From: a virus
DNA length: 32,069 nucleotides
IMG/VR virus record: IMGVR_UViG_3300045988_166554
Location: 1 to 32,069 of that record
Direction: 5' to 3' (one strand)
Each line of letters starts with the position of its first letter. Positions within the stretch are counted from its first letter, which is position 1. Positions 1-32,069 of this stretch are shown in pieces. The notes under the pieces were generated by a model. That model was not told where the DNA came from. It saw nothing but the letters and a program-made list of their open reading frames with translations, and made no database searches. A program made the position numbers and the translations under genes.

Positions 1-55
1 AGGAAAAGTTATGGGAAAAAATTGGTCTATGTCTAGCGTTAAAATTCCAACTATA
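1..55. repeat. 55-bp exact terminal duplication (identical to 32015..32069)
   Basis: Direct comparison of the window ends: aggaaaagttatgggaaaaaattggtctatgtctagcgttaaaattccaactata occurs at both ends. This is a circular-closure overlap or a terminal redundancy. Confidence 0.9.
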
Positions 56-319
56 CCAAAACTTGATACAGGTACCAATTTTGTGCCTAATGATCAATTA
101 GCATATATTCATAAGGGTGAGGCAGTAGTGCCTAAAAAATTTAATAGTGATATTTATTTTAATAGAGGAAATGATGAAACAAATGATTTGTTAAGAGAAC
201 TTATAGAAACTATAGAAAATAAAGATACAGATATATATTTGGATGCGAGCAAAATAGGAGAATCAACAAGAAAATATTTAGTTAATCAAAAACGAATTAT
301 GGGAAGGAGTGTTGTTTAA
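2..319 (+). CDS. tape measure protein, C-terminal part (continuation of the ORF that starts at 30414 and wraps through the window end)
   Basis: The frame is continuous with 30414.. across the 55-bp overlap. The C-terminal motif LAYIHKGEAVVPK is typical of tape-measure protein C-termini. Confidence 0.8.
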   Translation, partial: GKVMGKNWSMSSVKIPTIPKLDTGTNFVPNDQLAYIHKGEAVVPKKFNSDIYFNRGNDETNDLLRELIETIENKDTDIYLDASKIGESTRKYLVNQKRIMGRSVV

Positions 320-702
320 TGGAAATCTGGAGCACAAAAACAAGCATGGATGGAGAATATATAAAGAGAAGAACCCCTAGTTCTTATAGTGGCGATTGTG
401 AAGATTTAGATGCAAATAGCTATCGTTCTAAGGCAACTGGAAATTTAATTGATACAGTTATATCAACGAGGTGGAGCAAATTAAAATTTAGTTATAAGTG
501 TTTAAGTGAAACAGAATTTTATGAAATTGCAGAAATTATTAAACAGAACCCGATTTATGCAAAATGTTTACATCCTATATATCAAAGTGGCTATATAGAA
601 GCGCAGTTTAGATGTTCAAAATTTAGTTGGGAAATACTTGAGACAGGAGATTATACTCTGTCTTTTAATTTGGTACAAAAGAAAAAGGTAAGTGATCAAT
701 AA
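319..702 (+). CDS. putative distal tail protein (Dit-like, short) or minor tail protein
   Basis: Lies immediately after the tape-measure gene. RBS GGAAGGAG. 127 aa, which is short for a Dit protein. The assignment is by synteny only. Confidence 0.4.
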   Translation: MEIWSTKTSMDGEYIKRRTPSSYSGDCEDLDANSYRSKATGNLIDTVISTRWSKLKFSYKCLSETEFYEIAEIIKQNPIYAKCLHPIYQSGYIEAQFRCSKFSWEILETGDYTLSFNLVQKKKVSDQ

Positions 703-2498
703 TGATAGAAATATATTTTGATGATGTACTAATAGATAGTGATTATTACGCTGGTATAACTAATAGTTTTAAATTGTTCGACGAGGAGTTTATGCTAGGA
801 ACAACGGCATCAAATACATTTAATATTGAAGTCCCTTATGGTGCTGTTTCTAGTATTCCGACCAATGTAAAAATAAAATGCAATAATAAAGATTATGCAA
901 ATTTAATTGTGGACAATTATGAATTGAAAGACAATAATATATTACAACTGAAACTAACCGATAAAATGACTCTTCTAAACGTTTCTTATGATGCTAGTTC
1001 TATTGTTCCATGTACTATAAAAGAAATTTTGCAAGATATATGTTCTAAAGTTGGAGTCGACTTGGGAACCAAAACAATGATTAATGGTAATGTTGTTGTT
1101 GATTACTACGATAACACATTAAATGCTAGAGATTATATAAGTTATATTGCGGAATTAAATGGAGGATATGCTGTAATAGGACAGGATGGGAAATTGTATT
1201 TAAAAAGATTTAATACAACTCCAGTAAATATAGATATGGATGAATGTGAAGATTTTAAAGTTGGACAACATCATGTCATTGAACGAGTTGTGTTTGACAA
1301 TGGATTATTAAAATATGAAACATCTAATGATGAAACTTTAGAAACATTATATTTAAACTCTGACAATGTATATATAACTAGTAAAGAAATATTTAATAAT
1401 ATAGCTAGCAAAATTCTTGATTTTGAATTTTATTGTTTTGAAACCGGAAATTGCAAGATCAATTCAAATGTTTTGGCTGGAGATTTAATCAAATTTACCG
1501 ATGGAGTAAACAATTACCAAACAATAGCTCAATATAGTCTTGATTATAATGGCGATTGGATAGGAGGATATAGTTTACAAACAAATTCAAAACATCAAGA
1601 TGAAACAAAACAAACTGGACTTGAAAAAAAGATAAAAAAATTAAGTGTTGAACTTGATAGAAATACAGCAGAATTAAAAATAACGGCAGAAAATACAAAT
1701 ACAATAAGCAATAAATTAAACAATGATGTATATACAAAGTCTCAGGTTGAAGAACTGTTATTAAATGCAGAATCAGGTCTTACTAATATATTTACAAATT
1801 CAGGTGGAAATAATCTTTTACGAAATACTGCACCTTGGTATATGAAAAGCGAAAATACTGGGGAATATTGGACAGGAAACTTGAAACAAATGGTTGAGCC
1901 TGAAGCTAAAAGTGGTTTTGCTATTCTTACACAACAAGGTACTTTAAGTCAAACTATACAAATACCAACAAAGACAGTTAATGGAGTTGTCGAAGGATTG
2001 ATATGTTCTATTTCGTTTAAATATAAAAGATTGGTTGATGGCGCAGAAGGTACTATCAAATATAATGGTAGAACAATTACTCTCGGAGCCAGTGGAGAAA
2101 TACATACTTCAGGCGAAGTGAAACAAGTATTTACACTAGAAATTATAGCAAACTCAAATAATGGTTTTGAAATATATGATTTAATGATGAAATATGGCGA
2201 AGAAGGGGCAAACGGCATGCTACTTTGGACACAAAATGCTAATGAATCGTATAGTGAAACAGTACAAATTGGCGAAGGAATAACAGCTATTTCTAGCACT
2301 ACGGACACTAAAGCAACCATGAACAGTGATGGCTTTAGAGTAAGAAATAAAACAACGGGAGAGTCTGTTATGGAAGGAACTTCCACAGGTGGAAAACTTA
2401 GAGATTTAACTGTTACAAATAATTCAAGAATAAGCGGATTAATAATTAGAAAATCAAAAACAACAGGTATCACATCAATTAATGGGGAGGAATCATAA
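702..2498 (+). CDS. tail-associated (Tal-like) tail tip or baseplate protein
   Basis: 598 aa. Second gene after the tape-measure gene, start overlapping the upstream stop (TAATG). The N-terminal region resembles prophage-tail/Tal N-domains (..ARDYISYIAELNGGYAVIGQDGKLYL..). The centre is coiled-coil. Confidence 0.55.
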   Translation: MIEIYFDDVLIDSDYYAGITNSFKLFDEEFMLGTTASNTFNIEVPYGAVSSIPTNVKIKCNNKDYANLIVDNYELKDNNILQLKLTDKMTLLNVSYDASSIVPCTIKEILQDICSKVGVDLGTKTMINGNVVVDYYDNTLNARDYISYIAELNGGYAVIGQDGKLYLKRFNTTPVNIDMDECEDFKVGQHHVIERVVFDNGLLKYETSNDETLETLYLNSDNVYITSKEIFNNIASKILDFEFYCFETGNCKINSNVLAGDLIKFTDGVNNYQTIAQYSLDYNGDWIGGYSLQTNSKHQDETKQTGLEKKIKKLSVELDRNTAELKITAENTNTISNKLNNDVYTKSQVEELLLNAESGLTNIFTNSGGNNLLRNTAPWYMKSENTGEYWTGNLKQMVEPEAKSGFAILTQQGTLSQTIQIPTKTVNGVVEGLICSISFKYKRLVDGAEGTIKYNGRTITLGASGEIHTSGEVKQVFTLEIIANSNNGFEIYDLMMKYGEEGANGMLLWTQNANESYSETVQIGEGITAISSTTDTKATMNSDGFRVRNKTTGESVMEGTSTGGKLRDLTVTNNSRISGLIIRKSKTTGITSINGEES

Positions 2499-2499
2499 T

Positions 2500-4326
2500 A
2501 TGGCACAAAACACGATTAATGTAAAAGCAAAAGGCTATTCAACAGCAAATGCATATCAATTTAGAATTACTGCAAATGATACAGGTAATATATCAGGTTC
2601 AAAAAGAGAGGTTGAGTGTTATTTAGATTCATATGCTACTAATCCAGGTGGATTTTATGATTATTCGCTACCAAGAGCCTATATTTTAATAGATGGAGTA
2701 CAGTATCAAAGTGCTGTCGTTAGCAAAATATGGCCGAGAGGGCAATGGGTACGTTTGGTTACTTGGAAAGGATATATCGAAAGCAATAAAACAATTACGG
2801 TTACGGGGCGTTTCAATTCAAATTTAGAGAGCGTTAATTATATGCCAGTTAAGGGTAATAATGATGTAAGTGTAAATTTAGAATTAAATGGTGTAGCATC
2901 AAAATTAAATAATACATTTTCAGCTCTTACATTCGATGTGGAACAATCAATCACATTAGATATTACCAAATATGTTGAAAGTTACACACAAAATATAAGG
3001 TGGGTTATATATAACGAAACAACACAAATAGAAACGTTGTTTGCGACATTTAATAATGTTGAAAATGGAAGTGTAATTCAATTATCACAAGAACAATTAA
3101 ATGCTTTATACCAAAATACCACCACAATTAAAATGCCTGCATTAGGAATGTATTTAGATACTTATGATGGAGAAACATTAATAGGTAGTGACAGAGTACC
3201 TATGGTAATAAGAATTTTGAATGCAGATCCAATATTTACTGATTTTGATTATGCAGATAGTAATTCGATAACCAATTCACTAACAAATAGTGCGCAAGAT
3301 ATAATTTTAGGATATTCCGCTTTAAAAGTAACAATTCCTACATCAAAAAAAGCGGTTGGACAAAAATATGCCACTATGCAAAGCTATATAATTGATACCG
3401 TGCCAATCAATTATAGTGAAAATGAAATAAATTTAGAAATTCCTAATTATAATTCAAATAAAATAATTGTTTCAGCCATAGATTCAAGACAAAAACAAAC
3501 CAATGTTGAAAAACAATTAAACATTATAAATTACAACCCTGTTGAAGTTAATACAACAGAAGTTGAAATTGAAAGAACAAATGGAAGTGAAGAAGAAACT
3601 AAAATTAGTTTTAGCGGTACATTTTGGAACGGTAATTTTGGCAAGACTACCAATTCTTTAACAATTTCATATAAATATCGTTTAGCTGGTTCAACAGGGG
3701 ACTACTCGACAGGAACGACAACAATTACTCCAACGATTAATGAAAGTTCATTTAGTGTAGTAGATAAAGCTATTTTAGGAGATACAGACAGCGGATTTGA
3801 TATTTCACAATCATATGAAATTGTATTTGAAATAAAAGATAAATTAGAAGATTTATCAAAATGTGAAATTACATGTATTCTTTCTGCTGGAAGAAATGCC
3901 ATTGATATAAAAGGAAATAAGGTTTTAAAAATAAACAATGTTCCTTTTGAAGAACTTATACCAAAGGTGGCAGATTATGTCTTTGAAAGCGGTAGCAATA
4001 GCAATGGAAATTATATAAAATATACTAATGGAACAATGATTTGTACGAGAAAAATTAATTTAAATTCCGTAAACATTCAAAACGCATGGGGAAGTCTTTT
4101 TCAATATATGAATACAACATTTTATAATTACGCACAAGAATTTATAGAGCCACCAACATTACAATTGACGGCAAAAGCAACAAGTGATGCTGGATTTTGG
4201 TTGGGTGATTATGGTAATAACTCAATGCAAACCAAAAGTGGATTTTCAGGAATATGTTTATTAAGACCGACAAAAAATATTGTAAATGCAGTTATTTTTA
4301 TAACTGCAATTGGAAAATGGAAATAG
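2500..4326 (+). CDS. tail fibre / receptor-binding protein
   Basis: 608 aa from the ATG at 2500, which has a GGGGAGG RBS. The ORF-track start at 2482 lacks an RBS. N/T/S-rich beta-type sequence. Sits downstream of the Tal-like gene. Confidence 0.5.
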   Translation: MAQNTINVKAKGYSTANAYQFRITANDTGNISGSKREVECYLDSYATNPGGFYDYSLPRAYILIDGVQYQSAVVSKIWPRGQWVRLVTWKGYIESNKTITVTGRFNSNLESVNYMPVKGNNDVSVNLELNGVASKLNNTFSALTFDVEQSITLDITKYVESYTQNIRWVIYNETTQIETLFATFNNVENGSVIQLSQEQLNALYQNTTTIKMPALGMYLDTYDGETLIGSDRVPMVIRILNADPIFTDFDYADSNSITNSLTNSAQDIILGYSALKVTIPTSKKAVGQKYATMQSYIIDTVPINYSENEINLEIPNYNSNKIIVSAIDSRQKQTNVEKQLNIINYNPVEVNTTEVEIERTNGSEEETKISFSGTFWNGNFGKTTNSLTISYKYRLAGSTGDYSTGTTTITPTINESSFSVVDKAILGDTDSGFDISQSYEIVFEIKDKLEDLSKCEITCILSAGRNAIDIKGNKVLKINNVPFEELIPKVADYVFESGSNSNGNYIKYTNGTMICTRKINLNSVNIQNAWGSLFQYMNTTFYNYAQEFIEPPTLQLTAKATSDAGFWLGDYGNNSMQTKSGFSGICLLRPTKNIVNAVIFITAIGKWK

Positions 4327-4339
4327 AAAGGGAAAAGAA

Positions 4340-4630
4340 ATGGAAAAAATAATATTATCGTTAGGAGAATTAATAACAGCTATTTCAATAATAATAGTTG
4401 CTGTAAATAAAATATTCAAAACTAAACTAGACCCTATTAATAGGTCAATTGAAAAATTAGATGAAAATCAGTGTAAAAATTTTTTAGTTACATTTTTAAA
4501 AGCACTAGAAAAAGGTGAAAAAATGGATGAAGCAGAAGTAAAACGTGCTTACGAAGTTTACGACCACTATATAAATGATTTACATAAAAACAGTTATATT
4601 CATAATAAATGGGAAAAATTAATGAAGTAG
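4340..4630 (+). CDS. small membrane-anchored protein (one N-terminal TM helix)
   Basis: Hydrophobic segment ILSLGELITAISIIIVAVNKIF. The likely start is the ATG at 4340, not 4310, which has no RBS. Confidence 0.4.
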   Translation: MEKIILSLGELITAISIIIVAVNKIFKTKLDPINRSIEKLDENQCKNFLVTFLKALEKGEKMDEAEVKRAYEVYDHYINDLHKNSYIHNKWEKLMK

Positions 4631-4642
4631 GAGGAAAAAATT

Positions 4643-4996
4643 ATGTTTAAAATAGAAAACAAAACTATAAAAATTAATAGAGGAGATATTGGGACAATAA
4701 CACTTACAATACCAGATCATATATTTCAAAAAGGCGATGTGATAACTTTAGGCGTTTATACAAAAAAAGGACTTCAAAAGGAATCTAAATTGCTTAAAAA
4801 TGTTGTAGTAGAAGAAGCAACGACATCAGTTGATATTTCACTAACAAAGGAAGATACAACAATTGATGAAATACAAAATAAGCCTATTACTTATTGGTAT
4901 GAAATACAATTAAATCACGAACAAACAGTTGTAGGATATGATGATGAAAGTACAGCAGACTTCATTCTTTATCCTGAAGGAAGTGATATCAAATGA
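4643..4996 (+). CDS. hypothetical protein (tail fibre region)
   Basis: Strong RBS GGAGGAAAAAATT-ATG. 117 aa. Confidence 0.5.
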   Translation: MFKIENKTIKINRGDIGTITLTIPDHIFQKGDVITLGVYTKKGLQKESKLLKNVVVEEATTSVDISLTKEDTTIDEIQNKPITYWYEIQLNHEQTVVGYDDESTADFILYPEGSDIK

Positions 4997-5766
4997 TAGA
5001 AGCAAAAAAAACATTAGTAGGTCAAATATCTTCTAATCAAAATTTACGTGGAGAACTTTTACCAAGAGGTCCTAAAGGAGATAAGGGCGAAAAGGGCGAT
5101 AAAGGAGATAAAGGAGATACTGGAGCAAAAGGTGCAGATGGTAAAGATGGTGCAATACAATATGAAGCAGGAGAAAACATCACAATAGAAGGTAATGTAA
5201 TTAGTGCAACAGGTGGTGGAGGAGGAGAAAATATTGCTTACACAATAGATGTTCAAGGAACAGAGAGTAATCCTACAATTATAGACAGAACTAAATTAAA
5301 AATAGGCGATTACATTTTAGTAAATGTAGAGAATACAAGATTTAAATTCACTGATACTACAAGTGGTACAGCGTTCTTATATAATGGTTTATACCAAATT
5401 TCAAATATGCCAAATAATCCTTCTACTGATAACCCCTGCATATTACAACTATTACCCAATTATTTTAGTAATTTGGGTGGTGTTTATTTTAGCACTTTAT
5501 TAATATACAATTATGTATCTATATCAACAAAGGAATATAACTTAAATACCAATGGGCAAAAATATGTTGACACGAGTTCTTTTCAATATATTTATGGATG
5601 GAAAAAGTTTGGAAGTACGATTGATGTTCCAACACCATCATCTGATAATAATGCAACCAACAAAAAATATGTAGATGCTTTGCCAACTACATATTCAGGG
5701 TATGACGCTACCAAAACTCAAGTATTAAAAAATATAAACGGAACCTTAACATGGGTTGATGAATAA
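4993..5766 (+). CDS. collagen-like (Gly-X-Y repeat) tail fibre protein
   Basis: Nine consecutive G-X-Y triplets: GPKGDKGEKGDKGDKGDTGAKGADGKDG. The Gly-rich linker GGGGGE follows. Confidence 0.6.
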   Translation: MIEAKKTLVGQISSNQNLRGELLPRGPKGDKGEKGDKGDKGDTGAKGADGKDGAIQYEAGENITIEGNVISATGGGGGENIAYTIDVQGTESNPTIIDRTKLKIGDYILVNVENTRFKFTDTTSGTAFLYNGLYQISNMPNNPSTDNPCILQLLPNYFSNLGGVYFSTLLIYNYVSISTKEYNLNTNGQKYVDTSSFQYIYGWKKFGSTIDVPTPSSDNNATNKKYVDALPTTYSGYDATKTQVLKNINGTLTWVDE

Positions 5767-5782
5767 GAAAGGAAATAAAATT

Positions 5783-6058
5783 ATGGGATTAATAAAAAAT
5801 GATGGATACAATTTAAAAGGAGTAAATATAACTCCTGCATATGCTAAAATAACTAAACTATTTGTAGATGATACAATAGCAAGAGCATATTTTGGCATTA
5901 GTAATTCTAGGAAAAACCTAGAAGCAAATACTCCTATTGATGAGATATATTATGAATGTGAAATCAATAGAGAAAATGATGAAGTTTTTAAAGATGTTTA
6001 TACAAAAGCAAAACAAGATATTTTCACAGGATGGCAAGATGACATTGTAAGGGAGTGA
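5783..6058 (+). CDS. hypothetical protein
   Basis: The ATG at 5783 has an AAGAAAGGAAAT RBS. The ORF-track start at 5756 has none. Confidence 0.45.
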   Translation: MGLIKNDGYNLKGVNITPAYAKITKLFVDDTIARAYFGISNSRKNLEANTPIDEIYYECEINRENDEVFKDVYTKAKQDIFTGWQDDIVRE

Positions 6059-6062
6059 TTTT

Positions 6063-6413
6063 ATGTTAGATTTTAATTTAATAAAAAACATATTAATAGT
6101 AGCAATAGGTAGTTCAATAATTACTACTGCAGTTGTACAAAAAATAAAAGAAAGTCTAAATAGCAAAAAGTATTTATGGTTAATTTCTTTAGGAGTATCA
6201 ATGGCAATAGGCACTCTTTTTGCCATATGTTTTAGTGATTTATCAATAGTTAATTCTTTATGGGTAGGTCTAATAAGTTGGATAGGAGCAGATGCAATTT
6301 ATAAATCATTTGAAGATAAAATATTTAAACCTTTTTCAAAAATGCAAGAAGTAGTCGAAATTCCTAAAGACCAAATAAAAACATTGGAGGAATTGGAAAA
6401 TGAAGTATTGTAA
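6063..6413 (+). CDS. holin
   Basis: 116 aa with 2-3 TM helices (LIVAIGSSIITTAVV; LWLISLGVSMAIGTLFAICF; LWVGLISWIGADAIY) and a charged C-terminus. Lies immediately upstream of, and overlapping, the endolysin gene. Confidence 0.7.
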   Translation: MLDFNLIKNILIVAIGSSIITTAVVQKIKESLNSKKYLWLISLGVSMAIGTLFAICFSDLSIVNSLWVGLISWIGADAIYKSFEDKIFKPFSKMQEVVEIPKDQIKTLEELENEVL

Positions 6414-7359
6414 AATGCCTCTTAAATTTAATGGAATTACTGAAGCATATATGAGTACTGAAAGTCCTTACTATTCAAAATCTAACCCTCATAAAGGAGT
6501 GGATTTAGGATGGAATGAATATCAAGGAGAACCTGTATATGCTATTAATGATGGAGTTGTTATGTTCGTTGACAAAACGACAGGAAGTAATAATGCAGGA
6601 AATTATATATGGATTAAACATGAGTTTACTGACTATGCTTTATGGAGTAGATATTGTCATTTAAAGGATAATTCTACACTTGTAAAAGTAGGACAAAAAG
6701 TTACTAGAGGTCAACAAATTGCTTCTATGGGTGGAACATACGGATATGCTACACATTTACATTATGAAATGTGGAAAACACCAAAAAATTGGAAATTTAA
6801 CTGGAATGACAGAATGAAGTATTTGGTAAACCCACTTAATTTTACTTTTGCTTTTGAAGACCAATCAATTGGAACTGGTGAATTAAGCAAAGTAATTACA
6901 AGAGTTTTGGGTACTTCAAAACAAGCAAAAAGAGATACTTCTAAAAACCAAATTGAAGTTGTAGGAGAGTATTTAAGAATTCGCAAAGGTGCTGGAACTA
7001 ATCAAACTATACTTGGTTATATTGACTATGGTATTTATGATTATACTGAAACAAAAAATGCGAATAATTATACTTGGTACAATTTAGGTTTTGGTTGGAT
7101 TGCAGGAACGAAAGAAGATACTAAGATTTACCCAAAAGAAGAACAAACAGATGATAAAGACAAAAAAATAGCAGAATTAGAAGAACAAGTTAAAAAACTT
7201 GACACCGAATTATTGGCACAAAAAACGTTCGTAGAGAAACAAAAGGAAGAAATAGAACAATTAAACGAAAAACTATCAAATTACGCAAATTTAAAAGAAC
7301 ATAAAGTAGATAAGACAGAATATATAACATTAATAAACGGAGACAGAATATATTTTTAG
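6400..7359 (+). CDS. endolysin: M23 (LytM-type) metallopeptidase, SH3b-like cell-wall-binding region and C-terminal coiled coil
   Basis: M23 motifs HKGVDLG .. and .. YATHLHYEMW are present. An SH3-like segment (YLRIRKGAGTNQTILGYIDYG..YTWYNLGFGWIAG) follows. The C-terminus has heptad repeats (ELEEQVKKLDTELLAQK). Confidence 0.8.
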   Translation: MKYCKMPLKFNGITEAYMSTESPYYSKSNPHKGVDLGWNEYQGEPVYAINDGVVMFVDKTTGSNNAGNYIWIKHEFTDYALWSRYCHLKDNSTLVKVGQKVTRGQQIASMGGTYGYATHLHYEMWKTPKNWKFNWNDRMKYLVNPLNFTFAFEDQSIGTGELSKVITRVLGTSKQAKRDTSKNQIEVVGEYLRIRKGAGTNQTILGYIDYGIYDYTETKNANNYTWYNLGFGWIAGTKEDTKIYPKEEQTDDKDKKIAELEEQVKKLDTELLAQKTFVEKQKEEIEQLNEKLSNYANLKEHKVDKTEYITLINGDRIYF

Positions 7360-7371
7360 TCTCCATTTTTT
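7339..7371 (+). terminator. rho-independent terminator overlapping the endolysin stop
   Basis: GGAGAC-14 nt-GTCTCC stem followed by ATTTTTTG. Confidence 0.55.
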
Positions 7372-7490
7372 GTTGCATAAAAGCTTGACTTTTTAATAAA
7401 ATTATAATATTATATGTCTCAGCAAGAAGGAATAATGCCAAATCAGTTATCAAAATGTCAAGTAAAATTGCTTATAAAATGTGAAATTGC

Positions 7491-7519
7491 TTGACAATGA
7501 TATATTTGAATGATAATAT
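7491..7519 (+). promoter_or_regulatory. sigma-70-like promoter TTGACA-17-TAATAT. A 9-bp direct repeat AAATTGCTT lies at 7465-7473 and at 7484-7492, overlapping the -35 element.
   Basis: Read directly from the sequence. Spacing counted as 17 nt. Confidence 0.45.
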
Positions 7520-7525
7520 TAATGT

Positions 7526-7680
7526 ATAAAGTATATTTGTTTTTGCTGATGTATATTTTTGTTGAGGTTGAATATACTAAAAAAGAGATATCCTAATTTT
7601 GTGTGTTAGGTGTTCTCCGATTATAGGGATGCACCCATACTACTAGTTGTAGTTAGGTGCTTTTTTGTTAGTCTTTTTTT
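7526..7680 (+). ncRNA. candidate ~155-nt small transcript delimited by a promoter and a terminator; antisense to the 3' end of the small ORF 7621..7761
   Basis: Promoter at 7491-7519. Terminator GCACC..(ACTAC-tagtt-GTAGT)..GGTGC followed by TTTTTT G TTAGTC TTTTTTT at 7631-7680. No convincing ORF inside. Confidence 0.35.
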
Positions 7681-7761
7681 GAAAGTTTTTCTACAATAAG
7701 TAGTAAAATTATTATGGCAAGTAAATACTCCATATATGTTTCCTTTATTTATTTCTTTCAT
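7621..7761 (-). CDS. small basic protein (46 aa), moron position
   Basis: RBS AAAGGAGGTGG six nt upstream of the ATG. Hand translation: MKEINKGNIYGVFTCHNNFTTYCRKTFKKRLTKKHLTTTSSMGASL. An upstream ACCTCC can pair with the RBS (GGAGGT). Confidence 0.4.
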   Translation of the reverse strand: MKEINKGNIYGVFTCHNNFTTYCRKTFKKRLTKKHLTTTSSMGASL

Positions 7762-7880
7762 CGGACCACCTCCTTTGTATTTTTTTCTACACGGAGGTCA
7801 CACCTAACTATTAGAATATCTCAATTACATGATAAACCAAAAAAATAAAAATAGCAACATATATTTTAATTTGTACTGTT

Positions 7881-8156
7881 CTATTTATAATTTTTTTTAA
7901 ATATGGATAAAAAATCTAATTCAGGGTAATGCTCTTCAAAAGCAGTTTGCCCGACTTCTTTTAACCAGTTATCAAAATTTTTATTAAAATGAACTCCTAT
8001 ATTACTCATATTATGAAGTTCAGGCTTTAACCAAACAAATAAACCATATTTTTCACTATTTTGTCTATTTCTTCCTTCAAAAATGTGATGTTTATGCCAA
8101 TATGGAACTGGTATATTTGAATAAATTTCGTTATCTGGCATTATGCTTTTTTTCAT
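7881..8156 (-). CDS. small protein with a degenerate HNH-like motif (zinc-ligand cysteines absent)
   Basis: The segment ..YWHKHHIFEGRNRQNSEKYGLFVWLKPELHNMSNIGVH.. aligns by eye to the HNH pattern HHI..R..GG....NL..LC..CH...H, with Cys replaced by K and L. The RBS is weak. Confidence 0.4.
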   Translation of the reverse strand: MKKSIMPDNEIYSNIPVPYWHKHHIFEGRNRQNSEKYGLFVWLKPELHNMSNIGVHFNKNFDNWLKEVGQTAFEEHYPELDFLSIFKKNYK

Positions 8157-8171
8157 AATTTATAATTAGCA

Positions 8172-8196
8172 AAAATTACTCTAAAATTACTCTCAC
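8172..8196. repeat. tandem AAAATTACTCT / AAAATTACTCTCAC repeats, overlapping a 9-bp-stem inverted repeat ATTACTCTC-acat-GGGAGTAAT
   Basis: Read directly. The second copy set is at 8346..8369. Candidate integrase arm sites or attP-associated sites. Confidence 0.5.
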
Positions 8197-8315
8197 ATGG
8201 GAGTAATAATTGATAAATAAATGTAATGTGTGGAAAAATAACCCTTAAACTATAAGACATTAATACAATATATTGTATTAAAAAAATCTCGTACGGGTCA
8301 CCAATTAATTAAATT

Positions 8316-8345
8316 AAATCCTTATTTTATAAGGATTTTTTATTT
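8316..8345. terminator. bidirectional-type hairpin terminator downstream of the integrase gene
   Basis: AAATCCTTA-tttta-TAAGGATTT, a 9-bp stem, followed by TTTTATTTT on the + strand. Preceded by an A/T-rich run, so it is plausible on the - strand too. Confidence 0.45.
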
Positions 8346-8369
8346 TGTTACTCTCAAAATTACTCTCAC
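8346..8369. repeat. second copy of the TTACTCTC / AAAATTACTCTCAC tandem repeat, immediately 3' of the integrase stop
   Basis: GTTACTCTCAAAATTACTCTCAC. Shares the 14-mer AAAATTACTCTCAC with 8183..8196. Confidence 0.5.
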
Positions 8370-8379
8370 TTTGTGTTTA

Positions 8380-9534
8380 CTAGTAATATTTATCAGTAGT
8401 TTCTGCTATCTCCTTTCTTATTTTTGTTGATAAATGACCATAGTGATTCACTGTGGTTGAATAATTAGAATGGCCTAATCGCTCACTTATGTGGTATAAT
8501 TCTTTACCTTCTTCCATCATTGTCGCAACATAAGTATGTCGCAAATCATACATTCTTATTTTTTCAACATTTGCTCTATCACAAAAATAATAGAACGATT
8601 TTCTTAAACTAACATCTGATATAGGCTTATTTGTTGTTCTATTTAAGAATATTAACTCATTATCGTTTACTTCATATCCTAATTCGTGAATTAAGAAGTA
8701 TTTATAGCTATTAATTTCATTTATCAATTTATCCGTAATATCTATTACTCTTTGTGATTGATATGTTTTTGTATGTGATATAAAGTCTTGTGAATTTTTG
8801 TTATAATTTATAGAATGTAATATTGAAACACTTTTTGTTTCTTTGTTAAACATATCAAAGGTCAATGCTCTTGTTTCCCCAATTCTATCTCCTAGTGTAA
8901 ATCCTATTAATGTAAGTATTTTTGTTCTGTAAGCAGTCTCTTTATAAATATTGTTTTCTATACAATTATTTATTTCATCTAAAAATTTTTTTAAATCATT
9001 GGTTGTCCAAAATTTCATTTTTGGTTTTTCTGTTTTATATTTTGTAATACCTATCATAGGAGAATAATATATATATTCCTCTTTAATACACCAATTGAAA
9101 AAAGTTTTTAGTTCTTTTAATATTTGATTTTTTTGTTTTAAAGAACAATTTTGATTTTCAATAAAGGTTATAAAATATTGTTTGTTTAATTTTGTTAATT
9201 TTACATTTATTTTATTTTTTAAATATTTATTATATGTTCTTTCTTTTCTTAATAGCGTGTTATATTCCAATTTTGCCTCGTATTTGCACCAAGTAATATA
9301 TTTGCACCACATGCTATCAAAATCTTCCTTATTAAGTGTTTCTGTTGCTTTTGCATGTCTAATTTTAGGATTATCTCTAATTTTTAATGCTTCTTCTAAT
9401 TTCATTATCTTTTTACCTTCTACAGAAGCTATAGAAGTTTTAACTGGTTTGCTTAACATGATAATATAATTTTTATTTTTGATATTTCTATATATATTTT
9501 GGTATCTTGTTTTTTCATATTTTTTTAAATCCAT
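8380..9534 (-). CDS. int: tyrosine integrase (site-specific recombinase, phage integrase family)
   Basis: 384 aa. C-terminal catalytic region ..MYDLRHTYVATMMEEG..LGHSNYSTTVNHYGHL.. carries the R..H..Y tyrosine-recombinase signature and the conserved LGH motif. Confidence 0.85.
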   Translation of the reverse strand: MDLKKYEKTRYQNIYRNIKNKNYIIMLSKPVKTSIASVEGKKIMKLEEALKIRDNPKIRHAKATETLNKEDFDSMWCKYITWCKYEAKLEYNTLLRKERTYNKYLKNKINVKLTKLNKQYFITFIENQNCSLKQKNQILKELKTFFNWCIKEEYIYYSPMIGITKYKTEKPKMKFWTTNDLKKFLDEINNCIENNIYKETAYRTKILTLIGFTLGDRIGETRALTFDMFNKETKSVSILHSINYNKNSQDFISHTKTYQSQRVIDITDKLINEINSYKYFLIHELGYEVNDNELIFLNRTTNKPISDVSLRKSFYYFCDRANVEKIRMYDLRHTYVATMMEEGKELYHISERLGHSNYSTTVNHYGHLSTKIRKEIAETTDKYY

Positions 9535-9560
9535 AAAATCACTTTCCTTTCAAATTTGCC

Positions 9561-9589
9561 TTGAAATAAATGATTTTTTCCTGTATAAT
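9561..9589 (+). promoter_or_regulatory. promoter TTGAAA-17-TATAAT, divergent from the integrase gene
   Basis: Read directly. Spacer counted as 17 nt. Confidence 0.45.
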
Positions 9590-9595
9590 TAAACA

Positions 9596-9676
9596 TGGAA
9601 AAAGAATATTTATTTCGTGGTAGATTTATTTATTTAATTTCCAATTGATCCGTGTTCCAGCACGGGTCTTTTTTTT
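9596..9676 (+). ncRNA. candidate ~80-nt small transcript ending at a strong rho-independent terminator (9647..9676)
   Basis: Terminator GATCCGTG-ttccag-CACGGGTC followed by eight T. Only a 17-codon ORF (MEKEYLFRGRFIYLISN) lies inside. Confidence 0.35.
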
Positions 9677-9790
9677 ATTTTGTTTCAATTTGTTTTTTTT
9701 ACTTTCAAATGGGTCATTAGGATTAGCATACCTTGCTAAATCGGTTAATGATATATATTCTTCATTTTCATTCTCATAACACCATTTTTG

Positions 9791-10279
9791 TTATTCACAA
9801 GTATAATCGCTTAGAATATCGTTTTTAAATGTATTAATAGATACATTTTTTGTATACATGGATGCTTGTTTTTCATCGTATGCATCACCAAGAGTTTGCT
9901 TGATTTTATCAAGCTCGACTTTTGAGTAATCAACATCAATTGTAAATTGTAATGTTTTATCATCTTTTTTCGTATACTTAATATTTATACCGTCGATTTC
10001 ACTTAATTTTTCAGCAAATAAATTACCAAAAGATAATGTCATATCTATATAATCAGGGTTCACTTCGGCTATATTAGTTTCAGAAACAGATGTTACTATA
10101 TTATTTTTGTATTTTACTACCATAGTATCAGTTATTTTATATCCATCATCATCATACTCTGTTTTTGTACAATTTAATGTTCCCTTACTTATATCTTTGC
10201 TTGAATTGCTTTCAGATGTTCCACATCCTGTTAATAAAATTAAACAAAAAATAATACCAATTAACATTTTCTTTTTCAT
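9791..10279 (-). CDS. lipoprotein (signal peptide with LTGC lipobox); superinfection-exclusion or moron candidate
   Basis: N-terminus MKKKMLIGIIFCLILLTGCGTSE. RBS GAGGTG. Lies between the repressor and integrase genes. Confidence 0.75.
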   Translation of the reverse strand: MKKKMLIGIIFCLILLTGCGTSESNSSKDISKGTLNCTKTEYDDDGYKITDTMVVKYKNNIVTSVSETNIAEVNPDYIDMTLSFGNLFAEKLSEIDGINIKYTKKDDKTLQFTIDVDYSKVELDKIKQTLGDAYDEKQASMYTKNVSINTFKNDILSDYTCE

Positions 10280-10332
10280 TATTACACCTCACTTTCATAC
10301 ATATATTTAAAAATATCTATACTAGCATATTT

Positions 10333-10701
10333 TTATTCATTTTTTTTAATTATAAAATCTTTATTTGCAATGGCAAAATCAATTAATTTTTTAGCATCTT
10401 CTTCTGTTATATTTTCATCCATTAATCCTTTTTCTCTTAATATTTTTTTGTAGTCTTCAGTTGTTTGATTATAGGAGGTATTAGTTTTTAAATCAGTTCC
10501 TAAAAAGGTTCCTAATTCAGTAAGTGGTATTTTAAAAGCATTTAATACATTAACAACATTATCGATAGATGGAGTAATAATATTATTTTCCCATCTTCCT
10601 ATGGTTGATTGATTAACGCCAACTAATTCTCCTAATTTGCTTTTTGACATTTTATTTTTTTCCCTTAAATATTTTAAATTAGAACTGAAATAATTTTTCA
10701 T
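10333..10701 (-). CDS. CI-like repressor, XRE-family HTH, no S24 peptidase domain
   Basis: HTH_3 signature ..MSKSKLGELVGVNQSTIGRWENN... Strong RBS GAAAGGAGGAAAT. Transcribed divergently from the cro-like gene. Confidence 0.8.
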   Translation of the reverse strand: MKNYFSSNLKYLREKNKMSKSKLGELVGVNQSTIGRWENNIITPSIDNVVNVLNAFKIPLTELGTFLGTDLKTNTSYNQTTEDYKKILREKGLMDENITEEDAKKLIDFAIANKDFIIKKNE

Positions 10702-10735
10702 TTATTTCCTCCTTTCACTATGATTTTACAACAGT

Positions 10736-10810
10736 TTTATAAAAAAATCAATAAAATGTGTGCAAAATCGCATAAAAAGTATTGACATGTGCGAATAAGT
10801 ATAGTAGAAT
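10736..10810. promoter_or_regulatory. divergent early promoter/operator region
   Basis: Rightward promoter TTGACA(10782-10787)-17-TAGAAT(10805-10810). Leftward candidate TTGCAC-16-TATAAA (complement of 10736-10763). The 19-bp box ATGTGCGAATAAGTATAGT at 10787-10805 fills the rightward spacer. A related half-box TGTGCAAAATCGCATA lies at 10757-10772. Confidence 0.55.
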
Positions 10811-10831
10811 TGAAATTGTTAGGAGGTAATT

Positions 10832-11086
10832 ATGGAAGAAACTATAAGGAAATATATTGCTGATGAATTAAGGTCATTACGTGCTAAAAACAATATTAGT
10901 CTTGTAGAACTAGCGAACATTCTTAAAATAAATAAGGATACTATATCACGATATGAAAATGCTAGTTCATCTATAAATATAGATACTTTAGAAACATTTT
11001 TAAATTATTATAATATAGACTTTGATATTTTTTTTAGCAATGTATGTGCGAATAAGTATAGTCAATTGCAAAAAGAAGAAACATAG
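10832..11086 (+). CDS. Cro-like XRE-family HTH regulator
   Basis: HTH_3 signature ..NISLVELANILKINKDTISRYEN... RBS AGGAGGT. Divergent from the CI-like gene. Confidence 0.75.
   Translation: MEETIRKYIADELRSLRAKNNISLVELANILKINKDTISRYENASSSINIDTLETFLNYYNIDFDIFFSNVCANKYSQLQKEET
11044..11062. repeat. second exact copy of the 19-bp box ATGTGCGAATAAGTATAGT, inside the 3' end of the cro-like gene
   Basis: Exact match to 10787..10805. A remote third operator of the kind seen in CI-repressor switches that bind three sites. Confidence 0.6.
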
Positions 11087-11149
11087 GAGAAGTAATGAAC
11101 CATTCAGAAAAATTAAAGAAGTTAAGTTGTTTGAAGTTCTTTATAAAGA

Positions 11150-11180
11150 TTAAAAAAGACTAGATATTTAGGAATATCTA
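11150..11180 (-). terminator. rho-independent terminator for the minus-strand gene 11193..11384; also a hairpin downstream of cro
   Basis: TAGATATT-tagg-AATATCTA, an 8-bp stem. On the - strand it is followed by GTCTTTTTTAATCTTT. Confidence 0.5.
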
Positions 11181-11192
11181 ATCTTAAGAAAA

Positions 11193-11384
11193 TTAGTGAC
11201 TATAGGAACTTTTCCCTATAGTAACTGGTTTAGAATTTAGTTCTACTAATTTGTCGTATATTTCTTCAATTGCGTTTTTAACTTCATTATTAACTTCATT
11301 TTTAGAGTTAGCAGTTAATAATTTAGAGTTAACCATGGAAATAACAATATCTTTAGTAGTTTCTAATAGTTCTTTATTAGTCAA
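11193..11384 (-). CDS. small hypothetical protein (63 aa), transcribed divergently from the early operon
   Basis: Strong RBS GAAAGGAGGTAAATT. Confidence 0.55.
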   Translation of the reverse strand: MTNKELLETTKDIVISMVNSKLLTANSKNEVNNEVKNAIEEIYDKLVELNSKPVTIGKSSYSH

Positions 11385-11469
11385 TTTAATTTACCTCCTT
11401 TCAATTCAATATTGTAAAAGAGGTTAAGTAAAAAATCAAATAAAATCTACCACGAAAGGAGAATAAAAA

Positions 11470-11658
11470 ATGAAAGAGTATTATAATGCAAAGGATATTC
11501 AAATTGTAATAGGATGCGCTCAATCTAAAGCATACATGATAATTCGTGAATTACAAAAGAAATATCAAAAAAAATTCCCTGAAGCAATAACAATACAGGG
11601 AAAAATACCAATATGGTACTTTAACGAAGTTCAGGGGTTAAGAAAAAAGGAGGACTAA
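11470..11658 (+). CDS. Xis/AlpA-like HTH (HTH_17-type) DNA-binding protein
   Basis: 62 aa. Pattern ..AKDIQIVIGCAQSKAYMIIRELQ..GKIPIWYFNEV.. is like small excisionase or MerR-type proteins. RBS GAAAGGAGAAT. Confidence 0.45.
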   Translation: MKEYYNAKDIQIVIGCAQSKAYMIIRELQKKYQKKFPEAITIQGKIPIWYFNEVQGLRKKED

Positions 11659-11661
11659 GTT

Positions 11662-11862
11662 ATGAAAACAACAAAAAAAGGACGCCACGATAAGAAGTCC
11701 CTTTGCAAATATATTGCAATTATATTATACAGCATAATAGCAATAATTGCAATGGCAAAACACGGATTTAATATAATCGAGTTGTTCTACTATACAATGT
11801 TTGGAATAACACTAAATTTTGGTATAGATGATATTAAAGAAACAATGAAAGAAATATTTTAA
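11662..11862 (+). CDS. small membrane protein (2 TM)
   Basis: Hydrophobic stretches YIAIILYSIIAIIAMA and FYYTMFGITLNFGI. RBS AAGGAGGA. Confidence 0.5.
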   Translation: MKTTKKGRHDKKSLCKYIAIILYSIIAIIAMAKHGFNIIELFYYTMFGITLNFGIDDIKETMKEIF

Positions 11863-11873
11863 TAGGAGGCAAT

Positions 11874-12560
11874 ATGATTAAAAACTTTGTAATATACAAT
11901 GAAATTTTTAGGTTAATAGACACAATAAATCCTATTAAAAAAAGAGATGAATTTTTAGGTAAATTAATGGACTTTTATTTTAAAGAACAAAAACCGAAAT
12001 TTGAACCAAATAGTTACGAAGAAACAATATGGTTAAATATTTCAAAACCAATAATAGCATATAAATCCAAGGTTGTTAATGGTAGTAAGGGAGGTAGACC
12101 TAAAAAAACCGAAACTAAAACCGAAAATGAAAGCGAAACTCAAAGCAAAAATAAAACAACATCAGATGTAGATGTATTTGTTAATAATAATGTTTTAGAA
12201 AAGATAGGGTGTGGGGAAGAAAAACCTTTAAATATTTATGAGTTTATAGAAAACAATTTTGGAAGATTGTTAAGTCCTATTGAATATGAAACAATTAATC
12301 ATTGGAAATCAGAATATGAGGAAGAAATAATAAAATATGCAGTACGAAAATCTGTTCTAGGAAATGTTAAAACATTTGCTTACACAGATGGAATATTAAA
12401 AAATTGGAAATCATGTGGTTATAAAACACTTCAAGAAATTATAGATAACAATAAAAAAACAAAAGAATTTGAATGTATGAAAGAACCAATAATCGAAGAA
12501 AGGACAGAAGATGAAAGAAGAGAAATTGAAGCAATTGAAAATGGCACTTACAGAGCATAA
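11874..12560 (+). CDS. DnaD-like replisome organizer / replication initiation protein
   Basis: The C-terminal domain ..IYEFIENNFGRLLSPIEYETINHWKSEYEEEIIKYAVRKSVLGNVKTFAYTDGILKNWKSCGYKTLQEI.. matches the DnaD_dom pattern. A basic GGRPKK linker is present. Confidence 0.6.
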   Translation: MIKNFVIYNEIFRLIDTINPIKKRDEFLGKLMDFYFKEQKPKFEPNSYEETIWLNISKPIIAYKSKVVNGSKGGRPKKTETKTENESETQSKNKTTSDVDVFVNNNVLEKIGCGEEKPLNIYEFIENNFGRLLSPIEYETINHWKSEYEEEIIKYAVRKSVLGNVKTFAYTDGILKNWKSCGYKTLQEIIDNNKKTKEFECMKEPIIEERTEDERREIEAIENGTYRA

Positions 12561-12717
12561 AGATTTAATTTTAAAATTAGATAATGATGTTTTTAAACTA
12601 TCGTGGAATACTGATATGCAAAAATATCAAGGAACACTTGGAATATGGACTATTGGTGTTTTATTGGATATTGCAAATGGAAAAATAAACGGTGCAAGTT
12701 TGGAGGTATCGAAATGA
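12511..12717 (+). CDS. hypothetical protein
   Basis: The ORF has a moderate RBS. It overlaps the end of the DnaD-like gene. Confidence 0.3.
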   Translation: MKEEKLKQLKMALTEHKDLILKLDNDVFKLSWNTDMQKYQGTLGIWTIGVLLDIANGKINGASLEVSK

Positions 12718-12899
12718 AATGGATGATAAAGTATAACACATTGAAAAATGAATACGAAACATTTATTAAACAAACGAAAGATAATTTGTTTACAAAAACA
12801 ATCGAATTAAAAATTTTAAAGGATAGAAACAGGGATTTAGAAAAAACAAACAAAGAATTAAGAAAAAAAATAAAGGAATTAAAAAATAAGGAGAGATAG
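12714..12899 (+). CDS. small coiled-coil protein
   Basis: The ATG at 12714 has a strong RBS GGAGGTATCGAA. The ORF-track start at 12645 has none. K/E-rich heptads. Confidence 0.45.
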   Translation: MKWMIKYNTLKNEYETFIKQTKDNLFTKTIELKILKDRNRDLEKTNKELRKKIKELKNKER

Positions 12900-12902
12900 A
12901 AT

Positions 12903-13226
12903 ATGAAAGAAGAAAAATTAAAAAAATTTAAAAAAGAAACTATTAAAGCGATAAAAATGGAAGAAGATGCTGGAATTGTAATTACATCAGCAGGAATAGG
13001 TATGATAGGTACTAAATTTGACTTTATTATGATGTTTGGACATTTAGCAACAAGATTATATGAAAACGGAGTAAAAAGAGAATTATTAAGAGATATTGTA
13101 GAATCATCGACATTAAATAAACAAGAGGCAGAGGAAAAATTTCATGAAGCAATGAAAAATATTGAAGATATGCTTACTAATTTAGGAAAAAAGAAAGGTA
13201 AAAAGAAAAATGATAAAACCATTTAA
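12903..13226 (+). CDS. hypothetical protein
   Basis: RBS AAGGAGAGATAGAAT-ATG. 107 aa with a lysine-rich C-terminus. Confidence 0.5.
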   Translation: MKEEKLKKFKKETIKAIKMEEDAGIVITSAGIGMIGTKFDFIMMFGHLATRLYENGVKRELLRDIVESSTLNKQEAEEKFHEAMKNIEDMLTNLGKKKGKKKNDKTI

Positions 13227-13884
13227 TGAATTAGTGAAAGTTGATATTTCAAAATATTTAGTAAAAAAACCAAATTTTATTTGGGATAAAATAAAAAAAG
13301 AATTTGTTATCAAAGGATATTTCAATTATCTTAATTGGGCAAAAGGTTTAGAGCTATTATATGAATTTGGTGCAGAGGATGTACAATTTAAGCCTATTAA
13401 AAATGAATTAGGACATTCAGTATTTTATAACAAAGAATTAGGAGGATTAGGATGCCCTGAGATTAGATTATGGATAAAGATTGATGAAAAAGAAAGTGAA
13501 ATTACATATCCATTAATTAGAGGTAGTAAGGTTCTTGATAAGATAGACCAATTAGATATAGAGGTTGCAAGACAAAGAGCATTCACAAAAGGAATTGCAA
13601 TTATGACTGGATTAGGATTATCAGAATGGATCAAAACAGATGAAGAAATAGATAAAAATAAAGATGACCAAATGCAAGATACAGAAAGTGAATTAGAATT
13701 ACAAAGAACTAATACACAAAATAAATACATTGAAGTTGCAAAAATGCTTGGTGGTGCAGATAAATTAAATAAATCAATAGAACTTTCAAAAGTAGAATTG
13801 GAAAAGTTATTTAAATCAAATGTTATACAAGATTTAAAGGATTTAGAAACAAAAATTACTATTGCTTCAACTAATGCTAAGTAG
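13210..13884 (+). CDS. putative single-strand annealing protein (Sak/Rad52-like)
   Basis: Lies immediately upstream of a YqaJ-type exonuclease and SSB. The motif ..YFNYLNWAKGLELLYEFGAEDVQF.. resembles the Sak/DUF1071-type annealase signature. Assignment rests on synteny plus a weak motif match. Confidence 0.45.
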   Translation: MIKPFNELVKVDISKYLVKKPNFIWDKIKKEFVIKGYFNYLNWAKGLELLYEFGAEDVQFKPIKNELGHSVFYNKELGGLGCPEIRLWIKIDEKESEITYPLIRGSKVLDKIDQLDIEVARQRAFTKGIAIMTGLGLSEWIKTDEEIDKNKDDQMQDTESELELQRTNTQNKYIEVAKMLGGADKLNKSIELSKVELEKLFKSNVIQDLKDLETKITIASTNAK

Positions 13885-13892
13885 GTGCTTTA

Positions 13893-14522
13893 ATGATTAA
13901 AAGTACAAATAGTAGAGTAGGTATTATAGGTGCTAGTGATACAAGATATGTAATGATGAATTTTGAAACTGCAACATTTAAGAAATGGTGGTTAGAAAAA
14001 ATTGGTCTTGCAGAACGAAAAGATATTTCTAACATTTACATGGATACTGGAACGATGTTAGAAAAACCAGTTATAGATGCTTATTGCAAGAAGAAAGGTA
14101 TTAAACTCAACTATGGTGACGAACCTTTTATTAGTAAAGAATATGAAAGGTTGGTTGTTAATTTAGATGCTTACAATGAAACAAAAAATGTAGAAGTAAA
14201 ATGTGTTGCATATAATAAGGCTTTTAATTGGCAATTTAAATTAGATCGTAATTATTACCAACAAGTACAAGTTCAAATGTTAGCAAGTGGATTAAGAAAA
14301 ACAATTGTATTAGCTTATGGTTTATTAACAGAAGATTATGACTTTAGCAATTTAGTAAATCCAAAAATTGATGAAGATAGATTATTTGAAATTGAAGTTG
14401 AATATGATAACGAATGGTTAGAGATGCAATACATACCAAAATTAAAATATCTAATATATTGTTTTGAAAATAACAAAATACCTACTGAAATAGGTTTTGT
14501 AAGGAGGATCAAATGTATTTAG
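13893..14522 (+). CDS. YqaJ-like (lambda Exo-type, PD-(D/E)XK) recombination exonuclease
   Basis: Motifs GIIGASD, GTMLEKPV, VEVKCV and QQVQVQM correspond to the conserved blocks of YqaJ-family viral recombinase exonucleases. Confidence 0.65.
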   Translation: MIKSTNSRVGIIGASDTRYVMMNFETATFKKWWLEKIGLAERKDISNIYMDTGTMLEKPVIDAYCKKKGIKLNYGDEPFISKEYERLVVNLDAYNETKNVEVKCVAYNKAFNWQFKLDRNYYQQVQVQMLASGLRKTIVLAYGLLTEDYDFSNLVNPKIDEDRLFEIEVEYDNEWLEMQYIPKLKYLIYCFENNKIPTEIGFVRRIKCI

Positions 14523-14752
14523 AAATAGATGAAAAACTAAAAGATAAAATAGAAAAAATAACAATTACTGATTATGATTTCAAAGGCAATTTTTTACCTA
14601 GCGAAAGTATAACATCAATATTTGAGGATCTAATTTATGAAATAGATAGATTAGAAGAAAAATACGAAGATTTAGAACAAGATATGGAAGACAATTATAT
14701 AAAAAGGCCTATGAGTGATTACACAGGCGATAGATACGATGATAGATTTTAG
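14513..14752 (+). CDS. highly acidic small protein (79 aa)
   Basis: RBS AAGGAGGA. Very high Asp/Glu content (..EDLEQDMEDNY..DRYDDRF). Confidence 0.5.
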   Translation: MYLEIDEKLKDKIEKITITDYDFKGNFLPSESITSIFEDLIYEIDRLEEKYEDLEQDMEDNYIKRPMSDYTGDRYDDRF

Positions 14753-14761
14753 GAGGATTAT

Positions 14762-15175
14762 ATGAATATTGCAATATTAATAGGAAGATTAACAAAAGAT
14801 ACAGAATTAAGATATACGGCAACAGGAACGGCAGTAGCACAAAATACTATTGCCATAAACAGACCTAAAAGAGATGAAAAAGAAGAAACCGATTTTATTA
14901 ACATTGTTGTGTGGGGAAAGCAAGCAGAAAACTTTAGCAAATATTGTTCTAAAGGGAATCTAGTAGCATTAAAAGGAAGAATTCAAACAAGAACATACAC
15001 AGACCAAAACGGTCAAAAAAAATATGCTTTTGAAGTTGTAACAGATAGCGTACAATTTTTAGAAAGCAAAAAGGAAAAATCAAATAGCGAAGTACTTAAA
15101 CAAGTGATGACAGCAGACCCTTTTGCAGAATTTGGAAAAGAAGTAAGTATTAGTGACTATGACTTACCATTTTAG
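14762..15175 (+). CDS. ssb: single-stranded DNA-binding protein
   Basis: OB-fold SSB sequence (MNIAILIGRLTKDTELRYT..FINIVVWGKQAEN..) with the acidic C-terminal tail DYDLPF. Confidence 0.9.
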   Translation: MNIAILIGRLTKDTELRYTATGTAVAQNTIAINRPKRDEKEETDFINIVVWGKQAENFSKYCSKGNLVALKGRIQTRTYTDQNGQKKYAFEVVTDSVQFLESKKEKSNSEVLKQVMTADPFAEFGKEVSISDYDLPF

Positions 15176-15195
15176 AAGCGAATTGAAATTGTAGT

Positions 15196-15669
15196 ATGGA
15201 ATTAACAGCAAAAATAGAAAATGTGATACCTAAATTATTTCAATTAGATAGAGACAAACTATATGACATAAAAATAGAAGAACATAAAGAAAAACGCAGT
15301 CTTAATGCTAATTCTTATCTTTGGGTATTATGTACCAAAATAGCAGATAAACTAACAACAGGATATAATCCAGTAACAAAAGAAGAAATATACGAACAGA
15401 TGCTTAAATCATATGGTCAGTCAATTATGATTCCCGTAACACTTAATTCCAAACCTGATGGATATTTTAAGTATTATGATTACAACGGAAGAAGTATTTT
15501 GAATGGCAAAGTAGCAGACTGGTATATTGTTTACAAGGGATCAAGTGAGTACAATACATATGAAATGTCAGTACTTTTAAACGGTGTAGTTGAAGAATGC
15601 AAGAATTTAAACATAGAAACAAAAACGCAACAAGAAATAATATCACTTTTAGATAATTGGGAAAAGTAA
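15196..15669 (+). CDS. NinB/Orf-family recombination mediator
   Basis: Motif KRSLNANSYLWVLCTKIA matches lambda NinB RSLDQNRKLWACLGDVS. Confidence 0.6.
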   Translation: MELTAKIENVIPKLFQLDRDKLYDIKIEEHKEKRSLNANSYLWVLCTKIADKLTTGYNPVTKEEIYEQMLKSYGQSIMIPVTLNSKPDGYFKYYDYNGRSILNGKVADWYIVYKGSSEYNTYEMSVLLNGVVEECKNLNIETKTQQEIISLLDNWEK

Positions 15670-15812
15670 AAAAACATTAAAAATGCCATAAAACCACTCC
15701 TGGTTACTTGTTTAACTCTTTTACTTCTGCATACTAAAGCGAGTTTAGGCATTGTTGGCTTTAGTAAAGCTATTTGGAGGAATGAAATTAACAATTTAAA
15801 AGGAGAAAAGTA

Positions 15813-16091
15813 ATGAAATTTTATTTATTTTATGAAGATGAAATATTGCAAGAAATATTAAATATTGAAGAAGTGAAAAATAAAGATGAAGATTTATATA
15901 AAAAAATTATGAATAAGAACTTTGATATATGGAATACTTATGTATTTGCTTGTAAATACGAATATCAAAGTGTTTATGAAATAGAAAGTAATTATAAATT
16001 AGAACAGCTTAAAGAATTATTAATACACGATTATTATATTGATACTTTAAAAATTGCAAATGTATTAGGTAAAGTAACTAAAATATTTTAG
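15813..16091 (+). CDS. hypothetical protein
   Basis: RBS AAAGGAGAAAAG. Confidence 0.5.
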   Translation: MKFYLFYEDEILQEILNIEEVKNKDEDLYKKIMNKNFDIWNTYVFACKYEYQSVYEIESNYKLEQLKELLIHDYYIDTLKIANVLGKVTKIF

Positions 16092-16130
16092 AAAGCAAAG
16101 GTGAAGAATAATGAAAATGAGGTTGATTAA

Positions 16131-16361
16131 ATGAAACTACAAAACATTAGAAAAATGAATGATAGAGAACTTTACACTTTTATAAACAATATTTCTAATA
16201 ACAATGGTCGTATTTGTTGCAAATGTGGAAACATAGTCTACCGAGAAAATAGAATAACTATTTCAAGAAATGTTGATGTAGCAACAAAAAAGATATGTTG
16301 TTTATGTAAAGAATGCTATGTTGATTTGTTAGACTGGTTAGGTGTAAATGATTGTGAGTAA
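16131..16361 (+). CDS. small Cys-rich (CxxC..CCxxC) zinc-finger-like protein
   Basis: ICCKCGN ... ICCLCKEC. Confidence 0.5.
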   Translation: MKLQNIRKMNDRELYTFINNISNNNGRICCKCGNIVYRENRITISRNVDVATKKICCLCKECYVDLLDWLGVNDCE

Positions 16362-16374
16362 GGAGGTTAATTAA

Positions 16375-16728
16375 ATGAAATTTAAAATGAATGATATAAC
16401 TTATGTTATAAAAGAAGTATCACAAAAAGAATATAAAGAATTAAGAGTAAAAGAAGATGAAGAAGATGATGTAGAAATTTCTGATGTTAAAAATGGTATT
16501 TATCAAGGAAGTACACATCATACAAAAGGTATTGTATATATAGATAAGAATTTGCCGCATGAAATAAAAAGAAAAACACTTATACATGAATTAACACATT
16601 GTTATATAAGAGAATACATTACCCATGAAGAAAAGACTTATAGTGAAGAAATGGTGGCTGATATATTAGCAAATAGCCACGATATCATACACAAAATTGT
16701 AGAAGATTATTTTAAGGGAGTTGATTAA
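16375..16728 (+). CDS. small HExxH-motif protein (putative zinc metallopeptidase-like, ImmA/SprT-like?)
   Basis: LIHELTHCYIREYITHEE contains HExxH plus a downstream His and Glu. RBS AAGGAGGT. Confidence 0.45.
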   Translation: MKFKMNDITYVIKEVSQKEYKELRVKEDEEDDVEISDVKNGIYQGSTHHTKGIVYIDKNLPHEIKRKTLIHELTHCYIREYITHEEKTYSEEMVADILANSHDIIHKIVEDYFKGVD

Positions 16729-16785
16729 ATGAAATATCCATTAAGCAATTTAGATTTTGAAATAAGATAAAGGAGAAATAAGAAT

Positions 16786-17094
16786 ATGAATAAAGAAGTA
16801 ATGGCAAAAGCATTGAATAAACTAATCACTGGAAATAGCTTTGAGGACAAATCAACGGATGATTATATTTATACCAGTTTAAGTCAACCACCAATAAAAA
16901 TATTAGATAAAAGAAATTCCGATGATGAATTGAATTATATAGTTGAATGTCCTAATTGTCATAGTGCTGTATGTTATGGAACAGATACATTTATGTATTC
17001 AGGACATATTTATTGTTCAAACAAAGGTTGTAGAGAACAAGTTGTTGAAAAATACGAAAATAGTAAAAAAGATTTAATTTATGAGGTAGAGTAA
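16786..17094 (+). CDS. zinc-ribbon protein
   Basis: CPNCHS..(17)..CSNKGC. Confidence 0.5.
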   Translation: MNKEVMAKALNKLITGNSFEDKSTDDYIYTSLSQPPIKILDKRNSDDELNYIVECPNCHSAVCYGTDTFMYSGHIYCSNKGCREQVVEKYENSKKDLIYEVE

Positions 17095-17315
17095 TGAAAA
17101 ATCCTATAAGAAAATTATTTATTCCTAAGCACACTCCATATTGTCATCATTTTTTTAAATACAATAAAAAGTATGGTGTTATTTGTGCTAAACATTGCAA
17201 AAATTGGTGTATAAAATATAACAAAGAATATGATTGTAAACTGGAATATTGTAAATATTTAAAAGACTTTCTTTCCATACAAGATCAAGTAAAGGATTGT
17301 GGGGTATCAGAATGA
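17094..17315 (+). CDS. small Cys/His-rich protein
   Basis: C-H-H..C..HC..WC..C..C pattern. RBS GAGGTAGAG. Confidence 0.5.
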   Translation: MKNPIRKLFIPKHTPYCHHFFKYNKKYGVICAKHCKNWCIKYNKEYDCKLEYCKYLKDFLSIQDQVKDCGVSE

Positions 17316-17566
17316 AATTAGAAGATTATGACAAGTATTATATAAATGGTTCAGACCATTATTTAATGCCTAAAGATGAATTCGTTGAATTATTTGATGA
17401 AATGGTAAATTGGAGAGAAGAAAGTAAACAATTAAAAGAAGTTATTGATAAAATAAAAGAGTGGATTAATACAGTACAACAAAATAAAGATAATAAGCAT
17501 TTAGACCCTTTTATATCTACTGATGAATTAGATGACTTATTAAATATATTAAATGAGGTGGAATAA
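17312..17566 (+). CDS. hypothetical protein
   Basis: The ATG at 17312 is preferred over the TTG start at 17297 in the ORF track. Confidence 0.4.
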   Translation: MKLEDYDKYYINGSDHYLMPKDEFVELFDEMVNWREESKQLKEVIDKIKEWINTVQQNKDNKHLDPFISTDELDDLLNILNEVE

Positions 17567-17752
17567 ATGAGCAAAGAAGATAAAAAAGCCTTATTAATAG
17601 GAATACCTTTGATTGTAGTATTGCTTATTTGTGCTACCATTACTTCACAAAAGGAAAATCAACAAAGATATGAAAATTGTATTAACAATGGTGGGAAAGC
17701 AATATTACAAGAAACAGGATATTTTGAAGGTTGTATTATTGGAGATGTTTAA
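17567..17752 (+). CDS. small membrane protein (1 TM)
   Basis: RBS GAGGTGG. Hydrophobic LLIGIPLIVVLLICATI. Confidence 0.5.
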   Translation: MSKEDKKALLIGIPLIVVLLICATITSQKENQQRYENCINNGGKAILQETGYFEGCIIGDV

Positions 17753-17771
17753 TATTATAAGAGGTGTCAGA

Positions 17772-17999
17772 ATGAATTATAAAAATGCTTATGAAGAGAT
17801 GAAAAAATTGTATGAATTATTACAAGAAGAAAATAAACAATTAAAAGATAAACTATCTAAAATAGAAACATTAATAATAAATCATAATTGTGATACTGGT
17901 GATATTTATTATAAGTATAATAGCAAATTTTTAAAAAGTGAATTAAAGCAAAGAATATTAGAGATAGTATATGAACAAGGAAGTGATAGTAATGAGTAG
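17772..17999 (+). CDS. small coiled-coil protein
   Basis: RBS AGAGGTG. The 17631 start in the ORF track is an upstream run-on. Confidence 0.4.
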   Translation: MNYKNAYEEMKKLYELLQEENKQLKDKLSKIETLIINHNCDTGDIYYKYNSKFLKSELKQRILEIVYEQGSDSNE

Positions 18000-18222
18000 A
18001 GTACATTTAGGAATGAAAAGACCTGTAAGGCAATTTGAAAAACATTCTGTAAATTTATTAAATCTTATTGATGAAATAGAAATGTACCCACCTGATGATG
18101 AATTGCAAAAAGAATTATATATTTCAAGATTAAAATTAACATTTAATGACACTTTAATACAATTAAATAACATAAAAAACACACAATTAGAGTTGTTAGA
18201 GAAAGTAGAGAGTGATGAGTAA
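17992..18222 (+). CDS. hypothetical protein
   Basis: The ATG at 17992 has an AGGAAGTGATAGTA RBS. Confidence 0.4.
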   Translation: MSRVHLGMKRPVRQFEKHSVNLLNLIDEIEMYPPDDELQKELYISRLKLTFNDTLIQLNNIKNTQLELLEKVESDE

Positions 18223-18708
18223 ATGACTAGAGAAGAAGCAATATTATATTTAGAACATACTAGTAGTGATGATTTTAATTTAGAAGAACACCAAATTCAA
18301 AATAGATTAAATGCAATACAATTTTTATTAGAAGAAAATCAAGAATTAAAGAAACAACTACACGAAGCAAGTTTAACTATACAAGAAATGACAGAACAAG
18401 ATATTGAATGCCCTAGCAATTGTGAAAAATTAAGAAGATTAAAGAAACAACTTGAAGAATGGAAATATCATTTAAAGTGTTCTAAAGAAATGTTAGATAT
18501 ACAAGGTCAAAAAGGTAATTATGATTATGATGAATATATGTTAGGTTTATATAATGGTATGGAATACATAATTTCATTATTTGAAACAAGAGAGCCTAAT
18601 TATATAAATGGTAATGATGTTAATTTTACAAATAGTAAATCTCAACAAAAAGAGTTTAAAATTGTTTCTCCATCTGGAGAGATTTTAAAAATTTGGAATA
18701 GGAGGTAA
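18223..18708 (+). CDS. hypothetical protein (coiled-coil N-terminus)
   Basis: 161-aa ORF in the operon. Confidence 0.5.
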   Translation: MTREEAILYLEHTSSDDFNLEEHQIQNRLNAIQFLLEENQELKKQLHEASLTIQEMTEQDIECPSNCEKLRRLKKQLEEWKYHLKCSKEMLDIQGQKGNYDYDEYMLGLYNGMEYIISLFETREPNYINGNDVNFTNSKSQQKEFKIVSPSGEILKIWNRR

Positions 18709-18711
18709 ATA

Positions 18712-18954
18712 ATGAAATATTTAATAGAAGAAAAAGTTGGGTTTCCTTTTATAATACATTTTCACAAAAAATATTATGAGATAGGAGATATAGAAGTATA
18801 TAGAACAGGTAAAGTTTATTTTAAAGATTTTCCTATTAAAAGTGGAATGAGTGTAAATGAGATTTTAAAAGCACTTAAAATAGTAAAGAAAGAATTAAGA
18901 AAACAAAAAATTAGAACTTGGTTTAAAAGTTGTTTAGGAGGTGATAAAGAATGA
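18712..18954 (+). CDS. hypothetical protein
   Basis: RBS GGAGGTAAATA. Confidence 0.5.
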   Translation: MKYLIEEKVGFPFIIHFHKKYYEIGDIEVYRTGKVYFKDFPIKSGMSVNEILKALKIVKKELRKQKIRTWFKSCLGGDKE

Positions 18955-19343
18955 AATTAGAAGTTGGAATGTATGTAAGGCTACAAAATGATGCTGAAAA
19001 TATAGTTATTATAAATAGAATTGCAAATGTATTTAAAACCACCATATTAACTGAAAATGATGGCAGTATCTATCAAGGAGAATATACAAAAGAAAATGTA
19101 GTTAAAGCCAGTTATAACATAATTGATATTTTGGAAGTTGGAGATGTAATAAAATTATTTATGGAAGATGATATAGATGAAGAAGATACTAATATATTTG
19201 AACTTATTGCTATTAATTACAATGATAATGAAATTGGTGTATTTAATTCTGATTTTCAAATAGAATTTTTCCCAATAGAAAATTTAAGAGAGATATTAAC
19301 ACACGAGCAAATGGAACAAAAGGCGTATAAGGTGGGTGAGTAA
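18951..19343 (+). CDS. hypothetical protein
   Basis: RBS TAGGAGGTGA. Confidence 0.5.
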   Translation: MKLEVGMYVRLQNDAENIVIINRIANVFKTTILTENDGSIYQGEYTKENVVKASYNIIDILEVGDVIKLFMEDDIDEEDTNIFELIAINYNDNEIGVFNSDFQIEFFPIENLREILTHEQMEQKAYKVGE

Positions 19344-19345
19344 GC

Positions 19346-19762
19346 ATGAATTTAAAAGAAGCAAGTAATGAAATAGAAAAAATAGATAATGAAATAGAAT
19401 ATTGGTTAAACGAAAAAGAAATAGTAATAGGAAAAATATTACCTGGTGCGTTGGATGTTTCAAAAGAAGTCGTAGCAGGTGGGACAAGAACTGACAAATT
19501 TTTAAATTACATTATGAAAAATGAAAAAATAGATTACGAGCTTGATAAATTATATGCAAGAAAAAACAATTTAGAATCCTATGTAGAAAATGAATTACAT
19601 AGATTAGGAAAATACAAGGAAGTAGAAAAATTAATTATATATTATAAAGAGCAATGCTTAGAAAATTATACTTGGGAAGAAATAGGCAAAAAAGTATATA
19701 TGAGTAAAGACAATTGTAGAAAAATATATAGAAAATGGAAAAAACAAAGAAACATAGATTAA
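19346..19762 (+). CDS. putative late-gene transcriptional activator (ArpU/RinA-like, sigma-70 region-4-type HTH)
   Basis: C-terminus ..EKLIIYYKEQCLENYTWEEIGKKVYMSKDNCRKIYRKWKK is a region-4-like HTH. Last gene before the packaging module. Confidence 0.45.
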   Translation: MNLKEASNEIEKIDNEIEYWLNEKEIVIGKILPGALDVSKEVVAGGTRTDKFLNYIMKNEKIDYELDKLYARKNNLESYVENELHRLGKYKEVEKLIIYYKEQCLENYTWEEIGKKVYMSKDNCRKIYRKWKKQRNID

Positions 19763-20541
19763 ATTGCCCACCTATGCCCACCTTTTTTATGTTAATATAG
19801 TATTGTAAGAAAATGACTCATAAATTATGAGTTATTTGTTATTAGTAGCATACTGGTAGTTAAAAACTTTGTAAAGGAAAGGTTATAGCTAGACATGTTC
19901 CTTGGGCCTGAAATAGGGCGTAGAGGTAGCGCCTCCCGAAAATCCAAACTACCGGTATGGTGCTAATAAAGGCACTAGAGCATTAAGATTTAAGTAATAA
20001 TTTACGTGTTACCTTTGTAGGTGGCATAGAATATATATATATTAAATTCGGTTAGGTGGAATAACAGGAACTGGGAATTATCATAGGAAAAAAGTAAAAT
20101 ACCTAATTACTATGATTTAAGTACAAAAGACTGGTTTATATATATTCTATGGTGTCTATAAGGCACTGGAACTGATTTATTAAATTAGTTCTTCAAATAT
20201 TTTAAATTGTTTGTTTATTCCCTATTGGTACGGGAATTCACTATCTCTAGTGGGTAGTGTCTAGTGATATATAAAAGTCTAGGGGCAAAAGGTAATAAAG
20301 TAAGTTAGTAGTGTGGTTTCTATGCTTACAATTCTCTTGGAGGACACCACAAAGTGTTATAGGCATATAACATAAACCTTTATATCATTAGACAGTATCT
20401 ATTAAAGATACAATTGTAATCATAGTAAGAATTTTCTTACAGGCAATCTAAATGATTGCTTTTATTTTGGGTGTATAAAGGGAATAGGAACTATCAATAA
20501 TTACTATTGGTGGGTTGGCAAGATAGTTAAAAGAGGTAAAT
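19763..20541. other. ~780-bp non-coding, GC-richer, repeat-containing region upstream of the HNH/terS genes: candidate cos/pac site plus late promoter
   Basis: No ORF on either strand. Contains the tandem TGCCCACC-TA-TGCCCACC, the box GGTGCTAATAAAGGCACT (19959-19976) and its variant GGTGTCTATAAGGCACT (~20150-20166), recurring GGGAAT..ACTATC and GGAACT motifs, and three TCTAG(TG) copies. Confidence 0.5.
19816..19832. promoter_or_regulatory. perfect 17-bp palindrome ACTCATAA-A-TTATGAGT
   Basis: An 8-bp inverted repeat separated by 1 nt, 55 bp after the stop of the ArpU-like gene. Confidence 0.45.
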
Positions 20542-20925
20542 ATGAAAAGTATAACAAGGCAGATGATAAAGATTTATAATTTAAAAGAGCATGACTTTAT
20601 GGGTTATAAATTAATTAAAGATAATGCAACATACCATCATTTAATAAAAAAAGAAAATGGTGGCAAAGAAACAATAGATAATGGTGCAATATTAATGCCT
20701 GTTAGCCATCAATATTTACATATAATAGAATTCAAAGAATTTAATATATATGATGCTGTTAACAAAATAATGACTATATGTAACAAAAAAGGATGTATAG
20801 AAAAAGAAGATTTGGTAATTATTAGCGAGTTATTAAAAATGTTTGAAAAAAAACACATTAAAGACAAAACTAGTAAGGGAAAATCATTAATAAGGTATCA
20901 GCATTTAGATAGAATATACAGATAA
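20542..20925 (+). CDS. HNH endonuclease (terminase-associated)
   Basis: HNH motif YHHLIKKENGGKETIDNGAILMPVSHQYLH. Lies immediately upstream of terS. Confidence 0.7.
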   Translation: MKSITRQMIKIYNLKEHDFMGYKLIKDNATYHHLIKKENGGKETIDNGAILMPVSHQYLHIIEFKEFNIYDAVNKIMTICNKKGCIEKEDLVIISELLKMFEKKHIKDKTSKGKSLIRYQHLDRIYR

Positions 20926-20938
20926 GTGGAGGTGTAAT

Positions 20939-21343
20939 ATGTTAACCATAAAACAAGAAAAATTTGTACAAAATATTGTTAAAGGTATGAGTCAAAGAGA
21001 AGCTTATAAAAGTTCTTATAATGCTAAAAACATGAAAGATGATACTATAGATAACAAGGCATGTAATTTGTTTAAACAGGACAAGATAAGGGCAAGATAT
21101 GAAGAACTATTAAAGAGGATTGAAGATAAAGCAATCATGACAGCAGAAGAGAGACAAATATGGTTATCTAAAGTTGTTAAAGGAGATATAAAAATAACTA
21201 GAGAGTATGATGATGAAATAAAAGAATATGAGCCATATATGAGTGATAGATTAAAAGCAATGGATATTCTTAATAAAATGACAGGCCAGTATGTAGAAAA
21301 GGTTATGAATATACAACCACCAAATATTGAAGATGATGTTTAA
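20939..21343 (+). CDS. terS: terminase small subunit
   Basis: N-terminus MLTIKQEKFVQNIVKGMSQREAYKSSY matches the Terminase_2 (P27-family) signature LT.KQ..F. RBS GGAGGTG. Confidence 0.8.
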   Translation: MLTIKQEKFVQNIVKGMSQREAYKSSYNAKNMKDDTIDNKACNLFKQDKIRARYEELLKRIEDKAIMTAEERQIWLSKVVKGDIKITREYDDEIKEYEPYMSDRLKAMDILNKMTGQYVEKVMNIQPPNIEDDV

Positions 21344-22608
21344 TGAATATTAAAATTAGTGAAATAATAGCACCTAATTTTTATGAATTACATAGAGATT
21401 TAAAAAGTGAAAAAAATACTCATTATTGGTTGAAAGGTGGCCGTATCTCCACTAAGTCTTCGTTTATAAGTATTGAAATAATACTTGGGATAATGAAAGA
21501 TAAAAATGCTAATGCAGTAGCAATGAGAAAAGTTGGAGATACACTTGCTGATTCTGTTTATGCTCAATTAATATGGGCTATCGATAAATTGGGTGTTGGT
21601 TATTGCTGGGAAATGAAAGTGAGTCCTTTAAAATTAGTTTATAAGTTAACGGGACAAGAAATATTATTTCGTAGTGCTAATAATAAAGAGGACTATAAAA
21701 AAATAAAATCAATAAAAATAAAAAAAGGTTATTGTAAATATATATGGTATGAAGAGGTTGATGAATTCTTTGGTATGGAAGAAATAAGAAGCATTAATCA
21801 GTCGTTAATGCGAGGTGGGAATGTATTTAAAGTGTTTTATTCGTTTAATCCCCCCAAAAGTGTTAATAATTGGGTAAATGCAGAAATAATCATTCCTAAG
21901 CCAAAGACAATAGTACATCATAGCACATACTTAACAGTACCAAGAGAATGGTTAGGAGAGCCTGCTTTATTAGAAGCAGAACACTTGAAAAAAACAAATG
22001 AACTAGCATACAGAAATGAGTATTTAGGAGAGGCAACAGGTACAGGTGGAGCAGTATTTACAAATATAATTTTAGAAAAAATTACAAATGATGATATTGA
22101 GCATTTTGATAATATATTAGATGGTAACGATTTTGGTTATGCGGTAGACCCAAATTGTTATTTACAAATTCATTATGATAAGACACGCAGATGTCTTTTT
22201 ATTTTTAATGAAATATATAAAGTCGGTTTAAGTAATAGACAATTGTATGAAGAAATAAAAAAAGTAAAAATAGGAAACAGCTATATTACTTGTGATAGCG
22301 CCGAGCCAAAATCAATTGATGAATTAAAAAGTCTTGGTTTAAGAGTAAGAGGGGCGAAAAAAGGACCAGATAGTATTGAATATGGGATAAAATTTTTACA
22401 AAAACTAGAATTTATAAAAATAGATCCTGATAGATGTCCTAATACAGCCAAAGAATTTAAAATGTACGAATATGAAAAAGATAAAATGGGAAATTTTAAA
22501 AGCAAATATCCCGATAGCAATAACCATAGTATTGATGCAGCAAGATATGCGGTTGAAGATTATACAATTTCAAATACATGGCAAGTATCAAATAGAAAAT
22601 TAATGTAA
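21343..22608 (+). CDS. terL: terminase large subunit (PBSX/Terminase_3-like)
   Basis: 421 aa. N-terminal ATPase has a deviant P-loop LKGGRISTKS. The C-terminal RNaseH-like nuclease region has conserved acidic residues (..YLGEATG.., ..CDSAEPKSI.., ..HSIDAARYA..). Confidence 0.8.
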   Translation: MNIKISEIIAPNFYELHRDLKSEKNTHYWLKGGRISTKSSFISIEIILGIMKDKNANAVAMRKVGDTLADSVYAQLIWAIDKLGVGYCWEMKVSPLKLVYKLTGQEILFRSANNKEDYKKIKSIKIKKGYCKYIWYEEVDEFFGMEEIRSINQSLMRGGNVFKVFYSFNPPKSVNNWVNAEIIIPKPKTIVHHSTYLTVPREWLGEPALLEAEHLKKTNELAYRNEYLGEATGTGGAVFTNIILEKITNDDIEHFDNILDGNDFGYAVDPNCYLQIHYDKTRRCLFIFNEIYKVGLSNRQLYEEIKKVKIGNSYITCDSAEPKSIDELKSLGLRVRGAKKGPDSIEYGIKFLQKLEFIKIDPDRCPNTAKEFKMYEYEKDKMGNFKSKYPDSNNHSIDAARYAVEDYTISNTWQVSNRKLM

Positions 22609-22621
22609 AAGGAGTGATAAC

Positions 22622-24139
22622 ATGTTACAAATAGCAAATTTAGAAGAATTACATGCAAATGATATACCAAAATTATTAGAAAAAGTAAGGCCTGTATTAA
22701 AAAAAAGAAAGGAATTACATGATAAATATACTAGAAAAGCAGATGCATCAACAGTTATGTTTTCTGACACAAATTCAAATACAGTTATTCCGTTCGAAAA
22801 ATTCATAACTGATTTGGCAACTGGATATTTGAGTGGAACGCCAATTTATAGTGTTACTGATACAACGGATGAAGATAAGAAAAGATTATTAGAATTATTA
22901 TTGGATAAAAAACAACCGGATGCTGATTATAAAAAAGGTATGGAAATAATTATTAATTATGTTACTGGGTATAATGATGATTCAACAGAAAATTATGATT
23001 TATTTCATGATATTTTAGAAATGACAAGTTGTTATGAAATATTATATGAAAACGAAAATAATGAAATAGTGTATTCAAGATATGATCCGTTACAAACAGT
23101 AGCATGTTGGGATTATAATACACCTGTTAATTTGATAGGCTTAATAAGGACCTGGGATGAAGAAAATTTAAATGGTACTATAATAACTAAATTTGAATTG
23201 ACAGATAAATATGGTACTAGAACATATGATATTAGAGGTAATGAAGTTATAGAAAGTGATAATCAAAATCACAATTGGGGAGATGTACCTGCTATAGCTG
23301 TTGAAACAGACTTTGCCATATTTGAGACATGTGAAGATATTGTTCAATCATATGAACAATTAATTCAAAATGTACGAAATACTTATCAATATAATGATAG
23401 CGATTGTAAATTAAAAATAACAGGGTATACTCCTGAACATCCAATGGTAGTGCCAGATGAAAATGGTGAACCTAAAATTAATCCAGCAAGAATAAAAGAG
23501 GATGAGGCATGGGTCAAGAGTTTGACTATTTATGTCGCAGAAGGTGGGGATGTTTCTTGGTTAGTAAAACAATTGGATGCTAACGGAGTAACAACAATAC
23601 TAAAGGCATATATAGATTTAATGTTTCAAATTGCAGGAATACCGAATACAAGTGATTTAGCATTTAATTCAACCGATTTAAATGCAAGCGCAATTGATAG
23701 AAAATTTTATGTTATGAATATGGCGACAGCTTGCGTTGTTTCTCAATTGAAAAAAGCATATTTGAGAAGATGGGAATTAATTTTTGGAAGAATAAATTTA
23801 AAAAAAGACACTAATTTTGATTTTAGAGACATAGAAATAGATTTACCTAAGAACTTACCTGCGAATGATGATGAAAAAATTGATAGTATGTTGAAACTTC
23901 AAAATGTTTTATCACTACAAACAATTATTGAAAAATTAGGATATAATTACCTCGATGAAAAGAATAAAAAGGATGCTGAAGCAGAAGATAATATGCTAAA
24001 TAACCTTGAACGTATGAAAATGCTAAGCGGTATTGATGATACAACAATAAAAGAGCAGGAAGGAACAGATAAAATCAAAGTTGATAAATCAAATGATGAA
24101 TTAAAAGAAGAATCAGATGAAGAAAAAATAAAAAAGTAG
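22622..24139 (+). CDS. portal protein (SPP1 gp6-like)
   Basis: 505 aa. Lies directly after terL. Acidic C-terminus. Confidence 0.7.
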   Translation: MLQIANLEELHANDIPKLLEKVRPVLKKRKELHDKYTRKADASTVMFSDTNSNTVIPFEKFITDLATGYLSGTPIYSVTDTTDEDKKRLLELLLDKKQPDADYKKGMEIIINYVTGYNDDSTENYDLFHDILEMTSCYEILYENENNEIVYSRYDPLQTVACWDYNTPVNLIGLIRTWDEENLNGTIITKFELTDKYGTRTYDIRGNEVIESDNQNHNWGDVPAIAVETDFAIFETCEDIVQSYEQLIQNVRNTYQYNDSDCKLKITGYTPEHPMVVPDENGEPKINPARIKEDEAWVKSLTIYVAEGGDVSWLVKQLDANGVTTILKAYIDLMFQIAGIPNTSDLAFNSTDLNASAIDRKFYVMNMATACVVSQLKKAYLRRWELIFGRINLKKDTNFDFRDIEIDLPKNLPANDDEKIDSMLKLQNVLSLQTIIEKLGYNYLDEKNKKDAEAEDNMLNNLERMKMLSGIDDTTIKEQEGTDKIKVDKSNDELKEESDEEKIKK

Positions 24140-25609
24140 GTGTTTCAAATGAATAATGCAGAAATACTGAGAGAAAGATGGAAAAACACAGATAAATATT
24201 TATTAAAATATCTTAAAAAATATAAAATTATAAATAGAAATACTAGAGATAATATACAAAATGTGTTTAATGAATTAAACATAGATTATAAGGATATAAA
24301 TAAAAATATTTCTAAACAACAAAAAAACAAATTAGACAGATTTATATTAAATCTAAAAAAAAATAAATTGCTTAAAGATTATTTTGGATACAAAGCAAGA
24401 TTAATATTTTCAAAAAAAAGTGTTACGTATTTAGAAATGATGGAAATAATGATAATGGCATGTTATATACAACAAAATGAAGATTTGAAAGAATATAATA
24501 ATCTATTGTTTTATGAAGTATGTAAAGAAAGTTACGAACAAGGAATAAAAGATATAGGAAAGATAAAAAAAATCAAACCTATATCTTTTAAATTGCCAAT
24601 ACTATATACAATACTTAATATTCCAATTTTTAATGCAACGGCTGAAAGTTATTTATATTCTTTGGCTTTAACAAATGCTGAAGAAACATTTAAACAAGTA
24701 TTAATAAATATGCAACTAAATAGAGAATTAAATGTTGATAATAAGTATTTTGAAAATTTGTTTAATAAACAAGATAATAGATTTATAAATATAAACAAAG
24801 ATAAAGCTAGTGGTGGTGTTGCCAATATAGTTGAAAATATAACCAATTTGGCATATTTACAATCCGGAATAGATACTAATACGACAGAATGTAGGTTTAT
24901 TGCTGAAATGGACAAAAGAACAACTAAAATGTGTGAAAGTTTAAATAATCAAGTGTTTAAAATAAATGAAATGAATACATATCAAAGGTATAGTGATGCG
25001 GATAAAAAAATTATAACATACCATACGCAAGGATTAGTAAGAGGCGAAAATTTACCTCCTATCAGTAATCATTTTCATTGGTGTAGAAGTACAATAACAT
25101 ACTTAACAGACATGCAAAGAAATGAACTTGATGAAAAGTTACAAACATTTAATGAAAAATTAGCCATTAGTAAATGGTTAAGTAGCGACTTCTATTACAT
25201 TAACCAAAAAATGTATATAGATCAAAAACTTACAAAGGATGAAAAAAGATTAGTGAAAGATTTATATAGAGGTTTAAACAAAGAACCATATTATATTGCT
25301 AAAAATGATGAATACATAATAAGAACTCTTGAAGTTGATGATAATACTATACAGGATATTATAAATACTCACCCACTTAATAAAATATATAAATCTAAGG
25401 CCTTTGAATCATATTCTTTAAAAAATAATTATAATCCTAAAGGAAATGTGTTTTTTTATGTTAAGGGTAGCCAAAAAGCGAGAAACATGTTAAAATATAA
25501 TCCAATGGAAAGAGAAGCTGAAGTTTTATATCAATATGGAACTAAGTTTATAACCAAAGATTATTATATTAACAATGGAAAACACTATTTCTTATTGGAG
25601 GAATTGTAA
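24140..25609 (+). CDS. minor head protein: MuF/SPP1 gp7-like domain fused to a C-terminal ADP-ribosyltransferase-like (R-S-E type) domain
   Basis: Phage_Mu_F block ..DKRTTKMCESLNNQVFKINEMN..PPISNHFHWCRST... The C-terminal ~130 aa carry R377 (LYRG), S424-Y-S426 and E457-R-E-A-E461, with the spacing of C2/C3-type ADP-ribosyltransferases. The ORF-track start is GTG at 24140; an ATG lies at 24149. Confidence 0.7.
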   Translation: MFQMNNAEILRERWKNTDKYLLKYLKKYKIINRNTRDNIQNVFNELNIDYKDINKNISKQQKNKLDRFILNLKKNKLLKDYFGYKARLIFSKKSVTYLEMMEIMIMACYIQQNEDLKEYNNLLFYEVCKESYEQGIKDIGKIKKIKPISFKLPILYTILNIPIFNATAESYLYSLALTNAEETFKQVLINMQLNRELNVDNKYFENLFNKQDNRFININKDKASGGVANIVENITNLAYLQSGIDTNTTECRFIAEMDKRTTKMCESLNNQVFKINEMNTYQRYSDADKKIITYHTQGLVRGENLPPISNHFHWCRSTITYLTDMQRNELDEKLQTFNEKLAISKWLSSDFYYINQKMYIDQKLTKDEKRLVKDLYRGLNKEPYYIAKNDEYIIRTLEVDDNTIQDIINTHPLNKIYKSKAFESYSLKNNYNPKGNVFFYVKGSQKARNMLKYNPMEREAEVLYQYGTKFITKDYYINNGKHYFLLEEL

Positions 25610-25785
25610 TGGATAAAGAAAAATTGTTTAAAGATCCTCGTTGGACGACATATCAACCAGTACAAGTATTAAATATTGATGTACAGCCGACTGAAGATGA
25701 CAAGAAAAAGGTTGAAGAATTTAGAAGATTTATTGATGAAACAATAGAAAATGAAAAAATGAAAGACACTAAATTAAAAAAATAG
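25609..25785 (+). CDS. small ORF (58 aa), translationally coupled (TAATG) to the MuF/ADP-ribosyltransferase-like gene
   Basis: RBS GGAGGAATTGTA. MDKEKLFKDPRWTTYQPVQVLNIDVQPTEDDKKKVEEFRRFIDETIENEKMKDTKLKK. Below the ORF-track size cutoff. Its stop lies inside the terminator stem. Confidence 0.45.
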   Translation: MDKEKLFKDPRWTTYQPVQVLNIDVQPTEDDKKKVEEFRRFIDETIENEKMKDTKLKK

Positions 25786-25795
25786 TGTCTTTTTT
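25765..25795 (+). terminator. rho-independent terminator
   Basis: GACACTA-aattaaaaaaa-TAGTGTC followed by TTTTTT. Confidence 0.55.
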
Positions 25796-25961
25796 GCTAC
25801 TATTTTATAGGTAGCTTAGAGTAGTTATGGAGTAGTCCTCAAGTAACTATTCTAAGGTGCTAATAAAGCACAAAGTCGATTGAATAAAATCGGCTTTTTT
25901 GGCGTGATTCACCGGAACGAATTATTTGGTTTTATCGACCGAGAAAGATAGGAGGAAGATT

Positions 25962-26555
25962 ATGAAAGATAATCAATATTTAATGCCATTGAACATTCAG
26001 TTGTTTGCTGAAGGAGGAGATGGTAATGTGGTTACTGATGGTACCGAAAATCCAACAGATGGCAATTCAATTGAAAATAAGCAAGAAAAAACTTATACAC
26101 GAGATGAATTAAACAAAATTATTTCAGCTGAAAAGGAAAAAGTAAAAGCAGAATTAATAAAAGATGCCGAAGCGAAGAGAACCGAAGCTGAAAAGTTAGC
26201 AAAGATGGATGCCGAAGAAAAACATAAGTATGAACTAGCAAAAGCTGAAAAAGAAAAAAATGATGCTTTGGCAAAATTAAATGCTTATGAATTAAAGGAA
26301 CAGGCAACCAAAATTGCAAATGAAAAGGAATTGGATATATCCTTACTTGATATCATTGATTATTCAAAAGAAACTGCTGATAGTGTTAAAGAAAAGATTG
26401 AAAGTATAGATAATGCTTTTAAAAAAGCAATCGAAAAGAGAGTCAATGAAAAATTACAAGAAAAAAGTCCAAGAAATGTAACATCTGCTTTATTGAATGC
26501 AGATAGGGAATATTTAAAAAATAAATACAAAAATAATCCTTATTTTAAAGGATAA
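25962..26555 (+). CDS. scaffolding protein
   Basis: The ATG at 25962 has an AGGAGGAAG RBS. N-terminus MKDNQYLMPLNIQLFAEGG, the common scaffold leader. Lys/Glu-rich coiled coil. Precedes the capsid gene. Confidence 0.75.
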   Translation: MKDNQYLMPLNIQLFAEGGDGNVVTDGTENPTDGNSIENKQEKTYTRDELNKIISAEKEKVKAELIKDAEAKRTEAEKLAKMDAEEKHKYELAKAEKEKNDALAKLNAYELKEQATKIANEKELDISLLDIIDYSKETADSVKEKIESIDNAFKKAIEKRVNEKLQEKSPRNVTSALLNADREYLKNKYKNNPYFKG

Positions 26556-26576
26556 GAAAGAAAGGAATGATAAAAT

Positions 26577-27434
26577 ATGGCAGTATTATATGGAAGCCAA
26601 CACGTAGATGAAAAGTATTCATCAACAATTGAACCAAATTTATATTCAGACACAGTCTTAATACCAGGAGTAACTTATACAGATAAGTATCAAGTAGGTC
26701 CTGCAGGGGGCATTTATGTTCATAAAATCAAGAAAGGAAATAAAGTAACAGTAGGAACACCAGGCAGAGATTTTACTGATGAAGCTGCAGCAGATGACTT
26801 AATACCTATTATTTTTAATAATAATTTCCAAAAATCAAGAAAAATTTATGGGGTACAAGCTAAAGCGGTTTCATTTGCAATGGGAGAAGAGTATTTAACT
26901 GATAGTTTAAATCAAACTAAAGAAGCACGCCAATATTCAGGAATTGCTTGTATGGTTAATGAAGGTACAGTTTCAACAGATACAGCAGCAACTACAAAAG
27001 CTAATCTTGTTGATAAATTAACAGCATTAAGAAAGGCAATAAAAGATGCAAAAGGTAAAGCAAATTTTGCATTAGTTTCGACTGATATTTATGCTATGGC
27101 ATTATCTACATTAGGATTACAATCAGTTCAAGATCCTGCTATTGTAAGTGGAGAACTTATCAAAAGATTTGGATTAAACATTATTGAATGTAATTCATTT
27201 GATGAAGAAACAGCAAAATATTATGATAAAACAGGCACACTTAAAACAGTTGATTTAACAGATGTTGAAATGATTGTAGGTTATCATGAAGCATTCTCAT
27301 TATTAGATAATATGGAAATGTATAGATTAATTGATAGTGAAAACTTTAATGGATCTAAAGCACAAGTTGAATATAACTCTGGTATGACAGTAAATAGTCC
27401 AGAACAAATAATTGTAAAAAAAAAAGTAGCGTAA
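26577..27434 (+). CDS. major capsid protein
   Basis: 285 aa. Lies directly after the scaffold gene. Ends in ..IIVKKKVA, encoded through a 9-10 nt A-run. Confidence 0.7.
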   Translation: MAVLYGSQHVDEKYSSTIEPNLYSDTVLIPGVTYTDKYQVGPAGGIYVHKIKKGNKVTVGTPGRDFTDEAAADDLIPIIFNNNFQKSRKIYGVQAKAVSFAMGEEYLTDSLNQTKEARQYSGIACMVNEGTVSTDTAATTKANLVDKLTALRKAIKDAKGKANFALVSTDIYAMALSTLGLQSVQDPAIVSGELIKRFGLNIIECNSFDEETAKYYDKTGTLKTVDLTDVEMIVGYHEAFSLLDNMEMYRLIDSENFNGSKAQVEYNSGMTVNSPEQIIVKKKVA

Positions 27435-27661
27435 GCTACGTTGTATCTTATGATGTAAATGGTGGCACAGGCTCTATTGCTCCAGTTACTTATACAGGAA
27501 CACCAATAGACCTACCTGATGGAACAGGCTTAACTGGCCCTGAAGGGAAAACAGTATTTAAAGGATGGGCTAAAACATCCACTGCACAAAGTGCTACAGT
27601 AACAAGCCCATTTACACCAACTGCAGATACTACATTATACGCTGTTTGGTCAGCAGAATAA
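27416..27661 (+). CDS. -1-frame C-terminal extension of the major capsid gene (no start codon) encoding a Listeria-Bacteroides-repeat (Flg_new / InlB B-repeat-like) domain; probable programmed frameshift product
   Basis: Hand translation of the -1 frame from the A-run to the TAA at 27659-27661: ..KKKSSVSYVVSYDVNGGTGSIAPVTYTGTPIDLPDGTGLTGPEGKTVFKGWAKTSTAQSATVTSPFTPTADTTLYAVWSAE. It matches the consensus Y.V.FD.NGG.......G......P...G..F.GW.......TLYA.W. Exact coordinates are ±1 because of the homopolymer. Confidence 0.55.
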   Translation, partial: KKKSSVSYVVSYDVNGGTGSIAPVTYTGTPIDLPDGTGLTGPEGKTVFKGWAKTSTAQSATVTSPFTPTADTTLYAVWSAE

Positions 27662-27678
27662 TAGAAAGGAGCATCTAA

Positions 27679-28008
27679 ATGGAAAAACTAATCGATGACT
27701 TATTGGAAGAAATAATTGATGATTTAGCAGATAACTATCGTAATGATGAAGATGTTTTATTATCACTGTTGGATGATGTCATAAATGATGCTCTTTCAAT
27801 GTCCAACAGAAAATTTAAACCAGATAAAGAAACACAAATATTATTGTTAAAAAGTAATATAAAAAAAGCTACAAAATCAATTTATTTATTAAGGGGAACA
27901 GAAGATGTTGTTTCTAGTAGTAATAGTGGAACTTCTAATACTTATGAAAATGTTATGGAAACTATGCTTAATGACATTCTTAAACAAGGTAAAAGGATAT
28001 TAATATGA
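27679..28008 (+). CDS. head-tail connector / adaptor protein (gp6 / SPP1 gp15-like)
   Basis: Acidic N-terminus LIDDLLEEIIDDLADNYRNDEDVLLSLLDDVINDA, typical of this family. First gene after the capsid gene. Confidence 0.65.
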   Translation: MEKLIDDLLEEIIDDLADNYRNDEDVLLSLLDDVINDALSMSNRKFKPDKETQILLLKSNIKKATKSIYLLRGTEDVVSSSNSGTSNTYENVMETMLNDILKQGKRILI

Positions 28009-28340
28009 TTCAATTGAGAAAACTAGAAAATTGCATTTTACAGAGTTCGATTAAAGAAAAGCAAAACAATGGAACATGTAAAAATTATTATGTTGATATA
28101 AAGAATTATAAGATTGAATTGCAAGAATTAACGGATCAAGTAAGTGCAAATATATATGGAGCCAATATTAACAAAACATATAGAATTGTATCTCCGTATC
28201 ATGAATTAGAAAATTATTTGCTAACAAAATTAACAAGTAATAGCGAAGACAATATTTCAAAATACTTTATTTCATTTAAAGGCAATAGATATAAAATTGT
28301 AGCTGTTAAAACAGGCTGGATTGATATTGAATTATTATGA
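28005..28340 (+). CDS. head closure / stopper protein (gp16-like)
   Basis: 111 aa. Assignment by synteny. Confidence 0.5.
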   Translation: MIQLRKLENCILQSSIKEKQNNGTCKNYYVDIKNYKIELQELTDQVSANIYGANINKTYRIVSPYHELENYLLTKLTSNSEDNISKYFISFKGNRYKIVAVKTGWIDIELL

Positions 28341-28816
28341 AACCAATTGATAGTTTAAATAAAACAATTTTTAAATGGAGTGGAGTGTTGGAATCCAAAC
28401 TAATAAATGCCCAACAAAAGACTGCTAAAAAAATATGGGAAGACATTGTTTCATCAGCACCAACAAGAAGTGGAGTTTATATTTCTAGTATCAAAGTAGC
28501 CAATACAGAAAAATCTAATGGAATAATTAAAACCTCTATTTTTTCTGATTTGTTGGTTGGAGGAGGTAATCCCAAATGGGCTAAAGTTCCACTTGGAGCA
28601 TTATTGGAATGGGGAACAGGTATAAAAGGTGCTACAAGCAATACATATTCACATGGTTATGGATATAGGCTTACACCATGGTGTTATTATGATGAATATT
28701 TACATATGTTTGTTACCACTGATGGAATGATAGCAAGACCACATTTTCATCCATCTTTGTTAAAAAATAAACAATTTTATTTAAAGGAAATAAGAAAGGC
28801 AATAAAACAAAAATGA
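28337..28816 (+). CDS. tail completion / head-tail joining protein (HK97 gp10-like)
   Basis: 159 aa. Assignment by synteny. Confidence 0.5.
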   Translation: MKPIDSLNKTIFKWSGVLESKLINAQQKTAKKIWEDIVSSAPTRSGVYISSIKVANTEKSNGIIKTSIFSDLLVGGGNPKWAKVPLGALLEWGTGIKGATSNTYSHGYGYRLTPWCYYDEYLHMFVTTDGMIARPHFHPSLLKNKQFYLKEIRKAIKQK

Positions 28817-29193
28817 AAGAATTAAGAGAATTAATACAGTCACAGCTAAATGGAATTTCTAATGTTGATAGTGGAGTTCCAATTCCAGATGACATTGTTG
28901 AAATTGGAAAAACTTATTTTGGATATGAATTACAAGAGGATAATATTGGAAGTGATATGGAAAACAATTATACTATGCAAGTTAATATAACGGGAAGAAT
29001 AGTTAGAAAAGATAATCCTAATGAAAATACTTTAGAAATAATTGATAATGCTTTGGCAGAAATAAAGAAGAAACTTAAAGGTTTGAATTTTAAATACAGT
29101 TATAAAGATATTACATTAGATAATGGTATAAGAAAAATTCTTGTTACTGGTAATGCTAAATATAACGAAATAAATAAAAAACTTATAATTTAA
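28813..29193 (+). CDS. tail terminator protein (gp17-like)
   Basis: 126 aa. Lies immediately upstream of the major tail protein gene. Confidence 0.5.
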   Translation: MKELRELIQSQLNGISNVDSGVPIPDDIVEIGKTYFGYELQEDNIGSDMENNYTMQVNITGRIVRKDNPNENTLEIIDNALAEIKKKLKGLNFKYSYKDITLDNGIRKILVTGNAKYNEINKKLII

Positions 29194-29230
29194 GAGCTTA
29201 TGCTCTTTTTTCTATGGAGGGAGAAAAATT

Positions 29231-29668
29231 ATGGAAGAAACTTTAGAATATTCTACTTTTAATGGAACAAAACTTGAGTATGCAGAAACAGAAAATGGAG
29301 AAAAAACACAAATAAAAGGACTTACAACTGTTCCTGATATCGGGGGAGAACCAAATGAAGTTGATACTACAACTCTTGATAATACAAAATATGAAACTTC
29401 TAAATATGGTTTAATGCCAGCAGTAAAATTGGCATATGAATACAATTTGGAAGATCCAAGCGCAACCGCTAATATAAAATTAGCGAGTGATTTAGAAGAC
29501 TCTGGAAAAACTTATTACTGGTGGTTAACATTTCCAAATGGAATTATTATTTCATATAGAAGTGCAGTAAGAACAGATATTAAGGGTGGTTCTAGTGGAG
29601 ATTTATTAAAATTTGGAATGTATCATAATCCTGTAAGTGAAATTACAAGGACAATTCCAACAACTTAA
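29231..29668 (+). CDS. major tail protein
   Basis: 145 aa. Strong RBS GGAGGGAGAAAAATT. Lies upstream of the chaperone pair and tape-measure gene. Confidence 0.65.
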   Translation: MEETLEYSTFNGTKLEYAETENGEKTQIKGLTTVPDIGGEPNEVDTTTLDNTKYETSKYGLMPAVKLAYEYNLEDPSATANIKLASDLEDSGKTYYWWLTFPNGIIISYRSAVRTDIKGGSSGDLLKFGMYHNPVSEITRTIPTT

Positions 29669-29755
29669 GATAGGAGGGTATAAAGATAAACTAGATTTGA
29701 TTATTGATATCTTTATACCTTTTTTTATTTATAAAATAGAAAAGGAGAATTTATT

Positions 29756-30139
29756 ATGAATTATTATATTATTACACTTAATGGAGAAGATATTAAGTTA
29801 AGATTAACCAGTGCTGATTCTGTTGAAATAGAAAAGAAAACTGGTGTAAAATTATTAGATTTTATACAAGATTATAGTATAACTACTATAACAACATTAC
29901 TTAAATATATGAGAAGAAGTGATGTGCCTAATTTTAGCGAAAAAGATGCTTTTGTGTTATATGATAGACTAATTGACAATGGATATACGCTTGAAGATAT
30001 TATTTTTAAAGTAATTTATGAAACTTGTGTTGTTTCAGGTTTTTTGAAGAAAAGCGACTTGGAGGACATGGAAAATTTCAAGAAGGAAAGCCAAGCAACG
30101 CTAATGGAAAAGAAAAAACAAGAAATATTACAGAAATAG
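29756..30139 (+). CDS. tail assembly chaperone (gpG-like)
   Basis: RBS AAGGAGAAT. Overlapped near its 3' end by the -1-frame ORF 30025..30414. Confidence 0.7.
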   Translation: MNYYIITLNGEDIKLRLTSADSVEIEKKTGVKLLDFIQDYSITTITTLLKYMRRSDVPNFSEKDAFVLYDRLIDNGYTLEDIIFKVIYETCVVSGFLKKSDLEDMENFKKESQATLMEKKKQEILQK

Positions 30140-30414
30140 TGAATGAGTTATATGATGAATTGTTGAAATTTGATTTAACTTATGAACAGATGTACAAAAT
30201 GACAATTAGAGAATTGTTAAAAACGTTGGAACAAAGAAAAAAAGGACTGGCTTATAAAATGTGGAAAACGGCCAATTTAACAGGAGCTTCAATTGCTGGA
30301 AAAGAATTTCCATCAACTCCCGAAGAAGCATCACCAGAATTATATCCACCTAAAGTCAGTATAAAAATGCCAGACTTTTTAAAAGAAAAATGGTTAAAGA
30401 AGGGAGGTAAATAA
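30025..30414 (+). CDS. tail assembly chaperone frameshift extension (gpGT-like T domain), made by a -1 frameshift from 29756..30139
   Basis: The -1-frame ORF has no proper start (TTG in the ORF track). The slippery heptamer T_TTT_TTG lies at 30040-30046 in the overlap. The ORF ends one nt into the tape-measure ATG (TAATG). Confidence 0.7.
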   Translation: MCCFRFFEEKRLGGHGKFQEGKPSNANGKEKTRNITEIVNELYDELLKFDLTYEQMYKMTIRELLKTLEQRKKGLAYKMWKTANLTGASIAGKEFPSTPEEASPELYPPKVSIKMPDFLKEKWLKKGGK

Positions 30415-32069
30415 TGGAAAAAGAAACATTCGGTGTTGAGCTTGAGCTTATTACAAGTAAATTCAGTCAAAAAATGGAAACAATTAAATCAAAAATAAAT
30501 AATTTTGGTAAAATTACTAAACAAAATTTTAATATTGTAATGCATTTGAATATAGAAACAGCAAAAAGAGATTTGGCATCATTAAAACAGGAATTAATTA
30601 GTTTTGTAAAATCTAAAGATAATTTTGTAAAACCAATAAAAATAGATTTTGATACAGATGGTAATTTAAATTTAGATGAATCAAGTTTAAAAAAATTATC
30701 TACGTATAGTATGAAAAGTCTGAATACAATAGAAAAACTATTAACTCAGATTCAAAGTTTATCACACGACATAAAAACATTTGAAACGAGTAAAATAGCC
30801 AAATTAGGACAAGCGTTCAGCACTATAAAAGCACCTATTGATAAGATAAAAACTTCTATAAAAGCATCTAAAAATGGAATGAATGAATTTAGTTCATCTG
30901 TTAATAAAGCATTTAAGAAAGGAATAGCAAGTGTAAAACGATTTGCACTTTCTTTGTTTGGAATTCAGACAATTTGGAGGGCTGTATCAAGGGCTTCATC
31001 TGCATATTTATCTCAAGATGTAGAACTTTCTAATAAACTGCAAGCAGTATGGATAGGCTTAGGTTCTTTATTAGCGCCACTACTTGAGAAAATAAGTAAT
31101 TTTTTCTTAAAGCTAGTCGGTTATCTTAATGTTTTTATAAGAACATTAACTAATGTTGATTTATTGGCAAATGCTATGGCCAAAGCAAATAGTAATACCA
31201 AAGCAACATCAAACTCATTAAAACAATTAAAGGGGCAATTATCTGGATTTGACGAAATAAACAATATTGCTGATAATAATGCTGATACTGACACGGTTAA
31301 TACAGGTACTGGTTGGACTGATGCTTTTTCTAATATACAATTAGATACAAGTTGGACTGAAATAATTACTAATTTTGGTAATTGGATGAAAGATAACTGG
31401 CCTATTGTAGTAGGATTAATCGGTGGTACAGCTGTTGCCTTAGAACTTGTTAAACTAGGTGTTAAAGGGATAACATCTTTAGGAATAGGAGTTATATTAG
31501 CAGGAATTGTTTATTCAATACACGCTTTAATATCATATATAAAAGATCCTTCATGGGAAAACTTTGGAAAAATTTTAACTGGAATAGGAGTTATATTAGC
31601 AGGATTTGCAATAATAATCGGTGGGTGGCCACTAGCCGTAGCAGCCGCTATTACTTTGGTACTAGGAATTATATTGCAGAACTGGGAAAAGATAAAAACA
31701 TGGCTAAAAACAGCTGAAAATTGGATATATGATAAATTTATTAATCCAATAGAAAAGAAGTTTGGCTTGTTTGGACAATTTATCACAGAACCCATAAAGT
31801 TGGCAATTGATACAGCTAAAAAATTGTTTGGAGGGCTATTTACAGGCGTTAAACAAATTTTAGATGGAATTATACAGATATTTAAAGGCAATTTTAAAAC
31901 AGGAATAGTAAGTGTGTTTAAAGGAATAGGAAATATTTGTATTGCATGCTTAAATACATTAATAAATGGTTTGAATGCAGTTATATCTCCAATAAGGTTA
32001 TTAATTGTGGCAGTAGGAAAAGTTATGGGAAAAAATTGGTCTATGTCTAGCGTTAAAATTCCAACTATA
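30414..32069 (+). CDS. tail tape measure protein (N-terminal ~552 aa; ORF runs off the window and continues at 2..319; ~639 aa total)
   Basis: Hand translation shows no stop from 30414 to the window end. Coiled-coil N-terminus. The central region has several TM helices (GIGVILAGIVYSIHALI; GVILAGFAIIIGGWPLAVAAAITLVLGIIL). Positioned after the chaperone pair. Confidence 0.8.
   Translation, partial: MEKETFGVELELITSKFSQKMETIKSKINNFGKITKQNFNIVMHLNIETAKRDLASLKQELISFVKSKDNFVKPIKIDFDTDGNLNLDESSLKKLSTYSMKSLNTIEKLLTQIQSLSHDIKTFETSKIAKLGQAFSTIKAPIDKIKTSIKASKNGMNEFSSSVNKAFKKGIASVKRFALSLFGIQTIWRAVSRASSAYLSQDVELSNKLQAVWIGLGSLLAPLLEKISNFFLKLVGYLNVFIRTLTNVDLLANAMAKANSNTKATSNSLKQLKGQLSGFDEINNIADNNADTDTVNTGTGWTDAFSNIQLDTSWTEIITNFGNWMKDNWPIVVGLIGGTAVALELVKLGVKGITSLGIGVILAGIVYSIHALISYIKDPSWENFGKILTGIGVILAGFAIIIGGWPLAVAAAITLVLGIILQNWEKIKTWLKTAENWIYDKFINPIEKKFGLFGQFITEPIKLAIDTAKKLFGGLFTGVKQILDGIIQIFKGNFKTGIVSVFKGIGNICIACLNTLINGLNAVISPIRLLIVAVGKVMGKNWSMSSVKIPTI
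32015..32069. repeat. copy of 1..55 (terminal duplication)
   Basis: Exact identity to the window start. Confidence 0.9.

Follow-up and report, generated by a model that had tools for sequence, protein, structure and literature searches.

ROOL (RF03087) and GOLLD (RF01998) are non-coding RNAs of phages and prophages that are found by tRNA islands and whose function is unknown (PMC5737381, PMC12286853). Both rely on loop–loop contacts, and the variable linker of GOLLD sometimes carries tRNAs. In the late control of lambda (Q/PR′/6S RNA/tR′) and with the RinA/ArpU-type late activators of Gram-positive phages, the regulator gene lies immediately 5′ of the late promoter, the binding sites overlap this promoter, and a non-coding leader with a terminator precedes the first late gene. 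HK022 put, lambda nut and rRNA boxA are short structured leader RNAs that follow the promoter and precede terminators, act on the sense strand and, in the phages, occur in more than one copy. RNase III signals (T7 R sites, SP82 early RNA, rRNA stalks) are long imperfect stems enclosing or separating stable RNAs, and the hairpins that remain after cutting stabilise mRNA ends. The pRNA of phi29, encoded by a phage of Firmicutes and linked to the packaging stage, is a three-helix RNA with two complementary, covarying loops. Lastly, cos and pac sites (HK97-type HNH-dependent cos; SPP1 pac) contain repeats and lie beside the terminase genes. These traits recur at the locus described here, some of them putatively (regulator binding sites, sense-strand action, stabilised mRNA ends).

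This locus, the island at positions 19763–20541, is part of a 32,069-nt stretch of virus DNA, here called the window (positions 1 to 32,069 of IMG/VR record IMGVR_UViG_3300045988_166554); all features given below are on its + strand. An earlier sequence-only reading had described the island as the largest ORF-free stretch, clearly higher in G+C than its flanks. An ORF scan found no ORF of ≥60 aa on either strand, and the island is indeed the largest such gap of the window, as the seemingly larger one at 30471–31510 is covered by a tape-measure-like ORF that leaves the window end and whose frame is open from 30411. The G+C content is higher, but only modestly: 31.8%, compared to 24.9% in the 3 kb upstream, 28.2% in the 3 kb downstream and 27.7% in the window. 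This is the 94th percentile among 779-nt windows, so the island is richer rather than extreme. Its + strand folds far better than shuffled sequence (z = −7.3), and the interpretation that fits the island best is a late promoter with, behind it, three copies of a folded RNA module that contains variable inserts. BLAST searches of GenBank phages with the island and with a unit plus its terminator gave no match, and a 7-kb query matched terminase genes alone. An ARAGORN search of the window for tRNAs was negative. Sequence reading and the Rfam scans also led to the dismissal of hammerhead, twister, pistol and hatchet ribozymes, as well as of a T-box, a retron and a CRISPR-like array, the conserved cores, reverse transcriptase or repeats that define them being absent.

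Directly 5′ of the island lies a regulator gene (19346..19762, 138 aa) whose sole family match is PHROG 36, 'transcriptional regulator' (E = 1.2e-7). Pfam gave no match, ArpU included; NCBIfam at E ≤ 0.1 gave no ArpU either, only a sigma-70 region-4-like trace (E = 0.043), and tblastn of the protein against GenBank phages gave no match; the ArpU-like label of the sequence-only reading is thus not confirmed. At each of 12 loci with a homologue, tandem repeats that are specific to the phage come next. In the window, these are two direct TGCCCACC repeats (19765–19772 and 19775–19782) with a 10-bp period, followed by TTTTTT as the sequence-only reading had reported; they are unique in the window, and the first begins 3 nt past the end of the regulator gene. 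The repeats form a candidate binding site for the regulator that overlaps the −35 position. Nine related phages have differing 6–9-mers with a period of 10–11 bp at the same position after their regulator homologues. A −10-like hexamer, TAATAT, is located at 19793–19798, 10 nt past the second repeat, and most related loci have a TAnAAT-like hexamer 9–11 nt after their tandem repeats. Comparison among relatives thus finds the position kept and the sequence not, as in an activator-dependent late promoter, and the TGCCCACC tandem together with TAATAT looks like such a promoter, with late transcription probably starting near 19805. The late promoter suspected earlier can be placed at the 5′ end of the island on these grounds. 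Only one operator copy was found in the window. Just 3′ of the putative start site, a hairpin at 19811..19837 (inverted repeat I10; MFE −11.1 kcal/mol, z = −5.1) contains the previously noted 17-bp palindrome ACTCATAAATTATGAGT (19816–19832), and related loci also have a hairpin in this position.

The rest of the island is largely occupied by the three module copies, A, B and C′. In a module, hairpin H1 is followed by a long stem, P2, whose tip carries a variable 'cargo', and then by hairpin H2, without linkers between them, and the loops of H1 and H2 are complementary within the module. The GGTG..GCACT boxes that had been listed as repeats, GGTGCTAATAAAGGCACT (19959–19976) and GGTGTCTATAAGGCACT (20151–20167), exist and are the 3′ hairpins (H2) of this structured RNA. 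Module A (19831..19976) has H1 at 19831–19849, P2 at 19850–19861/19947–19958 and H2 at 19959–19976, with complementary loops UUAUUA and UAAUAA; its H1 is weak (5 bp including two G·U) and lies partly within the 5′ hairpin. The cargo of A (19862–19946, 44.7% G+C) is 99% identical in the related locus L001, whose island has the same ends as the island of the window with the middle swapped. Module B (20008..20167; H1 20008–20025, P2 20026–20039/20137–20150, H2 20151–20167) contains a 15-bp perfect inverted repeat (I5) and adopts the H1–P2–H2 form as its MFE structure (z = −3.6); its cargo (20040–20136) is 98% identical in L045, where it is carried by a different holder. A spacer with two hairpins (20168..20236) follows, the first at 20168–20192 before a U-rich tract and the second at 20218–20236. 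The segment 20168–20238 is 100% identical to positions 2915–2984 of L011, a contig that differs in unit, cargo and downstream gene over the stretch examined.

Module C′ (20241..20411) is a junction variant with H1 at 20241–20257, P2 at 20258–20271/20381–20394 and H2 at 20395–20411, recognised from inverted repeat I1 and a structural scan (z = −5.0). Its cargo (20272–20380) has a homologue in L143 (97%) and others in L101 and L134 (72%). Taken singly, the modules fold with z-scores of −3.4 to −5.1, and for A and C′ the MFE structure prefers an extended rod. Behind C′ are a hairpin at 20425–20440 and an intrinsic-terminator-like hairpin at 20441–20461 with a T-run to 20468, which was found in terminator scans; the islands of L002 and L012 end at the same position, judged by eye, in terminator-like hairpins with T-runs. 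A conserved pre-RBS box, GGGTGTATAAAGGGAATAGGAAC...GGGTTGGCAA with the stem AACTATC/GATAGTT (20469..20541), includes the RBS AAAGAGG (20530–20536) of an HNH-like gene, and similar boxes occur in L001, L002, L005, L101 and L135. The remaining short repeats of the sequence-only reading fared less well. TCTAGTG does occur at 20246 and 20260, and additionally at 29591 outside the island. GGGAAT..ACTATC, said to occur three times, has two full copies (20232–20245 and 20480–20495) and a third that is only partial (20073); the copies sit in unrelated elements and do not make a convincing repeat family, nor do the two motifs together form a coherent one.

A fourth, cargo-less module is located before the scaffold gene (25926–26555; PHROG 172, E = 1e-39). 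It spans 25796..25872 (H1 25796–25815, P2 25816–25828/25843–25855, H2 25856–25872), has the three-hairpin form as its MFE structure (z = −5.1) and is matched by covariance model R1 with 49.1 bits (E = 8e-9), the copy being absent from the seed. Its H2 contains the 13-mer GGTGCTAATAAAG, for which one further occurrence (25856–25868) had correctly been reported. The proposal that this 13-mer pair is a shared promoter or activator-binding element is not supported, as its two copies belong to the H2 hairpins of module A and of the cargo-less module. Immediately upstream is a terminator-like hairpin, T1 (25763..25795), overlapping the stop codon of a 58-aa ORF (25609–25785), an arrangement also seen in L011, L020, L028 and L084. 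Directly 3′ of the module, a terminator scan found an intrinsic terminator, T2 (25874..25901), and near-identical terminators follow modules in L011, L020, L064, L088 and L104.

Dozens of other phage contigs carry the module to which the boxes of the island belong. About 80 distinct copies were gathered from IMG/VR and from MAGs, with many uncultured gut and rumen phages among the carriers; one 14-mer scan of IMG/VR yielded approximately 50 and a second scan approximately 43, while an H1/P2 18-mer gave 18 further exact matches in MAG contigs, at least 7 of them confirmed as full units. In 51 distinct copies, 97.5% of the alignment cells are paired, compared to 91.1% after shuffling and 30–53% when the partners are slid. 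Double changes were found in 23 of the 30 base pairs (8.3 ± 1.8 in shuffles). The loop–loop helix is 93% paired and five of its six pairs show compensatory change; when cognate loops were compared with non-cognate ones, none of 20000 permutations reached the observed value. This strong covariation supports the suggestion of a structured-RNA region. The alignment was itself built from the structure, with the H1 5′ and H2 3′ strands set by best pairing, loops trimmed and cargo replaced by GAAA, which biases helices 1 and 4 in favour of the model. For P2 and the loop–loop helix, fixed offsets were used, but the copies of the second scan had been admitted by P2 complementarity of ≥9 bp. MAFFT alignments of the units mis-registered the variable loops, and a fixed-segment pseudo-alignment was used instead. 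Model R1, with one-nucleotide loop edits in three of its eight seeds and cargo likewise replaced by GAAA, suits short-cargo copies; because of its hit-length limit, it splits copies with cargos above ~60 nt, and it was not used for the census. A generic structural scan (H1, P2 and loop complementarity) gave 35 hits at lax settings versus 14–30 in shuffles, and in this noisy AT-rich DNA its hits are informative only at P2 ≥12 bp. A closing stem P0, between AGUGC in the 5′ flank and the H2 3′ strand, was rejected since cognate pairing equals permuted pairing.

Modules B and C′ and the cargo-less copy have all the characters of the new module, i.e., no linkers, complementary loops, sense orientation and an intergenic position; for module A, the weak H1 is a reservation. 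Against Rfam 15, the window gave 0 hits at gathering thresholds and a permissive scan of 19600–20700 gave chance-level matches alone (E ≥ 2.5), so that the structured RNA of the island matches none of its families, including ROOL, GOLLD, GP20-a/b, tRNA, group I/II introns and riboswitches. Canonical units in L008 reach at best 28 bits, far below the gathering score, and the only Rfam matches in related loci are tRNAs and one ROOL, beside or inside units. No earlier description of the module was found in the literature; it could already be included in a 2023 catalogue of 8,495 unnamed RNA candidates from IMG/VR (PMC10690425).

Two observations fix the folded strand as the sense strand of the genes: G·U pairs are abundant (e.g., in 38 of 51 copies at one P2 position), and in 66 of 71 loci the module is oriented like the genes beside it. 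The same fixed orientation bears on the idea that the units are miniature mobile DNA elements (MITE-like), or plain recombination boundaries, without RNA function. Imperfect inverted repeats of ~25 bp do surround variable interiors, and near-identical segments are common to contigs that otherwise differ in the compared stretches. However, the H1 5′ and H2 3′ strands lie outside this 'inverted repeat' and nevertheless pair with the interior and compensate, no target-site duplication was noticed in the flanks read, and tRNA genes are present inside units. A MITE or IS-derived element was rejected on these points, and the idea as a whole is extremely improbable.

All 50 first-scan copies lie in ORF-free gaps. 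Among 44 first downstream ORFs, PHROG matches included six to the large terminase, two to the portal and one to the major head protein; head scaffolding families had 3, 3 and 2 members, which possibly overlap, and there were four single-member families for the small terminase and three for HNH. Modules often adjoin tRNAs, and some cargos are tRNAs, as in L080 (tRNA-Trp) and L059. In L024, a module is followed by 9 tRNAs and then by ROOL, which shares the island with it. Our favoured reading, with an even chance of being correct, is that the island contains the promoter of the late (packaging/head) operon and a transcribed leader acting at the RNA level, in which the modules are holder–cargo RNAs, presumably expressed late. 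The two 8-bp repeats, one helical turn apart over the −35, and TAATAT would constitute an activator-dependent promoter served by the adjoining regulator. RNA starting around 19805 would comprise the 5′ hairpin and three tandem conserved modules, in which the H1 and H2 loops would form a kissing pair or, alternatively, P2 would be extended into one long rod, with the exchangeable cargo domain at the P2 tip. Covariation fits loop pairing within a molecule and between molecules alike, and an intramolecular 6-bp kiss may be strained in the absence of linker nucleotides.

According to this favoured reading, transcription of the late genes would include the modules, which would remain as stable small RNAs, arising by excision or by ending at adjoining terminators. 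The holder of ~64 nt would be a nuclease-resistant, autonomously folding frame, whose conserved flanks would allow phages to swap cargos (tRNAs, tRNA-like and other structured domains), and the cargo RNAs would act in trans, as do tRNAs and the ROOL RNA present in the islands of relatives. Transcription, start site, processing and stability of the modules are predictions of this scheme. Since the leader ends in the terminator at 20441–20468 and the window has a single operator, late-gene expression would need read-through. Moreover, the cargo-less copy, and very short cargos in roughly one in five relatives, show that the holder also has an independent role, which a frame for cargo does not explain. 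A bolder version, tentative and rather unlikely, is that gut and rumen phages possess a natural 'RNA cassette' system, in which a self-folding, pseudoknotted holder of ~64 nt protects and displays swappable cargos as late effectors. The loop code of the holder, which covaries and differs from copy to copy, may allow self-pairing of copies or their assembly, by analogy with pRNA and the ROOL/GOLLD cages. The cargos would comprise tRNAs, tRNA mimics that have long extra arms, and further domains, recombined via the conserved flanks, and would serve, e.g., as decoys for tRNA-targeting defence nucleases or as translation modifiers.

A rival reading starts from the rod form. The rod is 93% pairable across copies, with an invariant G·G mismatch, and nearly all copies can adopt either fold. 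The modules might then be RNA-processing punctuation, in which RNase III cuts an imperfect rod duplex of ~30 bp and releases the cargo, after which the flanks refold into two caps, H1 on the 3′ end of the RNA lying upstream and H2 on the 5′ end of the one lying downstream. The MFE preference of A and C′ for the rod agrees with this, compensatory changes in H1 and H2 alongside the rod are the dual constraint that the model predicts, and tRNA cargos must leave the transcript by processing anyway. The middle of the rod has essentially no compensatory double changes, however, and is broken in five copies, which leaves the rod permitted, not proven. In addition, cutting within T1–module–T2 would leave tiny flanking fragments only, and RNase III sites seldom need such sequence conservation. 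Processing punctuation is accordingly regarded as quite doubtful.

A role in transcription elongation is possible, if still unlikely, although for modules adjoining terminators in an operon for abundant proteins it fits at least as well as holder–cargo RNAs. The holder would be a cis-acting element, either like HK022 put or, like nut, bound by a phage protein, that makes polymerase resist the terminators at 20441–20468 and T2, and the cargo would be an insertion tolerated at a dispensable stem tip. Modules lie downstream of the one late promoter that can be recognised and upstream of the first strong terminator, and a further module immediately precedes T2; the scaffold and capsid genes behind two terminators imply some antitermination. 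Terminators are enriched within 70 nt downstream of modules (13 of 50, 26%, versus ~2% for random, mostly coding, windows). The existence of a holder without cargo fits as well, as do several copies per operon: lambdoid phages have multiple copies per operon in putL/putR and nutL/nutR. The strongly conserved junction and one conserved G·U position in P2 suggest recognition by a conserved host factor. On the other hand, L012 and L105 have a canonical terminator after the promoter and before any module, so that at least this terminator is passed by another mechanism, and T1 likewise precedes the cargo-less module. In L100, judged by eye, a consensus-like promoter comes after module and terminator, an arrangement like that found where a transcription unit ends. 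The variable copy number, the near-identical exchanged cargos and the link with tRNA arrays and ROOL resemble accessory RNA genes more than a core regulator, and alternative pairing of H2 with T2 was not seen.

Downstream of the island, the HNH-like gene (20542–20925; Pfam HNH, E = 8.5e-4, 19.9 bits, below the cut-off of 21.4) is followed by the small terminase (20939–21343; Terminase_2, PF03592) and the large terminase (21343–22608; Terminase_3, PF04466, and Terminase_3C, PF17288), and the portal is of the SPP1 type (PF05133). This position, and the probability that the tandem TGCCCACC repeats are a protein-binding DNA site, are in line with the initial proposal that the island holds cos (or pac) and that its boxes bind the small terminase or a late activator. 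The nearest cultured relatives of the large terminase belong to the phiCP39O group, which is putatively circularly permuted and terminally redundant, phiCP39O itself falling in a headful-packaging branch (PMC3442830). With Terminase_3, Terminase_2, an SPP1-type portal and a sub-threshold HNH match, HK97-like HNH-dependent cos packaging is not supported. The boxes are not DNA repeats for terS or an activator but strand-specific halves of hairpins, with G·U pairs and covarying partners in stems and loops, and the same module is also present before scaffold, portal and unrelated genes and beside tRNAs. This DNA-level reading is very unlikely for these reasons, although a pac site may be located somewhere in or near the island.

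Compared to cos and pac sites, the island therefore differs in that its repeats are RNA-structure halves and in a terminase type that points to headful packaging; if this is correct, a gene-free stretch before terminase genes, often annotated as 'cos/pac region', can be a promoter with an array of RNA genes. Compared to the late control of lambda and RinA/ArpU phages, the tests run assign the regulator to neither the Q nor the RinA/ArpU family, and the leader is ~660 nt long and built of conserved RNA modules. The nine repeat sequences would then provide regulator/operator pairs for studying late control in phages of uncultured AT-rich gut Bacillota. HK022 put consists of two stem-loops, without a cargo arm or loop–loop covariation and with no known sequence relation to the module, and some terminators here precede the first module, unlike in put and nut systems. 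RNase III signals do not have the two conserved side hairpins, covarying loops and conserved junction of the module. A phi29-type pRNA was rejected: pRNA loops pair between molecules and so build a portal-bound ring, in a phage with terminal protein and gp16 ATPase that has no small terminase, whereas a classical pair of small and large terminase is present here, with several modules per genome that have differing loop codes.

With ROOL and GOLLD, lastly, there is no match in sequence or by covariance model, and the module shows no sign of their multimer cages. The module has a core of ~64 nt instead of 580–800 nt, occurs in tandem and dispersed copies, and is defined by an exchangeable cargo at one stem tip. 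If the interpretation is right, a widespread and well-supported RNA family joins the short list of phage structured RNAs near tRNA islands, to which ROOL and GOLLD, with functions that are a standing open question, belong. A core as small as this, with an exchangeable cargo, would be experimentally tractable.

The window is a segment of a temperate, siphovirus-like genome with a G+C content of 27.7%, encoding an integrase on the minus strand (8380-9534) and a head and packaging module with a Terminase_2 small subunit, a Terminase_3 large subunit, an SPP1-type portal, a scaffold protein and a major head protein. Between a 138-aa ORF (19346-19762) and an HNH-like ORF (20542-20925) lies an island without any ORF of at least 60 aa on either strand. 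The only gap that seems larger, 30471-31510, is coding, as it is part of a tape-measure-like ORF open from 30411 to the window end (32069); this ORF is missing from lists that require a stop codon because it runs off the window end, leaving a false gap of about 1 kb. The island has a G+C content of 31.8%, compared to 24.9% upstream and 28.2% downstream, which is the 94th percentile of 779-nt windows. On both the lack of ORFs and the base composition, the sequence-only reading of the region was correct. The motifs it listed were also found, with positions right within 0-2 bases, except for GGGAAT..ACTATC, which was said to occur three times but is present twice in full and once in part, in elements unrelated to one another. 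The HNH-like gene has a sub-threshold Pfam HNH match (19.9 bits, cut-off 21.4) and no PHROG match.

The plus strand of the island folds at -218.5 kcal/mol, compared to -174.9 ± 6.0 for shuffled sequences (z = -7.3), and the minus strand folds less well (z = -5.4). This plus-strand stability, together with covariation on 51 distinct units, bears out the earlier proposal of a structured-RNA region. The Rfam search suggested along with it is silent on the island: Rfam 15 gave zero matches in the window at gathering thresholds and chance-level matches only at permissive thresholds. ARAGORN detected no tRNA, and among GenBank phages nothing is similar to the island at the DNA level.

Homologues of the HNH-like protein (46-99% identity) led to eight IMG/VR loci, in at least five of which they adjoin islands of the kind described here. 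In the closest locus, L001, the gap measures 959 nt; it matches the window at 96-98% over the first 200 nt and the last 167 nt but has a different middle. Side-by-side reading of the gaps in related loci revealed a common unit, the module. It consists of a hairpin H1 (typically GCUACC-UUUAUA-GGUAGC), a directly abutting long stem P2 (typically AUAGAGUAGAUA.../...UAUCUAUUCUAU) that is variable at its tip, and a second hairpin H2 (GGUGCU-UAUAAA-GGCAC) that abuts P2 directly. The variable tip is called the cargo, and the remainder the holder. Two repeated boxes and a 13-mer at 25856, earlier taken as candidate protein-binding or promoter elements, are instead H2 hairpins, belonging to two units and a further unit, respectively. 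This also weakens the idea that the island contains a cos site, as do the terminase and portal types, which indicate headful packaging; the cultured relative phiCP39O falls in the headful-packaging branch (PMC3442830).

To assess covariation, the cargo of the 51 units was replaced by GAAA and fixed segments were laid out: the H1 5′ strand, the last six loop bases, the H1 3′ strand, 12 bp of P2, the H2 5′ strand, the next six bases and the H2 3′ strand. Standard pairs occupy 97.5% of cells, compared to 91.1 ± 0.3% in shuffles and 30-53% with slid partners. Changes on both sides occur in 23 of 30 pairs (shuffles 8.3 ± 1.8), and not one of 500 shuffles comes up to the observed value by any measure. 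Such double changes are found in five of six pairs of H1, 10 of 12 of P2, three of six of H2 (e.g., GGUGC/GCAC to GGUAC/GUACC) and five of six of a helix between the two loops, bearing in mind that best-pairing placement of the H1 5′ and H2 3′ strands favours helices 1 and 4, that P2 and the loop helix were placed at fixed offsets from the junctions, and that units from a second scan had to show at least 9 bp of complementarity in P2 to be included. The loop-loop helix is 93% paired, with examples such as UUGCAG/CUGCAA, UUAAUUA/UAAUUAA and UAGUAG/UUACUA. In a separate permutation test, cognate loops scored 319.5 and non-cognate loops 276.0 ± 6.4, with 0 of 20000 permutations as high. G·U pairs are numerous, occurring at one P2 position in 38 of 51 units, and the folded strand is therefore the strand shown; in 66 of 71 loci it coincides with the sense strand of the flanking genes. 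Both features argue for a fold of RNA, not of duplex DNA. The module is thus an RNA fold that is conserved and specific to one strand.

The units are also compatible with a second fold, in which the loop pairing, GGUAGC/GGUGCU and P2 form a single long rod. This rod can pair to 93% and contains an invariant G·G mismatch; in its middle, double compensation is essentially lacking and five copies break the pairing. The minimum free energy structure is the rod for two of the three island modules, A and C′, and the three-hairpin form for module B and for a cargo-less fourth copy, the mini copy. Retention of both folds would be accounted for if the modules were RNase III-type punctuation, the new RNA ends being capped by H1 and H2, which is the third reading considered. 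A further stem, closing the unit from outside, did not survive testing.

The module is widespread. Scanning IMG/VR with the exact word TCTATTCTATGGTG, covering the P2 3′ arm and the start of H2, yielded at least 120 loci, and the matches listed include at least 50 distinct full units. A second scan with the H1/P2 junction word TATAGGTAGCATAG added approximately 43 units whose P2 arms and H2 stems are more diverse. In GTDB genomes, an 18-mer scan found 18 contigs, all from MAGs and mostly from gut or rumen samples, labelled as uncultured Bacilli, 'Tenericutes', Clostridia, Christensenellaceae and Coprobacillus, with a few obvious mis-binnings. Cultured phages gave no module match.

The island starts after the stop codon of the 138-aa ORF (19760-19762) with two TGCCCACC repeats (19765-19772 and 19775-19782), followed by a T-run and TAATAT (19793-19798) and a hairpin (19811-19837). 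Homologues of the 138-aa protein are encoded in 12 loci, and nine different phages carry, directly after the stop codon, their own 6-9-mer at a period of 10-11 bp: TGACACC, GAGCACT, TGTCAC, GACACGATT, ATGTCCG, ATTGCAYA (three copies), ATGTCCC, GATACG and, in the window, TGCCCACC. In most of these, a TAnAAT-like hexamer lies 9-11 nt past the repeats and precedes a hairpin. Repeats that keep their position but vary in sequence with the protein bear the signature of a regulator paired with its candidate operator at an activator-dependent promoter, in agreement with the late promoter predicted for this region. The only match of the protein is PHROG 36 'transcriptional regulator'; no ArpU model matches it, and the label 'ArpU-like' is unproven. 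By eye, canonical-looking intrinsic terminators lie at most about 35 nt from the putative late start site in L012 (4314-4400) and L105, and in L007 (621-720) this site is followed by a hairpin and a terminator-like hairpin. These early terminators recall lambda PR′-tR′, an analogy hinting at a possible antiterminator role of the regulator.

Further downstream are module A with a G+C-rich cargo (19831-19976), module B (20008-20167), two spacer hairpins, module C′, a junction variant (20241-20411), and a hairpin followed by a terminator-like hairpin (20425-20468). The island closes with a conserved box and the RBS of the next gene (20469-20541). The box (20469-20527) is G-rich, GGGUGUAUAAAGGGAAUAGGAAC ... 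UUGGNGGGUUGGCAA, with a 7-bp closing stem, and is also present in L001, L002 (3920-3985), L005 (6065-6130), L101 and L135 (4340-4420). In L135 it stands before another module, not before a gene RBS. The box may constitute a small RNA motif in its own right.

The mini copy (25796-25872) was recognized with 49 bits (E = 8e-9) by a covariance model built without it. On its 5′ side, a conserved ORF of 58 aa shares its stop codon with a terminator-like hairpin (25763-25795); on its 3′ side, an intrinsic terminator (25874-25901) precedes the scaffold and major head genes. The order terminator, module, terminator, scaffold gene recurs in L011, L020, L028 and L084; in L045, L064, L088 and L104, module and terminator again precede a scaffold-like gene, but no upstream terminator is evident. 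Having two terminators ahead of the most abundant virion proteins implies either a promoter that was not seen or processive antitermination. The main rival explanation is that the modules are put- or nut-like antitermination elements. It is favoured by the existence of a cargo-less copy, by a terminator within 70 nt downstream in 13 of 50 listed modules (about 2% of random, mostly coding, windows) and by the at least three terminators separating the capsid genes from the sole operator-bearing promoter found; however, in L012 and L105 terminators come before the first module. Loop codes differ among the four window copies (UUAUUA/UAAUAA, UUUGUA/UAUAAG, CUAGUG/UAUUAA and UUUAUA/AAUAAA). A weak model match at 5442-5496 (11.9 bits, E = 0.7), which includes a GGTGTTTATTTTAGCACT hairpin and falls within a coding region, is probably due to chance.

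Modules are located in the late operon. Among the matches listed, all 50 first-scan units fall within gaps free of ORFs (260-4300 nt). PHROG matches among the 44 first downstream ORFs of at least 80 aa include large terminase (6), portal (2), major head protein (1), head scaffolding families with 3, 3 and 2 members (overlap possible), four single-member small terminase families and three single-member HNH families. The inferred role of the island is that of a late-transcript leader, with the modules as late-expressed RNAs.

The cargos can be grouped into families, which pass from phage to phage. Cargo B recurs in L045 with 98% identity, within a holder whose P2 differs. Homologues of cargo C′ are present in L143 (97% identity) and in L101 and L134 (72%), and the spacer 20168-20238 shares 100% identity with L011 2915-2984. 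Such shared non-coding segments (70-110 nt, 97-100% identical), in contigs that otherwise differ in the stretches compared, suggest recent exchange of RNA modules by recombination. About one fifth of the units have almost no cargo. Modules are also associated with tRNA islands, as tRNAs often adjoin them; in one non-coding island, L024 5781-7353 (minus strand), a module is followed in series by nine tRNA genes and a ROOL RNA (131 bits), with a portal gene downstream. In L080, a complete tRNA-Trp resides within the P2 tip, the L059 cargo is called as tRNA-Arg with an insertion, and L013, L025 and L121 have tRNA-like cargo with a long insertion (Rfam tRNA scores of 42-47 bits). The tRNA-like cargo of L013, L025/L056, L028 and L121 (e.g., L121 1284-1401) has a D arm, an anticodon-like arm and a T arm, and its variable region carries additional hairpins that take up about 50 nt; it lacks a free 5′ or 3′ end because the acceptor stem runs on into P2.

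The favoured reading is that the modules are holders of cargo, i.e., stable small RNAs that would be released from, or end within, the late transcript. It is preferred because cargos are conserved, because their exchange resembles that of accessory genes, because tRNAs occur among them and because a module plus terminator in L100 appears to close a transcription unit.

The module fold corresponds to no Rfam family and no published description was found, although a 2023 catalogue of 8,495 unnamed IMG/VR RNA candidates may already include it (PMC10690425). By biology, the closest known RNAs are ROOL and GOLLD (PMC5737381, PMC12286853), to neither of which the module is homologous. We class it with the structured ncRNAs that phages encode in tRNA islands and late leaders.

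Follow-up and report, generated by a model that had tools for sequence, protein, structure and literature searches.

Among the MuF toxins of temperate phages, ADP-ribosyltransferases (ARTs) account for 14%, and small open reading frames (ORFs) are found downstream of the toxin genes (Jamet et al. 2017, PMC5576092); the EFV toxin of an E. faecalis V583 prophage is a MuF polymorphic toxin and belongs to the ART members (PMC5576092). In the Bacteroides stercoris phage PhiBxa, the MuF-ART Bxa is accompanied by a small binding protein, Bsi, and by a hydrolase, BAH (Alexei et al. 2024, PMC11699363). Bxa is arginine-directed and of the ExE type, and Bsi neutralizes it by binding to the active site (PMC11699363). 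Alt, the ART of phage T4, is packaged in the head and injected together with the DNA (PMC9503650). In the stretch of viral DNA analyzed here (32,069 nucleotides in total, referred to as the window), we identified a gene whose product is likely, with a probability of about 0.7 in our own estimate, to be a MuF minor head protein with an active-looking mono-ART that would be packaged and ejected and would be silenced by a 58-aa partner. Like the toxins described by Jamet et al., it combines an N-terminal MuF part with a variable C-terminal toxin domain, is encoded in the packaging/head module of a temperate phage, and is followed by a small ORF. Unlike in those toxins, the MuF part stays below the Pfam threshold, the ART domain is missed by Pfam, and the family of the small ORF, PHROG 12755, is uncharacterized. 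The features of the locus and their coordinates are listed in Table 1.

Table 1. Features of the MuF-ART locus and of its surroundings in the window
Feature	Position	Strand	Basis or remark
Integrase	8380-9534	-	Temperate-phage marker
Small terminase gene	Starts 20939
Large terminase gene	Starts 21343
SPP1_portal gene	22622-24139		Directly upstream of the MuF-ART gene
MuF-ART gene	24140..25609	+	ORF; 489 aa from GTG 24140, 486 aa from ATG 24149
MuF/SPP1 gp7-like head-morphogenesis domain (predicted)	24149..25101	+	Residues 4-321; conserved trafficking part
Exchangeable cassette (ART domain, 58-aa ORF, and hairpin)	25102..25847	+	blastn vs L001
R-S-E ADP-ribosyltransferase (ART) domain (predicted)	25127..25606	+	Residues 330-489; profile, fold, distant relatives
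R395 codon (YIIRT), invariant strand-1 arginine	25322..25324	+	Alignment A1, model
S424-Y425-S426 codons (STS equivalent)	25409..25417	+	Alignment to solved ARTs
E459-A460-E461 codons (ExE, end of ARTT loop)	25514..25522	+	Alignment to solved ARTs
GGAGGAA Shine-Dalgarno sequence for the 58-aa ORF	25597..25603	+	Inside the last ART codons (LEE)
58-aa ORF, candidate inhibitor/immunity protein of the ART	25609..25785	+	ORF; translationally coupled (TAATG)
Terminator-like hairpin and U-run	25761..25793	+	Overlaps the end of the 58-aa ORF

Genome setting and N-terminal head domain

The window derives from a low-GC phage (27.7% GC) and represents a temperate phage, with integrase, repressor-type HTH, and IrrE-like genes; recombination genes are encoded as well. 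Its head module shows the SPP1-like order TerS-TerL-portal-MuF-scaffold (DUF4355)-capsid, and the succession of portal, MuF, scaffold, and capsid genes was identical at all related loci examined. Only 140 nt lie between the 58-aa ORF and the scaffold gene, and an Rfam search across the whole window gave zero matches. Relatives were found within bacterial MAG contigs of 76 to 308 kb. The sources are uncultured low-GC phage and metagenome contigs, the closest genome records being uncultured Bacilli and Tenericutes bins.

Both ORFs described in the preceding sequence-only reading, one of 489 aa and one of 58 aa, are present. Translation of the longer one probably starts at ATG 24149 and not at position 24140, because every homolog starts at the residue corresponding to Met4, which is invariant in alignment A2 of the homologs, and because the sequence AGGTG is located 6 nt 5′ of this ATG. 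Throughout, residues are numbered from GTG 24140, as was done in that earlier reading. The homologs of the MuF-ART protein comprise 485 to 491 aa. The AlphaFold model of the full-length protein reached a pLDDT of 89.6 and matched viral "minor capsid protein" and ART models.

The N-terminal part of the protein (residues 1 to 325) can be assigned to the MuF/SPP1 gp7 head proteins as a divergent member. The MuF block recognized earlier, DKRTTKMC...PPISNHFHWCRST, was found at residues 258 to 318, and the protein matches PHROGs annotated as head morphogenesis or minor head protein. Scores against Phage_Mu_F (PF04233; 16.2 bits vs a cut-off of 29.6, E = 0.018) and TIGR01641 (20 bits vs a cut-off of 39.65, E = 6.6e-4) remained below the respective cut-offs, and sub-threshold matches of the Phage_Mu_F/TIGR01641 type were obtained for 5 of 11 family members. 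Profile A2, composed of residues 1 to 329 and the short (320-aa) relatives, was compared by hhalign with the N-termini of Pfam-verified MuF proteins, which pass PF04233 at an E value of about 1e-16; the alignment extended over 290 columns with a probability of 97.5% and an E value of 5.3e-12. It spans the motif D-x-x-T-x-x-C ... PP-x-H-x-x-C-R-S-T, with a 21-residue insertion in the window protein. It is this homology, along with the location immediately downstream of the portal gene, that leads us to regard the N-terminal part as a divergent MuF/gp7 protein; a PDB profile search using the MuF domain found nothing. The short homologs terminate just after CRSTITY, i.e., at approximately residue 321 of the window protein.

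Fold and predicted catalytic motifs of the C-terminal domain

The ART-like toxin domain that had been postulated for the C-terminus was borne out by a family profile, by a fold search, and by the Pfam membership of distant relatives: on alignments and model, residues 330 to 489 qualify as an R-S-E ADP-ribosyltransferase in fold and motifs, with activity being predicted. For the comparison with ART families that the sequence-only reading had proposed, the outcome was divided, as Pfam was negative on the protein itself and the family profile was positive against solved ARTs. Specifically, no Pfam ART model matched at E ≤ 1, either with the full protein or with residues 331 to 489, and residues 330 to 489 received no Pfam, NCBIfam, or PADLOC-type name. 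A single-sequence search found Lmo0066 of Listeria at an E value of 0.013, and profile A1, which consists of 22 sequences of the C-terminal domain, matched Lmo0066 (6.7e-7), Tre1 (3.6e-5), SpvB (1.1e-4), and Vis (0.03) in the PDB. The AlphaFold model of the ART domain has a pLDDT of 91.2 and a pTM of 0.84. The structural superposition, which had likewise been proposed, revealed an ART fold. According to Foldseek, the best match in the PDB is Tre1 (TM 0.80, E = 1.9e-11), followed by Lmo0066 (TM 0.73), both at about 22% identity to the ART domain, and by Certhrax, C3bot, Vis, ExoS, CDTa, VIP2, and XopAI; 145 PDB matches were obtained at E ≤ 0.001, and all of the 50 that were listed are ARTs.

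When 1.84 billion representatives were searched exhaustively with the profile, 879 relatives emerged, of which 375 had E ≤ 1e-10, and in all 150 matches listed (of 879) the matching region ended at the C-terminus or within about 25 residues of it. Of 10 relatives sampled, 8 matched PF03496 (ADPrib_exo_Tox), 7 of these above the 23.4-bit cut-off, and the N-termini in this sample were Phage_Mu_F, Phage_min_cap2, or portal plus NUDIX. Based on the 879 relatives, the PF03496 matches, and the sampled N-termini, we place the ART domain in the C3/VIP2/Alt superfamily, as part of a divergent branch that is carried by phage proteins of the head interior. In a large protein database, the ART domain alone gave 3 close matches and the 58-aa ORF gave 6, and scans with the ART profile identified 4 viral, 2 genome, and 4 metagenome loci.

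The candidate for the catalytic arginine had to be revised. In many homologs, R377 (LYRG), which the sequence-only reading had placed in the triad, is T or K, and in the model it is part of a helix; it was therefore rejected; the invariant residue is instead R395 (R66 of the domain), which lies in strand 63 to 68 of the model and is matched in the alignment by the arginine of YRG in Tre1, Lmo0066, and SpvB. The other two motifs named there, S424-Y-S426 and E457-R-E459-A-E461, are present and correspond in the alignments to STS and ExE of the solved ARTs. FESYS aligns with FMSTS/FMSTT of Tre1, SpvB, and Lmo0066, and EAEVLY aligns with EAEVL[YF] of Tre1 and Lmo0066 and with EAEMLF of SpvB. In the model, the S-x-S motif is located in strand 94 to 97 and the ExE position in strand 132 to 135, the loop preceding ExE having the lowest pLDDT of the ART domain. 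S426 and E461 are invariant in alignment A1, position 424 is S or A within the family, and position 459 is E, or N in a sub-branch. Further invariant positions are Y352 and N355, which form the Y-x-x-N motif characteristic of the NAD-site helix of the ART superfamily, and the strand EVLYQYG. Since the predicted catalytic arginine is R395 and not R377, the spacings between the motifs are 29 and 37 aa, replacing the values of approximately 47 and 33 aa that had been likened to C3, and the domain therefore corresponds to the compact Tre1/SpvB type rather than to C3. C3 enzymes possess a QxE motif, asparagine targets, and a longer motif spacing; an ExE motif predicts arginine as the ADP-ribose acceptor.

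The conservation pattern also bears on the idea that the domain is a catalytically dead ART fold with a structural role in the head and that the small ORF is an unrelated phage gene. The missing Pfam ART match on the protein itself and the variation of S424 (to A) and E459 (to N) in some homologs would fit this idea, and both also count against the explanation that we prefer. However, R395, S426, E461, YxxN, and EVLYQYG are invariant down to 42% identity, and in 48 of 52 homologs, conservation is higher in the C-terminal domain than in the MuF part. Moreover, short MuF proteins lacking the ART domain are common, and the domain is therefore not needed for head assembly. A dead fold is thus considered highly improbable.

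Cassette exchange and the coupled 58-aa ORF

The ART domain and the 58-aa ORF are exchanged as one cassette between near-identical phages. When the window was compared by blastn with the related locus L001, the identity was 98.9% for positions 23019 to 25101 and 99.0% for positions 25848 to 26687, with no similarity for positions 25102 to 25847; in L001, this stretch is replaced by a C-terminus and a 65-aa ORF that are both unrelated to those of the window. The two phages, 99% identical on both flanks and different only in a 0.75-kb cassette of toxin domain and small ORF, represent a clean natural experiment. The ART domain is common to 52 of 120 close relatives, and the remaining ones have a MuF part of up to 97% identity combined with C-termini that are unrelated or absent. 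On the closest N-terminal relatives (67 to 97% identity), the C-termini are CdiA_C, Ntox50, PBECR2, others, or none; in one of them (P0004), an N-terminus with 97% identity is followed by a different C-terminus. The identities of the N- and C-terminal parts are uncorrelated (r = 0.25). The MuF polymorphic-toxin architecture that had been suggested earlier is confirmed by these comparisons, as the C-termini are swapped on a conserved N-terminus and the small ORF changes along with the C-terminal domain.

The overlap of the two genes in the sequence TAATG, also noted before, was verified, with TAA at positions 25607 to 25609 and ATG at positions 25609 to 25611. A gap of 7 bases separates GGAGG (25597 to 25601) from this ATG, and GGAGGAG occurs in the same arrangement at locus L091. 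The 58-aa ORF matches PHROG 12755 (function unannotated) with an E value of 6.9e-4. In a survey of 82 related loci, homologs of the small ORF overlap ART-type MuF genes at 12 of 12 viral loci and additionally at loci L091 to L096. The profile of the small-ORF family gave E ≤ 1e-29 on ORFs beside ART-type MuF genes and no match on small ORFs beside other C-termini. None of the 14 short MuF loci has an adjacent small ORF, and the loci with other C-termini have unrelated small ORFs or none; for the largest of the other C-terminus types, 19 of 33 loci are without a coupled small ORF, so that MuF fusions do not require a partner gene. An apparent link of the small-ORF family to the ORFs beside metallopeptidase-type MuF genes was traced to K/E-rich composition and discarded, since it was gone after composition correction and with the profile.

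The strict co-occurrence of the small-ORF family with the ART domain is a pattern typical of cognate immunity genes and has a direct precedent in Bsi (PMC11699363); the 58-aa ORF is thus a candidate for an immunity protein, and we infer that its product probably inhibits the cognate ART. The calculated pI is 8.9 (basic) for the ART domain and 6.3 (near-neutral) for the 58-aa protein, which has no detectable relation to known immunity proteins. In the C. difficile phage phiCD24-1, a related ART is followed by a peptide with a PRW motif, and the same phage has further copies of this peptide as well as an orphan fragment of an ART; hhalign of the small-ORF family against the PRW peptides of phiCD24-1 gave a weak match (P = 9e-4, probability 23%), which we take as no more than a lead. 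The 58-aa protein might be the first member of a new inhibitor family that is directed at Tre1/SpvB-like ARTs, minimal, non-enzymatic, and sufficient without a hydrolase, a proposal to which we give slightly less than an even chance. If true, phage heads would carry toxin/anti-toxin cassettes with orphan modules, as known from CDI and Rhs loci.

The terminator that had been placed at the end of the 58-aa ORF was not confirmed as such: a hairpin with a stem of 11 bp and a loop of 11 nt (dG -11.2, z -4.5) and a U-run are present, but a scan for consensus terminators did not call the hairpin at 25761 to 25793 and found no site.

Proposed function and comparison with known systems

In the reading that we favor, R395, S424/S426, and E459-x-E461 would be the catalytic residues of the predicted R-S-E mono-ADP-ribosyltransferase. 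The MuF part would dock at the portal, leading to the packaging of a few copies (after PMC5576092, PMC9503650, and PMC11699363), and the protein would enter the next host cell with the ejected DNA. The ExE-type ART would then ADP-ribosylate one or more arginines of one or more bacterial proteins of this newly infected cell, for which the outcome may be killing, growth arrest, host takeover, or a lysogeny bias. In the producing cell, the coupled 58-aa protein would bind to the ART domain and keep the enzyme silent during assembly. Being encoded in the late operon, it would protect the producing cell and probably not a lysogen against incoming particles; this limit counts against our reading, as do the missing relation of the 58-aa protein to known immunity proteins and the MuF fusions that have no partner gene. 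ADP_ribosyl_GH, Macro, and NADAR domains were found in none of the 38 other ORFs of the window, and because the phage encodes no ADP-ribosylhydrolase, we propose a non-enzymatic, Bsi-like immunity.

Delivery by the capsid would also be compatible with an Alt-like enzyme of host takeover, which would mildly reprogram the newly infected cell (for example via RNA polymerase or translation factors) or bias the choice between lysis and lysogeny, the 58-aa protein serving as a chaperone of folding or packaging or as a timing regulator. The structural matches of the domain include phage "RNA polymerase ADP-ribosyltransferase" (Alt-type) proteins, and MuF-fused ARTs of the Alt/VIP2 family are presented in the literature as effectors that are injected (PMC9503650). 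For MuF ARTs of low toxicity, a role in the lysogeny decision has been proposed by Jamet et al., and only one or two MuF copies are expected per capsid (PMC5576092). However, the domain shares its position with swapped nuclease-type toxins (CdiA_C, Ntox50), and the exchange of cassettes with such domains, each having its own small ORF, is the signature of toxin-immunity pairs. In addition, Bxa, a MuF-ART that has been studied experimentally, shows strong antibacterial activity and requires immunity proteins (PMC11699363). Taken together, a takeover enzyme appears rather unlikely.

Bxa is also the precedent for a quite different role, in which the ART would be a released fitness factor or weapon acting after induction and lysis on competitors or animal cells, with delivery by the capsid being secondary. 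Encoded by a prophage of gut Bacteroides, Bxa targets host epithelial cells and aids gut colonization (PMC11699363), and some relatives stem from records that are named as gut Firmicutes or from uncultured Bacilli/Tenericutes bins. Against such a role stand the lack of an evident signal peptide or cell-entry module in the protein, whose sole non-catalytic part is the capsid-targeting MuF domain, and the fact that nothing in the data addresses eukaryotic targets. We therefore regard a released weapon as very unlikely and the packaged, ejected, and partner-silenced MuF-ART as the preferred reading.

Compared by description only, the locus resembles that of Bxa in having a MuF-ART of the ExE type in the head-morphogenesis region and a small adjacent protein. 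It differs in that the window is without an ADP-ribosylhydrolase equivalent to BAH and without a macro domain, in that a single 58-aa partner takes the place of three adjacent ORFs, and in the host phylum. The closest solved structures are Tre1-Tri1, a T6SS effector system of Serratia (6dre/6drh), and Lmo0066 from an ART-ARH pair of Listeria (8za7). The compact R-S-E core is shared with both, YRG/FMSTS/EAEVLY aligning to IIRT/FESYS/EAEVLY, whereas Tre1 and Lmo0066 are delivered by bacterial secretion systems and not by a phage head, and their immunity is provided by ARH-type enzymes and not by a 58-aa peptide. T4 Alt and the PF03496 enzymes of the VIP2/C3 type belong to the same superfamily as the ART domain by transitive homology; unlike the window protein, Alt is not known to have a MuF fusion or an immunity partner.

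The locus thus adds an example to the described class of MuF toxins and is not a new kind of system, and the current picture of these toxins is unchanged by it. The ART subfamily missed by Pfam amounts to 375 representative clusters (E ≤ 1e-10), of which those sampled form part of MuF, minor-capsid, or portal proteins. Should the 58-aa protein prove to be the inhibitor, arginine-type ARTs would have a very small blocker that works on its own and would be useful for studying the action of packaged phage ARTs on entry. Relative to the systems known so far, new here are a Pfam-invisible sub-branch of ARTs, an uncharacterized family of 58-aa partners that occurs without a hydrolase, and a very clean cassette swap.

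Sequence variants and short forms of the ART domain

A sub-branch of the ADP-ribosyltransferase (ART) domains departs from the S-x-S and ExE motifs found in the window's MuF-ART protein, which combines a MuF head domain with a C-terminal ART domain. Specifically, the first Ser of S-x-S is replaced by Ala and the first Glu of ExE by Asn (YEAYS ... GNVEVLY) in the homologous proteins P0003, P0013, P0046, P0047, P0053, and P0055 and at locus L091. The small ORF coupled to the MuF-ART gene is retained in this sub-branch, and the two substitutions may reflect an altered acceptor specificity.

In some relatives, the ART domain is encoded by a short gene, either stand-alone or truncated. Examples are an ORF at locus L093 and the two 165-aa proteins P0121 and P0122, with 91% and 78% identity to the ART domain, respectively. 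The small ORF is still located 3′ of these short genes, which could represent frameshifted MuF genes or free cassettes.

Features of the window and of related loci
Location	Feature	Remarks
Window, 25409-25411	First Ser of S-x-S	Ala in the sub-branch
Window, 25514-25516	First Glu of ExE	Asn in the sub-branch
Window, ~25873-25900	Second hairpin with U-run	dG -12.5, z -3.6
Window, 25926-26555	Scaffold ORF	Listed start TTG 25926
L008, 4582-4658	tRNA-Pro(UGG) gene	~90 nt 3′ of MuF stop codon
L093, 2408-2983	191-aa ORF	Start inside MuF motif
L097, 2958-3827	ORFs 3′ of related MuF-ART gene	LN681534.1 5027-5896
L098, ~2955-3115	52-aa ORF	Overlaps MuF-ART stop codon; without annotation

Spacer and start of the scaffold gene

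The second hairpin lies inside the spacer 5′ of the scaffold (DUF4355) gene (25786-25961), for which no Rfam family match was obtained. Stretches of this spacer (TTATAGGTAG..., ...GGTTTTATCGACCGAGAAAGATAGGAGGAAGATTATG) are also present in related loci with other C-termini. Within the scaffold ORF, AGGAGGAAGATT is found upstream of ATG 25962, and related scaffold genes begin at the equivalent of this ATG (MKDNQ...); the true start of the gene is probably 25962.

Related MuF loci in other phages

In the related phage contig L008 (logan:SRR26844667_403), the C-terminal end of the MuF protein is formed by a CdiA_C (tRNase-type) domain. No small ORF is present downstream of this MuF gene; the tRNA-Pro(UGG) gene found there could provide a replacement or decoy tRNA in place of an immunity gene.

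In Lactobacillus prophage Lj771 (L098, NC_010179.2), the gene annotated as 'head maturation protease' encodes a MuF-ART fusion (31% identity in the ART domain). This label, as used for PHROG 595, is probably a misnomer for this protein family.

Clostridium phage phiCD24-1 (L097), a C. difficile phage, encodes a MuF-ART protein sharing 32% identity with the window protein in the ART domain, and its gene is followed by four ORFs, of 58 aa (with a PRW motif), 79 aa (an orphan ART-domain fragment corresponding to the C-terminal half), 71 aa, and 58 aa (the second PRW-motif ORF). The PRW peptides display weak similarity to the window's 58-aa ORF (hhalign P 9e-4), and PHROG 25063, a 79-residue profile, matches residues 422 to 488 of the window protein. 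The phiCD24-1 series resembles the orphan toxin/immunity arrays known from CDI and Rhs loci.

Follow-up and report, generated by a model that had tools for sequence, protein, structure and literature searches.

Introduction

That phages lengthen capsid and tail proteins by frameshifting is textbook knowledge; the cases described involve Ig-like domains and fixed heptamer sites. Campylobacter phages, in turn, carry hypermutable poly-G tracts; as in bacterial contingency loci, a coding homopolymer that varies in length between near-identical genomes toggles a surface-exposed module, in these phages a receptor-binding protein. In T7 and T3 (gene 10A/10B), Lactobacillus phage A2 (gp5A/5B) and the Listeria phages A118 and A500 (-1) and PSA (+1), the major capsid gene gives two products, with a startless C-terminal surface domain in another frame and the shift site at the 3' end of the gene. 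Capsid extensions are made by -1 frameshifting in T3, A2, A118, and A500, and in phages generally, extension domains of this kind can be found both in and out of frame (PMC5009743). A different route is followed by tssM1 of Citrobacter rodentium (A11) and by tssM of Yersinia, where a poly-A tract lies shortly before a premature stop, and additional A residues in the mRNA restore the other frame (reported as +1 for tssM1) and add a C-terminal domain. The tract of tssM1, AAA AAA AAA, encodes Lys-Lys-Lys; transcriptional slippage on it yields about 20% of frame-restored product, and both length variants are needed (PMC4256274). Additionally, the Ig-like virion decorations (Hoc, the C-terminus of lambda gpV, and Big_2, I-set and FN3 domains) represent small, promiscuous and beta-rich domains that sit on unrelated capsid and tail-tube C-termini as well as on stand-alone decoration proteins.

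The locus described here lies in a 32,069-nt stretch of the virus record IMGVR_UViG_3300045988_166554 (the window), which is a gut prophage of a temperate siphophage. At the sequence level, it has the same arrangement as the frameshifted capsid genes, but the added domain is of the Flg_new / InlB B-repeat type instead of Ig-like, and the site is a 10-nt homopolymer instead of a heptamer with a stimulator. Moreover, unlike in those phages, the site varies in length among natural phages, and the same haplotypes include in-frame alleles. Compared with tssM1, it likewise encodes Lys-Lys-Lys, but the run is A10, belongs to a phage structural gene of a low-GC host, and would slip by analogy. In contrast to the Campylobacter phage tracts, the homopolymer is poly-A and the module a capsid decoration; unlike at contingency loci, the OFF allele still gives a complete, functional capsid protein. 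The novelty consists of the Flg_new / InlB B-repeat module together with a long homopolymer junction for which in-frame and out-of-frame states both occur in nature.

The number of capsid subunits that bear the domain is probably determined by slippage on the A run, which may occur in DNA or during expression. The best explanation as a whole, to which an even chance is given, is a slippage-prone Lys-Lys-Lys tract from which A10 alleles would yield a minority of fusion through slippage during expression, with heritable length changes toggling the default product.

The capsid gene and its out-of-frame extension

The zero-frame ORF that ends behind the A run (Table 1) encodes an HK97-fold major capsid protein. 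It matches the phrog_267 major head protein (E 1e-11) and has about 1100 homologues, mostly of 284-288 aa and with similar C-termini (e.g. KKHA, KKKSA or KKKVA before the stop). All top PDB fold matches of a homologue were HK97-type capsids, in a weak model (full-length fusion, pLDDT 57) used solely for the fold class, while a profile search of PDB sequences with the capsid family gave no match. The genes follow the order terminase, portal, minor head, scaffold, capsid and connector; the scaffold gene directly before the ORF fixes its context and thereby supports its capsid identity.

Table 1. Features of the capsid locus (positions in the window)
Feature	Coordinates	Strand	Remarks
Head scaffolding protein gene	25926..26555	+	Pfam DUF4355, E 3e-18; phrog_172, E 1e-39
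Major capsid protein ORF	26577..27434	+	From the ORF list; zero frame, 285 aa, ending ..IIVKKKVA; stop TAA 27432-27434
A10 homopolymer, proposed slippage site	27416..27425	+	Third position of a Val codon followed by three Lys codons (AAA)
Extension ORF, -1 frame	27425..27661	+	78 codons plus stop TAA 27659-27661; one Flg_new / InlB B-repeat-type domain; startless
Small hairpin GUAGC-GUAA-GCUAC, candidate modulator	27426..27439	+	Abuts the A run, contains the zero-frame stop
Head-tail connector gene	27679..28008	+	Pfam Phage_connect_1; phrog_132

A preliminary description, made from the letters of the window, had read the capsid ORF as ending in IIVKKKVA behind an A run that forms a slippery X_XXY_YYZ site, followed by a start-less -1 ORF open to its TAA. 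The computed translation agrees on all these points. The capsid 3' end reads GTA AAA AAA AAA GTA GCG TAA with a run of exactly 10 nt, and two A_AAA_AAA heptamers (27416-27422 and 27419-27425) lie in zero-frame phase, the codons starting at 27417. The -1 frame runs without a stop through 87 codons, from 27398 (behind a TAG at 27395-27397) up to the tabulated stop, and contains no in-frame ATG, GTG or TTG; an independent start of the extension in the window is therefore ruled out. The same description had considered the arrangement unlikely to arise by chance, which is true of the open frame (a probability of about 1.4e-4 for 88 open codons, given the base composition) and not of the run. Although the run is the longest homopolymer in the window, about 2.8 A10-type runs are expected from composition at 41% A, and hence the run alone is not statistically surprising. 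Furthermore, all relatives have a Lys-rich capsid C-terminus, which accounts for a poly-A tract without requiring selection for slippage. As the connector gene starts 18 nt past its stop, the extension ORF exactly occupies the gap between capsid and connector; in domain-less relatives the capsid stop is directly followed by the connector gene. This start-less ORF in the -1 frame genuinely codes for a domain, and that domain is part of the capsid protein.

The anticipated similarity of the extension to Flg_new / InlB B-repeats is confirmed. The peptide encoded by 27425-27658 matches Pfam Flg_new (PF09479) over the full model (1-65 of 65) with an E value of 1.5e-8 and 35.1 bits (cut-off 27), and the extension profile matches the InlB B-repeat structure 2y5p with an E value of 2e-3. 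A model of the domain (pLDDT 94; confident in only one of five models) resembles InlB B-repeats (2y5p, 7pv9) and a sialidase domain of T. denticola (10qf) with TM 0.65-0.71 and probability 1.0, and its fold matches at a probability of at least 0.9 are all B-repeat-containing proteins and never Ig domains. A Pfam search with the peptide gave no Big_2, I-set or FN3 match. Together with the fold matches, this result rules out the label "Ig-like" that had been attached to the extension, the predicted fold being that of an InlB B-repeat. No second Flg_new domain was found among eight scanned proteins, six of which are window ORFs. The predicted fusion product has 361 aa with the junction ..VKKK-SSVSY.., and its predicted junction tryptic peptide is SSVSYVVSYDVNGGTGSIAPVTYTGTPIDLPDGTGLTGPEGK.

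Length alleles of the A run in related phages

The tract census rests on the Logan and ENA collections. A near-identity DNA search of the GenBank phage collection gave no match, and the protein search of that collection yielded a single capsid match at 33%. Exact-pattern junction scans of JGI metagenome contigs and of IMG/VR returned no match either, and single-protein scans of IMG/VR and of GTDB genomes, as well as the scan with P0012, recovered domain-less relatives only.

In near-identical phages from many separate assemblies, the tract is A10 (out of frame and commonest), A11 (in frame, giving the exact 361-aa fusion) or A9, and in more distant phages it is A12 or GTT+A10. The exact short 285-aa protein (P0121) is present on 24 contigs from SRR, ERR, DRR, and ERZ samples, and the exact predicted 361-aa fusion (P0122) on three contigs, of which one occurs in two samples; at the DNA level, the sole difference between the two is A10 versus A11. 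Since the clade is nearly clonal, these contig counts do not represent independent events. Among other haplotypes, P0123 and P0125 carry A10, P0126 carries A11, and P0133 carries A9, and the backgrounds of the three tract lengths differ by only 0-2 nt in about 1.2 kb. Each of the A11 loci L020, L021, and L022 either lies 0-2 nt from an A10 locus or shares its mosaic upstream module. As each is paired with an A10 background, at least three independent A10/A11 changes are indicated; by this reading, A11 has at least three separate origins, each on a distinct A10 haplotype or mosaic background, at a resolution limited by the low diversity.

A lineage at 64% capsid identity displays the same dimorphism. 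Its locus L042 has A9, ends in KKKLAA before the stop and holds the domain in the -1 frame, and its loci L043 and L044 have A10 in frame; the proteins P0180 and P0179 of this lineage are identical as far as KKK. Short forms are present in the P0013 and P0055 clusters too. The out-of-frame state recurs in at least two lineages read at the DNA level and is not fixed, and the out-of-frame alleles of the two diverged lineages are both -1. In-frame alleles encounter a stop in both alternative frames within 1-3 codons past the run. The P0002 cluster has at least 14 near-full-length members, all of 361 aa among the matches listed, and the one member read as DNA (L002) has GTT+A10 in frame, so that A10 runs may not be intrinsically very unstable. 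The in-frame P0012 cluster, used as control, was judged by protein lengths alone. Conservation of the A run across homologous phages, which had been proposed as a check, is not found: apart from the varying tract length, some relatives have in-frame fusions with KKV, KKH or KKR junctions that imply no long A run, and most relatives in the capsid family are without the domain.

Homopolymers are error-prone in sequencing and assembly, and A11 alleles with identical protein sequence exist, which would suit a true in-frame A11 gene from which one A was dropped in the window. Such an error is very improbable, as the exact 285-aa product recurs across varied projects and assemblers (Logan, ENA, JGI), the P0002 cluster keeps its uniform length with L002 in frame on GTT+A10, and a second lineage has the same dimorphism.

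Frame-changing tract variants in near-identical genomes and, by the pairing of haplotypes, recurrent independent switching are the marks by which a contingency locus is recognized. As a full account, a true phage contingency locus formed by the poly-A run remains somewhat doubtful: this would mean a switch that is heritable, reversible and of high frequency atop expression slippage, by which gut prophage populations hedge between bare and Flg_new-decorated capsids, and a device that has arisen in several capsid lineages. If true, such hedging could, for example, tune adhesion to mucus or glycans or help to evade immune or defence recognition.

Selection on the extension

Between two A10 clades, the extension has a dS of 0.58 and a dN of 0.068 with a ratio of 0.12. 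Over the comparisons made, its dN/dS ranges from 0.06 to 0.12, similar to that of the capsid body (0.05-0.09), and the extension is free of stops and indels in the window and in all 22 A10 loci read. These substitution patterns indicate that the extension is under purifying selection, which could date from an in-frame state of the ancestors.

The intact extension bears on two readings. According to the first, a frameshift mutation killed the fusion and the downstream ORF is a decaying remnant that is being lost. Domain loss does happen, as relatives without the domain exist. This reading is nevertheless scarcely credible in view of the undamaged extension at every A10 locus, the strong purifying selection on it and the recurrence of A10/A11 switches.

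The second reading is purely genetic: A10 would be the OFF state of a phase-variable, dispensable domain, with no meaningful recoding. As the domain is dispensable and absent from most relatives, A10 could indeed be a plain OFF allele, and the occurrence of A9, A10, and A11 on near-identical backgrounds, where at least three changes were independent, agrees with such a switch, as does the finding of both tract states on long contigs that are probably prophages. For the ORF to stay intact, lineages would have to return to A11 at a rate sufficient for selection to take effect. The OFF state, however, is the majority state, yet the ORF is undamaged in all A10 loci read, and the low dN/dS quoted above separates two clades that are both A10. 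Moreover, a run of 10 A residues can hardly be expressed without some slippage (PMC4256274, PMC6260861). On balance, a purely genetic switch is rather unlikely, although it has more weight than the other alternatives to the explanation preferred here.

Proposed routes to the fusion protein

The preliminary description had proposed programmed -1 ribosomal frameshifting. In its classical form, as in gene 10 of T7/T3 and in Lactobacillus phage A2, a fixed fraction of ribosomes would slip on A_AAA_AAA, aided here by the near stop and the abutting hairpin. The heptamers are in phase, the stop follows two codons downstream, the 5-bp GNRA hairpin is in place, and the out-of-frame alleles of both diverged lineages are of the -1 type. 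A parallel is offered by L126, the tail(-tube) protein of an unrelated phage, in which a domain of this type, encoded in the -1 frame, follows an in-phase T_TTT_TTT, the stop lying two codons on. The capsid extensions of T3, A2, A118, and A500 are precedents made in this way (PMC5009743).

The candidate stimulating elements speak rather against it. With a structure 5-9 nt downstream or an SD-like sequence upstream as the criterion, the hairpin begins 0-3 nt past the heptamers, too near for a typical stimulator. It forms the centroid structure (-7.1 kcal/mol), but its z-score of only -0.9 to -1.0 is not significant. Folding z-scores across about five distinct lineages revealed no conserved stimulatory RNA structure and no shared register, L042 with a different hairpin (z -2.2) being the sole exception to non-significant folding, and no SD-like motif was found upstream of the A run. 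Furthermore, the arrangement is not fixed, since in-frame A11 alleles recur, and with 10 A in a row some contribution from polymerase slippage is to be expected. What stands of the proposal is a startless domain under selection, in-phase heptamers and a natural 361-aa fusion; a fixed arrangement and a conserved stimulator are not supported. Ribosomal frameshifting as the classical, sole device is considered improbable.

Transcriptional slippage offers a route to the same protein. For bacterial RNA polymerase to slip, a T run must have 7 or more residues and an A run still more (PMC6260861); a threshold of about 9 or more A was adopted for this enzyme (from PMC6260861 and PMC4256274). The run exceeds it with 10 A, and the natural A11 alleles code for precisely the 361-aa fusion. 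With tssM1 as precedent (PMC4256274), RNA-polymerase slippage appears at least as likely as ribosomal frameshifting on this run. What the sequences show is the layout of the locus, the recurrent length polymorphism, the selection on the extension and its fold; slippage at the level of expression in a low-GC host, with its rate, is inferred.

The explanation considered best may be summarized in steps. The optional 78-residue surface domain lies directly behind the poly-A Lys-Lys-Lys tract, and ordinary decoding of A10 ends at the stop two codons past the run, giving the capsid protein at its normal length of 285 aa. The 361-aa fusion could be reached by two routes, either by RNA-polymerase slippage on the A/T run, adding one A to the mRNA, or by ribosomes that slip back one base on A_AAA_AAA. 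Both would give an identical protein across the junction, and the transcriptional route would be expected to dominate at this run length. The length of the run also varies heritably and with it the default, A11 making the fusion and A9 or A10 the short form the standard product. Considering these defaults and the stops that close the other frames of in-frame alleles, the run may tune what share of the subunits is decorated, at both the genome level and the expression level.

The domain as a virion decoration

Among gut and rumen-type phages, the same Flg_new subtype is a widespread and mobile decoration of virions, occurring on unrelated capsid, tail-tube, and small stand-alone proteins. It parallels the Ig-like decorations in this respect but belongs to a different fold family, and no description of Flg_new as a phage virion decoration was found in the literature. 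By analogy with the phage Ig-like decorations, the domain probably functions in adhesion to glycans or surfaces and is presumably a weak adhesin.

Because the junction is polymorphic in many independent samples, the public data already constitute a natural experiment on the level of capsid decoration. Moreover, if slippage or switching holds true, the run would provide an uncomplicated means, open to engineering, of adjusting partial capsid display in phages that infect low-GC gut bacteria. Gene catalogues split such loci into a short capsid gene and orphan ORFs of 56-74 aa, and the fusion is thereby hidden; in other lineages, the 68-74-aa orphans start at an internal GTG or ATG and are without the first strand of the domain.

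Genome and capsid gene

The window holds a nearly complete temperate siphophage genome of low GC content (27.7%), and related contigs carry the labels Bacillota, Bacilli, uncultured Mycoplasma and Ruminococcus MAGs. For a close homologue of the capsid protein, HK97-fold capsids were all the top PDB matches of a weak model (pLDDT 57). Just upstream of the capsid module, two unrelated alternative modules occupy the interval between minor head and scaffold genes in otherwise near-identical phages (L013, L015 and L021 versus L014, L016, L017, L020 and L022). They carry either a 58-aa or a 65-aa ORF, and the end of the preceding gene differs too, so recent mosaic recombination is indicated. The overlapping ORF pair 3' of the tail-tube gene probably represents an ordinary G/GT frameshift of the tail assembly chaperone; neither ORF was matched in PHROGs.

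Features of the window discussed in the text
Feature	Position	Remark
ORF of 257 aa	4993-5766	tail/lysis region; collagen-like triple-helix repeat, slightly under Pfam cut-off
ORF of 319 aa	6400-7359	tail/lysis region; Peptidase_M23 domain
Integrase	8380-9534	minus strand
Large terminase	21343-22608	
Portal gene	22622-24139	
Minor head protein	24140-25609	489 aa
A9 run	24355-24363	inside minor head protein gene; second-longest homopolymer
Alternative modules	~25609-25925	
Scaffold	25926-26555	
Major capsid protein gene	26577-27434	phrog_267, E 1e-11
Open -1 frame	27398-27661	87 codons; TAA at 27659-27661
A10 run	27416-27425	exactly 10 nt
GNRA hairpin	27426-27439	5 bp; abuts A run
Connector genes		between major capsid gene and tail-tube gene
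Tail-tube gene	29231-29668	
Overlapping ORF pair	29756-30139; 30025-30414	second ORF in -1 frame
T_TTT_TTG heptamer	30040-30046	in phase, within the overlapping ORFs

The capsid-extension junction

The capsid gene ends in GTA AAA AAA AAA GTA GCG TAA, which gives a zero-frame C-terminus of KKKVA*. Translation of the frames confirmed that the -1 frame is open past the A run and contains no in-frame ATG, GTG or TTG. The Listeria-Bacteroides-repeat identity proposed for its peptide also held, with Pfam Flg_new (PF09479) matched across the entire model from 27425 on, above the curated cut-off (E 1.5e-8). The label Ig-like has to be dropped: the model of the extension (pLDDT 94, but only one of five models confident) superposes on the InlB B-repeat (2y5p, 7pv9), as well as on a Treponema denticola sialidase domain, at TM 0.65-0.71, and 2y5p was also found by sequence using a profile of the extension. 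The preliminary description had further called the arrangement unlikely to arise by chance. For the open -1 frame, the chance from base composition is ~1.4e-4. The A10 run by itself is not improbable in a sequence of 41% A, with ~2.8 such runs expected in the window.

The extension ORF is undamaged in the window and in 22 of the 22 A10 loci read. Between the window and the L038 clade, two clades that are both A10 as far as read, the extension has a dS of 0.58 and a dN of 0.068, a ratio of 0.12, with 0.05-0.09 for the capsid body. The intact ORF and this ratio argue that the extension is translated and under selection, and make it extremely improbable that it is a decaying remnant. Lacking a start codon, it can be expressed only as a capsid fusion. 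Selection may act via recoding in A10 genomes, or only in A11-state episodes.

Tract-length alleles

An exact-sequence look-up found both the short 285-aa capsid protein (P0121) and the exact 361-aa fusion (P0122) in public assemblies, in the same 90% cluster. The junction was tabulated from the DNA of eight cluster members, in samples whose projects (SRR, ERR, DRR, ERZ) and assemblers differ. Junction scans of JGI metagenomes and IMG/VR gave no match, so Logan and ENA assemblies are the basis of the census.

Alleles at the capsid-extension junction (contigs read are given in brackets after each protein; they are not independent events, and the clade is nearly clonal)
Junction	Domain	Loci	Proteins
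GT-A10-GTAGCG	-1, out of frame	window, L013-19, L023-28, L038-41	P0121 (24), P0123 (16), P0125 (8)
GT-A11-GTAGCG	in frame	L020-22, L029-32	P0122 (3), P0126 (10)
GT-A9-GTAGCG	+1; capsid end KKK*	L045	P0133 (3)
GT-A12-TAGT	in frame	L001, L033-37	P0001 (1), P0127 (5)
GTT-A10-GTAGCG	in frame	L002	P0002 (1)

The census indicates that out-of-frame A10 is the commonest allele in the window's lineage, but the A11, A12 and GTT-A10 alleles, all in frame, show that this state is not fixed. In a neighbour-joining tree of 1171 aligned nt with the tract removed, A10 and A11 loci are interspersed, every A11 locus having an A10 neighbour at 0-1 differences. In 3.2-kb alignments, the A11 locus L021 has an alternative upstream mosaic module in common with L013 and L015, L022 (A11) has SNPs in common with L016, and L020 (A11) falls into one group with the window and L014. 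Since each is tied to different A10 relatives, at least three independent length changes are implied.

A lineage of ~64% capsid identity is similarly dimorphic. Its locus L042 reads ATT-A9-CTAGCAGCGTAA and ends in KKKLAA* with the domain in the -1 frame, whereas L043 and L044 have A10 with the domain in frame; P0180 and P0179 are the same protein as far as the Lys tract, and the short form was seen on 8 contigs against 5 for the long one. The P0013 and P0055 clusters include short forms too, at low frequency. All 14 near-full-length members listed for the P0002 cluster and all 15 listed for the P0012 cluster (KKKQ junction) have 361 aa, a control that is mostly protein-level, with DNA from L002 only (GTT plus A10, in frame). 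The census and the second lineage point to real alleles and argue against random homopolymer noise; with the alleles spread across projects and assemblers, sequencing error is very improbable.

At out-of-frame loci, gene callers annotate a short capsid gene and, separately, an orphan Flg_new ORF, and such calls conceal the fusion in public protein catalogues. Orphan ORFs of 56-74 aa starting at an internal GTG or ATG are P0124, P0192, P0193, P0195 and P0233.

Capsid relatives

A search of 5.8 billion proteins with the hypothetical 361-aa fusion found ~1100 relatives in three groups. The majority, of 284-288 aa, end in KKHA*, KKKSA*, KKVTA* or, in one case, KKKVA*; in those read as DNA, the connector gene directly follows the capsid stop, with no extension. 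Because these short relatives end likewise, KKKVA* is a normal C-terminus for the family. The second, minority group has Flg_new fused to the capsid protein in frame, giving 360-363 aa (63-92% identity; junctions KKK-N/S/T/Q/A, KKV-SSS, KKH-GNY and KKR-TAN), so constitutive fusions are viable. In the third group, a few relatives have a different C-terminal tail joined at this KK junction. Such tails were seen in P0088 and P0185 and at L006 and L134-L137, one being a 50-aa helical segment (..TKAELIEYAKTQGIEV..) and others Pro/Thr-rich; a Pfam search of P0088 and P0185 gave no match. Module exchange seems to be concentrated at the Lys-Lys junction. The A tract was probably exapted, since domain-less relatives share the conserved Lys-rich C-terminus.

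Mechanism

On an A10 template, the fusion ..VKKK-SSVSY.. would result if RNA polymerase inserted one A on the run, and the same protein would result if the ribosome slipped -1 on A_AAA_AAA. The latter, a programmed -1 frameshift, had been the initial proposal. A_AAA_AAA does occur twice in phase within the run, ahead of a start-less, selected -1 ORF, but the hairpin begins only 0-3 nt past the heptamers, folding z-scores at the junction are ~-1, and no SD-like motif lies upstream of the run. Folding of the window and other lineages found no conserved stimulator: the other lineages fold differently, and in L042 a hairpin of 6-7 bp, unrelated to that of the window, lies 8 nt downstream (z -2.2). 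Moreover, the locus departs from a fixed programmed frameshift site in that its out-of-frame arrangement is not conserved. Classical -1 ribosomal frameshifting is thus rather improbable as the main route.

The A10 locus resembles the poly-A site of Citrobacter tssM1, where an A11 run gives transcripts with 10-15 A's and ~20% frame-restored protein, and where both length variants are required (PMC4256274). For E. coli RNA polymerase to slip, a T run must have at least 7 bases and an A run still more (PMC6260861). Given these precedents, the transcriptional route needs no extra signal at A10 length. Where the allele is in frame, a stop closes each of the other two frames within 1-3 codons (TAG: KKKK*; TAA: KKKVA*, KKKIV*, KKKLAA*), so slippage there would yield capsid protein of canonical length.

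The reading that we favour, at about an even chance, has the Lys-Lys-Lys tract as a junction prone to slippage, at which genomic run length would decide the default product (A11 in frame, A10 out of frame) and expression-level slippage, mainly transcriptional, would give the minority form. Judged by sequence, the locus has the features of a transcriptional-slippage site and likewise of a simple-sequence contingency locus. A purely genetic ON/OFF switch, in which recoding would play no useful part and which would fit selection in A11-state episodes only, is unlikely, and a true phase-variable capsid-decoration switch, a form of bet-hedging by gut prophages, is suggested only tentatively. By analogy, the locus may work like the capsid extensions of T7/T3 (10A/10B), A2 (gp5A/5B) and A118/A500/PSA.

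Flg_new in other virion proteins

An IMG/VR scan with an alignment of the extensions returned 107 relatives. Among the best 80 of the 107, Flg_new domains of the same subtype (55-72% identity) form in-frame C-terminal fusions with several kinds of protein, including capsid proteins of several unrelated families (L048, 369 aa; L054, 356 aa; L052 and L053, ~500 aa; L097, 486 aa) and tail-tube-like proteins (L046, 277 aa; L050, 308 aa). Stand-alone Flg_new proteins of small size also lie 3' of capsid genes (L056, L062 and L082; 144-155 aa each). The subtype is thus a promiscuous virion module, represented by the IMG/VR loci L046-L125 and the proteins P0196-P0232. A search with the extension only found a family of 120-137-aa proteins in which the domain comes after an IMEALGG-type motif repeated at the N-terminus; stand-alone proteins of 120-155 aa 3' of capsid genes have an N-terminal repeated segment of IMEALGG or GELKK type. 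No description of Flg_new as a phage virion decoration was found in the literature. Phage Ig-like domains are promiscuous and C-terminal, in frame or out of frame (PMC5009743), and Flg_new, placed in the same ways, behaves as they do.

In an unrelated phage (L126, IMGVR_UViG_3300031853_000203, ~1470-1731), a 187-aa tail-tube-like ORF ends in ..ESFFQS*, and an in-phase T_TTT_TTT precedes Flg_new (P0203), which lies in the -1 frame; a stop comes two codons after the heptamer. The counterpart of this protein in L046 is an in-frame fusion. From its sequence, the T_TTT_TTT site looks like a more classical frameshift site than the capsid A run.
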